From contig OX597814.1 in assembly GCA_951406725.2 (NCBI GenBank), positions 163,618,001 through 163,682,000 on the forward strand: a stretch of DNA of 64,000 bases. The letters run 5' to 3'. Numbering within the stretch: position 1 is the first letter of the stretch; each line of letters opens with the position of its first letter. Below, piece by piece: positions 1 to 64,000 of this stretch. The DNA is from Octopus vulgaris (Eukaryota). The position numbers and the translations under genes are program-made. The notes beneath the pieces were generated by a model. It ran no database searches. It saw only the letters and a list, made by a program, of their open reading frames with translations, and was not told the DNA's origin.

Positions 1-566
1 CTTTGGAGCCAAACGCTAAACTTATTAAAGATGTAGAGGATGGGTCTTGTCATCGTAGAAAATGAGTCTATCACCATTGAAGGAGTGACTGAAGATAATG
101 TGGATATGTATGAAATTGACAATTAGTTGCCATATGATATAAAGTACGTATTAAATTCTGTATTCATTTTGTCATATATTTTATCATTAAATTACCAATT
201 ATATACCTATTTTCTAGCATCTGGGTGTTTTATTTGATGAGTGGCAACCCTGCTGTTGCCATGGCTTATGCTTATTGTCCAATCCCCATATAGTGCATTA
301 ATATTCCTCGCACTTTCCATTGCTTTGTTGCCTTTATTGAACTCATAAAGCAAACTATACCGAATATGCTCTTTTGTCACTTCCAATATAGCTTTGAAAA
401 AATAACTGCTAAAATCGAACTGCACTCTTCAAAACTTGCACAAAGAATAAGGACAACGTAAAATTACTACCTGCTTTTATAGCAAGTTAATGCAGGTAGT
501 TTATCCCCTTCTGACTTTTAGTTCATGCAATGGAGAAAACCGTATTGTTTATGGGATGACCCAATA
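1..566 (-). mobile_element. Degenerate mariner-type DNA transposon remnant (N-terminal HTH plus terminal repeat)
   Basis: ORF 207-425 (KEHIRYSLLYEFNKGNKAMESARNINALYGD) matches the mariner transposase HTH. Terminus-like TTTATGGGATGACCCAATA at about 548-566 recurs at about 12145-12163. Confidence 0.7.
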
Positions 567-653
567 TAAATCCCTGCATTTATCCATTTGCTAAAATGAT
601 TAGTCACTGAATGAAGGGAGTTAACTCCCTTCTGTAAATTTACGTGCCTAACA

Positions 654-1123
654 TCTGTATATATATATATAAGGCAGGATGTGTGCGTGTATATGTGATT
701 GTAGTTTATACATATCCACAAATTAGCACGCATGTTGCTCAAATTTTAGGAGGACATTTGTCACGAACATAGCTGTATTTTCGTCAAATTATTTTCCCCC
801 AAGGCACCCGCGAATAGCGGTAAATGATTTTGAGTCATAACTTCAATTTTCACAGTGGAGAAATCCACTGTAATGACGCCATTATTGTTGACAAGACATA
901 AGTTAAGTCCCCTTCTAGCGACCGTGTAAAGAGAGGTAGGGAGAGAGAGAGAGAGAGATAACAGATTAAAAAAATTTCTTTTTAGTGAGTGATTGACAGA
1001 CAAAAACAGACAGACAGGTATTGTTATGTATGTATGTATGTGTGAATGGCTTCAGTCACACACACACTCATACGAGCATTTATGCGTACAAAACAGATGC
1101 ATGCAATGTGTGTGTTGACCGTG

Positions 1124-1162
<39 letters not shown>

Positions 1163-1537
1163 CTGAAGTTGTCTGTGTATGGCAGGTTTGGTAGCCTTCA
1201 ACTAACACTATCTCTTCCAAGACCCTGCTGCACAAGTTGACCAAAATTGAGAGTATGATAGAAGAAGGCTTGCTCTTCCTTCCATAGAAGAAAAAATTCA
1301 AATCAGACCATGTTAACACCAAAAATTATTTACATCAGAAAGGTGCTTTTTTTCTATGAAAATCCCTATTTTTTACAATTTTTTTCCTGTTGTGTCACCA
1401 TTTTTCGGTGTATTTCAACCAGAAAAGTGTTCACTTAAAGAGAATAACAAGCTACATATTGCAAAATTTTTACTTTTCAAAAATTCCAAATATAAAGGGT
1501 CGAAACAAACCCGAGCAACGCAGAGCGATACTGCCAG
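654..1537 (+). mobile_element. Non-autonomous Helitron
   Basis: A|TC 5' end. The 3' end AAACCCGAGCAACGCAGAGCGATACTGCCAG|T is nearly identical to the hairpin+CTAG end of the Helitrons at 33590-34619. Confidence 0.65.
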
Positions 1538-1552
1538 TACACGGCTAATAAT

Positions 1553-1660
1553 ACACACACAGAAATGTACATACATACACATCATTATCATCATCATCAC
1601 CACCAAAACACAGAAATGTACATACATACACATCATTATCATCATCATCACCACCAAAAC
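1553..1660. repeat. Tandem duplication of about 54 bp
   Basis: ACACAGAAATGTACATACATACACATCATTATCATCATCATCACCACCAAAA occurs twice in tandem. Confidence 0.85.
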
Positions 1661-2479
1661 CACCTATGTTCACTTCTGTATGCTGTCATGGGTTGAACAG
1701 GTCTCAACATCTCATCATCTGGTACACAGCAAAATACAAAACTGCCATCTTCTATATGTATGATTTTTACAGCAGGATGTTCTTTCCTCCACCAACCACA
1801 TTACAGCATAAACTTCGAGCATAAAAATATTTTATTATGCCACTGTATTAAAAATGTTGCCCCCCAACAAGACTGAAGCAAACTCTGTCCTTTATCTCCT
1901 CTATTCCTTGTTTTTTTTTATAGTTGGATACCCTTCTTACTGTCTCTCATTTTATGACATGAACTGGTTATATTCTATTGTATCACTAGCACTAAAGACA
2001 TTGTCTCCGACAAGTGTCCCCTCTACTTTATATTGCCTCTATTTGCTCCAACCTATCATTAACCATCATATATAATTGCAGTTTTAATTCAGAGTTAACA
2101 CTCTGGCTTGTGGCAGAATCCCCATATCCTCCATGTGATTAGGGCAGAGCTCTTTCCATATTCTGTTGGGATTGTGCAAATTATCCAGCTTTTTTTATAA
2201 CTTGCCTTTACTACTTTGGTGGGAATTAGGGTCTGTGTTTATTCTTGCTTGTAAGGAAAATGGGTATATTGTTGTTTCAGTAATGAAACAGAGAAAAGCT
2301 TTTACAAGAGTAGTTAGCACTTTTGGATAAAAACATAGTATGGATATTACATGTATGGTGATGCAAACAAGAGAAATATGAGTTCTGTGGGTAGGCACTT
2401 TTAATATTTAGTGGAAGCAACAGAGTGACTCAAGGGTCGAGAGTTTCATGCATTGGCTTATCAGTTTCATAAGTGCCTC

Positions 2480-2989
2480 CCGTAAATCCTTGAGTATAAT
2501 CTGCATTTTTTTGCCAAAATTTAAAGGTCAAAATCCCTAGTGCGTACTATATACGAGGTTAAAAACGAAAATTATTTTCAAAGCAATGTCAGAGACTATT
2601 TGCTGTCCAGCAATGTTTATTCCGACGCATTTTGTGATGTCGGGCATGAAAATACCTTAAGGTAAGCCTGAAAGCAATGAGGTTGTAAAAGAATCATCCA
2701 TAACTTGCAATAACTGACATTTATTAAATGTTATTACTGTTATTTCTTTATTTTCTGCAAACAAAATGCACAAAAAAGCTACATGTTTGCATTATGTTAT
2801 ATATACAATAATAATAAAGGACGTTACTGTATACAGTTTTACAAACCAAGGATGTTATATAGACCTCCTTGACTCAAGATAGAGAAGGGGTGCGTATTAT
2901 ACACAAGGTTTAGGCTTTTCAGCGGTACAGCCCCCTAAAAATCCCCTGTGTATTATACTCAAGGGCAGACTATACTTGAGGATTTACGG
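2480..2989. mobile_element. Tc2/pogo-like MITE in a GST intron
   Basis: Terminal inverted repeats CCGTAAATCCTTGAGTATAATCTGC ... GCAGACTATACTTGAGGATTTACGG, followed by TA on the right. Confidence 0.75.
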
Positions 2990-3134
2990 TATGCATTAAA
3001 TTCTTGGCTCTTGAATCATTCTATTGTTTCTACTAAATATTAATAAAAATGTAGTATGGATATTAGATATAAGAAAATGTCTCTGTTACTGCAATAGTTT
3101 AACTTTTGCCTGATTTTTATTGTTTCTTTTTCAG

Positions 3135-3285
3135 TGTGGCCATTTTAAAGTACCTTACGATCAAAAATAATCTAGCTGACCATTGGTACCCAAAAGATTT
3201 CCATACTCAGTTGCGTGTTGATGAATACCTCCACTGGCAACATTTTAACACACGCCTCAATGCTGCTATGGTGTTTCGGAATCTG
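3135..3285 (+). CDS. GSTT: Glutathione S-transferase theta class, internal exon (151 bp)
   Basis: Acceptor ttttcag and donor CTG|gtatga. Encodes (S)VAILKYL...DHWYPKD...RVDEYLHWQH, typical of theta GSTs; length and phase match vertebrate GSTT exon 3. The 5' exons were not found and presumably lie upstream of the window. Confidence 0.9.
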
Positions 3286-3399
3286 GTATGATGTTTTACT
3301 ACTTTTAAAAAACAAAATTTTAAAACCTACAAAACTAAATGATATTTGTACTGTATGTTAAGTATGATCATTCTGGTACTAGATTTTATAGACACTTGA

Positions 3400-3670
3400 G
3401 AAATAAAAGGCAAAGTTGACTTTAACCATGGCAGAATTTGAACTCAGAATGTAATGAGTTGGGAAAAGTATTGCTATGCATTTTCTCTGATGCTCTAACT
3501 ATTCTGCTAGCTTACCTCTTTTAATAATTGTTTCTAATTTAGGCTTAAATCCAGTAATTTTGTAGAGAAGGGGCCAGTCATGTCAGTACTTGACTAGTTC
3601 TTATTTTGATCTTTGCAGTACTTGAACTTAAAAATTAAAGAGCCAGACCAAATATCTCAAGACATCTGTT

Positions 3671-3719
<49 letters not shown>

Positions 3720-4395
3720 CCTTCCTACTAAAGGCGCCAAGCTTGAAATTTTGGGAGAGGAATAGCTGATTGCTTCAACCCTAGTACTTGACTGGTACTT
3801 AATTTATTGACCCTGAAAGGATGAAAGACAAAGTCGACCTTGCTGGAATTTGAACTCAGACATAAAGACAGATGAAATGCCACTAAGCATTTTGCCCAGT
3901 CTGCTAACGATTCTGCAAGCTTGCCACTTTTGTTGATAATAATGGTTTCAAATTTCGCTACAAGTGCAGCAATTTTGGGGAGGGAATGAGTCAATTACTC
4001 TGATCCCAGTGTTCAATTATACTAATTTTTTCAACTCTAAAAGGATGAAAGGCAAAGCTGACCTCAGTGGAATCTAAACTCAGAATGTAATAACGGGCAA
4101 AATACCGCTAAGCATTTCATCCAGTGTGCTAACAGTTCTACCAGTTTGTCACCTTCTCAATGATAATAATAATAATAATAATAATGTCTCTGATAAAAGT
4201 ACAAGGCCAGCAATTTTTTGAGGAGTGGGGTTAAATTGATATCATCAACACCAGTACTTGATTGTTACTTTATTTACAGTGGATGAAAGGCAGAGTCGAT
4301 CTTGGCAAGGCTTGAATTCAGGATGTAAAGAGGTAGAATGAATACTGCAAAGCATTTTTTCAATACTTTAGTGATTCTGCCAGCTCTCCACCTTA
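3400..4395 (-). mobile_element. Cluster of 4-5 decayed tRNA-derived SINEs (Meta/MESC-like core) separated by (AAT)n
   Basis: Repeated core AAAGGATGAAAGGCAAAGTCGACC...GAATTTGAACTCAGAA, shared with about 20 copies in the window. Confidence 0.8.
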
Positions 4396-4601
4396 CTATT
4401 CATAATGTTTTCATATATGGGAGAATTATCTCAACTCTGTAGAAGTGGTGAAATAGGAAGTTGCGTGTGCACACACACACAGACTTTTACACACATATGC
4501 ACATGCAGAACTACATTCATGCACATACATACACAAGCACATGTGTGTATCAGTTACTTTCAAATCAATTTGTAAATAATTTCAATCTATTTTTCTTGCA
4601 G

Positions 4602-4940
4602 CTGCTGGAACCCCAGCTGACAGGGAAACCAATTTCCTGGAAAAGAGTCGAGTTTTTTAAAAATGAATTGGCAACAACTGTTGAACACTTAGACAAAGCT
4701 TTTCTCCAAGACGGACCATATTTAGCTGGTCAGAAAAAAATATCAATCTGTGATATTCTTGGTGCTTGTGAACTGATGCAGCTCAATGCTGTTCATGAAG
4801 AAGCTTGTTATGAAAGTAACAGTAATGTTAACTCTTGGATGCAACGAGTGAAGAAAGATTTGTCCCCGCATTTTGATGAAGCTCACAAAATTGTTTATAG
4901 AGCAAGAGAAGTATTTGGTGAATCTAAAAGTAAGCTATAA
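4602..4940 (+). CDS. GSTT: Glutathione S-transferase theta class, last coding exon
   Basis: Acceptor ttcttgcag, phase 0 and in frame with the previous exon. GST C-domain FLQDGPYLAGQKKISICDILGACELMQ...WMQRVK; stop TAA at 4938-4940. Confidence 0.9.
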   Translation: MLEPQLTGKPISWKRVEFFKNELATTVEHLDKAFLQDGPYLAGQKKISICDILGACELMQLNAVHEEACYESNSNVNSWMQRVKKDLSPHFDEAHKIVYRAREVFGESKSKL

Positions 4941-5020
4941 ATGGTAATAGGAATGTATGTTGCTGTCTTATTCAGTAGTTCCTAAACTATTTTTTAAAAT
5001 CTGTACCTTGCTTTGGAGCA

Positions 5021-5049
5021 AATAAAAATATCAAAGAAATATCAATAAA
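5021..5049 (+). promoter_or_regulatory. Candidate GST polyadenylation signals
   Basis: AATAAA at 5021 and 5044, 80-105 nt after the stop; AT-rich context weakens the call. Confidence 0.4.
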
Positions 5050-5536
5050 AGTTATATTCATATATAAAATTGTATTCTTCGATTTGAAGAAAGTTACTGA
5101 GAACTTATTTTTCATTAAATTAAGATGCTTTCCAAACAAAGAAAATGTCTTGATTTAAAAAAAATTTTTTTGCAAAACATCTTGATTTAAAAAACAAAAA
5201 AAATCAAGACTTTATATATAAAATTTCAGTTTAATTTTTAAATATAATTTTTTATTATTCTTGTGGTACACCTATCTACATCTTGCAGCACCTAAGGGTA
5301 CAATATTCACTGATTCAAAATCTAATCGCCATCAAAATAAATACAATCATTTCAATCCCTTAAAACAATAATGTTTAAAAATAAAATGCATATAATATAA
5401 AGAATGTATGTATATACACACATGCATATACTCAAGTCATGCCATAACTTGCATTATGATCTGTAATTAAAAATATTAATTTCTGCAATGGTGTTCTCAA
5501 TGCTAAATAGTTGTCAATATTAAATGTGTTTGCAAG

Positions 5537-5965
5537 GTGGCAAACTGGCAGAATCATTAGCATGTTGGGAAAAATGCTTTGTAGTATTTTGTCCATCTAT
5601 ATGTTCTGAGTTCAAAAACTGCTGAAGTTGACTTTGCCTTTCATCTTTGCAGGTTGTACTGGGGTTGATGTAACTGACTCGTCCCTTCCCGCAAAATTGT
5701 TGGCCTTGTGCCAAAATTTGAAATCAGTATTAAATGTGTGTGTGTAAGGCGGTGAGCTGGTAGAATCGCCAGCATACTGGACAAAATGCTTAGCAGCATT
5801 TCATCCATCTTTATGTTGCGAGTTCAAATTCTGCTAAGGTTGTCTTTGCCTTTCACCCTTTTAGGGTCAATAAAATAAGTACTAGTTGAGGACTGGGGTC
5901 GATGTAATCAACTAGCCTGCCCCCTCAAAAATTTCAGGCCTTGTTCTTATTAGTAGAAAGGAATA
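5537..5965 (+). mobile_element. Two tandem SINEs (Meta/MESC-like core)
   Basis: GGCGGTGAGCTGG...GAGTTCAAATT...GCCTTTCA head and core, twice. Confidence 0.8.
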
Positions 5966-6044
5966 TTAAATGCATGTGTGCTTGTATATATATATACGTT
6001 TGCACACACACACACACACATTATACAGAAAAAGAAATATTTTG

Positions 6045-6405
6045 AACATAAAAAGCACCACGTGGCCGTTGCCAGCGCCGCCCCGACTGGCCTCCGTGCC
6101 GGTGGCACATAAAAAGCACCATCCGATCGTTGCCATTGCCAGCCTCGCCTGGTCCCCGTGCCGGTGGCACATAAAAAGCACCATCCGTCCGTGGCCGTTT
6201 GCCAGCCCCGTCTGGCACCTGTGCCTGTGGCACGTAAAAAGCACCCACTACACTCATGGAGTGGTTGGCGTTAGGAAGGGCATCCAGCCGTAGAAACATT
6301 GCCAGATCAGACTGGGCCTGGTGCAGCTTTCTGGCTTCTCAGACCCCAGTTGAACCGTCCAACCCATGCTAGCATGGAAAGCAGACGCTAAATGATGATG
6401 ATGAT
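6045..6405 (+). mobile_element. Non-autonomous retroposon with internal TAAAAAGCACC units and a (GAT)n tail
   Basis: Ends GGCGTTAGGAAGGGCATCCAGC...GCATGGAAAGCAGACGCTAAATGATGATG. Homologous copies at about 14650-15060 and 21900-22122. Confidence 0.7.
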
Positions 6406-8099
6406 AGTATAATCATGAGAACAGCAGAAAGATTGAATATCATACCTTTATAAGACAGAAAAAGTTGTCAGCAGATATCCATGGGACATGAACTTGCAGT
6501 GCTCTACCATTAAACTAAACTGACCCCTGATAACAATCACTGTTAAATTAAATGCTGAATATCATAGCTTTGGAATTCAACAACAATTTTATGTATACAA
6601 ACTTTTTGTGATTTTGGAAGCGTTGAATGTGTTTTGTATTATACAGACAAGAAAGTAATATTTCAAATGCAGTATAGCTGAGAACAGCAGAATGTTTGAC
6701 AAAGTTTTCCATCTTCACAGCATACCCAACCAAAGGACATAACTCCTAAACTAATCTCCTGGCCCCTTTTTTGTTCCACCACCTTTTTCACAGCAACCGC
6801 TGACCAGTTGTGCTAATCCACTTCCAACAATGGAGAGCAGTCAGCATATTCCCTTCTATATTGACTAACTCTGATGAGCATAAAGTTATATAATTGGTTT
6901 GTTACCTAACATTCCATTGCATTCTTTACACAAAACCGATTGGTAAGACCAGCTGTGATGGATATTTAATACTATACATTTTGGATAATATACCCACTCT
7001 ACTGACAGATACACGAGTGCATCTTTTCCCTGACTTATGGTCTCTTTGACGATTCATGCATGCATGCACACGCTGCCTGTATGTATGTATATATATATAT
7101 ATATACATATATAAGTAATTAAGATTCAGTTGAATTAGGTACTTAAGTTGAAGCACCAAGTCAGTCCAGTATTATCTGCATAGCTCAAAGTAATAGGATT
7201 TCAGGTAGCAATGCAGTACGACTGTCTCAAGTGGCTCCATTTAATTGAACAATGCAATCATTACATCAATTTTAAATACAACACTATCTTCAGCTGCACA
7301 GATATGGAATTTCAACAGACAAGTTACATTGATATAATTTTTCTTAAATATTTTAACAGAGCAAGAGGATGGAAGAAATTCATGTTGTGGCTATTGTAGC
7401 AGGAATAACTAAGAGAACAGGCTACAATTTATTTATAGAGTGACATGGAACACAGTGGGGGTTTTAGAGTTATAATTCATTTCCAAATATTATCTATTTC
7501 CTTATCATTCAACTATGATAAACGGTTGTACTGCATTTCTACTTGAAATCCTGTTACTTACTTTGATTATATATATACATATAATGTGTGTAGAAATTCC
7601 TGCTTCACTTGTGAAGATACGTAGGCTAGTGGTTAGAGTGTTTGACCCATGATCACTCATGTCCTATGGACATCTTGAGTCTCTTGTGTCTGTGAATGAT
7701 ATCAATATAAAACAAACTAGGAGACAGTTGATTCATCATTCAGGAGCAAGTTTTATCCAAACAGTATATGTACACCCAATTTCACTCTTTGGTCAACAAG
7801 AGAGAAAACACTTATGCAAGATGTCATGTAGAGATTGAACCAGGAACCTCATGGTAGTGATGTAAAATTTTATGCTATGTATGAAATAAAATACTGATAT
7901 CATTAGTGAATATGCTACATTATTTCTATCTTGAACTTAGAAATTTTGCTTTCATTTTCAACAAACCTAGGTCTTTTACAAGATTATTTGATTCATCCTG
8001 ATAATGTTTATGTAGCTGATAGATTCACATAAAGTCTGATGGACAGTCTTCATGCTTCTTGCTTTCTGAATCCACAATGAGAACTCTAGTGATATGTGA

Positions 8100-9680
8100 G
8101 ACTGCCATAAAGCTGAGAATAAATTGGGATATTTGGAGTATATCCATTTGGGAAGCAGAGAGTATGCCTGCAGACTTCTGAGATATCACAATAATTACAC
8201 TCTACAAGAACGAAAGAGCCAAATCAGACTGGAAATTACAGGGGCATTTCCCTGCTTTCCAATACTGGAAAAATCCTGGTCCACATTCTCTTCAACAAGC
8301 TCATCACTAGTGTCTCTGAGAACAACTTGTCTGAAGCTCAGTAGACGTGGTATTTACTGTGTCAAGGAGAAATGCATTGAACAATGGGTAGATTTGTACT
8401 CTGTGTTCATAGACCCGACCAAAGCTTTTGACACAGTCAATAGAGAAGCTTTGTGGACCATCCTAACCAAGCTGGGCTGCCCACACAAGTTCACCACATT
8501 GATAAGACTCTTTTATGACATTATTACTGGTCAAGTTCTTTGCAATGGTGACTCAGTAACTCTTTCAACATTTCCAATAGCATGAAACAGGCCGCTGTCT
8601 TGTTCAACTTGTTCTTCCCACTTGTACTGCCTTACACATTGAAAGATCTAGACCTGGGTATATACATCAAATATCTCTCAGACTTCTCTGTTTTTGACCT
8701 CTGCCAACTCTCTGCACATACCAAGATGGCGGAAAAGCTTATAACTGAAGCCCTATTTGTAGATGACTGTGCCCTTATGGCACACAAGGAAAATCACCAG
8801 CAGACTATTGCTGATCACTTTGCAGAAGCATCAAGGCCCTTTCGACTGATCATCAGCCTTGAGAAAACACAGGTCCTAGTCTAAGCAGCCCCAGAAACAG
8901 TTCACCCCCAGCCAAACATCAATCAAGGAGTTCAGATTAAGTGTGTGGAGAGTTTCAGGTGCTTTGGCAGCTGATGAATCATTGGACAATGAACTATTAT
9001 CCAGAATCCTCAAGGCTAGCCAAGCACTTGGAAGACTGAAAGTGGAGGTCCTCCAGCATAAAGGCGAAAGTCTATTGACAATGCTCAAGATCTACAAGGC
9101 TGTAGTAGTTTTTACACTATGCTATGGCTGTCAAACATGGACCCCATACTGTCAGCACATTGAACAGCTGGAACAATTTCACACAAGGGCACAGTGGAGG
9201 ATTCACTGACAGGACAGTGTAACAAACCAACAAGCATTGAGTCAATGCTGCTGAAGGCTCACTTATGCTGGACTGGCAATGTCATCAGAATGACTGTCAA
9301 CTGTGTACCCAGACAGCTGTTGCAGGGTGAGCTTGCACAAACATAAAAAAACCTAAACTGAGGTACAAAAACACTCTGAAAAGTAACCTCAAATGGAGTG
9401 GTATTAGCCCATGTGAACTCAAAACATCTGTTGCAGACAGATCAGTGTGGAGGTCTCTCACCTCACAATCAGCAGCTGCCTTCGAAGAGGTCCAGTGACA
9501 GTATCTTGATGCTGAAAGAAAAGACATCGCAGAGCAGCATCCACCACAATCCAGTCAACAGGTCATCACTGTGACATCTGTGGGTGCCTGAGTGCCTCCA
9601 GCTTTGGACTGGAGTTACATGCACTCTCATCACTGAGAACACAGACCTTGTCATCATCAGACACCGATGGACTACCTAGA
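8100..9680 (+). mobile_element. Degenerate RTE (BovB-like) LINE, RT and 3' end
   Basis: Frameshifted ORFs with FIDPTKAFDTVNREALW, ALFVDDCAL and KASQALGRL motifs; RTE-like tail. Confidence 0.85.
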
Positions 9681-10642
9681 AAGTGTTCTTTGCTTTCCTT
9701 CTTTTTTTTTTATATATTCCACCCTTTAGAAATGTTGGGGGTCATGTGAAAATAGTTTTTGATGTGCTTTCCATATCATAACTATTATGAAAGGCTTGCA
9801 CTTCTACCAGCCATTTATACACATTTTTAAACACTCTGAACAAATGGAGCTGCAACAAATGGAAGAGGGAGTTCTTTATAAGATTAAGATATTGGGCAAC
9901 CAATGAGATTTCCATATTCAGCAATATTTCAATGGGCTCTTCATAGCTTGTTACAAAAGCAGATTGGTGTTCATGGTGCATAAGATTAACAATTGCAGAA
10001 AGTACTTTCACTGGAAAAATAATATAACTTTTCTCACTAATACAAATTTTGAAAAACCTTTAGCAGCAAAGAACACAGAATAAATAGATTAATAAATTTA
10101 AAATGTTATTTCATAAAAGAATTTTTTAATCATGCAGTTAGTATTTACATTTATTTAAATAGAAGAAGCTAAACTAGAAATATTTTGTAAAATCTGCAAT
10201 CATCAGTAAGCATACATATATATATAAATATGTATGCATATATACATATTTGTGTACATATGTATGTGTGTGTTTACAACTATAGAAGAGTCAGTTCATG
10301 TTACTAAAAATTTAAAAGTCACTCAAAAGCACACAAGATGGCTGAATTCATTACATCTGCCTCATCCAATGTGGAAAAAGAAAAAACAAAAAAGAAAAAT
10401 AGATTTATACATTGCATTTTTTCTTTGAAACAGATTAAACTAATGTTTTCTAAGTACTTTGGATTTTAGTTTTTCTCGACATATTTATATCATGGTATCT
10501 TCAAAATTTTATGCAACGTTTTTTCAGAATGTGTTTCTCTAATAAATAATCAGTTTTCTTTTTTTTCTTTTTAATTTTCTGTTTCTCTTTCATCAACTAA
10601 TCTTTCTTCTACTGACCTTTTGTGTTGCTTTTAAAGCCACAA

Positions 10643-10858
10643 TCAAAGATAATTTTGATTGATGGAGAGTTTTGTTGATTTTGTCATTTTCATAGTGAAA
10701 TTTACTGGTGAATATCCCATTGTTAGTTGATTTAAAGAAATCACATCTATGTAATCACTGCAGTAGTCTACCAACAAATCTTCGGGAATGTCACCACTGA
10801 TTTCTATCATTACATCAGGGAAATGTTGTTTCAAACTTTCAGCATATTTTTTAGCAAC
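10643..10858 (-). CDS. QPRT: QPRT-like gene, exon 3 (last)
   Basis: Acceptor tttcag|GTT. VAKKYAESLKQHFPDVMIEISGDI...IDVISLNQLT aligns to human LKAQFPSVAVEASGGI...IDVISMGMLT; stop TGA. Confidence 0.88.
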   Translation of the reverse strand, partial: VAKKYAESLKQHFPDVMIEISGDIPEDLLVDYCSDYIDVISLNQLTMGYSPVNFTMKMTKSTKLSINQNYL

Positions 10859-10959
10859 CTGAAACACAAACAAACCAAAAGTCAAAAATAAATCCAAAAT
10901 AGAAATTATATAGTTTCTTGATGTATGTTTACTTTTTATCTTTATCATATTTGTTACAA

Positions 10960-11640
10960 GCTGACAGATGCAAGAACATCAAAGATAGAAAAGGAATTCC
11001 AGAGTCTGACATTCTGAGGAACATGAATTGGACATAGGAGTTCATGTGGGGCCAGGTTGAAGAGACACAATTTGGGTCACCAGTGGAAAGAGTGAGTCAG
11101 GAGTGCTTGAAAAGAAAAGTGATCACTGTAAAATCGCTAATAAAACATAGAGAGGAGATAGTATACTTGTGGGATGCCAACCAGGTGAGTAGCTGGCAGA
11201 ACTGGCAGAAACTTGTGGGATGCCAATCAGGTGAGTAAGGCGGTGAGCTGGCAGAAACGTTAGCACGCCAGGCAAAATGCTAAGCGGTTTTTTGTCTGCC
11301 GCTATGTTCTGAGCTCAAATTCCGCTGAGGTCGACTTTGCCTTTCATCCTTTCGGGGTCGATTAAATAAGTACCAGTTGCGCACTGGGGTCGATATAATC
11401 GACTTAATCCGTTTGTCTGTCTCTGGTTGTCACCTCTGTGTGTGGCCCCTTGTGGACAGTAAAGAAACCAGGTGAGTAGCTCTTTTTCAAGGGTGGAAGT
11501 TGGAGGTGGAGTGAGGGTGAACTAAAATACCTGTATATGTAGCAGCTGCACCATCTCATGCACAGAAACTGCGCTCCATTGTGGATCTTGCCTGAGCTTT
11601 GTGGAGGCTTAGTTGTCATTGGTCCTGAAATGGGTTCTAA
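10960..11640 (-). mobile_element. Old CR1/jockey-like LINE fragment interrupted by a SINE
   Basis: Minus-strand remnant resembling the KAQxRxTMEY RT-thumb motif near 11570-11600; heavily decayed. Confidence 0.4.
11238..11466 (+). mobile_element. SINE (Meta/MESC-like core) with TSD
   Basis: Full head and core; AA(C/T)CAGGTGAGTA on both sides. Confidence 0.85.
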
Positions 11641-12631
11641 AGAGGAAGACTAGTACTCAGTGATGCAGTCATTGTTGCATCAACTCTCCTGATGAAACAG
11701 ACCTCCAACCAAATGCAATTCAATTATGACCATTCATCCCTTTTTATATTAAAACTATATATTCAAACCAAGCACACATCTAAAACCTCTTTTCAGTGCA
11801 ATTATAATTACTTCATTAATTCATTTCATTATCTGTCTGTGTAAAGACAGTTTCGTCTTCCATGTCGTATGTTTAGAGAAAAAAACTTAAGATCCCTTCG
11901 CTCAACCCAACTCTACCCCCTTTCTCCCTATCTTTCATGCTCATTTATTATTGTCCTTTATTCGTTCATTTATCTAATTTTGTCACAGTTTTGCTGACTG
12001 AAAACTGTCAGTTATAGCTCTAGTTTAGAATTCAAATGCCCAATTCTATCTCATTATTATCATAATGTTCTGCGTCATGGGGATTAGAAAAGAACTTTAT
12101 CTTAATTATGAAAAATAAAAGAAGTATAAAAAAAAAGCGCATTATTTATGGGATGACCCAATAGTTATATTTGGAATACCTTTAATTGTATGTCTCCTCA
12201 GTCAGGGCTGACTTGACCTAAGGAACAACAATAACAACTTCATTCAAAGTTATCTTATTTCTGAAAGCATTTCCTATTGCCATAGACTAAGAGGTTAGCT
12301 TGCAACATGTCAAGTCTGTGACCTAGTTCTTATTTCTAATTTCTTTAAATATTTAATTGGAAAAGACATGATTATCTCAGCTTGAATTTCTCTACTTTGC
12401 TATTCCGAAGATGTCATATAGGTATATTCAAAGCTCTGACCTCTCCACTACTTCCCTCCTCTTCCTCTTACACAGATTTAAACCTTAACACCACAAGGCA
12501 CCATTTTCTCTCACCACAGAACTTAAAGTTTGACTGCTGACTACTTGACCATCATTAATTTCAGCATGTTTCCTGATATGCCTCAGTCTTCAGGCCTGCT
12601 TGAGGAGGTGCCTTTCCAGTGGCAGTGGTAA

Positions 12632-12869
12632 ATAATAATAATAATAATAATAAACATTGTGTACAGTGCTCAGGTGCACTACAACTCATTGAAAGTGTAT
12701 ATATAATCAGGTGTAGTTTCGACGGATTTCGGAAAGCATGAGGGCCTTAAAGGATGCAGTGTCATGGCAGTCAACAACTGACGCAGGCAGTTTATTCCAT
12801 GCTTCAGCAACTCTGAGTGTGAAGAAATGTTTCCGAAAGTCATGGGAGCTGTGTTGTTTTCTGACTTTA
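12632..12869 (-). mobile_element. CR1-like LINE 3' fragment with (ATT)n tail
   Basis: Reverse complement of the 3' end seen at 13500-13845. Confidence 0.8.
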
Positions 12870-13336
12870 GGAAAGAGTTTTATTGCTTGACTTAAAAATT
12901 ACAGCTAAATCTTCATGTAAAGTATGAAATATAAAAGGCATTGGAGAGTTTTTTTATAACTCTATAGGTTATGGATCACACTAAGGCCTTTTATATTCAA
13001 TGCATTATAAGTACTTCTGTATGAAATAGCTGTAAAATGTTAAATATATATATATAAAAAATCATCATTGTTGTTAGTGATGGAAGTGTTGGCAGCATTG
13101 TTGTCCTCTTCCACATCATCAACACCACCATTGAAAACAATGACAACAGCAACAACAATAAGAACCACAACAACAATAACAATAGCAATATTTCTTGTTA
13201 GCTTTTCTGTGATGGCATAGTTTGGAAGGTTTTACTGAGGCAGTGGCTTATGATTCAATGCCTTCCTATAGCCAACTAACTCTTTTAGTCACCTCTTACA
13301 GCACAGGAATAGGATGATGTGCCTATTCTAAAATAA

Positions 13337-13802
13337 AGTGCCATATTCTGAATGCCTTACTTCCCTGGGCATGGATACATTGAAACTCCAGCGTCTGGCA
13401 GCTGACTTGGCAGACACCCATAAAATTATTAACCATCTTACTAACAATAACTCTGAGCACCTTTTCAAACTCCACCTGTCTAACACCCCCGGACATGTTT
13501 ACAAAGTCAGAAAACAGCACAGCTCCCATGACTTTCGGAAACATTTTTTCATGCTAAGAGTTGCTGAAGTATGGAACAAACTGCCGGCATCAGTTGTTAG
13601 TTGTCGGAGCACTGCATCCTTCAAAACTTCCAAGCTTCCTGAGATTCGCCAACACTACACTTGATTTTCTTCCCTCTATACACACGCAAGCATGTATCTG
13701 ACTCATACACTGTCCACGTCCCAGACATTTGTACATTACTGCATATGCTTTATATGCACTTTTGACAAGTTGTGGTGCACCTGAGTACTGTATACAATAA
13801 TT

Positions 13803-13839
<37 letters not shown>

Positions 13840-13845
13840 CATCAT
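13337..13845 (+). mobile_element. CR1-like LINE 3' fragment
   Basis: GHVYKVRKQHSSHDFRKHFFMLRVAEVWNKLP (CR1-type C-terminus), 3' UTR and (ATT)n tail. Confidence 0.85.
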
Positions 13846-13911
13846 TATATAATAATCAAACATAAAAGAAATTGAAGAATTTGGAAATATAATTAAAACT
13901 TTATTTCAAAC

Positions 13912-14043
13912 CTCTGCTGTTGGGTTTTCAAATAATATAACATCACAACCAGCATTAGCTGCTTCTAAAGCATCTTCAAGATTTCTGCATTCTACTTCAA
14001 TTTTCATGGAAAACCCACTAACAAGCTTAGCATCTTTCACAGC
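13912..14043 (-). CDS. QPRT: QPRT-like gene, exon 2 (132 bp; absent from the ORF track)
   Basis: Acceptor aaaacag|GCT and donor GAG|gtttga, phase 0/0. [44 protein letters not shown] is colinear with the 44-aa human segment AVRAARQAADFTLKVEVEC...DLVLLDNFKPE. Confidence 0.92.
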
Positions 14044-14649
14044 CTGTTTTCCATATTCAAAAACAAATAAAAAATAATACAGAGCAGAGTAAGTACAGAC
14101 GTAGCAAATTCCACAAAATAAGAATATAATAATTTAGCAATAACTAATAACTTATACATAAAAAAAAATGAATGTAAAAAATTTAATGATTTATATGGGA
14201 AAACAAACAAGGAAAACATATGAAAACTGTTTATTTCTGATTAAATGAAAATAATTAGAGAAATAAAATATATTTAAAGTAAGTAGGCATGTACTGTATA
14301 CAAGAAACAAGATGGAAGTGAGTCTCAGCTAGACTCCTTGAGGTTAAGGAACTTACAAATCCTGGGTAGATAACAAAGACGGAGAAAGTGGATTCAGTAA
14401 ATTATTTGCAGAGAAATGGATTAAGTAACAAAGGTAGTTAGAGAATGTGATACATTTATCAGGTTTAACCTAGTCATGAACAACACAACTGTGACATTTA
14501 TCTGTACACATGCGTTACAGTCAGAGGTGGCAGATGAACAGAAAGACTACTTCTGTGTGCTCCTCCCGCAGATAACCTTGAGTAATGAATGGTAGCAATG
14601 TCTTATTGTATTTGGTGATTTTAATGGACTTATATATATATATATCAAA

Positions 14650-15062
14650 TTCGATGATTGGCATCCGTGCTAGTGTAGCACTAAGAGCACCACCCGAGTC
14701 TGATCGTTGCCAGAGCAGCTAACTGGCGTTTGTACCGGTGGCACGTAAAAAGCACCATTTGAGCATGATCCTTACCAGTGTCACCTTACTAGCATTTTTG
14801 CCGGGGTGCAGGTGACACGTAAAAAAAACCCACGATGTTTTCATAGCCGTAGCCAGTACTGCCTGACTGGCCCTTGTCCTGGTGGCATGTAAAAGCACTC
14901 ACTACACTCTCGGAGTAGTTGGCATTAGGAAGGGCATCCAGCTGTAGAAACTCTGCCAGATCAAGATTGGAGCCTGGTTCAGTCATCTGGTTCACCAGAC
15001 CTCAGTCAAAATTGTCCAACCCATGCTAGCATGGAAAGCGGATGGTAAACGATGATGATGAA
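14650..15062 (+). mobile_element. Retroposon of the same family as 6045-6405
   Basis: AAAAGCACC units and GCATGGAAAGCGGA...GATGATGATG tail. Confidence 0.7.
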
Positions 15063-15552
15063 CAACGATATAACCTTTTACATGAAGTCTGAAGCAAAGT
15101 AATTTAAATTTTATAAAGAAAGTCAAGTTATAAATCATTGGTTAATGTTTTCTGATATCTAAGATGTATTTTCTAGTTTAGCCTGTTAAGCATGTTCAGC
15201 TTTAGCAGTTATCACAGTATGAGATCACTATTAATAATTTTTATCTCTTCTTTACAGTTGCCAAGCAATCATGGAATGTATTCCCTGCATTATGTTTATT
15301 ACAATTAATACACTTGTCACAGCTTAACAATCACCAAATTAATGAATATTTTACAGTCAGTCTTTCTTTCATGCAACATAGTCTTTAGAATTATTTCTGT
15401 TGTTTCTTTAACCACAGCAGTTCAGAATATTTATATATCAATAAATTATTTGCCTAAAGTATTTAGTGGATATTTTAAAAGATTGCTAAAAGTAGACAGC
15501 TAAGACAAGTTTGTTTTCATAGCTTTATGTTCTTCCAAGCTTCCTGCTGCTC

Positions 15553-15753
15553 TCTTTACTCTTTTACTTGTTTCAGTCATTTGACTGTGGCCATGCTGGG
15601 GCACCACCTTTAGTCAAGCAAATCGACACCAGGACTTATTCTTTGTAAGCCTAGTACTTATTCTATCAGTCTCTTCTGCTGAACCACTAAGCTACTGGGA
15701 CGTAAACACACCGCCATTGGTTGTCGAGCGATGTTGGGGGGGACAAACACATC

Positions 15754-15798
<45 letters not shown>

Positions 15799-15805
15799 AC
15801 ACACA

Positions 15806-15841
<36 letters not shown>

Positions 15842-15872
15842 TATACATACATATATACGACAGGCTTCTTTC
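15553..15872 (-). mobile_element. tRNA-derived SINE, 3' half plus microsatellite linker
   Basis: Reverse complement of the tail of the SINE at 44568-44985; contains (CA)n and (CATA)n. Confidence 0.8.
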
Positions 15873-16139
15873 TACTGATTCTGCTAAACTATATCGAAGC
15901 AGGATCCATCAAACTGACTGACATGAATATCTAAGCTATTCTGAAAATGAAATGGTGGTGTTGAAAGCATTAAATAGTTAAGTTCTCATTTTCTTTTTCT
16001 CATTTAAAGAAGTAACATGCGCCTTTTAAAAAAATGTATTAATGACATAATGTTGAAGCTAGAATGGATGTGGATTATTTCGATATACTTTCTTTGTCTT
16101 CTTTTACTGGTTTCAGTCATTGAACTGCAGTCATGCAGG

Positions 16140-16735
16140 TGGAAGGCAAAACTCACCTCACTGCATCACCGGTCTGGAACCCCTATCTTGCCCAGGATAT
16201 CAATCGTCTGGAAGCCGTTCTGCGACGTGCAACCAAAAGAATACCCTCCATCGGGCATTTGCCATATTCTGAATGCCTTACTTCCCTGGGCATGGATATA
16301 TTGAAACTCCGACGTCTGGCAGCTGACTTGGCAGACACCCATAAAATTATCAACCATCGTACAAACAATAACTCTGAGCACCTTTTCAAACTCCACCCAT
16401 CTAACACCCGTGGACATATTTACAAAGTCAGAAAACAGCAGAGCTCCCATGACTTCAGGAAACATTTTTTCACGCTGAGAGTTGCTGAAGCATGGAACAA
16501 ACTGCCGGCATCAGTTGTTAGTTGTCAGAGCACTGCATCCTTCAAAACTTCCATGCTTCCTGAGATTCGCCAACACTACACCTGATTTTCTCCCCTCCAT
16601 ACACACACAAACATGTATCTGACTCATGCATTGTTCGCTTTCCAGACATTTGTACATTACTGCATATACTCTATACGCACTTTCGGACAAGTTGTGGTGC
16701 ACCTGAGCACTGTATACAATAATTTCATTATTATT
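16140..16735 (+). mobile_element. CR1-like LINE 3' fragment
   Basis: ASPVWNPYLAQDINRLEAVLRRATKRIP...RVAEAWNKLP; (ATT)n tail. Confidence 0.88.
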
Positions 16736-17397
16736 ACAGGTAGAGAAAATATTACTGGACACTAGTAATAATAAGGCAGCACACCACAGTATAAATAGCA
16801 GATTACAATTGCAGAGATTAAAGTACTGAGCTGAAATCTTTTCATGAATAAAACATGAAGTGGACTAGTAACTTCCTGTTTAAGAGCAGAAATGTTTATC
16901 ATCCACTTCACACTCATTTTGAATGGTATACTTAACCAGGTACCTAGTTAAACATCACCACCTAGTTCTTGGGTTTTTAGTTCACTTTGTTGCAAGCATT
17001 CAGGCCATGGCTTTGGTTTCAGTTTAACTTCTTCCCTTCTTCTTATCAATCATTGGTGCCCTGAAAAAATTTTTTAAAAAAGAGGGTGATGGGTATGGCC
17101 CTTCTATCCCTGACTAAGCAGTGAAAAAAGAAAAAGATAACTATGATTAATTGCAACACATTTTGCACCATCAGGTAAAAGGTAACATGTTAGATAAGTA
17201 AACATCTCTCCCATCACTATTATGCTGTAACTGATTTGTTTAGGAGGCAAAGACTGTGAAACTATAACTTATCATTAGTGTGTTAGTTTGTGTGTGTATG
17301 TAAGGTCACGAAGATATCCGAAGTGAATTGTCGAGTTGTCACGGAAACAACTGAGGTCTTGCTATGGTTTTGTCGAGTTAAAACAAAGGAACGCTCA

Positions 17398-17590
17398 ACG
17401 GGCTTCTTTCAGTTTCCACCTACCAAATCCACTCACAAGGCTTTGGTCAGCCCGAGGCTATAGTAGAAGACACTTACCCAAGGTGCCACACAATGGGACT
17501 GAACCTGGAACCATGTGGTTGGGAAGCAAGCTTCTTATTTCATTACTGCCCACAAGGGAAAGCAAGCTTCTTACCACACAGCCACTTCTA
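17398..17590 (-). mobile_element. tRNA-derived SINE head
   Basis: Reverse complement of the GGAGTGGCTGTGTGGTAAG...GGTTCAGTCCCA head. Confidence 0.75.
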
Positions 17591-18436
17591 TATGACACTA
17601 ACAACTCTGTCACTTCACCATATCAATGAATCTATTAAACATAGTGATTAATGAAATCCTGTGGTCTATGAAAACTGTAATCATATCAACATTTTCTATT
17701 TTAATATGATCATGAGAATATATTATATTATCACACTGTGATAGCTGGATTAGTTAGAGATTATAATGTTTGAGCTGATAAGTTGTTGGTCTCTGGGTAA
17801 TAGTTTCATGAGTTCATATTCTTTAACCAGACACTTGTAGTTGCTAACCAACATAATGGAGTCCTAAGCTGAAGAGTTTCTTTCATTTTTTACTTCTTCC
17901 AGTCACTGAACTGCAGTCATGCCTCTCCATATTCAATCTCCAACATCATTCTTATTGTTCTACCCCACTTTCTTCACCATCCTAATACATTTCAAACAAG
18001 GGATTCCATCATATCTCTTAATACCTAAAAAACTCCACCATCACACTTCTGTAATGCTAGCCATCACTCCAACTTCACTTATGATTGACATACATCACTC
18101 TCAATGAGAGAGAGAGAGAGAGAGAGGGCACCTAACTCTAAGACTATCCATTGCCTCTCTCTCTCTCTTTTCCTACCAAACATGTAATTGCCATGACTGT
18201 CTCTTTCCCATTAACTTCTGTCATTACTATCTTCCTTCCATTACTCCTCCCAGTATTATCCCTTCCGTTAATCCCACTTCAACCATCCTCTCACCCCAAC
18301 ACTACATGTGATTTGCAAGCATGTATCTGACTCATACACTGTTCATTTCCCAGATATTTGTACATTACTGCATATGCTTTATACACACTTTTGACAAGTT
18401 GTGGTGCACCTGAGCACTGTATACAATAATTTCATG

Positions 18437-18474
<38 letters not shown>

Positions 18475-19119
18475 CATTATTATTATAAACAAAAATTTAG
18501 TCCAAAATAAATATAAAGAAACACTAACAAATAGACTAAGAAGACAATGAACATTTGAGATATCAGTAACAAACGAGTAATTAGGTCACTAAAAATCATT
18601 AATACTTCACTGGAATTGGCAATGTTACTAATTTATTTTAGCCAGTCTCCTTCTATTTCTTTAACCCCTCATCTCATTTTAACTCTGCTGAGTTTCTCTC
18701 TGTTCTATCTACTCCCATTCTTTTCTGAACAACAACAGCAGTTGTTTTTTGTTTTTGTTTTGTTTTTTTTCCAACAAGGTTTTCTACTCAACAAAGTCAA
18801 CAGGTTTCTTCAGAGGTAAGTTACATTCTTGTTGTACTGGAAGTTCATAGTAGTTTGACATCAAGTATGTTTGTTTTGTGTAAAGAAAAATAAAGGCGTT
18901 AATCATTGTGCATTATTTATAGTCTCTAAAGTCTAAAGATAAACAAAGGAGTTAGGAACAAGAAGGATTGGTAAAGTGTGTTCCTGTGCATGCATGTACA
19001 CATGTGTGTGCTTATGTGTGTGAGTGTGTATGTTGATAACTAGTATATTAACTAGCCTTACACACTTTGCTGTAATGCTACAACAAAAACAACAACAACA
19101 ACAACAAAAACAGTAATAA

Positions 19120-19319
19120 TAATCCTTTCAACTACAGGTACTTTAGGAAGGAACTAGTTGATTGCATCAACCCCAGTACTCAACTGGTACTTAATTTATC
19201 GATCCTGAAAGGATGAAGGCAAAGTTGACCTTGGCAGAATTTGAACTCAGAACATAGTGACAGGTGAAAAACTGCTAAGCATTACACCTGGAGTGTTAAT
19301 TATTCTAATAATAATAAAC

Positions 19320-19354
<35 letters not shown>

Positions 19355-19582
19355 TAACAATAATAATAATTCTCTATAATTTTTGGCACAAGACCAGCAC
19401 TTTTCTGGGGAGGAGTAAGTTAGTTACATCAAACCCAGTGCTCACTTGCTTAAATTGACCATGAAAAAATGAAAGGCAAAGTTGACCTAGGTGAAATTTG
19501 AACCTAGAACGTAAAGGCAGATGAATTAATACCATTAAGCATTTTGCTTAGGGAGCTAATGATTCTGCCAGTTCGCTATCTT
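19120..19582 (-). mobile_element. Two decayed SINEs among (AAT)n tracts
   Basis: Meta/MESC-like core with most CpGs decayed. Confidence 0.7.
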
Positions 19583-21397
19583 AATAATAATAATAATAAT
19601 AATGATGATGATGATGATGATAATAATAAAAATGATAATAATAATAATGGTTTCAAATTTTGGCACATGGCCAGCAATTTCGTGGGAGCAGGTATGTCAA
19701 TTACATTTTGCTCGCATATATATATATATATATATATAATACTGGTGAATCCTAAGACCCAGTTTTCAGTGAGACAACTGGTTAATAATACAATAACTAA
19801 AATAATTAGGAGCCAACTACTGAACCTCTAAGCAGTTGCTCAGCCTGCTAGCTATAGCAACCAAGTTTGTACTCAAATCACATACGGCTGTCTTAAAAAA
19901 AGGATAAATTGGATAATGTGGGCCTAGATACAGAAGAAAAGAGAGAAAAAAATTGGAATGGTCTTGGCTTGAACAACTTTGATTATAGGTTTGATTTATT
20001 AGGGCTGACCAGGGGCTAACAAAATATAGGATAATGGATATTTACAAAATCAGCAACAACTACAAGTAAAATTGCAAAATGAGGGCCATACATGATCAGC
20101 ATATCTGCTAGAGATAGCAGCCAAATCTCTCCCAAATTACTCTCTGCTGTTTTGAAAAGGAGAAGGACATATATTAAGTAATGTAATTCTAGAAAACTTC
20201 AGAAAATCTGGGATGGCCATGACTGGAATGCCTTTAATTGTAGGTTTGTTTGATCAGAGTTTCACACAGAATTAAATAATAATAACAACTAGAACAGTAA
20301 TTTTGACGGTAACAGCAGCAACAGTATCTATAGAATAAATATCTACATGAGTGGCACACTAGCAATCTTTTTGCCTTCACTTACTAATAGATAGATGGAA
20401 CAAACTTCTCTTTGAAGAGAACAAATCAAATAGCATTGAAATATTAAATTACTGGAGTTAAGTTGCAGACTCCAGGCTATGGACAAACATTCTCTAAATT
20501 CATACATATAATATTGGTAGCATGTCCAGACCTATGCTTAACCACCCTATATTATGCCCTCAAGTATATACAGAAGCTTCTATGTAATATCATAACCTGC
20601 TAATGATTGCAGTCAAATGGAACTCATATCACATGTCCTGCTATCTTTAAAAGAAAGAAGAACCTACTGAATAATAAAGTTAGATATGTTATGAAGGAAA
20701 AAAAAAAAGGATGGTCATGGCTAGAATGCTTTTGGGTTTGGTTTGTTTAATCAGAATTCATCTGATGCTAAACAACAGCAACTACAACAATAAAAATAAC
20801 AACAACCTCAAACTGCTCTGCATCTCACTTTTAAATTATATTGTATTTCCTTTCTTTAGTATTCCTCTATAATGAGCTATGTTACACTCTACTATATTAC
20901 ATTAACCATCACATGGTTCAGTCCTTTTGCAGTGCCTCAATGACCCTGGAGGTTATGCCAATAGTGCACAAACTCCTGGTTGTGACTTCTGTACTGGACA
21001 GGATAGATGCCAGGCTAATACAGACCACCTCTCTCTAGAGGTAAAAATGAGTTTGCATAGGGTCAACACCCCTACCTATGAAAAAAAAAACAAAACCAAG
21101 TTACAGAAGCATCAACAATAATTCAAAACCAACAAGAACTAGAAGAGGAAGGCTTTCCATGAGGGAATAATAGTTTTAGTGTACCAAAATCTGAAAGGAT
21201 GCTTTAAGGAAAAGGCAGGGATCCAACTGGAGACAAGTAGAAAAGACAACCCAGGGTCGAGAACCTATGGAGAAGAGTGGTCAATAGCCTATGCCCCATA
21301 GGGAACAAAGTGTTTAAATAAATAATATTACATTACACAACATTATACAACATCCCATTACATTGCGTTCTGTAACACTGCAATACATTACATAACA

Positions 21398-21613
21398 TTG
21401 GTTTCAAATTTTGGCACAAGATCAGCAAGTTCGGGGAAGGGGACTAGTCGATTACATCGAACCCAGTACTCAACTGGTAATTATTTTATCAACCCTGGAA
21501 GGATGAAGGACAAAGTTAACTTCAGCAGAATTTGAACTCAGGATGTAAGTACAAATGAAATGTCACTAAGCACTTTGTTTGGTGAGCTAATGATTCTACC
21601 AGCTCACCACCTT
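21398..21613 (-). mobile_element. SINE (Meta/MESC-like core)
   Basis: Full-length decayed copy. Confidence 0.75.
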
Positions 21614-22137
21614 ATATACATTACATAATATTAGACTACACTACATAATATAATTACACTTTACTCCACTACATCACATAGCACTACATAACTTTGTTAT
21701 ATTCTACACTACAATTTAGTACAGTATGCTACACTATATCATATTGTATTAAGAAAAGAAAAGCTACCAGCTTGGGTGGTCATTTATTTCCTCTAGAGCA
21801 AGAAATCTGTTCCTATCTCTCTATTATACTCTTGTCTTTCAATGTCTAGCATAAACTACCACCATTAATGCTACAACCCCACTCAATCAAAGGGTCTAGT
21901 CTTGTGAGCAATTAGGCAGTCTCATTAGTATTGATGGGGAGGGGTACAAAAAAAGCAACCAGTATACTCTGTAAAGTGGCGGTGCTAGGAAGAGCATCCA
22001 GTCATAGAAACCATGTCAAAACAGACATAGAATCTTGACACAGTCCTCTGATCTGTATGACCCTGACAAACCATCCAACCTATTCCAGTATGGAATATGG
22101 ATATTAAATGATGTTGGTGATGATGTACAGCTTCTTA

Positions 22138-22359
22138 TTTCTTTATTGCCCACAAGGGGCTAAACATAGATGGGACAAACAAAGGGATTAAGTCGTTTAG
22201 ATCGACCCCAGTCCATAACTGGTACTTAATTTATCGACCCCAAAAGGATGAAAGGCAAAGTCGACCTCGGCGGAATTTGAACTCAGAATGTAACGGCAGA
22301 CGAAATACAGCTAAACATTTCGCCCGGTATGCTAACGTTTCTGCCAACTCGCAGCCTTA
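22138..22359 (-). mobile_element. Young SINE with 15-bp TSD
   Basis: TSD ATGTACAGCTTCTTA at 22123-22137 and 22360-22374. Confidence 0.9.
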
Positions 22360-23450
22360 ATGTACAGCTTCTTACTACAAACTCAATAACAACTTCAACA
22401 AAAGCAATTCCAGCAATAAAAACAATTACATCAACAGCAGCAACTGAATGGCATCAGTAGCTACAACTAAAAAGGCAAATTATTTTAAAAACACCAGTTT
22501 GTGTTGTCCAAGAGAGACTTAATCAACCAGTTTATATTCTATATTCCTTGTCAACATCATAAAATTTCTAAATGATACCACAAAAGCCTTATACCATTTT
22601 ATGCATCAGTATTCAAAAGGTGTATTTGTCTTTTAACTGATACCCAGTTTTTTTTTGTTTTTTTTTTCTTGGCTCTGGCTGGTAAAATAATTTCTTTTCA
22701 GCTAGTCTCAAGGAAATTATTCAAAGGGACAAAAACTTTATTCCTTTACAGGTTTCAGTTATTGAACAGCAGCTGTGCTAGGAAAGCAGCTGTGCTAGGA
22801 AAGCAGCTTCAGCAGCTTTAATTGATCATATTGATTACAGTACTTAATTCAATCTGGTATTTTTTATTTTTATTTTGAATTCTGTTGAACCAGTAAATTA
22901 AGGGAGAGATTATAAACAAAAACAGTTTTTTAGACTGGTGTAAATATAACCACATATACAGATGGATACACACAATCATCATCATTATCGTCATCACCAG
23001 CAGCAGCACCACCAAAAACAACAAGATTATCTTTTTACATCTACTTTCAATACTGGTGAGCTGCTACTCCCATAGACTGTGGTGTTCATAAATGTTATTT
23101 GGCTAATTACTTCACTTCTACTGCCAGATGCCATTTCTATTGCCAGCCACTATACAGAGAGTACTGGGTGCATTTTCAAGGGGCAGTTGAATAGTCATTG
23201 GAGAGACAGAATTATTGGAATCACACAGCCTTCTGCTTTCTCTGCTTATTTGCAATCATTTTACAGAGCGTAGAGAAAGCATTTTTCATGGTATCAACAC
23301 TAGAAAGAATATGTTTACCTGTCCCTCTAAGAGCAGCACAATTTGGAGGTTTTCTCATGGCACCAACACTGGAGGTGGTGTAAAGGTGCTTTGTATACAG
23401 GAAATGAAAAGAATATTTAATATCCTGAGATAGTGGACTGAGGAGGAGAG

Positions 23451-23487
<37 letters not shown>

Positions 23488-23872
23488 AGTCACAAATAGG
23501 TAAGTACCCAAAAATCTGGCTGATGAAACAAAAGAGTAGGCAATAGCTGGAAATATAGATGGCAAACTCTACAAGTTAAAAGACTTAATGACATTCATTA
23601 ATACAGCATCTGATCAAAGTAATCTTTGACATCTTTTAAGACCTTTTGTTTTATGAACATTTTATGGCTGAGAGCAAAGTGAAAAGAAGTGGTATAAATG
23701 TGATAAAGAAATCCCCTAATCTTAAATAATCTGCAATATCTAAAAATCGTCAATAAAATGAAATTGAATTTGGATCTTGTTATTTTTTCTTCTGAGTATT
23801 CCTTCCAAGTATTTCAAATTTTTATAAGATATTTTAAGTTTCTACATGTAACTTCTTTATTATTAATTATAT

Positions 23873-24140
23873 TGAGACCCCCTTCGGTCATGACTGACCA
23901 TGGGATTGCACCTAGAAAGTTACCCTCCCAGGCACAAGTCCGGGCAAGATTGTTTTATGGAAGATCAGCAGTCACCCATGCATACCGGCCTCCCCTCTCC
24001 ACACCACCAGTGTTATCCAAGGGAAAGGCAAAGGCCGATACAGATTGGCACCTGTGACATCGCAACTCATTTCTACAGCTGAGTGAACTGGAGCAACGTG
24101 AAATAAAGTGTCTTGCTCAAGAACACAACAGGCAGCCCGT
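23873..24140 (-). mobile_element. SINE of a further family (related copy on + near 27340-27415)
   Basis: TCTTGAGCAAGACACTTTATTTCACGTTGCTCCAG core on the minus strand; (AAT)-like tail. Confidence 0.6.
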
Positions 24141-25206
24141 GTTGTGTTACATATATATATATTGAATGTAACTTTTGTCCTCAGCATGCAAAAACTACAT
24201 TTAAAAATAAAAAAATAATCTGGTGAAAATTTGAAATGTTTCAAATTCTTGGAAGCAAGTTAACAAGATTACCGATTTTTATTTTTCAGTGAAAGTGCAA
24301 GTTTAGAAATGGTTGAATTTGGCAAACCGAAAGCTGTACAAATCGGGTGGAACTTAATTGGTGATTAATATCTCAGAGGAAAGAATTATCTACTAGAAGA
24401 TATTTACCGTATATCTAGTAATCATAAGAGATATTCAGTCAACTACTACATCTGATGCATCGTTGGAATAATTCATTGGCGTGATGTAATCAACCAATGC
24501 GTTTCGTTTACTTTCACACATAAATCAAGTTTCTTTCAGTTTTATTTTATTGTCGATTATGAATTATTAAAGTTTTATTTAACCTTCATCTATTCATCTT
24601 TCTTTCACTTTATTGTCCATCAAGCGAAAATCCTCGTGCCTGTTGACACCAGCATGTTTTGGACGAAATACTGTTACTGGGGGGGGGGAAGGAAATGTGT
24701 TACTAGCTTATTGATCTGAAAGATGATGACACGTTTGTTTGTGCTAGCTTGTCAGCTGTTAAACAGGTGTTGACAAAAGGGGGCACTATGAATACGATAT
24801 GAGATATTCACCACAATAACATCTTTCGACCATGTCACTATACACACCTCCATTCAACTCAACACAGACTCTTTATAATACGATATATTCAGCTTCTTCA
24901 CAACTACGACGCCAAACTACAATTTCTGATGAAATAACGATGGGAACCTTTAAGGGTCGCATGGTCTGCTAGAAATAGCATCTACATCTCCCTCAGATCA
25001 CATCCTATTGTCTTAAATAAAGAAATGACACAGGAGTTAAGGTAGTACCACATACTCCTAAAAAGACAGGGTGGTCACAGCTGGAATACCTTTGATCATA
25101 GGTCAACTCGATCGAGATTAACCTAAGCTAAACAACAAGAGCAACATAGTTTCGGATAAAGACAAGAAATTGCTTATGGTATTAGGGAAATCACAAGTTT
25201 ACTTAC

Positions 25207-25818
25207 CTTTTGGATACTTCCTGCAGTCCATATATGGTTGTCTCGCAAGATAATCATAGAAGATAAATCGTACCTGTGGGTTGCTAAACCCCCAACAAGA
25301 AGAGAATACTTCTCTACTAGACGGAATCCCGGAGTAGTTCTGCGTGTATCAGCCAGTTTCCCTTTCCAGCCAACCCCTTCAGCTTTCAGGGCCAATTTGC
25401 GGGCCAAAGTCGCTAGTCCACTTGCCCTGCACGCACAGTTGAGGGCTACACGTTCTCCGAGCAACAAGCACCGTACTCTGCCTTTGATAATCGCAACTGT
25501 TTGGACTGGATTCAGGTATGTTCCTTCCGGATAAAGCCATTCAATTTCACACTCCAGCTCTTTAAATACAGCATCTATAAATGGTCTTCCTGCCAAAACA
25601 CCAGCCTGTCTCATGATCAAGGCAGCGGTCACATTTTTCTCCCCTACTACGAACCCACCGAAATCAAAATTTGGCGAATCTTCTTTAATCCATTCTCTGG
25701 CTAAATGTTGTACAGTAACAGGTGATAATGCATGGTAAGTTTCAGGACCCGAAGTAATCCGAGAATGGTTATTATTGTAATGTAAATAGTTCTTCCTTTG
25801 GTCGTAATAAGCAGACAT
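25207..25818 (-). CDS. QPRT: QPRT-like (nicotinate-nucleotide pyrophosphorylase, carboxylating), coding exon 1
   Basis: ATG at 25818 and donor AAG|gtaagt. Motifs WIKEDSP, GVLAGRPF, LLLGERVALN, TRRTTPGFRLVEKY, HRYDL, RDNH. Spliced product is 204+44+71=319 aa. Confidence 0.95.
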
Positions 25819-27689
25819 TTTATTCAAAACATATCAGAAACAGAACGTCTTTGCCTTTCCCCTTTATTTTACACTGACCTACAACACACTACAACGCAGG
25901 TTGTTCCGAAGTTGTTCTATCTATGTAGACACCTGCGAAATGGTTGTGTAAAGGCGTGTGTGTGTGCATGCGTATCGTGCTTGTATAGGTGTATTTTGTG
26001 TAGTTTGACTGACACACTGACTGGTACATTATTTATGGAGCGCTCTTTCATAAAACTTCAATAACATACAGAAAGCAGATAATAAAACTTCAATAAGACA
26101 GTAGCAAATAAATCTTACTAGAGGTTTTATACATACAAGTACACTCGCTGAGTGAAATAATTTTGTTTCATTGGAGAATTTCTCGACTGTCCATCAAGCA
26201 TTCCTTTAATTACATGTTGTTTTTCCTGAGGTAATCTAGTTTGTTTTCTCAAAAACATAAATCACTCCATCTGAGATAAATAGACAGACAGATAGATAGA
26301 TAGAGAGGGGGGGAGAAAGAGAGGAGGGGGCGAGGGGGTTGGAATTGTGTCAGTGTTGCTATTATATATTGCTAAGAGACAATAGTTTAAAAAAAATTTT
26401 TTTTTATTAAATACTGATATTAATATCTCTGTTGGTAGGAATAAGCTCAATTAGTGTGTAGTCGGACAAGTGGATTTCCCTCTACGCATATGGTTTTTAT
26501 AAATTATATCTATAGGTACTTTTAATGATCAAAGAAACAGGTTTGTAATGAATTCGACAACCACAAAACTTGCTTATTTATCACTGTCTATTGGTGCTGT
26601 GTGTATGTGTGCGTGGTTGTGTGTATGTACGTATGTAGGTGTGTGTATATATGAATAAATGTACGTATGTATGTCTATGTATATGTACATATGCGTCTAC
26701 ACATGTATTTGCGTGCGTATGTATCTATGTGGATGTATGTATGAGTGTGCATGTATGTATGTACCAACCTTCTTCAATATCCATCTTCTTGCTCTTTTCT
26801 CTGCCTTTTTCTTTCTCTTCACTTTCCTAGTCTAAGTATCGTTTTGAGATACTAAAGAAAACTTATATTTGTGCTTCCAGACACCATACAGCGGAAAAGT
26901 TCCCTGCTGTTTGTACCTGACAAACAAGTGGCTATGATGGTATGATTTATTACAGAAACAACTCTGGCTTACATGACAAATAGTTGAAAGTTTATGCGTC
27001 TCTCTCTCTCATGGTACTCTTCACTATGTTAACATAGAACTAAATGACTTAGTTCAAGCGAATGGAGAAGTGCAGTTTACTCCTGAAGCATTGTATAAGT
27101 ATTTCTAATATAGGCACTCAGCCAGAAGTTTGAGATGAATGCATAATCAATTAAGCTGACCCAAGTGGAATAAAAGGCAAAGTTGACCTCAGAATGCAAA
27201 AGGCTGTAATTGGATGCAAGTATGGCTGTGTGGTTAAGAAGTTTGTTTCACAACTATGTTGTTTTATATTCAATCCAGTTAAGGTATGCAGCTTAGTGGT
27301 ATTTGACTCGTGACTAAGGTTGTGTGTTTGATTCCTGGCAGTGTATCTTGTCCTTGAGCAAGATGCTTTATTTCACATTGCCCCAGTCCATTCAGCTGGT
27401 AAAAATGAGTTGTACTCTCTTAAGCACCACCACCTGGCCCTCAGATTTTAGTAGAGTCTACTCTAGGGTAAACATTTGGGCCAGGTCTTTGTTGAGGATA
27501 ACTTCCTCACTTTCATCTTCCAATCTCAAAGACTTTCAAAAGGTTCATGGATGCTGCTGTTCCTCCTCTCACTAAGTCATTAACCCTTCTGTTACCATAC
27601 TTTCATTAAAATATACTGCCTTTATTTCACTCAATTTTCAAAAATAATGAAGAACTTACAAAAGTAAGTTTGTTATTATTAAGCTGAAG

Positions 27690-28420
27690 TAAGATGGTCA
27701 GCCGGCAGAATCGTTAAGCATGCTGGATGAAATGCGTAGCAGTATTCTACCCATCGCTACATTCTGAGTTTTTTGGGGGTCAATAAATTAAGTACCAGTG
27801 AAACACTGGGGTTGATGTAATTGACTACTCTCCTCTCCCCAAATTTCAGACCTTGTGCCTTTAGTAGAAAGGATTATTAAGCTGAAGTTTGGAACCTAAA
27901 TTAATAGGAAATTATGATGCAAGGTGACTTTAAAACATGAAATTTTTGTTATAGAACCAAGGTTAGTCTCATGTGGTTTGGTATTAAAAGAGTTAAACTA
28001 TATCAAAACTAAAAAATGCAAGGCATTTTGTCCAATACTGTTATAACTGTTATTGGCCAGGTACAATTTTCTAATGCATATCATAAATCTGCTTTTCTAA
28101 GCTTAAAACCTGTTATGCAAGGCAACAAGAAACCACAATAGTTTCCAGATTCGAGTGGTATCTCAACAGAGTAAGTCATGGATGCTGCCTTTTCTCTTGA
28201 GACTAAACAAATCATTATTAAAGGTTATTGTAAAACAGTGAGCTGGAATCTTTAGCACACTGGACAAAATGCTTAGTGGCATTTCATCACTGCTGAGGTG
28301 ATTTTGCCTTTCATTTTTTTCAGGGTTGATTAAATAAATACCAGTTGAGTACAGGGGATGATATAATCAATTTATCCCCTCCCTGAAATTGCTGGCCTTG
28401 TGCCAAGATTTAAAATTATT
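27690..28420 (+). mobile_element. Decayed SINE copies (about 27690-27880 and 28235-28420)
   Basis: Meta/MESC-like core with internal deletions. Confidence 0.6.
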
Positions 28421-29481
28421 ATCAAAGGTTACTGGAGAGGCAAAAACAGCAATAAAGCATTGGATTAAATACATAACAGTATTTTAATGTTTCTCTACAG
28501 TCTGGGTTCAATTCCTGCAAAAGCGAACTTTACTTTTTAGCTTTCAGAGGTTGTTTAAATTGTATCTATATTTTGCTGCAAAAGTTGAAAAAACTGCTCC
28601 CCTAAAGCTTATATACCATCCTTACCAAAATATGGTGTTTAACCACCTTTACACATATTTCATACTAACATCACAGTTATATAATTTCGGGTGGTTAAGC
28701 AACAGCATCATTAGTTATAGGTTTCCAGTGAGACAATCAGTGGTTCCCAACATTTCTGGCAGAAAGAGTAACAAGGAAGATCTGTGAAACTTAAGTGGAA
28801 CAAATAATGCATAAAGTATTTTATTTAAAAAATCACTAGTTTTTCTTTTGTTTCTTACTGATGTTATTTATAACTTTTGCGAATATACATCCACAAAAAT
28901 ACGCAGACACACATACACATGTATGTCTGTGTGTGTGAGTGAATTTGATAGACAAAAACTATTGTAAGCCAGTCATATGTACATAAACACATGTGTGCGT
29001 GCAAATGTGCATGATTGTTGGTATTTTGTTTGTCACCATTTCAATCAAATGGTGATTGATATTTACATTCCTTGTTGGCATTTCAACATGTCACTCTGTG
29101 ATTTTGAAAACCTGTAGAATAAATAAATTCTATGCCTGATAAACAGGTTAGGGTTTACAAGAGAAAAAGCATCCATCTGTTTTAAAGTCCTGCCTCAGGA
29201 ATTGATTCATACTGAAGCCATGTTAGCATATGAAAATGGACTTTAAGATTAAATTAATGAATGAACATATGCTTTAATATGTATGTGTGTATGTGTGTGT
29301 GTGTGTGTGTGCATGCATATATATGTGTAAAATTCCAATCACAAAGTATTGGTTAATTCAAGGCTTTAATGCTAAAAGTACTGCACAATAGGATTGAATT
29401 CAGAACTAAATGATCATGAAATAAACATGTGATTAAAACCACATGGTCATACCTTCATGTATATGAAGGTATGATTGTGAG

Positions 29482-30470
29482 GTGCAGGCATGGATATGTG
29501 GTAAGTAGTTTACTTCCTAAACACATAGTTATGGGTTCCATTCCATTGTATGACCCTTGAGCAAGTGCCTTCTACTATAGCCTTGAGCCAACAAAGACTT
29601 GTCAATGGATTTGATAGATGGAGACTGAAAGAAGCACATTATATATATATATATAAAATACGAAAATGGGACAAGAACGCAAAACATCCAGACAGTTAGG
29701 TGAAACAAAAAAAGGGAAACAAAATATCCAGACAGACGATACAAGGAAAACATGGACGGATCATTCAGAGTTTTCTATCCTCAGTCAAGTTCCAGATTAT
29801 CTTTGCAATTTCGGCTGGTTATACCCGAGATTGCTCCAATCTGGCCAGCCCCAAGGAAAAATAAGCTAAGAGCATTACACTCCTTGGAAGAAAGCAGCGA
29901 ATGTACCCCAGAAATATTACACAAATATAAATAACAGGACATAACAACAGGTGTCTTTCGACTAGGAACGAATTAAATTAAGGTGGCAGTGTGGAAGTAA
30001 AGCCTTGCGGCAGGGACATAACTTTTAATAAGCACAGGATGGAATATAGATGTTGCACGGACAGTAGTCTAACCAAGAAAGGTCAGGCCTGGCCGAACAC
30101 TGGTCACGTGGGGAGAGAAGAGAGAGATGTAGAGGCAGAGGGATAGAAGAATTAAGGAGGGGTGAGAGAAAAATGAAAGAGACACAGTGAAGTGAAAGAG
30201 GAAAAGTGAGCATGAAGAGAAGGCCAGGTAATATAAATACATATGTGTCTTTAAGTCTGTGTTTGGCCACCACCATCACTTGACATCTAGTGTTTGTGTG
30301 TTTATGTCCCTGTAATTTAACAGTTCAGTGAAAAGAGACCAGTAGAATAAGTATCAGGCTTTAAAGATGGAAATAAGTACTTGGGTTGATTCATACAGCT
30401 AAAAAATTCTTCAAGGCAGTACCCCAGCATGGCCACAATCTTGTGACTGAAACAAATAAAAGATAAGATA
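29482..30470 (+). mobile_element. tRNA-SINE split by an insert of about 580 bp (29655-30235) in its (TA)n linker
   Basis: The SINE head (29482-29640) and tail (30240-30470) match the two halves of 44568-44985. Confidence 0.65.
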
Positions 30471-31104
30471 TATCTCCTCCTTTTTGACTCATATTAAACT
30501 ACAACAGCCCGCCACTATTTTTTCCCTGATGGCCGAGCATCACATTATCTGTATGAGAATCCTGAGTGGCTGTGTAGTAAGTAGCTTGTTTACCAACCAC
30601 ATGGTTCTGGGTTCATACGTAGAAATCTCACCAAGATAGTGACAAGAATTAATATTTCAAATATGAAGAATTTTATCTGCAGGGCTAAATATCTTTGTTT
30701 CAGTCATTGGACTTTGACCATGTTATGACACCATCTTGAAGGGTTCAGTTGAACAAACCAATCCCAGTATTCTTTTTTTTCGCCTGGCTCTTATTCTATC
30801 AGTAATGCTGCTGAACCATTAAATTATAGGAACATAAAGAAACCAATACCAGCAGTGAAATAGTGGTTGGGGACAAACATGATGTATATATATATATATT
30901 GTTTTCCAAAATGGAGGTGAACACCTTTCTCCATGTGATCAGCTTGAAATATTAAGATACTTGGATATTTTCCTACTCTTCTTAACATGAAACCAATGGT
31001 AGCCTTAATTCACAAATAAAGAAATTATTTATCCACTAATGCGGTGTTGAGCACTCATTCCAATGTGTAACATTTACATATATATATATATACACACATA
31101 CACA

Positions 31105-31260
31105 TGAGCTTCTTTCAGGTTCCATCTATCAAATCCACTTACAAGGCTTTTGTTGTCCAGGGGCTAAAGTAGATGACCCTTGCCCAAGATGCCATGCAGT
31201 GGGATTGAATCCAGAACCATGAGATTGGGAAGGAAACTTTTTCTCCATACAGCTACGTCT
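31105..31260 (-). mobile_element. tRNA-SINE head
   Basis: Decayed reverse complement of the SINE head. Confidence 0.65.
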
Positions 31261-31858
31261 GTAATTAATAATTTCAGTATATGTTCCCATGCCTAAGTAG
31301 AACAAATAATGAAAGCAAAAAGCCTTTTGAATATTATAATACAAAAACAAAGCTTTTTAAAACAACTACTCATGCATAAAATTCTCCTAGGAAACTCATT
31401 CACAAGATGGCATTCTTTCGATATAACTCGACAAAATCAAACCACTTCGCTTCGGGTATTTCCGTGGAAGCAAATGACAGTTCGATTCTGTTTTCTGCTC
31501 GGAAATTTGCAGATTTTACATACACACATGAAACAGGTAAGAACAAATATGCAAGGCTTTTTTTCTTCAAGTTTAAAACGAGACGTTGCTGGCATAATTT
31601 CGTTATATCTATACTCCACAAACCACGGAAATACTCGAAGTGATATGTCTCGACCTTGTCGAGCTCTATCGAAGGAATGCCCACAAGATTAAACTATAGA
31701 TAGTCAACATTAAAAAAACAAACTAAAGTCTGGCATTTAGAGTGATCGTTTAAAGAATATATTCTTACTATGTTTACTTTTGTTAAAAATTTGTACAACT
31801 CAAAGATCTCCTTAAGAAAGGTAAAATTTATAGTTGCTTAATCAGAAAATAACACAAA

Positions 31859-33154
31859 TTATTTATCATGCTTTTCAGATCTGTGTTTATGTTTCTTGTG
31901 TTTTTTTGATTTTTTGTGTTTCTGTTTGTGTTTAAGGCCAGCATCTTCAGTGTCTTCTGTATCATCATCTGCACTGAGTGGTCTTTTTAAGCTATATCTA
32001 CTTTCGGGTAACACATAATCACTGATTACGGTAGTTTCTCTAGTTTGTTCGCATCCACGACTCGTGTCTTCTCTCGCTTCTTGCATAACTTTTATTGAAG
32101 ACTTACTTTCTGTCAAAGATACATTATTTGATGCAGAGCTGATTTCAGAGTCAATTTTATCACTTTTCCTTGATTCTTTTCTTATATCAGATGTATTTTT
32201 ATCCCTGTGTTTATAATCAGAACTTCCTCTTGAACTCTTTTCGCCGTCTCTATGCCTTGCATCGTGTTTTTCGTGACTACTTTTTTTGTTGTCCGATTTA
32301 GATTTTCTTGACCGATCACGATCGTCTTCCCGCCTACTACTGGAATGAGAACGTCTATCGCTTCTCTTTGATGACTGGACTTCAGCAGATTCGACTTCAG
32401 ACGAATCTTTCAACAACGTCTGTAGCAATTCTACCTGATTATGAATAACTTCTCGTATGATCTCTGTATAAGTTTTTTTCGTAATGTGGACATTTTTAGC
32501 ACGGTACGATTGCCTTCGGCGTTTATAGTCGCGCATCGCAGCCCATTTCTCTGTTTCGGAGGAAGGTTCATTAAGCTCTCTACCTTTGGCAGCCTTCTTG
32601 ATGAGAGTTTCGAAGTCTGTAGTAAGAAGAGTATCTTCTGGTAAGGACTGCATGCGCTGAAATTCTTTAGCGACTCGAACCACATAGTCATATATTGCTC
32701 GTCTCTCATCTACACTGTAATCTCTCTGTTGAATTTCAAGTGTCTGTGGTACTTCCCTTTCATAATTTACCGACATCGTGCCATTATTTCGATGAAACTC
32801 CTTCAGTATTGATTGTAAGTTACTTTTTTCTAGTTTAATTGTCATAATATTAGTTTTCTCGTAAAAGAAACTTGAAGATCCAGGAACATTAGCAAGTTCA
32901 TCAGATGTATATCCAAGTTGTAACCACTTACAGCATTGTTCATGTTTCTCCAGCGAATTTCTTGGCAGTCTGTGGTTAACATTGTATGAACACGGAACTT
33001 TTTCTGAGTCTTGTTCAAAAAAATGCTGAGGCGTCCATTGCACCCTTTCAAAAAGTTTACCCAAATCATCTTCACATCCCTTTAAATATTCATCTAAGTC
33101 AGTTATATAAGTTTTACGTTTCTTTAACAGATCTTCGTTTACAGTAGTAACCAT
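31859..33154 (-). CDS. SNRNP48: U11/U12 snRNP 48 kDa protein, single-exon ORF (431 aa from the first ATG)
   Basis: CHHC zinc finger CSYNVNHRLPRNSLEKHEQCC and hallmark RDYKRRRQSYRAKNVHITKKTYTEIIREVI. An in-frame TGA at 33217-33215 closes the frame upstream; first ATG at 33154. Confidence 0.93.
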   Translation of the reverse strand: MVTTVNEDLLKKRKTYITDLDEYLKGCEDDLGKLFERVQWTPQHFFEQDSEKVPCSYNVNHRLPRNSLEKHEQCCKWLQLGYTSDELANVPGSSSFFYEKTNIMTIKLEKSNLQSILKEFHRNNGTMSVNYEREVPQTLEIQQRDYSVDERRAIYDYVVRVAKEFQRMQSLPEDTLLTTDFETLIKKAAKGRELNEPSSETEKWAAMRDYKRRRQSYRAKNVHITKKTYTEIIREVIHNQVELLQTLLKDSSEVESAEVQSSKRSDRRSHSSSRREDDRDRSRKSKSDNKKSSHEKHDARHRDGEKSSRGSSDYKHRDKNTSDIRKESRKSDKIDSEISSASNNVSLTESKSSIKVMQEAREDTSRGCEQTRETTVISDYVLPESRYSLKRPLSADDDTEDTEDAGLKHKQKHKKSKKHKKHKHRSEKHDK

Positions 33155-33589
33155 TTCGACATCAGTTTGCAATTTTAATGTAATTAACGCGAGAGTTATT
33201 GCTCTTACCGGTGTTCATACATAATTGTTCCTTCTACAAATTTGAGTGAAGATAGTTTAAGTAAAGACAATTCATGGAAGGTAATAATAAGTGTTTAGTG
33301 AACGAATAGAATCAATGTTTATGTGTTTTGCGATATAGAAAAAATAAATAATTTACTAGAACAGAGAAATTGTTTGCTCGTTCATGAACTAAATTATGTG
33401 CATAGAGATAAAGTTAATGAACAAAATTTCGAAAATTTATTCTTTTAAGCACATTTTTATGCTATGCAACAATGTATGTGTTTTTCTTCTGTGTGTATAA
33501 ATTTACATGCCGGTGTGTATGGATGAAGTGTGTTGAAGTAAATAGTTAGAGAAAAAATAAAATATAAATAAAACTGATAAAGTTCTATA

Positions 33590-34619
33590 TCTATATATAT
33601 AAAACTGTAGTTGTGTGAGTGTCTGTCTCCTACGATTTAGATTCCTAACTCCTCCCACATTTTGTGGTGCAGTTTAACCAAAACCGGGTATCTTATAGTC
33701 GTGATTCATATCGAGCCCGTCTGGCTATTAGCGCGCGTCTACGATGAGTCTACGATTTTAAAAATAATTTACCATCATTTTTTATTCCATTTTAATGCAT
33801 AATTTTTCGTGTGTCGATGGCGGCGGAGTTGGCGTCCACGCTCAAACACCTGCACCTGTGTTTGCTTTTCCCCCTTCTTCCCTCCCTCATGAAGCTGTGG
33901 GGAAGGGAGTTTAAGGAAATCAACGTCGTAATGCGTTGTCAAGGAGACCAGCGTTCTTTTAGAACAACGACTTCATGGCTTGAAGACACCAAAACAGAAA
34001 TGGCTAAGAAAGCCCGAATTGGCATCTATAAGGGAAGTAACTCTCTAAAAATGCTTATATAGTTATTTCCCTTACAAACCCGAGCAACGCCGGGCGATAC
34101 TGCTAGTCTATATATATAAAACTGTAGTTGTGTGAGTGTCTGTCCCCTTCGATTTAGATTCCTAACTCCTCCCACATTTTGCGGTGCAGTTTAACCAAAT
34201 TCGGGTATCTTATAGTCGTGATTCATATCGAGCCCGTCTGTCTATTAGCGCGCGTCTACGATGAGTCTACGATTTTAAAAATAATTTAACATCATTTTTT
34301 ATTCCATTTTAATGCATAATTTTTCGAGTGTCGATGGCGGCGGAGTTGGCGTCCATGGTCACACCTGCACCTGTTTGCTTCTCCCCCTTCTTCCCTCCCT
34401 CGTGAAGCTGTGGGGAAGGGAGTGTAAGGAAATCAACGTCGTAAAGCGTTGTCAAGGAGACCAGCGTTCTTTTAGAACAACGACTTCATGGCTTGAAGAC
34501 ACCAAAACAGAAATGGCTAAGAAAGCCCGAATTGGCATCTGTAAGGGAAGTAACTCTCTAAAAATGCTTATATAGTTATTTCCCTTATAAACCCGAGCAA
34601 CGCCGGGCGATACTGCTAG
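33590..34619 (+). mobile_element. Head-to-tail dimer of non-autonomous Helitrons (33590-34106 and 34107-34619)
   Basis: Each unit starts TC and ends with a CCCG..CGGG hairpin plus CTAG. Junction CTAG|TC; inserted between A33589 and T34620. Confidence 0.9.
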
Positions 34620-35613
34620 TTTCATATAAAACAAAGATTAGAGGTAAAGAACTCTGTACACTTGTTACGACAGTCCGTTTTCCTAGTAAACCAAAATACT
34701 GAATATACTACTGCCAAATTGTTTTTTTTATTTTAATCTGGGGTGTGAAATTTATTTCAGAAAGTAGATAAAAAATATTTTCTCAAATCAGTCACAACTA
34801 TGTATGACTCGAGATACATTTATTCAATTTGATAGAAGATTTCTTCATTTACTATTTCCCTTCAATATTTTTACATGAAATAATAATCAGTTATTTTTTT
34901 TTAACTTAGAAAAGAAAAAATTTATTTCAAATATAACATCGATATGTACATCTTCTAGAACATTGTCATTTTATAAGATTTTGCTGGCAAATTTTTTAAT
35001 TTGCGCAGTTGGTGTAAGGGAGATAATTTAGAATATTTGCCCTTATTATTTCCCTTGCTTTGACAGCCTATTAACAAGATGTTTTTACTTTCATTTTGGC
35101 TGTATGAAAATCATTATCGAAGTATATATTGTTTGGCTTTTTTGATGTACGTTCGTCCGAACATTTAATGTTGGCAACAATAATTCCAGGCACCTCTCAG
35201 GATGCAGTGACTGAAGATGCTCAGGCAGTCACTGAGATGGACACATATACAAATTTCCTGGACAGTAAACGCTTGTGATTGTTAATCATATATATTGTTT
35301 TGCGCTTCGTCTCTTTGACCAACTCTATTTATTAATCATGCACGGAACTATGCTGAGTGCTTGGTACCTGGCTATAAGCCAAGCCTGTAGTAGTTCTTTG
35401 ACAAAGAAGAACGTGTAGACTTCCTCGTGGTGAAGAAAGTTGTCTAGTAGATGCGGTAGAAATATTAGTGAAAAGAACTTTTCCTTGGAGCCAAATACTC
35501 CTCAATGCCTTTATGCGCCATTTGAAGACAGAGGGGGAGAATGGAGAGGGAAGGAGGGATACAGGCTTCCAGTTAAATTTTATAAGTGGAGTGAATCCTG
35601 GAATTCTCTGCTA

Positions 35614-36082
35614 GGCATTTGCCATATTCTGAACGCCTTACTTCCCTGGGCATGGATACATTGAAACTCCGACATCTGGCAGCTGACTTGGCAGACACCC
35701 ATAAAATTATTAACCATCTTACAAACAATAACTCTGAGTACCTTTTCAAACACCACCCATCTAACACCCGTGGACATGTTTACAAAGTCAGAAAACAGCA
35801 CAGCTCCCATGACTTTCGGAAACATTTTTAACGCTTAGAGTTACTGAAGTATGGAACAAACTGCCGGCATCAGTTGTTAGTTGTCGGAGCACTGCATCCT
35901 TCAAAACTTCCATGCTTCCTGAGATTCGCCAACACTACACCTAATTTTCTCCCCTCCATACACACGCAAGCATGTATCTGACTCATACACTGTTCACTTC
36001 CCAGACATTTGTACATTACTGCATATGCTTCTTATGCACTTTTGACAAGTTGTGGTGCACCTGAGCACTGTATACTATAATT

Positions 36083-36138
<56 letters not shown>
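35614..36138 (+). mobile_element. CR1-like LINE 3' fragment with long (ATT)n tail
   Basis: Near-identical to 13337-13845. Confidence 0.85.
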
Positions 36139-36541
36139 GTAATAAGGCACATGTAGGATAGCACAAATAAACCGAAAAGAAGACTGAATATGAGAGGATA
36201 CTGTTGCAATGTACAAGAGAGAAGACTGCACCAGTACGAGAATGTAAAGTGAATAGAAGGTGACAGTTGGGTAAAGAGGTACTAAGTGATCCGTGTGAGA
36301 AGATTGTGCAGAAGAAGAAGACTAAGGAATATTAAGGGAAGAATAAAGAAGGCTGAATCTCATGAAGAAGGAAACTGATGATTTTAGCAAATGGCGAGAG
36401 AATGTCATCGAGCAGACCAGAACAACTCTTGCAAGTATGGAAAAACAGACAAAATGATGACGACGACGTCGACGATGATAGTGTTAGATATTTATTATTA
36501 CGTTTTTATTGTTATTATTGGTTTAACACGTTTATTCAATA

Positions 36542-37567
36542 CTAGCAGTATCGCCCGGCGTTGCTCGGGTTTATAAGGGAAATAACTATATAAGCATTTT
36601 TAGAGAGTTACTTCCCTTATAGATGCCAATTCGGGCTTTCTTAGCCATTTCTGTTTTGGTGTCTTCAAGCCATGAAGTCGTTGTTCTAAAAGAACGCTGG
36701 TCTCCTTGACAACGCTTTACGACGTTGATTTCCTTACACTCCCTTCCCCACAGCTTCACGAGGGAGGGAAGAAGGGGGAGAAGCAAACAGGTGCAGGTGT
36801 GACCATGGACGCCAACTCCGCCGCCATCGACACTCGAAAAATTATGCATTAAAATGGAATAAAAAATGATGTTAAATTATTTTTAAAATCGTAGACTCAT
36901 CGTAGACGCGCGCTAATAGACAGACGGGCTCGATATGAATCACGACTATAAGATACCCGAATTTGGTTAAACTGCACCGCAAAATGTGGGAGGAGTTAGG
37001 AATCTAAATCGAAGGGGACAGACACTCACACAACTACAGTTTTATATATATAGACTAGCAGTATCGCCCGGCGTTGCTCGGGTTTGTAAGGGAAATAACA
37101 ATATAAGCATTTTTAGAGAGTTACTTCCTTTATAGATGCCAATTCGGGCTTTCTTAGCCATTTCTGTTTTGGTGTCTTCAAGCCATGAAATCATTGTTCT
37201 AAAAGAACGCTGGTCTCCTTCACAACGCATTACGACGTTGATTTCTTTACACTCCCTTCCCCACAGCTTCACGAGGGAGGGAGGGGGAGAAGCAAACAGG
37301 TGCAGGTGTTTGAGCGTGGACGCCAACTCCGCCGCCATCGACACAAGATGCATTTTATGCATTAAAATGGAATAAAAAATGATGTTAAATTATTTTTAAA
37401 ATCGTAGACTCATCGTTGACGCGCGCTAATAGTCAGACGGGCTCGATATGAATCACGACTATAAGATACCCGAATTTGGTTAAACTGCACCGCAAAATGT
37501 GGGAGGAGTTAGGAATCTAAATCGAAGGGGACAGACACTCACACAACTAGAGTTTTATATATATAGA
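36542..37567 (-). mobile_element. Second Helitron dimer, inverted
   Basis: Reverse complement of 33590-34619; units 37567-37055 and 37054-36542; A|TC...CTAG|T on the minus strand. Confidence 0.9.
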
Positions 37568-37685
37568 TAAATCGCCAACCATATATTCTCGTGTATTTCA
37601 CTGTTCCAATGAACTCGCGTAACTTATAGAAGAAATTAGTTTGTATCTTGAAATCACAGTATGTTCTTAATATTTTGGCCTTCTA

Positions 37686-38500
37686 AGGCGGTGAGCTGAC
37701 AGAATCGTTAGCACACCGGGCGAAATGCTTGGTGGTATTTCGTCTGCGCTACGTTCTGAGTTAAAATTCCGCTAAGGTCGACTTTGCCTTTCATCCTTTC
37801 AGGGTCGATAAATTAAGGACCAGTTACGCCCTGGGGTCGATATAATCGACTTAGTCCGTTTGTCTGTCCTTGTTTGTCCTCTCTGTGGGTAGTAAAGAAA
37901 TAGGTATTTCGTCTGCCGCTACGTTCTGAGTTCAAATTACGCCGAGGTCGACTTTGCCTTTCATCCTTTCGGGGTCGATAAATTAATTACCAGTTACGCA
38001 CTGGGGTCGATGTAATCGACTTTTCCGTTTGTCTGTCCTTGTTTGTCCCCTCTGTGTTTAGCCCCTTGTGGGTAGTAAAGAAATAGGCATTTCGTCTGTT
38101 TTTATGTTCTGAGTTCAAATTACGCCGAGGCCAATTTTGCTTTTCATCCTTTCGGGGTCGATAAATTAAGTACCAGTTACGTACTGGTGTCGATATAATC
38201 GACTGGTCCCCTCCCCAAAACTTTCGGGCGTTGTACCTTGAGTAGAAAAGAATATTTTGGCCATCTAAGGCGGCAAGCTGGCGGAATTGTTATCGCGCCG
38301 GGCAAGATGCATAATAGCATTAGGTCATTCTTTAAGTTCTGAGTTCAAATTCCGCCGACGTCGACGGTGGCTTTTGTGGCTCGATAAAAAAAGTACCAGT
38401 TGAGAACTGGGGTCGATGTAATCGACTAACCCCCTCCCCCGGAATTGCTGGCATTGTGCTAAAATTTTAACGCACTATTTTGGACATATAAGGCGGCGAG
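37686..38500 (+). mobile_element. SINE array with internal tandem repeats
   Basis: Three consecutive core repeats, followed by another full copy at 38268. Confidence 0.85.
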
Positions 38501-38535
38501 CAACATGTTACAAAGGTATTACAAAATTGATACAA

Positions 38536-38650
38536 AAAGACGTGGGGAATACATAGACAAAGATATGGGGAATACATAGACAAAGATATGGAATATATAT
38601 AGACAAAGACGTGGGCATACATAGACAAAGGCATGGGAATACGTAGACAC
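38536..38650. repeat. Minisatellite of about 21 bp, about 5 copies
   Basis: GGGAATACATAGACAAAGATAT-like units. Confidence 0.8.
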
Positions 38651-38809
38651 TAGTCTGCATTTGGGAATTTATTTTATGGATGCGATCTGGGTTGCTGATT
38701 TTAAATATCTAGGCCGTTTGCTCTATCATGTAAGGATTTTCAATGAAATATAAATTAATGATAATTAAAAAAAATGTGAATTTTTAATAAATTGCTACTT
38801 TATTATTTC

Positions 38810-39005
38810 TTTTTCTACTCTAGGCACAAGGCCCGAAATTTTGGGGGAGGGGGCCCAGTCGATTAGATCGACCCCAGTTCGAAGCTGGTACTTAATTTAT
38901 CGACCCTGAAAGTCAAAGTCGACCTCGGCCGAATTTGAACTCAAAACGTAAAGACTGCTAAGCATTTCGCTCGACGTGCTAATGTTTCTGCCAGCTCACC
39001 GCCTT
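38810..39005 (-). mobile_element. SINE (Meta/MESC-like core)
   Basis: Full copy with CpGs retained. Confidence 0.8.
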
Positions 39006-39162
39006 AAATTGTTACTTTATTAAAATGAAGTAAGTAATCATGGATAAAGCACATTCTGTTAGTTTCAAGAACGTATGTATTCCAAATCAGCATGAAACGA
39101 ATCATGTTCATCATGAATCATCCACATCAAATCAAATGAATGTAACAAAAATATGGTCCTAT

Positions 39163-39330
39163 AGGCGTAGGAGTGGCTGTGTGGTTAGTAGCTTGCTTAC
39201 CAACCACATGGTTCCGGGTTCAGTCCCACTGCGTGGCACCTTGCGCAAGTGTCCTCTACTATAGCCTCGGGCCGACCAAAGCCTTGTGAGTGGATTTGGT
39301 AGACGGAAACTGAAAGAAGCCCGTCGTATG

Positions 39331-39393
<63 letters not shown>

Positions 39394-39660
39394 GAAATAT
39401 TAAAATTACTAAGTCTCGCTAAAGGAGATTACGGTAGCGTTACTGGATATTATATGTGTGTGTGTCTGTATATGTTTGTGTGTCTTTGTCCCCCCAACCG
39501 ATGCTGGTGTGTTTAGGTCCCCGTCACTTAGCGGTTCGGCAAAACAGACCGATAGAATAAGTACTAGGCTTACAAAGATTAAGTCCTGGGGTCGATTTGC
39601 TCGACTAAAGGCGGTGCTCCAGCATGGCCACAGTCAAATGACTGAAACAAGTAAAAGAGT
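39163..39660 (+). mobile_element. Full-length tRNA-derived SINE with (TA)n linker
   Basis: A-box-like TGGCTGTGTGG, B-box-like GGTTCAGTCC, tail GACTGAAACAAGTAAAAGAG. Confidence 0.85.
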
Positions 39661-39689
39661 AATGATTAGCCTACATATTGATTCAAAGG

Positions 39690-41470
39690 AAGGAATTCCG
39701 CTTGTGCTGTGCATCCGGACCATTTGCCCTGATATCGAGTTTCCATGGAGCAAATATCCCGATGGAAGCCCTCCTTGTTCCTCACTGGAAAAATTGTCAA
39801 GACGTGAGTGCAAAAAGTACATCTTGACACTCATTCTAGACGTAAGTTGTTGGAAACTTGAAATCAAGTCTTGGATCATTTTTTTTTATATTCTGGGGAG
39901 CGGCTGTTTCCCAAGAAGTTTTGGACAATCTGCATGAAAGAAAACCAGGCATTCACTTTGACACCTGTTAATGTTTCCTCAAAATGCTTTTCCTTTATCA
40001 GTTCCCGAATCTGAGGGCCAACAAAGAGTCCTTCCTTTGGCTTCCCTTCACCTATACGAGAAAACTTTAACTCCGCGTACTTGAAAGCAACTCCAGCCTT
40101 GTTCGGGCCTTCAAAAAACTTTTCGTAAGCCTTAATTTGATGTGGTGTGGTGGCAGCAGAATTTTCTTGGAGTCAACACAGCTTTCATGTTGTGATTTCC
40201 GGGTAAGAAGCTGGTTCTTGGTGGCCAGTCTTTTTGTTCATAGTGATGCCTGTCTGCCCTACTATCTCAAAGACAAAGGAAACAGAGAAACTTGGTGTAT
40301 CTTCCTTGAAGATCTTGAAGATCAACAACTTTTAACTCACCACAAATGAGAAAATTGTGATTATGGCATTTGATAGCAGTTATTAGTGTCCTCATATTTT
40401 CATAAGTTTCTGACATTTGGACACTATGGCCATTTGGCACAGATACAGCTGTGTTGCCATTGTATAGAAGAACAGCCTTTAAACTTCTGTTGGACGAATC
40501 AACGAAGAGCTTCCATTCATCTGTGTTCAATAAAGTCAGAAATATTTGAATAGAAAGCCAAAGAATCCTGATTCTTAAAGAGCTGAGTGAATTCGACGAA
40601 TGCTGTCCCAGGAGCTAGAAGCCTGTGTTCCTTCAGTCTAGAGCAAAGTAACTGTGCATTTTCTTTTGAAAGGTTAAGTTCTCTCACCAAGTCATTGAGC
40701 TCAACTTGACTGAAGAGGTTGGGATCGTCATTTGTTGGTAGTTCATAGTCTACGTCTTATTTCTTTATTGCCCACAAGGGGATAAACATAGAGGGGACAG
40801 GCAAGGACAGACAAAGGGATTAAGTTGATTACATCGACCCCAGTGCGTAACTGGTACTTAATTTATCGACCCCGAAAGGATGAAAGACAAAGTTGACCTC
40901 GGCGGCATTTGAACTCAGAATGTAACGTCAGACGTAATACCGCTAAGCATTTCGTCCGGCACGCTAACGTTTCTACCAGCTCGTCGCCTTATAGTCTACG
41001 TCATAGTCTACTTCTATCTTATTAGTATTACTAGTATCAGACCCTGACGAAATTTCTCATGTCTCAGGTGGCACAGGTACAAGAATATCAGCTGAGTGTG
41101 GAACAGATCTGATTGCTGATGGAATATTTGAGTATATTATGCGATTCGTAGTCTTCCTGTTGAATCCAGCTATTTTAGTCATACAGAACTAGCAGTCATT
41201 ATGGTGGTTTATCTGCTCCCGCTATACCATTAGTACCCCAAAGGGAACACATTTTAGTTTTCAAAGTGACCACATTTGGAGCTTACTAATGAAACTCTTT
41301 TAAGCTTTGTGAGGGGCAAATCGCTTGTCTTGGTCTCCCAGTTTGTGGCCAAAATAAGCTAAATAGCAGCGCTTCAACAAAAGAGTAATATTGTTCCGGG
41401 AATCTGAAGGGGTGATTTGCTCACAGACAGAGCAAAATATGCCTGGTGAATTTATGCAGCTTGTAGACAT
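39690..41470 (-). mobile_element. Chapaev3-like (CMC) transposase pseudogene
   Basis: MSTSCINSPGIFCSVCE...GDQDKRFAPHK*, NHHNDC, ELNDLVRELNLSKE, EWKLFVDSSNRSLKAVLLYNGN and YFLHSRLDNF motifs, with stops and frameshifts. Possible CAC terminus at 38648. Confidence 0.75.
40757..40990 (-). mobile_element. SINE inserted in the transposase, 12-bp TSD
   Basis: ATAGTCTACGTC at 40745-40756 and 40991-41002. Confidence 0.9.
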
Positions 41471-41579
41471 ATTCCTAATCTAAAAATAACGAAAAATATA
41501 TTAGATCTAACATTTAAATAAATATAAGATAAGCATTTTCATTGGTAATATACTTTATCATTGACTTATGATATACAGT

Positions 41580-42170
41580 TGACAGAACAATTTTGTAGAG
41601 GAGTAATCTTGCAGGAAACGTCCTAGCAAGATTACTCCTCAACAGGCTTGTTCTGTCCATCGTCGAAAATCATCTCCCAGAAAACCAATGTGGTTTCAGA
41701 GCCAACAGGGGTACAACAGATATGGTTTTCATTCTCAGGTAGCTCCAAGAAAAGTGCCGGGAGCAAAGCAAAGCACTTTGCGCATTTTTCGATCTGACAA
41801 AATACGCTTGACACAGTGAGCAGAAAAGGTCTGTGGCAGAAGTAAGCTTGAAAGGTCTGTGGCTGGAAGTACGCCTGAAAAAGACTGTAGTCCTACACCA
41901 ACCAGCTCCTCAGGAAGAATATAGCCCGTCCAACATCACCATTGCCGAAACAGAACTGAAATCAATATAGCTGTTCACTTATCTTGGATGTACCATCTCA
42001 TCAGATGCGAGTATCGACAAAGAAATTGACAACAGACTTACAAAGGTAAACAAAGCATTTGGCGGACCGCAACGTCTACAGGGCCGACTGCTATCATCTA
42101 AGACTCTTCGAACGTTTTCACCAACGCTGCCTCAGTACCATCCTCAACATTTATTGGATCGACTACAATA
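41580..42170 (+). mobile_element. Internally deleted RTE LINE fragment
   Basis: PENQCGFRANRGTTDMVFILR..QEKC.EQ, FTYLGCTIS and KEIDNRL motifs. Confidence 0.8.
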
Positions 42171-42451
42171 CTTGTGATCGAAAAAACATTTTGAATGGGG
42201 CTATTGAAAAAGTTTCTATTTTTTGCTAACAATTAACCTTAAATTTATTATTTGAGTTAATTTTTTAATTGCAGAGTAGCTAATAAAAGCTAATATTTTT
42301 AGTTTTTAAATCTAAATATATTTTTGAATTTTAACTATAGTTGCAATATGTTATGTATAAATATGCTTGTCCTGTGCTTTTCCAGGTTTAATAACTTAAG
42401 AATATTAACCTCCCTGTGTCCGCATTTTTCGATGTAATCCACTTTTTCCCC

Positions 42452-42508
42452 AGTGACAATAATTTATAATAGTGACAATAATTTATAATAGTGACAATAA
42501 TTTATAAT
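42452..42508. repeat. 19-bp tandem repeat, 3 copies
   Basis: AGTGACAATAATTTATAAT three times. Confidence 0.85.
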
Positions 42509-43779
42509 TTTACCTGATTAAAAAATTTTCATTTATTTAATACTTTTGTTGAATAATTTTTCAATTATTTTTCATGTTTGATGATTGAATTAAAATAAGA
42601 ATAATTATTAATCTAAAAAATGCTGAATTATAAGATCACTTTAGTTACACTGGCTCATGAAAAAATCGAAAATTGTAACTAAGATTTGAAAATGAGCGAA
42701 TGCATCCACCCTCGGGAACGTGGAGCCATGCTCTCATGGCAGGGTACCCACCACCTTTGTAGAGAAAATTATTGGAATAAATTAATAAAAGTAGATTTAT
42801 GATAGAAAAGTGATACGTATTTACAATTTGATGTTGGACTTCAAGCAGTGTTAGATTGCCAACACATTGAATAAGTTGTAAATAAGTATTAGTTTGTTAG
42901 ATCATACAAAAAAAAAATCGGTGACAGGTGAATTTTTTTTCGTTGTAGTAGTCAAAAAATGCAAGTTGCTGCACTGGAAATGCTAAATATTAATCCAAAC
43001 TACCTAAATGCAAGATATAAACAATCAATATATTAGTCAATCAAACTACAAAGTTAATTAATTATGGGAAATATAATTGCGAGTTTAATTAAGTAATCAA
43101 TCATTAATTAGTAATTAAAAGAAGCAAAAAAAAAAAAAAAAAGAAATGCACCTATTTGATTCTAACCATTCATACGTTTTTGTTTTACTTTTATTTATTT
43201 TTTAACTCGCATTTGTTTTTTGCTTTTGAAATAAGAAAGTTACTTTGATTCAAAGTCGATTTTTCGCCTTACTCTCATATTTTGACGTAACTTTTTTTTC
43301 CACAGAACCAAATTTCAATAGTTTTATGCTAAAATGTAGCTTTGGAGGTGCCTATTATAGAACTGCTAACAGTTTTGAATTTCGTTGAGAAATGAGTTAG
43401 TAACAAAGCTTTGAAGAGGCTGAAAGTGAGTAAATGTCAACCTTAAGAATATTATTCAATCACTTCCGTTGTTGAAAGATATATATATATACATATACAT
43501 ACGGAGCAAATAAATAATTCAGGAGAAAATACTTGTGAAGATATTATTGACTCTATTATTATCTAGTGTAACAATTAAAAATTATAATAAAAGAACCAAT
43601 AATAAAGGCGATTGCAGGCTCAAAAAGCATTAAATAGCTGAAGGATTAAAATTAATCAAAAGTCATACTAAGTATGTCTACTTGCTGGAAATAAAAGTCA
43701 AAACTCTTATTTAAATCGTGTTCTTTTTTCTTTTCGGCGATTTAAATAAGAGTTTTGACTGTTATTTCCAGCTGGTAGA

Positions 43780-43954
43780 CGACGGGCCTCTTTCAGTTTC
43801 CGTCTACCAAATCCACTCACAAGGCTTTGGTCAGCTTGAGGCTACAGTAGGAGACACCTGCCCAAGGTGGCACGCAGTGGGACTGAGTCTGGAACTTTGT
43901 AGTTGGGAAGCAAACTTCTTACCACACAACCGTATGCATATTTATGTATGTATG

Positions 43955-43996
<42 letters not shown>

Positions 43997-44010
43997 CACA
44001 CACACACATA
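43780..44010 (-). mobile_element. tRNA-SINE head plus microsatellite
   Basis: Reverse complement of the SINE head, followed by (TA)n(CA)n. Confidence 0.75.
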
Positions 44011-44567
44011 AATATATGCACGCGCGCGCGTGTTTTATGACTTTCGGTTGAATTAGAGACTAAGAGGTCCAATTGAAATGATTCTTATATACGTATACAA
44101 AACTATTAACTTTTCTTTTGTTTCCATAACAACTATTTCTCTTTTTCTCTAGTTTATTTCATTACGACCAAGACTCACATTTAAACTTGATTGACACGTT
44201 CCTGAGTTAATATTTCACAATAAACAACAACGCAAACAAACAAAACTAACTGGGCCTCAAAATCGAAATGAATGACACGAAGCGATATAGTGAAATAAGA
44301 ACTAGGAAACATGCAATGCCGCTGCAGTAATTTTCAATTATCCCATCTTCATCCGGTAACCTGAACATAATTTCAAGCTACTTCCCGTTAGCCTGAAATC
44401 TTTTCCAAGTTACCAGGAAGTAGAATGAAATCTATCTCGAATTATCACCGAGACTTAGTATGAACGTAATTTCATATTAACTCCAATGATTTCAAATTAC
44501 ACCGTCAAACTCTTTCCAATGTCTTCCGTTATCTTCTGGTTAAAAAGAGATCATTATTCATTAGTCA

Positions 44568-44985
44568 GGCGCAGGAGTGGCTGTGTGGTAAGTAGTTTGC
44601 TAACCAGCCACATGGTTCCAGGTTCAGTCCCACTACGTGGCACCTTGGGCAAGTGTCTTCTGCTATAGCTTCGGGCCGACCAAAGCCTTGTGAGTGGATT
44701 TGGTAGATGGAAACTGGAAGAAGCCTGTCGTATATATATATGTATATGTATATATGTATGTGTGTGTATATGTTTGTGCGTCTGTGTTTGTCCCTCTAGC
44801 ATTGCTTGACAACCGATGCTGGTGTGTTTACGTCCCCGTCACTTAGCGGTTCGGCAAAAGAGACCGATAGAATAAGTACTGGGCTTACAAAGAATAAGTC
44901 CCGGGGTCGATTTGCTCGACTAAAGGCGGTGCTCCAGCATGGCCGCAGTCAAATGACTGAAACAAGTAAAAGAGTAAAGAGAGTA
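44568..44985 (+). mobile_element. Full-length tRNA-derived SINE
   Basis: Intact head, microsatellite linker and tail. Confidence 0.9.
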
Positions 44986-45066
44986 GTCATAGTAATATAA
45001 TTAGTACTGGAATATATTTAATGTACTAAATCCTTACCACAAATTTCTAACTTCGTGCCTATACGC

Positions 45067-45577
45067 TTTACTCTTTACTCTTTTACTTGTTTCAGTCATT
45101 TGACTGTGGCCATACTGGAGCACCGCCTTTAGTCGAGCAAATCGACCCCAGGACTTTGTAAGCCTAGTACTTATTCTATCGGTCTTTTTTGCCGAACCGC
45201 TAAGTTACGGGGACGTAAACACACCAGCATCGGCTGTCAAGCGATGTTGGGGGGACAAACACAGGCACACAAACACATGCACATACATACATACATACAT
45301 ACACACATACGTACATACATACATACATGCATGCATACATGCATACATGCATACATGCATGCATGCATACATACATGCATACATACATATATATACATAC
45401 ATACACATATACACGATGGGCTTCTTTCAGTTTCCGTCTACCAAATCCACTCACAAGGCTTTATTCGGCCCGAGGCTATAGTAGAAGACACTTGCCTAAA
45501 GTGCCACGCAATGGGACTGAACCCAGAACCTTGTGGTTCGTAAGCAAGCTACTTACCACACAGCCACTCTTACACCT
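45067..45577 (-). mobile_element. Full-length tRNA-derived SINE, inverted relative to 44568-44985
   Basis: Reverse complement of its neighbour, about 80 bp away. Confidence 0.9.
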
Positions 45578-45899
45578 CTGTTAAAAACTATTTATAATAA
45601 TAATAATGGTTTCAAATTTTGGCACAAAGCCAGCAAGTTTGAGAGAGGGATAAATCGATTGCATAAACCGATTCAACTGGCACTTATTTTATTGACTCCG
45701 AAAGGAAGCAAAGCAAAGTCTACTTCGGAAGAAATTGAACTCAGAACGGAAAGTCGGTCGAAATACCGCTAAGCATTTCGTTCAGAGTGCTAACGACTTT
45801 GCCAGCTCGCCGTCTTAATAATAATAATAATAATAATAATAATTTCTTTTATTGGCCACAAGAGCCCAAAACATGGAGAACAATATCAAAGGACGAGAT

Positions 45900-45975
<76 letters not shown>

Positions 45976-46039
45976 TACACACAAACAGGTGGGGTTTACA
46001 TCGATCAAAGGTAGACACTACAAAATTAAAGTATATAAC

Positions 46040-46900
46040 AGAAATTAGAAAATTAAGTAATTAAGTAATAGTATCCCCAAGAAATCCACTCAGTCTCAAC
46101 AGTCTTGCCACTCTCATCCACCTTTTGATAAACATACTAGAAGGCAGAACCTCCTTCTCTATCCTCACCTTCCTCTTCAAATGATTTTTGGAGAAATTGA
46201 TGAGAGCTTGACCAGATAGAAAAGTACCTGTCTTCAAACGTTTCAGATAAGTCCACCACACAGCCTCTTTTGTCACAGACAGCTTCTTTTTTCACCACAC
46301 AGCTACTACGCAGAGAAAGAGCTGCCTTCCGCCTCTGCTAAAGGAAGGTGGTGCGTCGATCTTCAGTATACGTTTGGTGGACAACTGGATTCGCCTTACA
46401 CAAGACAACAACTGCTCAATATAAGCCCACAAATCTTTAATGCTGAACGATTTCATGCAGGACGGTTTCGTCCCCCTTGCATGCATCTCGAACAGGTTCG
46501 GCTGTTGGCACTTCCATGCCTGAAGACCTTGTCTCGAACAGGCAATGCCCTACTGTAGCACTGTCGTGCCAAAGACTTTTGGAAATTGTCCATGATCTCC
46601 CCATAAGTCCTCCAGAAGAGACCACTCAGACTGTTCATGTTGATGTCCAGATTCAATTCCCGGCCATCGTCGCTCATGCCCTCAACTAGTACCCTATAGG
46701 TTGTTTTCCCGCTAATGGTTTTGTCCAGCTGGAAAAGTGCAGTGAGGTTGTGGAAACACTTTAGATGCCAAACGCCCAATCTTGGTTCACGCTTGACCCA
46801 TGACTGCAGCTCCGAGGCCAATGAAACAGCTTGTAAGCTCCCTAGAAAAATGTGCCAGGATACATATATGACTGGTCGGTCAAGTTAGCTCTCTATGCCG
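46040..46900 (-). mobile_element. Tx1/L1-like LINE 3' fragment
   Basis: LPVRDKVFRHG..CSRC...ET..H zinc-knuckle region and AVWW motif; frameshifted. Confidence 0.7.
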
Positions 46901-47619
46901 CGGACTCATATATTACTGGTCGGCCAGGTTAACTCTCTACGCTCCAAACCTTGTACAAATCTCTCACCCACTTCACAGAATTTCTCCCCCACAAAGATAG
47001 CAGCAACAAGACTAGCAGATTGAATACTGCCGGTCCACTTTCTATGGCTATAAAATGTAATGAACACAAAGAAATGAACAATAACACCTCTAAACAACAA
47101 TGACAACACAGTGCAAAAACAACAGCAGTAACAATGGTCTGCGAAAGGACAACAATATCAACAAAACTACCGTGGCCACGAGAAATAGTAAAAATAGCTA
47201 ATACAACGTAAATAATAAGAAAGACAATAGGAACAATACTGTCTACAACAGTACTACCGCTACGACTGACAATTACAATACAAGCAAATAGTATTGGATA
47301 CAAATTTTGGCACGAGGCCAGCAATTTCAGGGAGGGGATAAGTTGATTACATCGACTCCAATGCTCAACTGGTACTGATTTTATCGATCTCGACAAGATG
47401 AAAGGCAAAGTGGAATTTGAACTAACCTAAGCATTCTGCCTGGCGTGTAAACGATTCTGTTAGCTCGACGCCTTATACAAGCAAATGATATATTCTAGGT
47501 ATAGCATGAAAAGGTATACGGTTGTGGCCTCCCGACGTGGGGATAATGAGGTTAACCTTAACCACAACTACCTTCAGGTCACTGTTGGGTAAGGCGTGAG
47601 ACGGTGAGACTGAAGTTGA

Positions 47620-49845
47620 AATAAATTAGCAATTTGGAATGGACCAGACCCTGGTGGAGTACAAAGCTACTGGCTGAAGAACTTTATACAATTACATGAA
47701 AAGATCACTACACAACTGGATGAATGCCTGCAGCATGGTCATGTCCCTATCTAAATGACAAGTGAACGAATACTGTTATGTCTCAAGGACCACATTGAAA
47801 AGTAAATTGGTATCAAATTTTCGACCTATAAACTGCTTGCCACTTAGGCGGAAGCTTATAACCAGTGTCTTGGTGAAAAAAACCCAAAACAATCTATTTC
47901 CAGAAGAACAGAAAGGTTGCAGGAAAGTAGAGCAACTAAATATCACTCATTAATTGATAAAATGATAGTTAGAAATTGTAGACGCAGATTGACGGGACTG
48001 GATGTAGCATGGCTGGATTGCAAGAAAGAGTATGTCATAGTACCACACAGTTGGGTAAGTAAAACAATGAGTATGTTTGGAGTGGTAGAAAATATGGAGA
48101 AAATGGTTACTGAAAGTAAGAAACATTGGAATATTGAATTGACAGGAGGAAAACAAAGACTTGGGAAAGTGAACACTGGATGGGGTATATTTTGAAGTGA
48201 CAGCTTATTGCCACTATTTTTTGTATTGGCCATGATACCGCTCAGTTTGATATTATGGAAAGTTAAAATAGCTTATGATCTGGGAAAAGGATATGGTCAG
48301 ATAAATCATCTCTTTTTTATGGATGATATTATGACATTATACGAAAGATGATAAGCAGCTTGTACATACTGTTCGAGTTTTCTCAAATGATGTTGATATG
48401 GAATTTGGGATTGAAAAGTGCGCTATATTAAAAATGGAACGAAGAATATCTGAAGGAAAATAGGGAATTGAAATGCCAAATGGGCAAACAATGAAAGCGG
48501 TTTAGAAAGGACAGTGCTATAAGTATTAGGGGATACTGGAGGCAGATGAAATAAAACAGTAAAAGATAAAACAAATTACCAGTAGGGAGTATACAAGGAA
48601 GGTGAGAAAAATATTACTATGGAAGACGAAGTAAAAAAAAAAACGTTATTGAAGCAATAAATAAAAAAAAAAGCAGTTCCGGTTATCAGATGTGGAATTG
48701 GAATTGTAGATGTGACGAAAAACAACATACAGAATCTTGACAGAAAAACTAGAAAGTTGTTGACCGTGTACGGAGGCTACCTTACGAAAGCTGGTATGAA
48801 CCGGTTGTACTTTAAGAGAGAGACCAGGGTGGAAGAGGCTTAATTACTCTGGTAAAGTGTGTATAGATGGAAAGAAAAAGCCTACTAGAATATTTACAGA
48901 ACAACGCAGAAAAACTACTAAAGACAGTAAATAAGGAACAGAGGATCAAGTGTGGAATAGGAGAAAAGGACAAGAATGAAATTCAAAGAAGGAAAAGGTT
49001 AAACAGATTGAAGAGAAATCTTTGCATGGTCAGTTTTGGAAAACCACTGAGGATGTATGTGAAACAAAAACTTGAGCTTGGTTAAAAAAGGAACCGTTAA
49101 AAAAAAAGAAACTGAGAACCTTGTTATAGCTGCTTAAGATCAATCGAGGAAAACAAACAACCTGAGAAAATAAGTATATGGGGAAAAGGAATTAGAAAAA
49201 TATAGAGTCTGGAATTTGGAATGAGACAGTGACACACATTGTTGCAGAATGACCCAAGTTGGCCAGGGAGAATATAAGAAATGGAGGCACGACCGTTGTG
49301 AAAGTTTTACACTGGAAGCTTTGTCAGAAGTGGGGATTTGAAGCTGGAGGTACATGGTATGACCATCAGGTAGAAAGAGTGCTGGAGTAGAAAAACAAAA
49401 TTTCATGAGATTTTTCTATTCAAACGGATAAGAAACTAGAAAATAATAGATCAAACATGACAATAATAGGTTAGGAAAAACATAGTTGCTTACTACTTGA
49501 TCAATCATGTCCGTTTGATTTCAGGATTGTAAAGAAACAAGATGAAAAAAATTTTTAAATGCTATCTTTTACAATTTGAAATTGCAAGAATTTGGAGCAT
49601 GAAAACAGTAAAGGTTATGCCGATAATAATTTGTGTATTGGGTACTGTGAGCAAAGATACATATAGACAAATGGATGACGAAAACTGGAATTTGACGAAA
49701 ACTGTAAAATTTGCCTCTTATGAACAGGAAAAATTATCAGAAGGGTTTTAAGCACTTGAAAGACTATTGAAAGCTTGTGGATACCATACGAAGTAAATTC
49801 TACCAGGAATCAAATCAAACTTGAGTCAAATCACATAATAATAAC
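47620..49845 (+). mobile_element. Degenerate R4/Dong-like RLE LINE
   Basis: NFRPINCLP, PEEQKGC, VPHSW, HLFFMDD and FGIEKCA motifs with many stops; short TAA tail; homologous to 62248-64000. Confidence 0.8.
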
Positions 49846-50139
49846 AGACAAAATTCTTAGCGACATTTCGTCTTTATGTACATTCTGCGGGGTCGACTTT
49901 GCCATTCATCCTTTCAGGCTCGATAAATTTAAGTACTAATCGAATACTATGGTCGATGTTAATGGACTAACATCTCCCCTGTAGTTGCTGGTCTTGTGCC
50001 AAAATTTGAAATCATTATTCTTACTTATTTCCATATCTGGATATGTCTCAAATGCTCCGTGAGTTTTTGCATTGTTTCCGTTATTAGAAAGATATTAGAA
50101 GTGTTTGTAGATAGGTGTCCTCATCTTGTTTGCTGTTAT

Positions 50140-50181
50140 CACAACGTTTCGGCTGACATACTCTCCAGTCTTCATCAGGTG
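50140..50181 (-). ncRNA. Minimal type I hammerhead ribozyme motif
   Basis: cac CUGAUGA agacugg..cagcc GAAA cg UU gug; palindromic AACGUU stem III. Confidence 0.6.
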
Positions 50182-50990
50182 TTCTGGTGGAATTTTGAAT
50201 CTAACCCTTTATTTGACTAATGGGGTACACTGTTCTCATTCCTAAAGTACGTTATTTTTCTGTTGATATTATCATAATAATATATGATAATATCAACAGA
50301 ATATTATTTTAAAGTCCCTTCCTGTGATTGAACTTACAATCCGAGCTCTTACCCACTGCGCTATATGCTCGTGGGCAATTATAGAGTGAATTTTAGGGCT
50401 TATAAACCTAGTATCTTATCTTTTCTTCATACTGGTTCTCATATTACACTCATATCTGCACAAGGTCTGCTTAGGTCTGCGTGTACTCTATCCCATGCAG
50501 TTGTGGTAGGCTATATAAAGGTGGAACATGCGTTCCCTTAAAGGAAGGGTAGAGGAATATCGTAAAGCTGTGACACGAGGGGATGTTGAAAAATTGGGTA
50601 TAGCCGATCATGTATGGAAAAACGGAGACCATCTCCCGCTGTGGGATGAAGTTAAAATAATCGACAAAGAACATCACTGGCAAATACGAAAATTAAAAGA
50701 GGCTGCACATATGCTAGGAAACAATAACCTCCTAAGCAGACCTAGTGCAGATATGAATGTAAAATGGGAACCAGTATTAAGAAAAGATAAAATACTAGGC
50801 TTATAAGCCCTAAAATTCACGGGCATATAGCGTAGCGAATAAGAGCGCGGCTACTAACCATCGGATTATAAGTTCATTTCCAGGAAAGGGATGAACTTAG
50901 AAAATAATATCCACAGAAAACTAACATCAGCAACATTCCTTAGGAATGTGAATAGTATACCCCATTAGTCAAATAAAGGGTTGGGTTCGA

Positions 50991-51691
50991 GGATCTTTTC
51001 GGTTTGAACGGCTAGGTTGTGCCTAGCCATTCAGCTGATTACTAATATGATCAGAGCTAACGTGAAGTTTCTCAGTCACAACAAATTGTTTTACTTTCAA
51101 TGTAATAAAACATGTCCAACATTATTACTCCTGCCTTATTGAATATACAATAAATTGTGTTATATCACACAATAAATTGTTTCGAAAGTAGTTTAGTTTA
51201 ACAGTTCATCATTTATATAAGTTACAATGATTGCAGCTGCTACCATCGATGCGACTGTAGTATATAAAACAGCTAGGCTCTTTTCGGTTTGAACGGCAGT
51301 TTTTTCTAGCGATGTCATATGAAATTGTCACCCATAATTATGACCCTAGTATCGATCTATTGCATTTCAATCTGTTTTAGGGTTAGGACTAGTTAGGGTT
51401 AGGGTTAGAGGTGGGGGGAAGGGTATCTTTTTTTCTTCACAAATGTAAATAAACCCAATCTGTTTCTTAAACGGCACAAAATGCTTTTTAACTCAATAGA
51501 CGTCACTGATTGGTTGAAATTGCAGAAATTGAAGAAAAACAACAACAAATATCTTACAAACTATAGAATTTTCTCAAGAAAGCCAAGAGAAAAAGATGTT
51601 TTATAAACACATTCTACCAGCATACGAAGTTTAAAATTTTTTAGTTACCTAGAAATTATGTTAAAAACTGCCGTTCAAACCGAAAAGATCC
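50991..51691. mobile_element. MITE with 22-bp TIRs and 8-bp TSD (possibly Merlin-like)
   Basis: GGATCTTTTCGGTTTGAACGGC...GCCGTTCAAACCGAAAAGATCC; TSD GGGTTCGA/GGATTCGA. The empty site is visible in the inverted pLTR copy. Confidence 0.85.
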
Positions 51692-51712
51692 GGATTCGAA
51701 ATTCCACCAGAA

Positions 51713-51752
51713 CACCTGATGAAGGCTGGGGAGTATCAGCCGAAACATTGTG
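51713..51752 (+). ncRNA. Minimal hammerhead ribozyme motif (CG>CA change in loop 3)
   Basis: cac CUGAUGA aggcug...cagcc GAAA ca UU gug. Confidence 0.55.
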
Positions 51753-51969
51753 ATAACAACTCACAAGATGAGGACACCTATCCGTCCATTGTACATGATG
51801 TACATAATTCCTCATCTCAAAAATATAGAATAATAGAAGTGTTTCGTTGATTTCATTTATGTGTATTGTTGTCTAAGATCACCAGAACCACAAAGGTATG
51901 ATCAACCGCTTCAGTTACTTGCCCTTCGGGGGAAAAAAATTCGAAAAGAAAATATTTTCTTTCCAAAAT

Positions 51970-52183
51970 ATTGGATTCAAATTTTGGCACTAGGCCAGCA
52001 ATTTCGGGGAAGGAGTAAATCGATTACACCGATCCCAGTGATCAACTGGTTCTTGTTTTATCGATCCCAAAAGGATGAAAGGCAAAGTCGACCTCAACAG
52101 AATTTAAGCTTAGAATGTAAGCATGGATGAAATGCCTCTAAGCATTTCGCCCGGCATGCGAATGATTCTGCCAGCTCGTTGCC
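51970..52183 (-). mobile_element. SINE (Meta/MESC-like core)
   Basis: Full copy. Confidence 0.8.
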
Positions 52184-53484
52184 TTTTCTTTTCGAAATAT
52201 TAAAAACACTTTCAATATGGTGTGACTTCGTCGCCAACCAAAAGAAGAGGTGAGAAAAGGCTTTGAAAGGGAAATTGCTTTTCACCGTCAATTTCTCATC
52301 TCAAATTTTTCACACACACACGCACGCACGCCCCCCACTCACCACCACATACATACACAGTATTGTAGTATCAACAGTAATAAGAGCAGCAGCAGTTGTA
52401 ACAACAATAACAACAACAACAGCAGCAATGATCAAGAAAAAAACAAGACGAAAAAACAAATTTTCAAACAACACACCTGCAAATTCGCTCGCCGCTGCCA
52501 CCACCACCACCACCATTATAATGCCAACAGAAATACTCAAAACAACAAAAGTTACAAGTTCTGTGTTGGCAGTTTCGCCACTGTTGTGCGCTAGTCACGT
52601 GGAAGCATAAAATTATCTGGATGATTTTAAGAAGTTGGAGAATATGACACTGTAGAAATGAAATTCTCTACGAAGGACAAGGGTAGGAAACATTGAACAT
52701 GAACAATATGAAATGACGAACTGGATCTCATATCTATATAACTTGGCCACTGAGTGGTGAAAGCAGAAACTGGGATGTGCTCCTAGAAATAGTCATCTGC
52801 TGGTTGATGGCGACTGTCCTCCTGGCCATAAGAGAGAAACCCAACATCCTGCGGGTTCAGATTCTGCAGAAACATAACTGGTAGGGCAAAATGATGGGAG
52901 TTGTTAATCTAGACAGATCGAGAAAATGTCAAATCAATCTCAGACTAAATAAACCTGTTAGACGGCACAAAATTTGACGAGGTGGTTGAGAGCAGAAGGT
53001 CGAGGCGTTACCTGTTTTGTGCAGTGACACAAACTACCTCAAGGCTTTCTGCCCTATAACAAAGGAGAAAAGAGAGAGACTGCCACGACGACGACGACGA
53101 CGACCACACCACCACCACAGCAACAACAGCAGCAGCAGCAACAACAGCAGCAGTGAGAGTAGCAACAGTACAAACTGAGGCAAGTGGTCACAGAAGCAGG
53201 AATAAAACTAGCAGTCATGAAAACAGCAGTAACAGCAGCTGCAGCAATAGTTACTGCAGCTTCTACAGTAACAACAGCAGCAAAAACAACAGCATCAACA
53301 GTGGAAAAAAAGCAGCAACTAAAAGAACAGAAAACACACCAACATCAAGGGCCACTGCATCACAGATAGCAACCGCGACATCAAGCTTCAGAAACCTTCA
53401 AAATAACAACAATTTCATATAAAACCACCAAAAACCTCCTCTTAGACATGCTCCTCCTCGTTTCGGATCACTTAGACAGGTTGT

Positions 53485-53690
53485 TGTTGTTGTTGTTGTT
53501 AAGCAACAAGACGGGTAAGGGTTATTAGGTGATGGTCTAGGGCTTAGGGGCGGGAGACCCCAGACCTTGGGAAAAAAAACTTTGGTCGTCTTGTTGTAGT
53601 CGAGGGCTCTTCGTTGACGCCCGACACCACTGGGAGGTGGCCCTCGAAGTCGCTGGAAATGGAGATCACCAGGTCCAAATTTTTGAACGG
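53485..53690 (-). mobile_element. Short retroposed insert with (CAA)n tail and 16-bp TSD
   Basis: CACTTAGACAGGTTGT at 53469-53484 and 53691-53706. Confidence 0.8.
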
Positions 53691-55941
53691 CACTTAGACA
53701 GGTTGTATAATGAAGGAGACGGTGAGGTGACTAAAAGGCAAAAAGTTACCAAGGTAAAGCAGAAAGGAAAACGAAACACACCTACACAAAATGATATGAA
53801 CAAATGGCACATGTGAACAAAAGGAGGAGTGCCTTTGAGCAACAATACTCAAACACCACTCACAAAAGAAACTACACCAATACTGTCAACAACATCACCA
53901 CCATCACCGGTGATGATCTTATTGATTGAATAATAAAATAATTTTATTGATCTTTCGATTTCAAAGTTTTTAGATTTAATATCTATTAAAGGTAGAATTC
54001 CTATTAAATTTAATTCTAATCCTATTCATATTATTAATCAGTGAGAAGATGATAGAGATATAATTGTACCTATAACTATCATGACTAGCACAACATAATT
54101 CACACACACAATAGTTACGTCACACAACTTCAACACAAACAAAATTTAATTACTAACTACATTGTCATAAGCACAAGCAACAAAGCACTAATGAAGTATA
54201 TGCACAACCAAACAGACATCAATCAGAGCGATTTTATCATACGAACAAACACACTAATACGGATAAAAATCATCCAAACAACAAAAATACATACGACTCT
54301 ATAAACATCAACTATCCCAATAGGTTTCAGAAAAAATATCAAGAAAAGTTTCTATAAAGAACTGCTCGTGGAATCTAATCAGAGAGGTGGAATATCTATC
54401 CCACTGCACCCCCAAATCTCAATAAGTAGTTCTGTCCTTTTTCCTTCTTTCTCGTTGTTTAACATAGCCTTACTTAGAATAGTCAGTATAAATGCACGCT
54501 GACCCAGAGTCGCCTTGGAAACAGGGCCACCTACTCCACGATCTATGGTCTCTAAATATAGATGTTGTCTTCATCAGCGAGACCAGACTTTCAAATCGAC
54601 AAACTTTCATGCCTATTTTTAGTGGATGCAATATTTACTTGTCTCGTGTGTATAGGGAATGGGAAGTGAAACTGCAGTATTGTTCAGAAAATGACTGGAT
54701 CTCATAATAAGGACCATCTTCTTGGATTCAGAAGTTGGTGATCCTGGATGTGAACAGTAGCGACAAGAGTCCTTTCAGACAGGTAGCTACTTATGCTCGG
54801 ACAGGGGCAGCCGGATTTCTTTAGGCATCTGGGGGTTTTTCTCGGAAGTCCTGACCCTGATTAGAATGCCACCTTGGATTCACATTTGGATTGTATGTGT
54901 ACGGTGGCTGATAGAAGAGCTGGGTGCAAAAGCCTCGCAAACCTGCTTAGAGGTTTACAATTGTCTGACTGGTACCGACTGAATTTCCCGAATGTGCTTA
55001 AACCGCATCATGTAATCTAGGCCGTATCTACACAATGTATACTGTAGGCCACTTTTTTAAATCATCGGCTACACAGACTAGAAATTTCTGCTTTGTGCGG
55101 TCGACCTATCTAAGCTTCATAGCAGGGACCCGGTTATTGAAAGCTGAATGTCTTATTACCGGCGTGCCAAGCTTACAGAGACCGGATTAGCGAATTAGTT
55201 AAACGGGCATTGACGGAATCAGTCGCCAACAACAAATGGTAGCTTGCCCTGAAATAGACGGTTAGAGTGGAATCGATTAGGTTTAGTAATGTCGCAGCAA
55301 CAGAAATAAATAGAGAGATATTTTGTTAAAAACTTAGAAGCGGTGCTTAGGGAAAGCATCGAAACCGACATGCTCACAGTGTGATTGGCTCTCGATCAAC
55401 GTTAAGCACGAAAGAAAGTCACCCGATGTGCTTGTGTGACGGAAGCACAATTCGGTCTTTGTTGGAGCAAAATGGGAACATGCTACTCGAGCCCGAGAAG
55501 ATGTGTATGGCATTTCAGCAGCACTTCGCTCAACCGTTTGAGATAAATAGTGGATTGAAACGTAGGATGATTTCAGTACTTTCTCCGACAACCTGCTACG
55601 ACTCTCAGCAAGGGAAGTTGAGCGTTGCGAAAAGCCCAAACAGCCGGGAAAGTATGAGAATCGATGATCAGCTGCACGGGAGCTAATGGCCTGCCTTACC
55701 ACAGCAAGCTATGTGGCCACCTTTTTTTTGGCTGAGAAGGGTAGGCAGAGTTTATCCGCTCAATGGCCTTAGCGAAAGAGGTAGTGTGGTGGACCATATT
55801 GAAAGGGCTGAAGACAGACACTTTCCTCTTTGGTCAATCCCTCGTCAACTTTTTCAAGTTTCACTTGAAAAAGAAAGTGAGGATGGAGAGGGAAGTGTTG
55901 TCTTCCAGCAATTTTATAGAAAGGTGAGTAAATGTGGGAAG

Positions 55942-56574
55942 TGGCGACCAGACAATTTGCCGTAAACAAATTCGCGTAGGACAATTGGCCGTAGCACTAT
56001 TCGCCGTAAGACAATTCACCGAACGAATATTTCGCTGCAAGGAAATTTTGTCGTAAATCTTAGAAACTTGAAATTGCGTCGTTAATTAAATAAAGTAGAT
56101 AAAGGAATAGTATTTACGGCAGTCATTTTCGGTAATTGCTGAAATGATAATTTAAAAACAGAAAGGTCGTTTAAATCTGAGAAAGGTCATTTCTCAATGT
56201 CTTGAGAAATGAAGAATCTCTTTCTAAAAAGAAGGTAAACGGACCAGCAAGAGGAGAAACCGCAACCAAGAAAAAATACAAAGATGTTTATAAGCGCATA
56301 CCAAGCATTGTCAGGTGTTACGATCAAAATCAAAAACATTATTTGCGTGCAATTGCAATGAACTTAAATGATTCTTAGCTTTTTAGTTTTTTAGCTTAAC
56401 TTTTTAAATAAAGTGTATGATGTCCATTATTTTTATTTTTAGTTTTTATCCTTCTCTTATGCTTTACTACAAAATGTCCTTGCGGGGAAATATCTGTACG
56501 GTGATTGTCTTACGGTGATTGTCTTACGGCGAATAGTTTACGGCCAATCGTCCTACGGTAAAATACCTAGATCA
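55942..56574. mobile_element. Foldback/MULE-like element with modular long TIRs
   Basis: Subrepeats of about 15 bp (ACAATT..CCGTA / TACGG..ATTGT) at both ends; TSD GTGGGAAG; internal KKYKD...YLRAIAMNL remnant. Confidence 0.7.
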
Positions 56575-56863
56575 GTGGGAAGGATGGTTCGAGTGAACGG
56601 GCCTACTCTAAGCATGCACCTGTAGATTGAAGGAAGCAGACGAAGAGAGGGCAAGTTCCCTCTTCTAGTGTTAGAAGGTCAGAGCAACCGTGATTTAGTG
56701 GGTTTCCACGAATACCCCTAAGAAGTCATCCTCTTTGAGGGAATTATTCATTGTTGAAATTATTCTTACTGTTCTTTTATGGAACACTACATTCTATTGT
56801 TCTGCACCGCCCCCAATGTTTTGTGAATCCTTTAGTAATTAATAAAGAAAACATTATTGTTAA

Positions 56864-56902
<39 letters not shown>

Positions 56903-56903
56903 A

Positions 56904-56955
<52 letters not shown>

Positions 56956-57103
56956 CTGCTGCTGCTACTGCTGCTGCTACTGCTGCTGCTGCAGCTCCTC
57001 TTCCACCTGCCCCTCCTTCTCCTCCTCCTACTGCTGCTGCTCCCCCTCCCCTCCTCCTACTACCACCACCACCACCACCACCACCACCACCACCACCACC
57101 ACC

Positions 57104-57137
<34 letters not shown>

Positions 57138-57199
57138 TCACCACCACCACCACCACCACCACCACCACCACCACCACCACCACCACCACCACCACCACC

Positions 57200-57271
<72 letters not shown>

Positions 57272-57287
57272 GCTACTACTACTACTA
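56864..57287. repeat. Compound trinucleotide microsatellite (CTA/CTG/CCT/CCA)
   Basis: Directly visible. Confidence 0.97.
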
Positions 57288-57653
57288 TTTTTATAACATG
57301 ATTATAAATGCCAATATTTTCTATTCGGACAAATTGAAAGGTGTAAGTCAAGGAAGATACTGGGTTGAAACCGCTGATGTACGTGTTTATGCTTTCTGGT
57401 GTGCGTCTCCGCGTTAGGTATATATCTATCAGGCACAAAGTATACAGCCACTGTAAAGAAAGAACACGAAACGTGAAGCATTGTAAACATAGGCATAGGA
57501 GTGGCTGTGTGGTAAGTAGCTTGCTTACGAACCCATGGTTCCGGGTTCAGTCCCACTGCGTGGCACCTTGGGCAAGTGTCTTCTACTATAGCCTCGAGCC
57601 GACCAAAGCCTTGTGAGTGGATTTGGTAGACGGAAACAGAAAGAAGCCCTTCG

Positions 57654-57730
<77 letters not shown>

Positions 57731-57785
57731 AGTGAATTGAAGAAATGGAGTTGAACGAAGATTGAACAGAAATCGTTTTATTGCA

Positions 57786-57865
57786 TTCTACACGTGTTTC
57801 GAAAGCCACAATTTACCAAATTCCGATTGAATAAGGAGACCATATTATGTCTTTCTCTTCAGGAA
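57786..57865 (-). ncRNA. Hammerhead ribozyme motif (mirror copy)
   Basis: Reverse complement of 58149-58228. Confidence 0.6.
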
Positions 57866-58148
57866 GAAATAGGAATTCCGTTGGCAAAAACAAAAACAGA
57901 ACAGAGGCGCAGCAAAACAAATCGAACGAGGCTCCTAAGAGCCCATGGCCAAACTGTTTATCAATGTATGTTGAAATCGGGTGGTGGGAATGACCGCTGC
58001 CTGACCTGTTAAAATCTTCAACGCACCCACCACTCGATTTCAACATACATTGATAAACAGTTTGGCCATGGGCTCTTAGGAGCCTCGTTCGATTTGTTTT
58101 GCTGCGCCTCTGTTCTGTTTTTGTTTTTGCCAACGGAATTCCTATTTC

Positions 58149-58228
58149 TTCCTGAAGAGAAAGACACAATATGGTCTCCTTATTCAATCGGAATTTGGTA
58201 AATTGTGGCTTTCGAAACACGTGTAGAA
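58149..58228 (+). ncRNA. Minimal type I hammerhead ribozyme motif
   Basis: uuc CUGAAGA gaaag-a-cacaau..auugug-g-cuuuc GAAA c-acgu-g UA gaa; predicted cleavage after A58225. Confidence 0.65.
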
Positions 58229-58440
58229 TGCAATAAAACGATTTCTGTTCAATCTTCGTTCAACTCCATTTCTTCAATTCACTAATAATATTAAAATTCA
58301 ATTATCCGCACCAATGCACGGTTGCAACACCATATGGTTGTACCTCCAACCGTGCTGTCTTCCGCTGTGATTTTTGCTACCAAGGTATCGGTTAAACTTT
58401 TGATTAATCTGCAACAAGATTATTCATCTTTCTATTTCAC

Positions 58441-58482
<42 letters not shown>

Positions 58483-58590
58483 CCTGCTCGCTTAGCCAGC
58501 GGGGTGGCGTCATTCGAAGGCTAAAACAATGCGAACGCATTGTGACCAGCGATGTGTAACTACATCTGATGGACTGGTCGGTCACGTGAT

Positions 58591-58666
<76 letters not shown>

Positions 58667-59053
58667 GTTTGTGTGTCTGTTTTTGTCCCCCAAACATCGC
58701 TTGACAACCGATGCTGGTGTGTTTGCGTCCCCGTAACTTAGCGGTTCGGCAAAAGAGACCGATAGAATAAGTACTAGGCTTACAAAGTCCTGGGTCGATT
58801 TGCTTGACTAAAGTCGGTGCTCCAGCATGGTCACAGTCACATGACTGAAGCAAGTAAAATAGATTGGAATTGATAATTTTGGTTAAATTATAAAAGATGA
58901 TAATATGAAAAGTACAGAGGTATTTTGAAGTTAGGTTTCGGATACACCCGAAGGTATTATGATAGCAGTTTCTTTTATTACCGGAAAGGTAACTGGGGAT
59001 AAAGAGTAGGTTGAACTCTTTAACTTCAATGCACAGCATCCCTCATCGTGTCG

Positions 59054-59283
59054 GTGGCGAGCTGGCAGAACCGTTAGCACGCCGGGCGGAATGCGTAGCC
59101 GTATTTCGTCTGCCGTTACGTTCTGAGTTCAAGTTCCGCCGAGGTCGACTTTGCCTTTCATCCTTCCGGGGTCGATAAATTAAGTACCAGTTACGCACTG
59201 GGGTCGATGTAATCGACTTAATCCGTTTGTCTGTCCTTGTTTGTCCCCTCTGTGTTTAGCCCCTTGTGGGTAATAAAGAAACA
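59054..59283 (+). mobile_element. Young SINE (Meta/MESC-like core)
   Basis: Consensus-like copy with CpGs retained. Confidence 0.9.
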
Positions 59284-59287
59284 GATA

Positions 59288-60091
59288 TCGTACTATATAA
59301 CCACAGGCTTACTGCTATAGAAGGCCATTATTTCCAATTACTACCTGTAAGGGCTTTGGTATGAAAAGAAAGAATACTACGACTGACCGGAAGTCGAGGA
59401 GGCAAATTAAGGCATGAATGAGAAAACGAGAGATAAAACTTCTACGTAGGTAACGTTATGTAAACAGCCTAAGTAAACATTCTAATCAACAAATCAACGT
59501 GCTTAAGATTAACAATGGATCTTTGTGCCTTTCGTCACTGTTTACAATTTTGTTCCAATTGTTTTTAAATTTGGTATATGGGTTACGTTTTGTATACTAA
59601 CTATGAAAATGAAATTCATTTTTCCTATAAATACATAATTAAAAAAGTTATCAACTTTCAAAATTTGCAAAATTTGGTTATTTAAGCCAATCAGAAGCGA
59701 ATATTTAACAAATCATCGTGGCGAAAAACTCTGTTTCCATAGTAACCAAAGAGGAGAAGGAGATACGAGAAAAATAATCTTCTACTACAATAAATACCCT
59801 TGTGTTTTTCTCCGTCACAACATATGAATGAGAAAGGAAGGGGCGATAGAAGAATAAAGAAGGGGTGATGGCAAACTGATGGGATGGTGAACATTCAACG
59901 CTGAAAAGAAAAATCAAACAGCTTGTCAACTCTGTGTGAGTATATGTGTATAGTGTATATGAGTGTGCGTGTACAAGGGAAGTATGTGAATGAATGTGAA
60001 CATTGACGAGTGTATTAGTTTGATTTACCATCCATATTTATATATAAAATACTACAATTAGCTGTCATTTTGACGGCACGGGGCCAGCTAG
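59288..60091 (+). mobile_element. Non-autonomous Helitron (different family)
   Basis: A|TC start; hairpin GCTGTCA-TTT-TGACGGC 10 nt before CTAG|T. Confidence 0.6.
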
Positions 60092-60589
60092 TTTATTTTA
60101 TAAAATCCTAGAGTGTATTGCAAACTTTCGTTCTTGAATTTTTTAAACTAATAAATGTCTGTTTTAAACAATGTTTTGACTGTTATTTCTAGCAACTCCT
60201 GTTGGTTTGTTTGTTTGTAGCTTTCAAACATTTAATTTGCTCGCAAAAGTTTTAATGTTAACTTCATTCGTGTATATTTTAATGTTTTGACTGTTATTTC
60301 CAGCAATGTTTTGACATGCTGATGCTCCCCCACCCCCGATGAGGCAGCGAACGCGCTGTTTTCTGATTGGCTGAAAATTCTGAAAATGATCAAACTTTGA
60401 ACACCTGTAACATTTTCGCAAAATTTTTCTGGAATAAATAAATAACTAATTCGGATTCAGCGTCAAAAATTACATCTATATGATGCATTAAAATTTTTTT
60501 TAAAGATAATTGTAAACGGTGACGAAACCCACAAAGATCCATAACAATGTTACCATATGCTTCAAGTTTGCAACTCACTAGCTTGACAT

Positions 60590-61245
60590 AACTCCAGATT
60601 TACTTAACATGTCATTATGTAAAACGAGACAACACTTAAATTGTGTAATTAATCCTTTAGTATTAAAATCTTGTTTAATCCTGATACAAGTAAGATTATT
60701 AGTTACCTCAAAAATTCCTTTCTGTTATTTTTTTCTGAACGTTGCTATTTGTGTTGCAAACACGCTATATCCTAGTCTATTAGACTTGGATATAGTAACG
60801 CATCGTTGCTACATTAATCTGAAACTCACTAATCTAATCTAATTGTTATGCATTAGTAACTAGATTTATTACAAAAACTCAACCAAAATATACAAATAAT
60901 TACTCCTTACCGCTCCTGGTAGCCTCCAAATTCCTAGAGTAAATTCTGAACAATAAATATTCAAAGAAACTATAATTTGGAACGAAAATATTATCTATAT
61001 ATCTACGACAGTTGCCAAGAAGATCTAATTTCTTACTTTTCCACAAATTCCCAAGGGAACTAAATTCACAAGACGCTAACAAAGGACTACAATTATTCCC
61101 CATGAGAAGATCTCTAATTTATCAAAATACTTTATTCGCAAACGAGACTTATGAATTATCTAATACAGACTTAACTATTCTAACTTTTTTATATACAAGC
61201 AAACACATTGTATCTTATACTAGATATAAACCCCATTGAGTTCCC
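60590..61245 (-). mobile_element. Degenerate Penelope-like reverse transcriptase fragment
   Basis: MGNNCSPLLA and RRYIDNIF motifs (compare PMGxxxSPxxA and RYIDD); stop codons present. Confidence 0.65.
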
Positions 61246-61637
61246 CATCGATATATATATATATATATATATATTTATACCAAGTAAGTTAGGGGTTGTG
61301 GATCCAACCCTCTAAGGGATAATACTTATCCAATATACTCTTGGTATACTACCCAAATTATTAATACACAAGTATTTTTAATTGCAATGCAATAAACTTA
61401 CTTATTGTATTAAATGGGTGAAGGTAAAGAAATATTTTACCATTAATTTATACTACAAATAAGAAAACACATTAGTTGGTTTATCAAATTTAGGATATTA
61501 GAATGTTGCCTTATTTAATTATCAAAACTACAACCATAATACCATTCATATATACAGTATAAAATTCAATACATTTAGGAAAAGAATACAAGTAGTTATT
61601 AAAAAAAAACATTAATATAAATTGTTAGATTCATTAA

Positions 61638-61766
61638 AATCACTTACAGCTGTTTCAGCCTATGGAAAAAAGTAATTTTTTGTACCTATACTTGTCAATT
61701 ATATTGAAGTTGTAGGCATATAAAAATGGGGTACTTATATATATCCATAGGCCTCGTCAGAGATTA
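61638..61766 (-). ncRNA. Hammerhead ribozyme motif with a long loop II, in the pLTR upstream of the RT fragment
   Basis: cu CUGACGA ggccuaugga..(about 77 nt)..uccauaggcu GAAA c-agcu-g UA ag. Confidence 0.6.
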
Positions 61767-62049
61767 TAAAGTACTTTTAAAATATAAATATATACATGAA
61801 ACAGGATACACGTACAATTTAATATATATATATAAATATATATCCATATATACATACACATATATAAATACATAAGCAAATATATGCACCTGTACATGTA
61901 TATAAATACATAAATAGGCACAATTAAACATACGTACAAGCATATAGACAATTAATTATATACATATATATACATATATACTGGAACATACATATACATC
62001 GATATCCATCCATATCCATGAATACACATATAATATTTAATTATTACCA

Positions 62050-62062
62050 ATATTACTACTAC

Positions 62063-62150
<88 letters not shown>
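62050..62150. repeat. (TAA)n tail/target of the adjacent LINE
   Basis: Long (TTA)n directly after the element's 3' UTR. Confidence 0.9.
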
Positions 62151-62153
<3 letters not shown>

Positions 62154-62247
62154 TAGTTTTATTTTTATAGCGTGCTTTCACTTCACTACCGAGCGCAGCT
62201 CTGTGTGCCTTGGGTATGTACTGTGATTTGTTGTGATGCTCTGATGG

Positions 62248-64000
62248 TTATTGTATGGAAAGTGTTCTGCGTAGGATGTGTGCAGTGCCTAGTAGTGCAA
62301 TTTTCTGTATGTTATATGTGTTTGTAAGTCCTGGTGTTTTTGTTATGTATTTGTCTGAATATTTTTTTATCGTGCCTAATGCACTTACTATGATAGGAAT
62401 TGTTTCTGTTTTCAGGTTCCACATTCTAGTTACCTCTATTTCCAGGTCTTTGTATTTTGAGAGTTTCTCCATTTCTTTTAGAGACACGTTGTCATCTGCC
62501 GGTATTGATACATCAATTAGAAAGCATTTTTTTTCTTCATGATCTCTGACAACTATATCTGGTCTGTTGGTCTTAATTTCTCTATCTGTGTGTATCGGCA
62601 TATCCCAGAGTATGGTTGCTTTCTCGTTTTCTGTGACCTTTTCTGGTGTGTGCCTATACCATCTTTTTTCTGTTGTTATTCCATAATGTTGGCATTGCTT
62701 CCAATGTATGTAGGTTCCAACTCTGTCATGTCTTTGAATATATTCCTTCTTAGCCAGGACTGGGCAGCTAGAGATAATATGATTTATTGTTTCTTGTCCA
62801 TCTCCACATATTCTGCAGTTACTTGTAATATTTCTTTTCATTACATGCTTTTGGTAATTTCTGGTGGGGAGGCTTTGGTCTTGTGCTGCAATTAAAAATC
62901 CCTCTGTTTCTGCTTTGAGTCCTGAGCTTCTCAACCATTGCTGGGATTTTTCTTTGTCTATTTCTTTTGCGTTTAGTTTAGTGCAGTATTTACCATGAAG
63001 GGGCTTTTCTTGCCATCGTTTTATCATGGCTCGTTGCTGTTCTATTTTTAGTTTGGATTTCATTTGTTTTATAGCTTTTGTTGTTTCTTCATCATCTTCT
63101 TCTTCTTCTTTGTGTTTATTAGGTGGTATGATTTCTTGTTTGTATTTGTCAGCTTCCTTAAATACTGAGAACAGTTTTTTGTTTTGCTCGTGTTTTGCTG
63201 CTATCTGGATCAGTTTTCCTTCCTTCTGAAGTAGGTATTTTTGCAGTCCTATGGTGGTTATTTTATAGTAGTTTTCCAGCTGTATAAGGCCTCTACCACC
63301 TTCTATACGTTGTATATATAGTCTTTCTATGTCAGATTTTGGGTGATGCATCCTAGATCCTGTCAGTATTTTTCTTGTTTTCCTATCTATTTTGGACAGT
63401 TCATTTCGTGTCCAGTTAAGGATATTGTAGCTGTAACTTATAACTGGGACAGCTAAAGTGTTGATACCTATTATCTTGTTTTTAGCATTGAGCTCTGTTT
63501 TTAGTATTGATCTAACTCGTCTATAATATTCTTTTTTTATTTTCTCTTTCATTTGTGTGTGTTGTGTCTTATCTAGTTCATGGATTCCTAAGTATTTGTA
63601 AGTTTGGCTTTGGTCTAATTCTTTTATTTCATTAGTTTTATCTAGTGTGATGTTGTTACTCTTAACTAGTTTTCCTCTTTTCATGGTTACTTTGGCGCAT
63701 TTTTCTAATCCAAATTTCATATCTATTTCTTTGGTAAATCCATGAACTGTCTTTAATAGTGTTTCCAGCTGTTTGTCATTTGCAGCGTATAGTTTTAGGT
63801 CATCCATATATAAAAGGTGGCTGATCGTTTTGCCGTAACATTTATATCCGCATCCAGTTCTATTTAGCATATCAGATAGAGGTGACAGTGCCAAGCAGAA
63901 AAGGAGTGGAGAGAGCGTGTCTCCCTGGAATATTCCTCTTCTAATGGGAATGTCTTTGGTTTTCATGAGTCCCTCTTTTGTTTGGAGGTGTAGGACTGTT
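62248..64000 (-). mobile_element. R4/Dong-clade non-LTR retrotransposon, uninterrupted ORF (RT + CCHC + restriction-like endonuclease) running off the window
   Basis: RGIFQGDTLSPLLF, HLLYMDD, CRICG..ETINHIISSC, RHD, RPDIVV..IDVSIP..KLSKY; the frame stays open to 64000. Confidence 0.95.

Follow-up and report, generated by a model that had tools for sequence, protein, structure and literature searches.

Altered ligand contacts in the Octopus vulgaris quinolinate phosphoribosyltransferase orthologue suggest a retained pseudoenzyme

Introduction

Quinolinate phosphoribosyltransferase (QPRT, EC 2.4.2.19) is known from the human and porcine enzymes (PDB 4kwv, 2jbm, 5ayy and 4i9a). The ligand contacts used here, in human numbering, are taken from PMC3633916, according to which G250 and G270 bind phosphate through their backbone nitrogens. 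A preprint on human QPRT (bioRxiv 10.64898/2026.04.01.715697) describes the K139A mutant as dead and K171A as strongly reduced in activity, with K139A still binding caspase-3, and a restraint of the caspase that is independent of activity is reported for human QPRT. The mutagenesis consulted concerns Ala or Gln, not Arg. A second preprint (bioRxiv 10.64898/2026.06.05.730449) reports that the kynurenine pathway is truncated in Cephalopoda and has been lost in parasitic flatworms.

Databases list the octopus protein as a working NAD enzyme. Here we describe its gene, using positions in the 64,000 nucleotide stretch of Octopus vulgaris DNA that was analysed (the window), and consider whether that listing is likely to be correct.

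Results

The gene lies on the minus strand and comprises three coding exons in phase 0 separated by GT-AG introns, encoding 319 amino acids identical to the annotated O. vulgaris QPRT. Coding exon 1 (25207..25818, residues 1-204) starts at the first ATG after an in-frame stop, is covered by spliced contigs and encodes the N-terminal domain and the first half of the barrel, with R123, D157, R159, R160, H181/R182, I190 and R192 (human R102, G136, R138, K139, H160/R161, M169 and K171). Coding exon 2 (13912..14043, residues 205-248) carries E222 (the retained human E201), E243 (D222) and N244 (the retained N223); it is skipped in frame in isoform X2 of O. sinensis (P0001). Coding exon 3 (10643..10858, residues 249-319 and the stop codon) holds the 5′-phosphate loops with G270 (the retained G249), D271 (G250), N291 (G270) and M295 (Q274). 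Intron 1 (14044..25206, 11.2 kb) is repeat-rich and intron 2 (10859..13911) spans 3.1 kb. The 5′ untranslated region (25819..26176) is contiguous with exon 1 in spliced contigs, which end at 25884, 26006 and 26176 in three runs and cannot show the true start; over the 3′ untranslated region (10400..10642) two contigs extend past the region compared.

The runs were taken as presumed RNA, with splicing as the evidence relied on. In three of four runs, which come from three studies, the spliced contigs are identical to the gene throughout its coding sequence; the fourth run (X16) lacks cover of exons 1 and 3 and was left out, as were X20 and X22, which gave no match to exon 1. The open frame and canonical splice sites of the initial annotation hold, and the substitutions it listed are present in the spliced contigs.

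The protein contains QRPTase_N and QRPTase_C domains and passes the NadC equivalog cut-off (273.8 bits against 198.4). It is not a member of the ModD family (TIGR01334, 56.4 against a cut-off of 178.85). The colinearity with human QPRT noted previously is borne out, the core giving a gap-free alignment with an offset of 21. A predicted model (pLDDT 86.6) lies within an rmsd of 1.5 Å of human QPRT and has the type II PRTase fold (TM by target of 0.96 to 4kwv), hence the QPRT fold is predicted to be intact. The N-terminal extension, put at about 21 residues in the initial annotation and predicted to be disordered, is long in comparison to the human protein but is ordinary among molluscs, with 30 residues here and 18-36 in 12 other molluscs.

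All five codons singled out in the initial annotation were found at the claimed positions: R160 (AGA, 25341-25339), R192 (CGA, 25245-25243), E243 (GAA, 13929-13927), D271 (GAC, 10792-10790) and N291 (AAT, 10732-10730). Two further changes were identified, Q274M (10720-10718) and M169I (25251-25249). The conserved ligand contacts that differ are therefore K139R, M169I, K171R, D222E, G250D and Q274M, that is 6 of 13 contacts as opposed to 8 of the 76 conserved columns elsewhere (Fisher p = 0.005), and 116 of 117 other full-length homologues show no change at those contacts. K139, M169, K171, D222 and Q274 are invariant in all 117. Among more distant representatives the octopus residues are rare (K139R 0/143, K171R 3/145, D222E 1/111, G250D 2/105 and Q274M 3/90), with position 250 being Asn in 14/105. 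The fifth originally listed change, G270N, needs qualification: Asn occurs in none of the 117 homologues, however G270 is not itself invariant (Gly in 69, Ser in 48). Two other candidate lesions were dropped, namely G136D, which is the bacterial norm (80/80) and not a cephalopod-specific change, and M220L, where the octopus residue equals the human one.

Considered by site, both lysines of active QPRT are replaced by Arg, one of the two ribose ligands is changed (E201 is kept, D222 is Glu) and four of the six residues at the 5′-phosphate (NaMN-phosphate) site (G249, G250, G270, K139, N223 and Q274) differ. Given that two of these, G250 and G270, act through their backbone, the functional effect of their substitution is inferred. 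The changes are conservative in kind (K to R, D to E, M to I). The cationic quinolinate pocket (R102, R138, H160 and R161) is present and E201 is retained, as the initial annotation claimed from the alignment to human QPRT, as are N223 and G249. All five proteins of the cephalopod clade retain R102, R138, H160, E201, N223 and G249, consistent with a pocket in which some ligand is still bound.

The pattern of loss differs between cephalopod lineages. Argonauta QPRT keeps K139, and P0003, a cephalopod-clade relative, keeps K139, K171, D222 and Q274 but has R161 and M169 changed and an insertion in the TRK motif; its contact enrichment is not significant (3/13 against 9/76, p = 0.24). This variation favours relaxed catalysis over a single new specificity, and weakens the earlier suggestion of a systematic rewiring to one substrate. 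Loss of QPRT in squids, considered from the finding of a single non-octopod cephalopod-like cluster, was rejected; the neighbouring gene likewise has just one such cluster, which points to sparse sampling.

Phylogenetically, the cephalopod proteins form a clade (100/100) with a stem of 0.67 and short tips, placed within a clade of 32 rows (100/97) in which every named row is a mollusc. The octopus gene is thus a QPRT orthologue inside the mollusc QPRT tree and not a paralog as first suggested; genome searches revealed this QPRT locus alone, with no canonical second copy, one search additionally picking up a distant NAPRT exon. The same 319-residue frame is found in four octopod species. Identity is 98.4% to O. 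bimaculoides and 91.5% to Argonauta, whereas the neighbouring gene SNRNP48 gives 95.4% and 75.2% in the same comparisons. Together with the spliced contigs, this conservation indicates, at the level of sequence, that octopus QPRT is transcribed and under purifying selection.

Exon-by-exon searches of the octopus genome did not detect HAAO, kynureninase (KYNU) or ASPDH, although their sensitivity is limited: NADSYN1, which the genome does contain, yielded a single exon with E = 0.077, hence KYNU and HAAO may have escaped detection. The HAAO result rests on PF06052, with a bacterial HAAO as positive control, because TIGR03037 matched no control genome. The kynureninase matches on C19 and C5 proved, once translated, to be repeat-like or unrelated. 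TDO, serving as a control, was found as 7 exons, and salvage is represented by a NAPRT exon, two NAMPT loci and NADSYN1 exons. The kynurenine pathway appears to be cut below 3-hydroxykynurenine, so the proposed relevance to ommochromes stands only as an indirect link. The suggestions of a quinolinate sensor or regulatory subunit are weakened, as neither an active QPRT partner nor the quinolinate-making genes were detected. In the text of a squid chromatophore metabolomics paper, six pathway terms were all absent.

Discussion

Collectively, a gene that is spliced and conserved, yet has its changes clustered at ligand contacts, makes a catalytically altered protein under selection likely, as initially proposed. 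By contact counts and the predicted model, catalytic residues are altered and the fold is retained, as expected of a pseudoenzyme. It is likely, as judged from these residues, that quinolinate phosphoribosyltransferase activity has been lost, and on balance we favour a pseudoenzyme derived from QPRT and maintained for some function other than catalysis.

We propose that loss of the kynureninase-HAAO branch in cephalopods would have ended the supply of quinolinate from tryptophan, leaving NAD to be made by nicotinamide and nicotinate salvage. At the PRPP 5′-phosphate site of the common ancestor, G250 may then have been replaced by Asp and G270 by a bulky residue. Freed from catalytic constraint, further contacts would have been lost lineage by lineage, K171, D222 and Q274 in octopods and K139 in Octopus, with loss of R161 and gain of the TRK insertion on the lineage to P0003. 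Purifying selection for a binding role would have continued to act on the remainder of the protein. The foremost candidate for this role, and the least certain step, is by analogy an activity-independent restraint of caspase-3 as in human QPRT. More tentatively, and on our estimate doubtful, an ancient non-catalytic function such as this caspase-3 check might preserve the protein after pathway loss, in which case cephalopods, parasitic flatworms and perhaps a powdery mildew would represent an unrecognised, repeatedly evolved class of pseudo-QPRT annotated as active.

A rather unlikely alternative is that the protein has been repurposed, as an enzyme or ligand binder for another aromatic carboxylate (e.g., nicotinate or a kynurenine-derived acid) together with a sugar donor lacking the 5′-phosphate, or as a sensor. 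This would account for the carboxylate pocket, E201 and N223 being kept in octopods, for the maintenance of charge, for a long stem followed by near stasis and for 20 positions at which the five cephalopod-clade proteins share a state seldom seen outside them. In Salmonella, a mutant of the lysine equivalent to K171 reportedly gains activity on nicotinate (work attributed to Bello and Grubmeyer, 2010). Yet the altered residues vary between Octopus, Argonauta and P0003, and the NAPRT exon suggests that nicotinate salvage probably needs no substitute.

That the protein is a working, perhaps slow QPRT tolerating Arg and Glu, scavenging dietary or microbial quinolinate or serving a pathway whose genes were missed, we judge unlikely. 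The NadC score, the conservative substitutions, the bacterial occurrence of D136 and the limited sensitivity of the exon searches are consistent with it, but five or six contacts have changed together, five of them at positions otherwise invariant, and the upstream genes were not detected and are reported lost. It is very improbable that the gene is a pseudogene in decay, or a paralog accompanied by a canonical QPRT that escaped detection: the stem branch is long and assemblies can be incomplete, however the shared octopod frame and conservation above that of SNRNP48 argue against decay, both exon 1 differences seen in two related runs are synonymous, and no second cephalopod-named QPRT occurs among the best 120 matches of either protein search. 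Finally, cephalopods recode RNA heavily and the D157, D271 and N291 codons are editable to Gly or Ser, but restoration of an active enzyme by A-to-I editing is extremely improbable, since A-to-G changes cannot restore K139, M169, K171, D222 or Q274 and the spliced contigs equal the genome, though contigs drop rare variants.

If octopus QPRT is indeed a dead enzyme, octopuses would be unable to make NAD from tryptophan and would rely on dietary forms of niacin, as reported for insects, and 3-hydroxykynurenine would be left over for ommochrome pigment, which bears on cephalopod physiology and rearing. The debated moonlighting role of QPRT would become directly testable, and residues kept in the cephalopod and flatworm versions should map its non-catalytic surface. 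Were it instead to use a new substrate, a familiar fold would have acquired a new reaction.

Compared with human and porcine QPRT, the octopus protein is alike in fold, in its gap-free core and in R102, R138, H160, R161, E201, N223 and G249, and differs by K139R, M169I, K171R, D222E, G250D, G270N and Q274M and by residing in a genome with no detected quinolinate source. The human K139A protein shares the loss of the K139 lysine and, as described in bioRxiv 10.64898/2026.04.01.715697, offers a precedent for an activity-independent role; it carries an Ala introduced by design and was studied in human cancer cells, and a caspase link for the octopus protein would be by analogy. Parasitic flatworm proteins from Dicrocoelium (CAH8449879.1), Calicophoron (CAL8092355.1) and Mesocestoides (VDD74806.1) keep the QPRT domain with altered contacts, two sharing R171, one D250 and one E222 with octopus, and are still annotated as QPRT or unnamed. 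They are far more eroded (R102, H160 and K139 are also lost, identity is 31-34%) and their length of 512-577 residues includes a low-complexity tail and, at the C-terminus, a zinc ribbon; in a protein atlas the flatworm protein matched generic QPRT clusters only, under 0.9. The AU test does not reject a common origin with the cephalopod forms (p = 0.335), nor does it establish one. ModD, a bacterial NadC paralog of unknown function, is like the octopus protein a QPRT fold set apart from true NadC. Ostariophysi fish and insects are likewise reported to lack de novo NAD synthesis from tryptophan (bioRxiv 10.64898/2026.06.05.730449); the same preprint describes the QPRT gene as lost in Ostariophysi and, among insects, regained in one fly family only, whereas in octopus it is kept and conserved.

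Gene model and transcripts

The three coding exons of the QPRT-like gene lie on the minus strand at 25818-25207, 14043-13912 and 10858-10643 with GT-AG introns, and joined together they encode a 319-aa protein with 100% identity to CAI9716282.1, the annotated QPRT of Octopus vulgaris. Human QPRT and the octopus core align gap-free, offset by 21 residues, and the five altered codons listed in the initial annotation are all present where it placed them. Contigs from three of four runs (three studies) contain the three exons joined, with a coding sequence free of any difference, while exons 1 and 3 are uncovered in the fourth run. In one further study, a contig that is spliced at exon 1 carries two differences from the genome, both synonymous. 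The runs are RNA by guess, and it is the splicing that provides the evidence of transcription. The initial annotation had allowed that the substitutions might be missing from reads; spliced contigs of three studies carry them and match the coding sequence, so they are not assembly errors, and in the majority transcript editing does not erase them. In O. sinensis an annotated isoform skips exon 2 in frame (QPRT isoform X2, P0001), and a similar isoform is annotated for the gastropod Gigantopelta (P0059); none was seen among the contigs listed for the octopus gene.

Elsewhere in the window, a reading frame at 4452-4937 (plus strand) has a weak glutathione S-transferase C-terminal match and is probably a last exon. 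A 583-aa open frame at 62251-63999 (minus strand), truncated by the window end, looks like a LINE reverse transcriptase.

Substitutions at ligand contacts

The contact list comprised twelve residues from excerpts of the porcine QPRT-NaMN structure paper (PMC3633916), together with R102 and M169 from parts of PMC5517448 and PMC4726147, respectively. Of 205 proteins, 117 full-length homologues were kept once 10 rows of the cephalopod clade had been put apart and 78 others excluded as partial or gappy, and the columns compared were those at least 95% conserved. The octopus protein is changed at 6 of 13 contacts versus 8 of 76 other conserved columns (Fisher p = 0.005, with a contact list drawn up after an alignment had been viewed). 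The altered contacts are K139R, M169I, K171R, D222E, G250D and Q274M (human numbering); 116 of the 117 homologues have no contact change at all. Among confidently aligned rows of a distant set (147 representatives, 164 aligned domains), K139R is found in 0 of 143, K171R in 3 of 145, D222E in 1 of 111, G250D in 2 of 105 and Q274M in 3 of 90. M169I is a mild change, since Leu occupies this position in 24 of 145 distant rows.

G136D, common to the cephalopod clade, was dropped as damage because bacteria normally have Asp there (80 of 80 loci). Two further features highlighted in the initial annotation carry less weight: position 270, put forward as a key site, is not invariant (of the 117 homologues, 69 have Gly and 48 have Ser), and the N-terminal extension, at 30 residues, falls inside the mollusc range of 18-36. 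Its pLDDT is below 50 in the predicted model.

Conservation, copy number and phylogeny

A decaying pseudogene is very unlikely, given the 319-aa frame, present in four species, and conservation above that of the neighbour SNRNP48. QPRT identity is 314/319 in O. bimaculoides and 292/319 in Argonauta, against 411/431 and 321/427 for SNRNP48, a thin control of one neighbouring gene. SNRNP48 (U11/U12 48K), a single long ORF at 31862-33214 on the minus strand, is fast-evolving (75% to Argonauta). The predicted QPRT model (98 sequences) has a pLDDT of 86.6 and lies 1.5 A from human QPRT.

The gene had been proposed to be a paralog, with a search for a second, canonical QPRT as a check. It is very probably not one: searches of the 2.8-Gb genome, one with a protein and two at family level, gave this locus alone, and the gene is nested in the mollusc QPRT tree. 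The sole other match, a weak one, was an NAPRT exon, so the searches reach distant relatives. A 47-row tree places the four octopod proteins in a 100/100 clade with P0003, a Logan protein (71% identity) presumed from its position to be another cephalopod. This clade sits in a 100/97 clade in which every named row is a mollusc. Branch lengths are 0.67 for the cephalopod stem, 0.31 for the octopod stem and below 0.05 for the tips.

The NAD pathway around QPRT

Genome searches gave no match for HAAO or ASPDH and nothing genuine for kynureninase, two weak matches being judged spurious. As controls, TDO was found with 7 exons and the HAAO model matched in 4 of 5 bacterial genomes. A caveat is that such searches can overlook short exons, since NADSYN1 was seen only as a single exon at E = 0.077. 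NAPRT, two NAMPT loci and NADSYN1 are each represented by exons in the genome, and salvage routes therefore appear to exist in octopus. The NAMPT-like loci are separate on the same chromosome (G000:C4:164.30 Mb, L014 and L017; C4:100.13 Mb, L015 and L016). Two similar sequences on G000:C15 (L102) and C25 (L103) are GMP-synthase-like by their motif; one has an open frame of 716 aa, which points to a retrocopy.

Excerpts of a 2026 preprint describe the kynurenine pathway as truncated in Cephalopoda (10.64898/2026.06.05.730449). The QPRT family is well known and this truncation already reported; the retained, altered cephalopod QPRT appears unremarked in the searchable literature. No degenerate QPRT was described in the titles and abstract starts searched (cephalopods, molluscs, Schistosoma, pseudoenzymes), most subscription journals being outside this scope.

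Degenerate QPRTs in other lineages

Ten of the 147 distant representatives deviate at core catalytic positions. The five identified are three parasitic flatworm proteins, one from the powdery mildew Blumeria and a partial sawfish protein with K171R as its sole deviation. In the flatworm proteins most contacts are gone, and a long tail has a zinc ribbon at its end; in the free tree these proteins do not group with the cephalopods. The AU test does not reject a clade joining the two (p-AU 0.335), and on taxonomic grounds convergence is likely. According to the portions available of 10.64898/2026.06.05.730449, flatworms have lost the whole pathway.

The trematode and cestode proteins P0430, P0436 and P0424/P0473, annotated as QPRT or unnamed, have a QPRT domain that is strongly degenerate, together with a low-complexity tail and, at the C-terminus, a zinc ribbon; they are candidates for a second pseudo-QPRT family. 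In Blumeria graminis QPRT (P0442), K139, D222 and the KDNH motif are gone, and protein P0433 is degenerate as well.

Pattern of loss and comparison with known mutants

All five cephalopod-clade proteins carry D250 and either N or H at 270; both positions lie in the loops holding the 5'-phosphate. Octopods further carry K171R, D222E, Q274M and M169I, and within the clade only Octopus has K139R. P0003 keeps K139, K171, D222 and Q274, with R161K, M169S and an Asn inserted in the TRK motif. Such piecemeal contact loss by lineage would point to relaxed catalysis on a constrained scaffold, since under a single new specificity one and the same set of changes would be expected. Two alternatives stay live because half of the pocket is retained and the octopus protein has Arg at the two lysine positions: that the pocket takes a changed ligand, which we consider unlikely, and that residual activity is kept, which seems marginally less probable again. 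Restoration of the enzyme in the transcript by A-to-I editing is very unlikely, as editing can give Gly or Ser at three codons but the other five that matter are out of reach.

In human QPRT, excerpts of 10.64898/2026.04.01.715697 report K139A as dead and K171A as strongly reduced, K139A still co-precipitating caspase-3, and in M. tuberculosis the sections available of PMC4065032 give no detectable activity for K172A. All of these are Ala mutants, whereas the octopus protein has Arg at K139 and K171.
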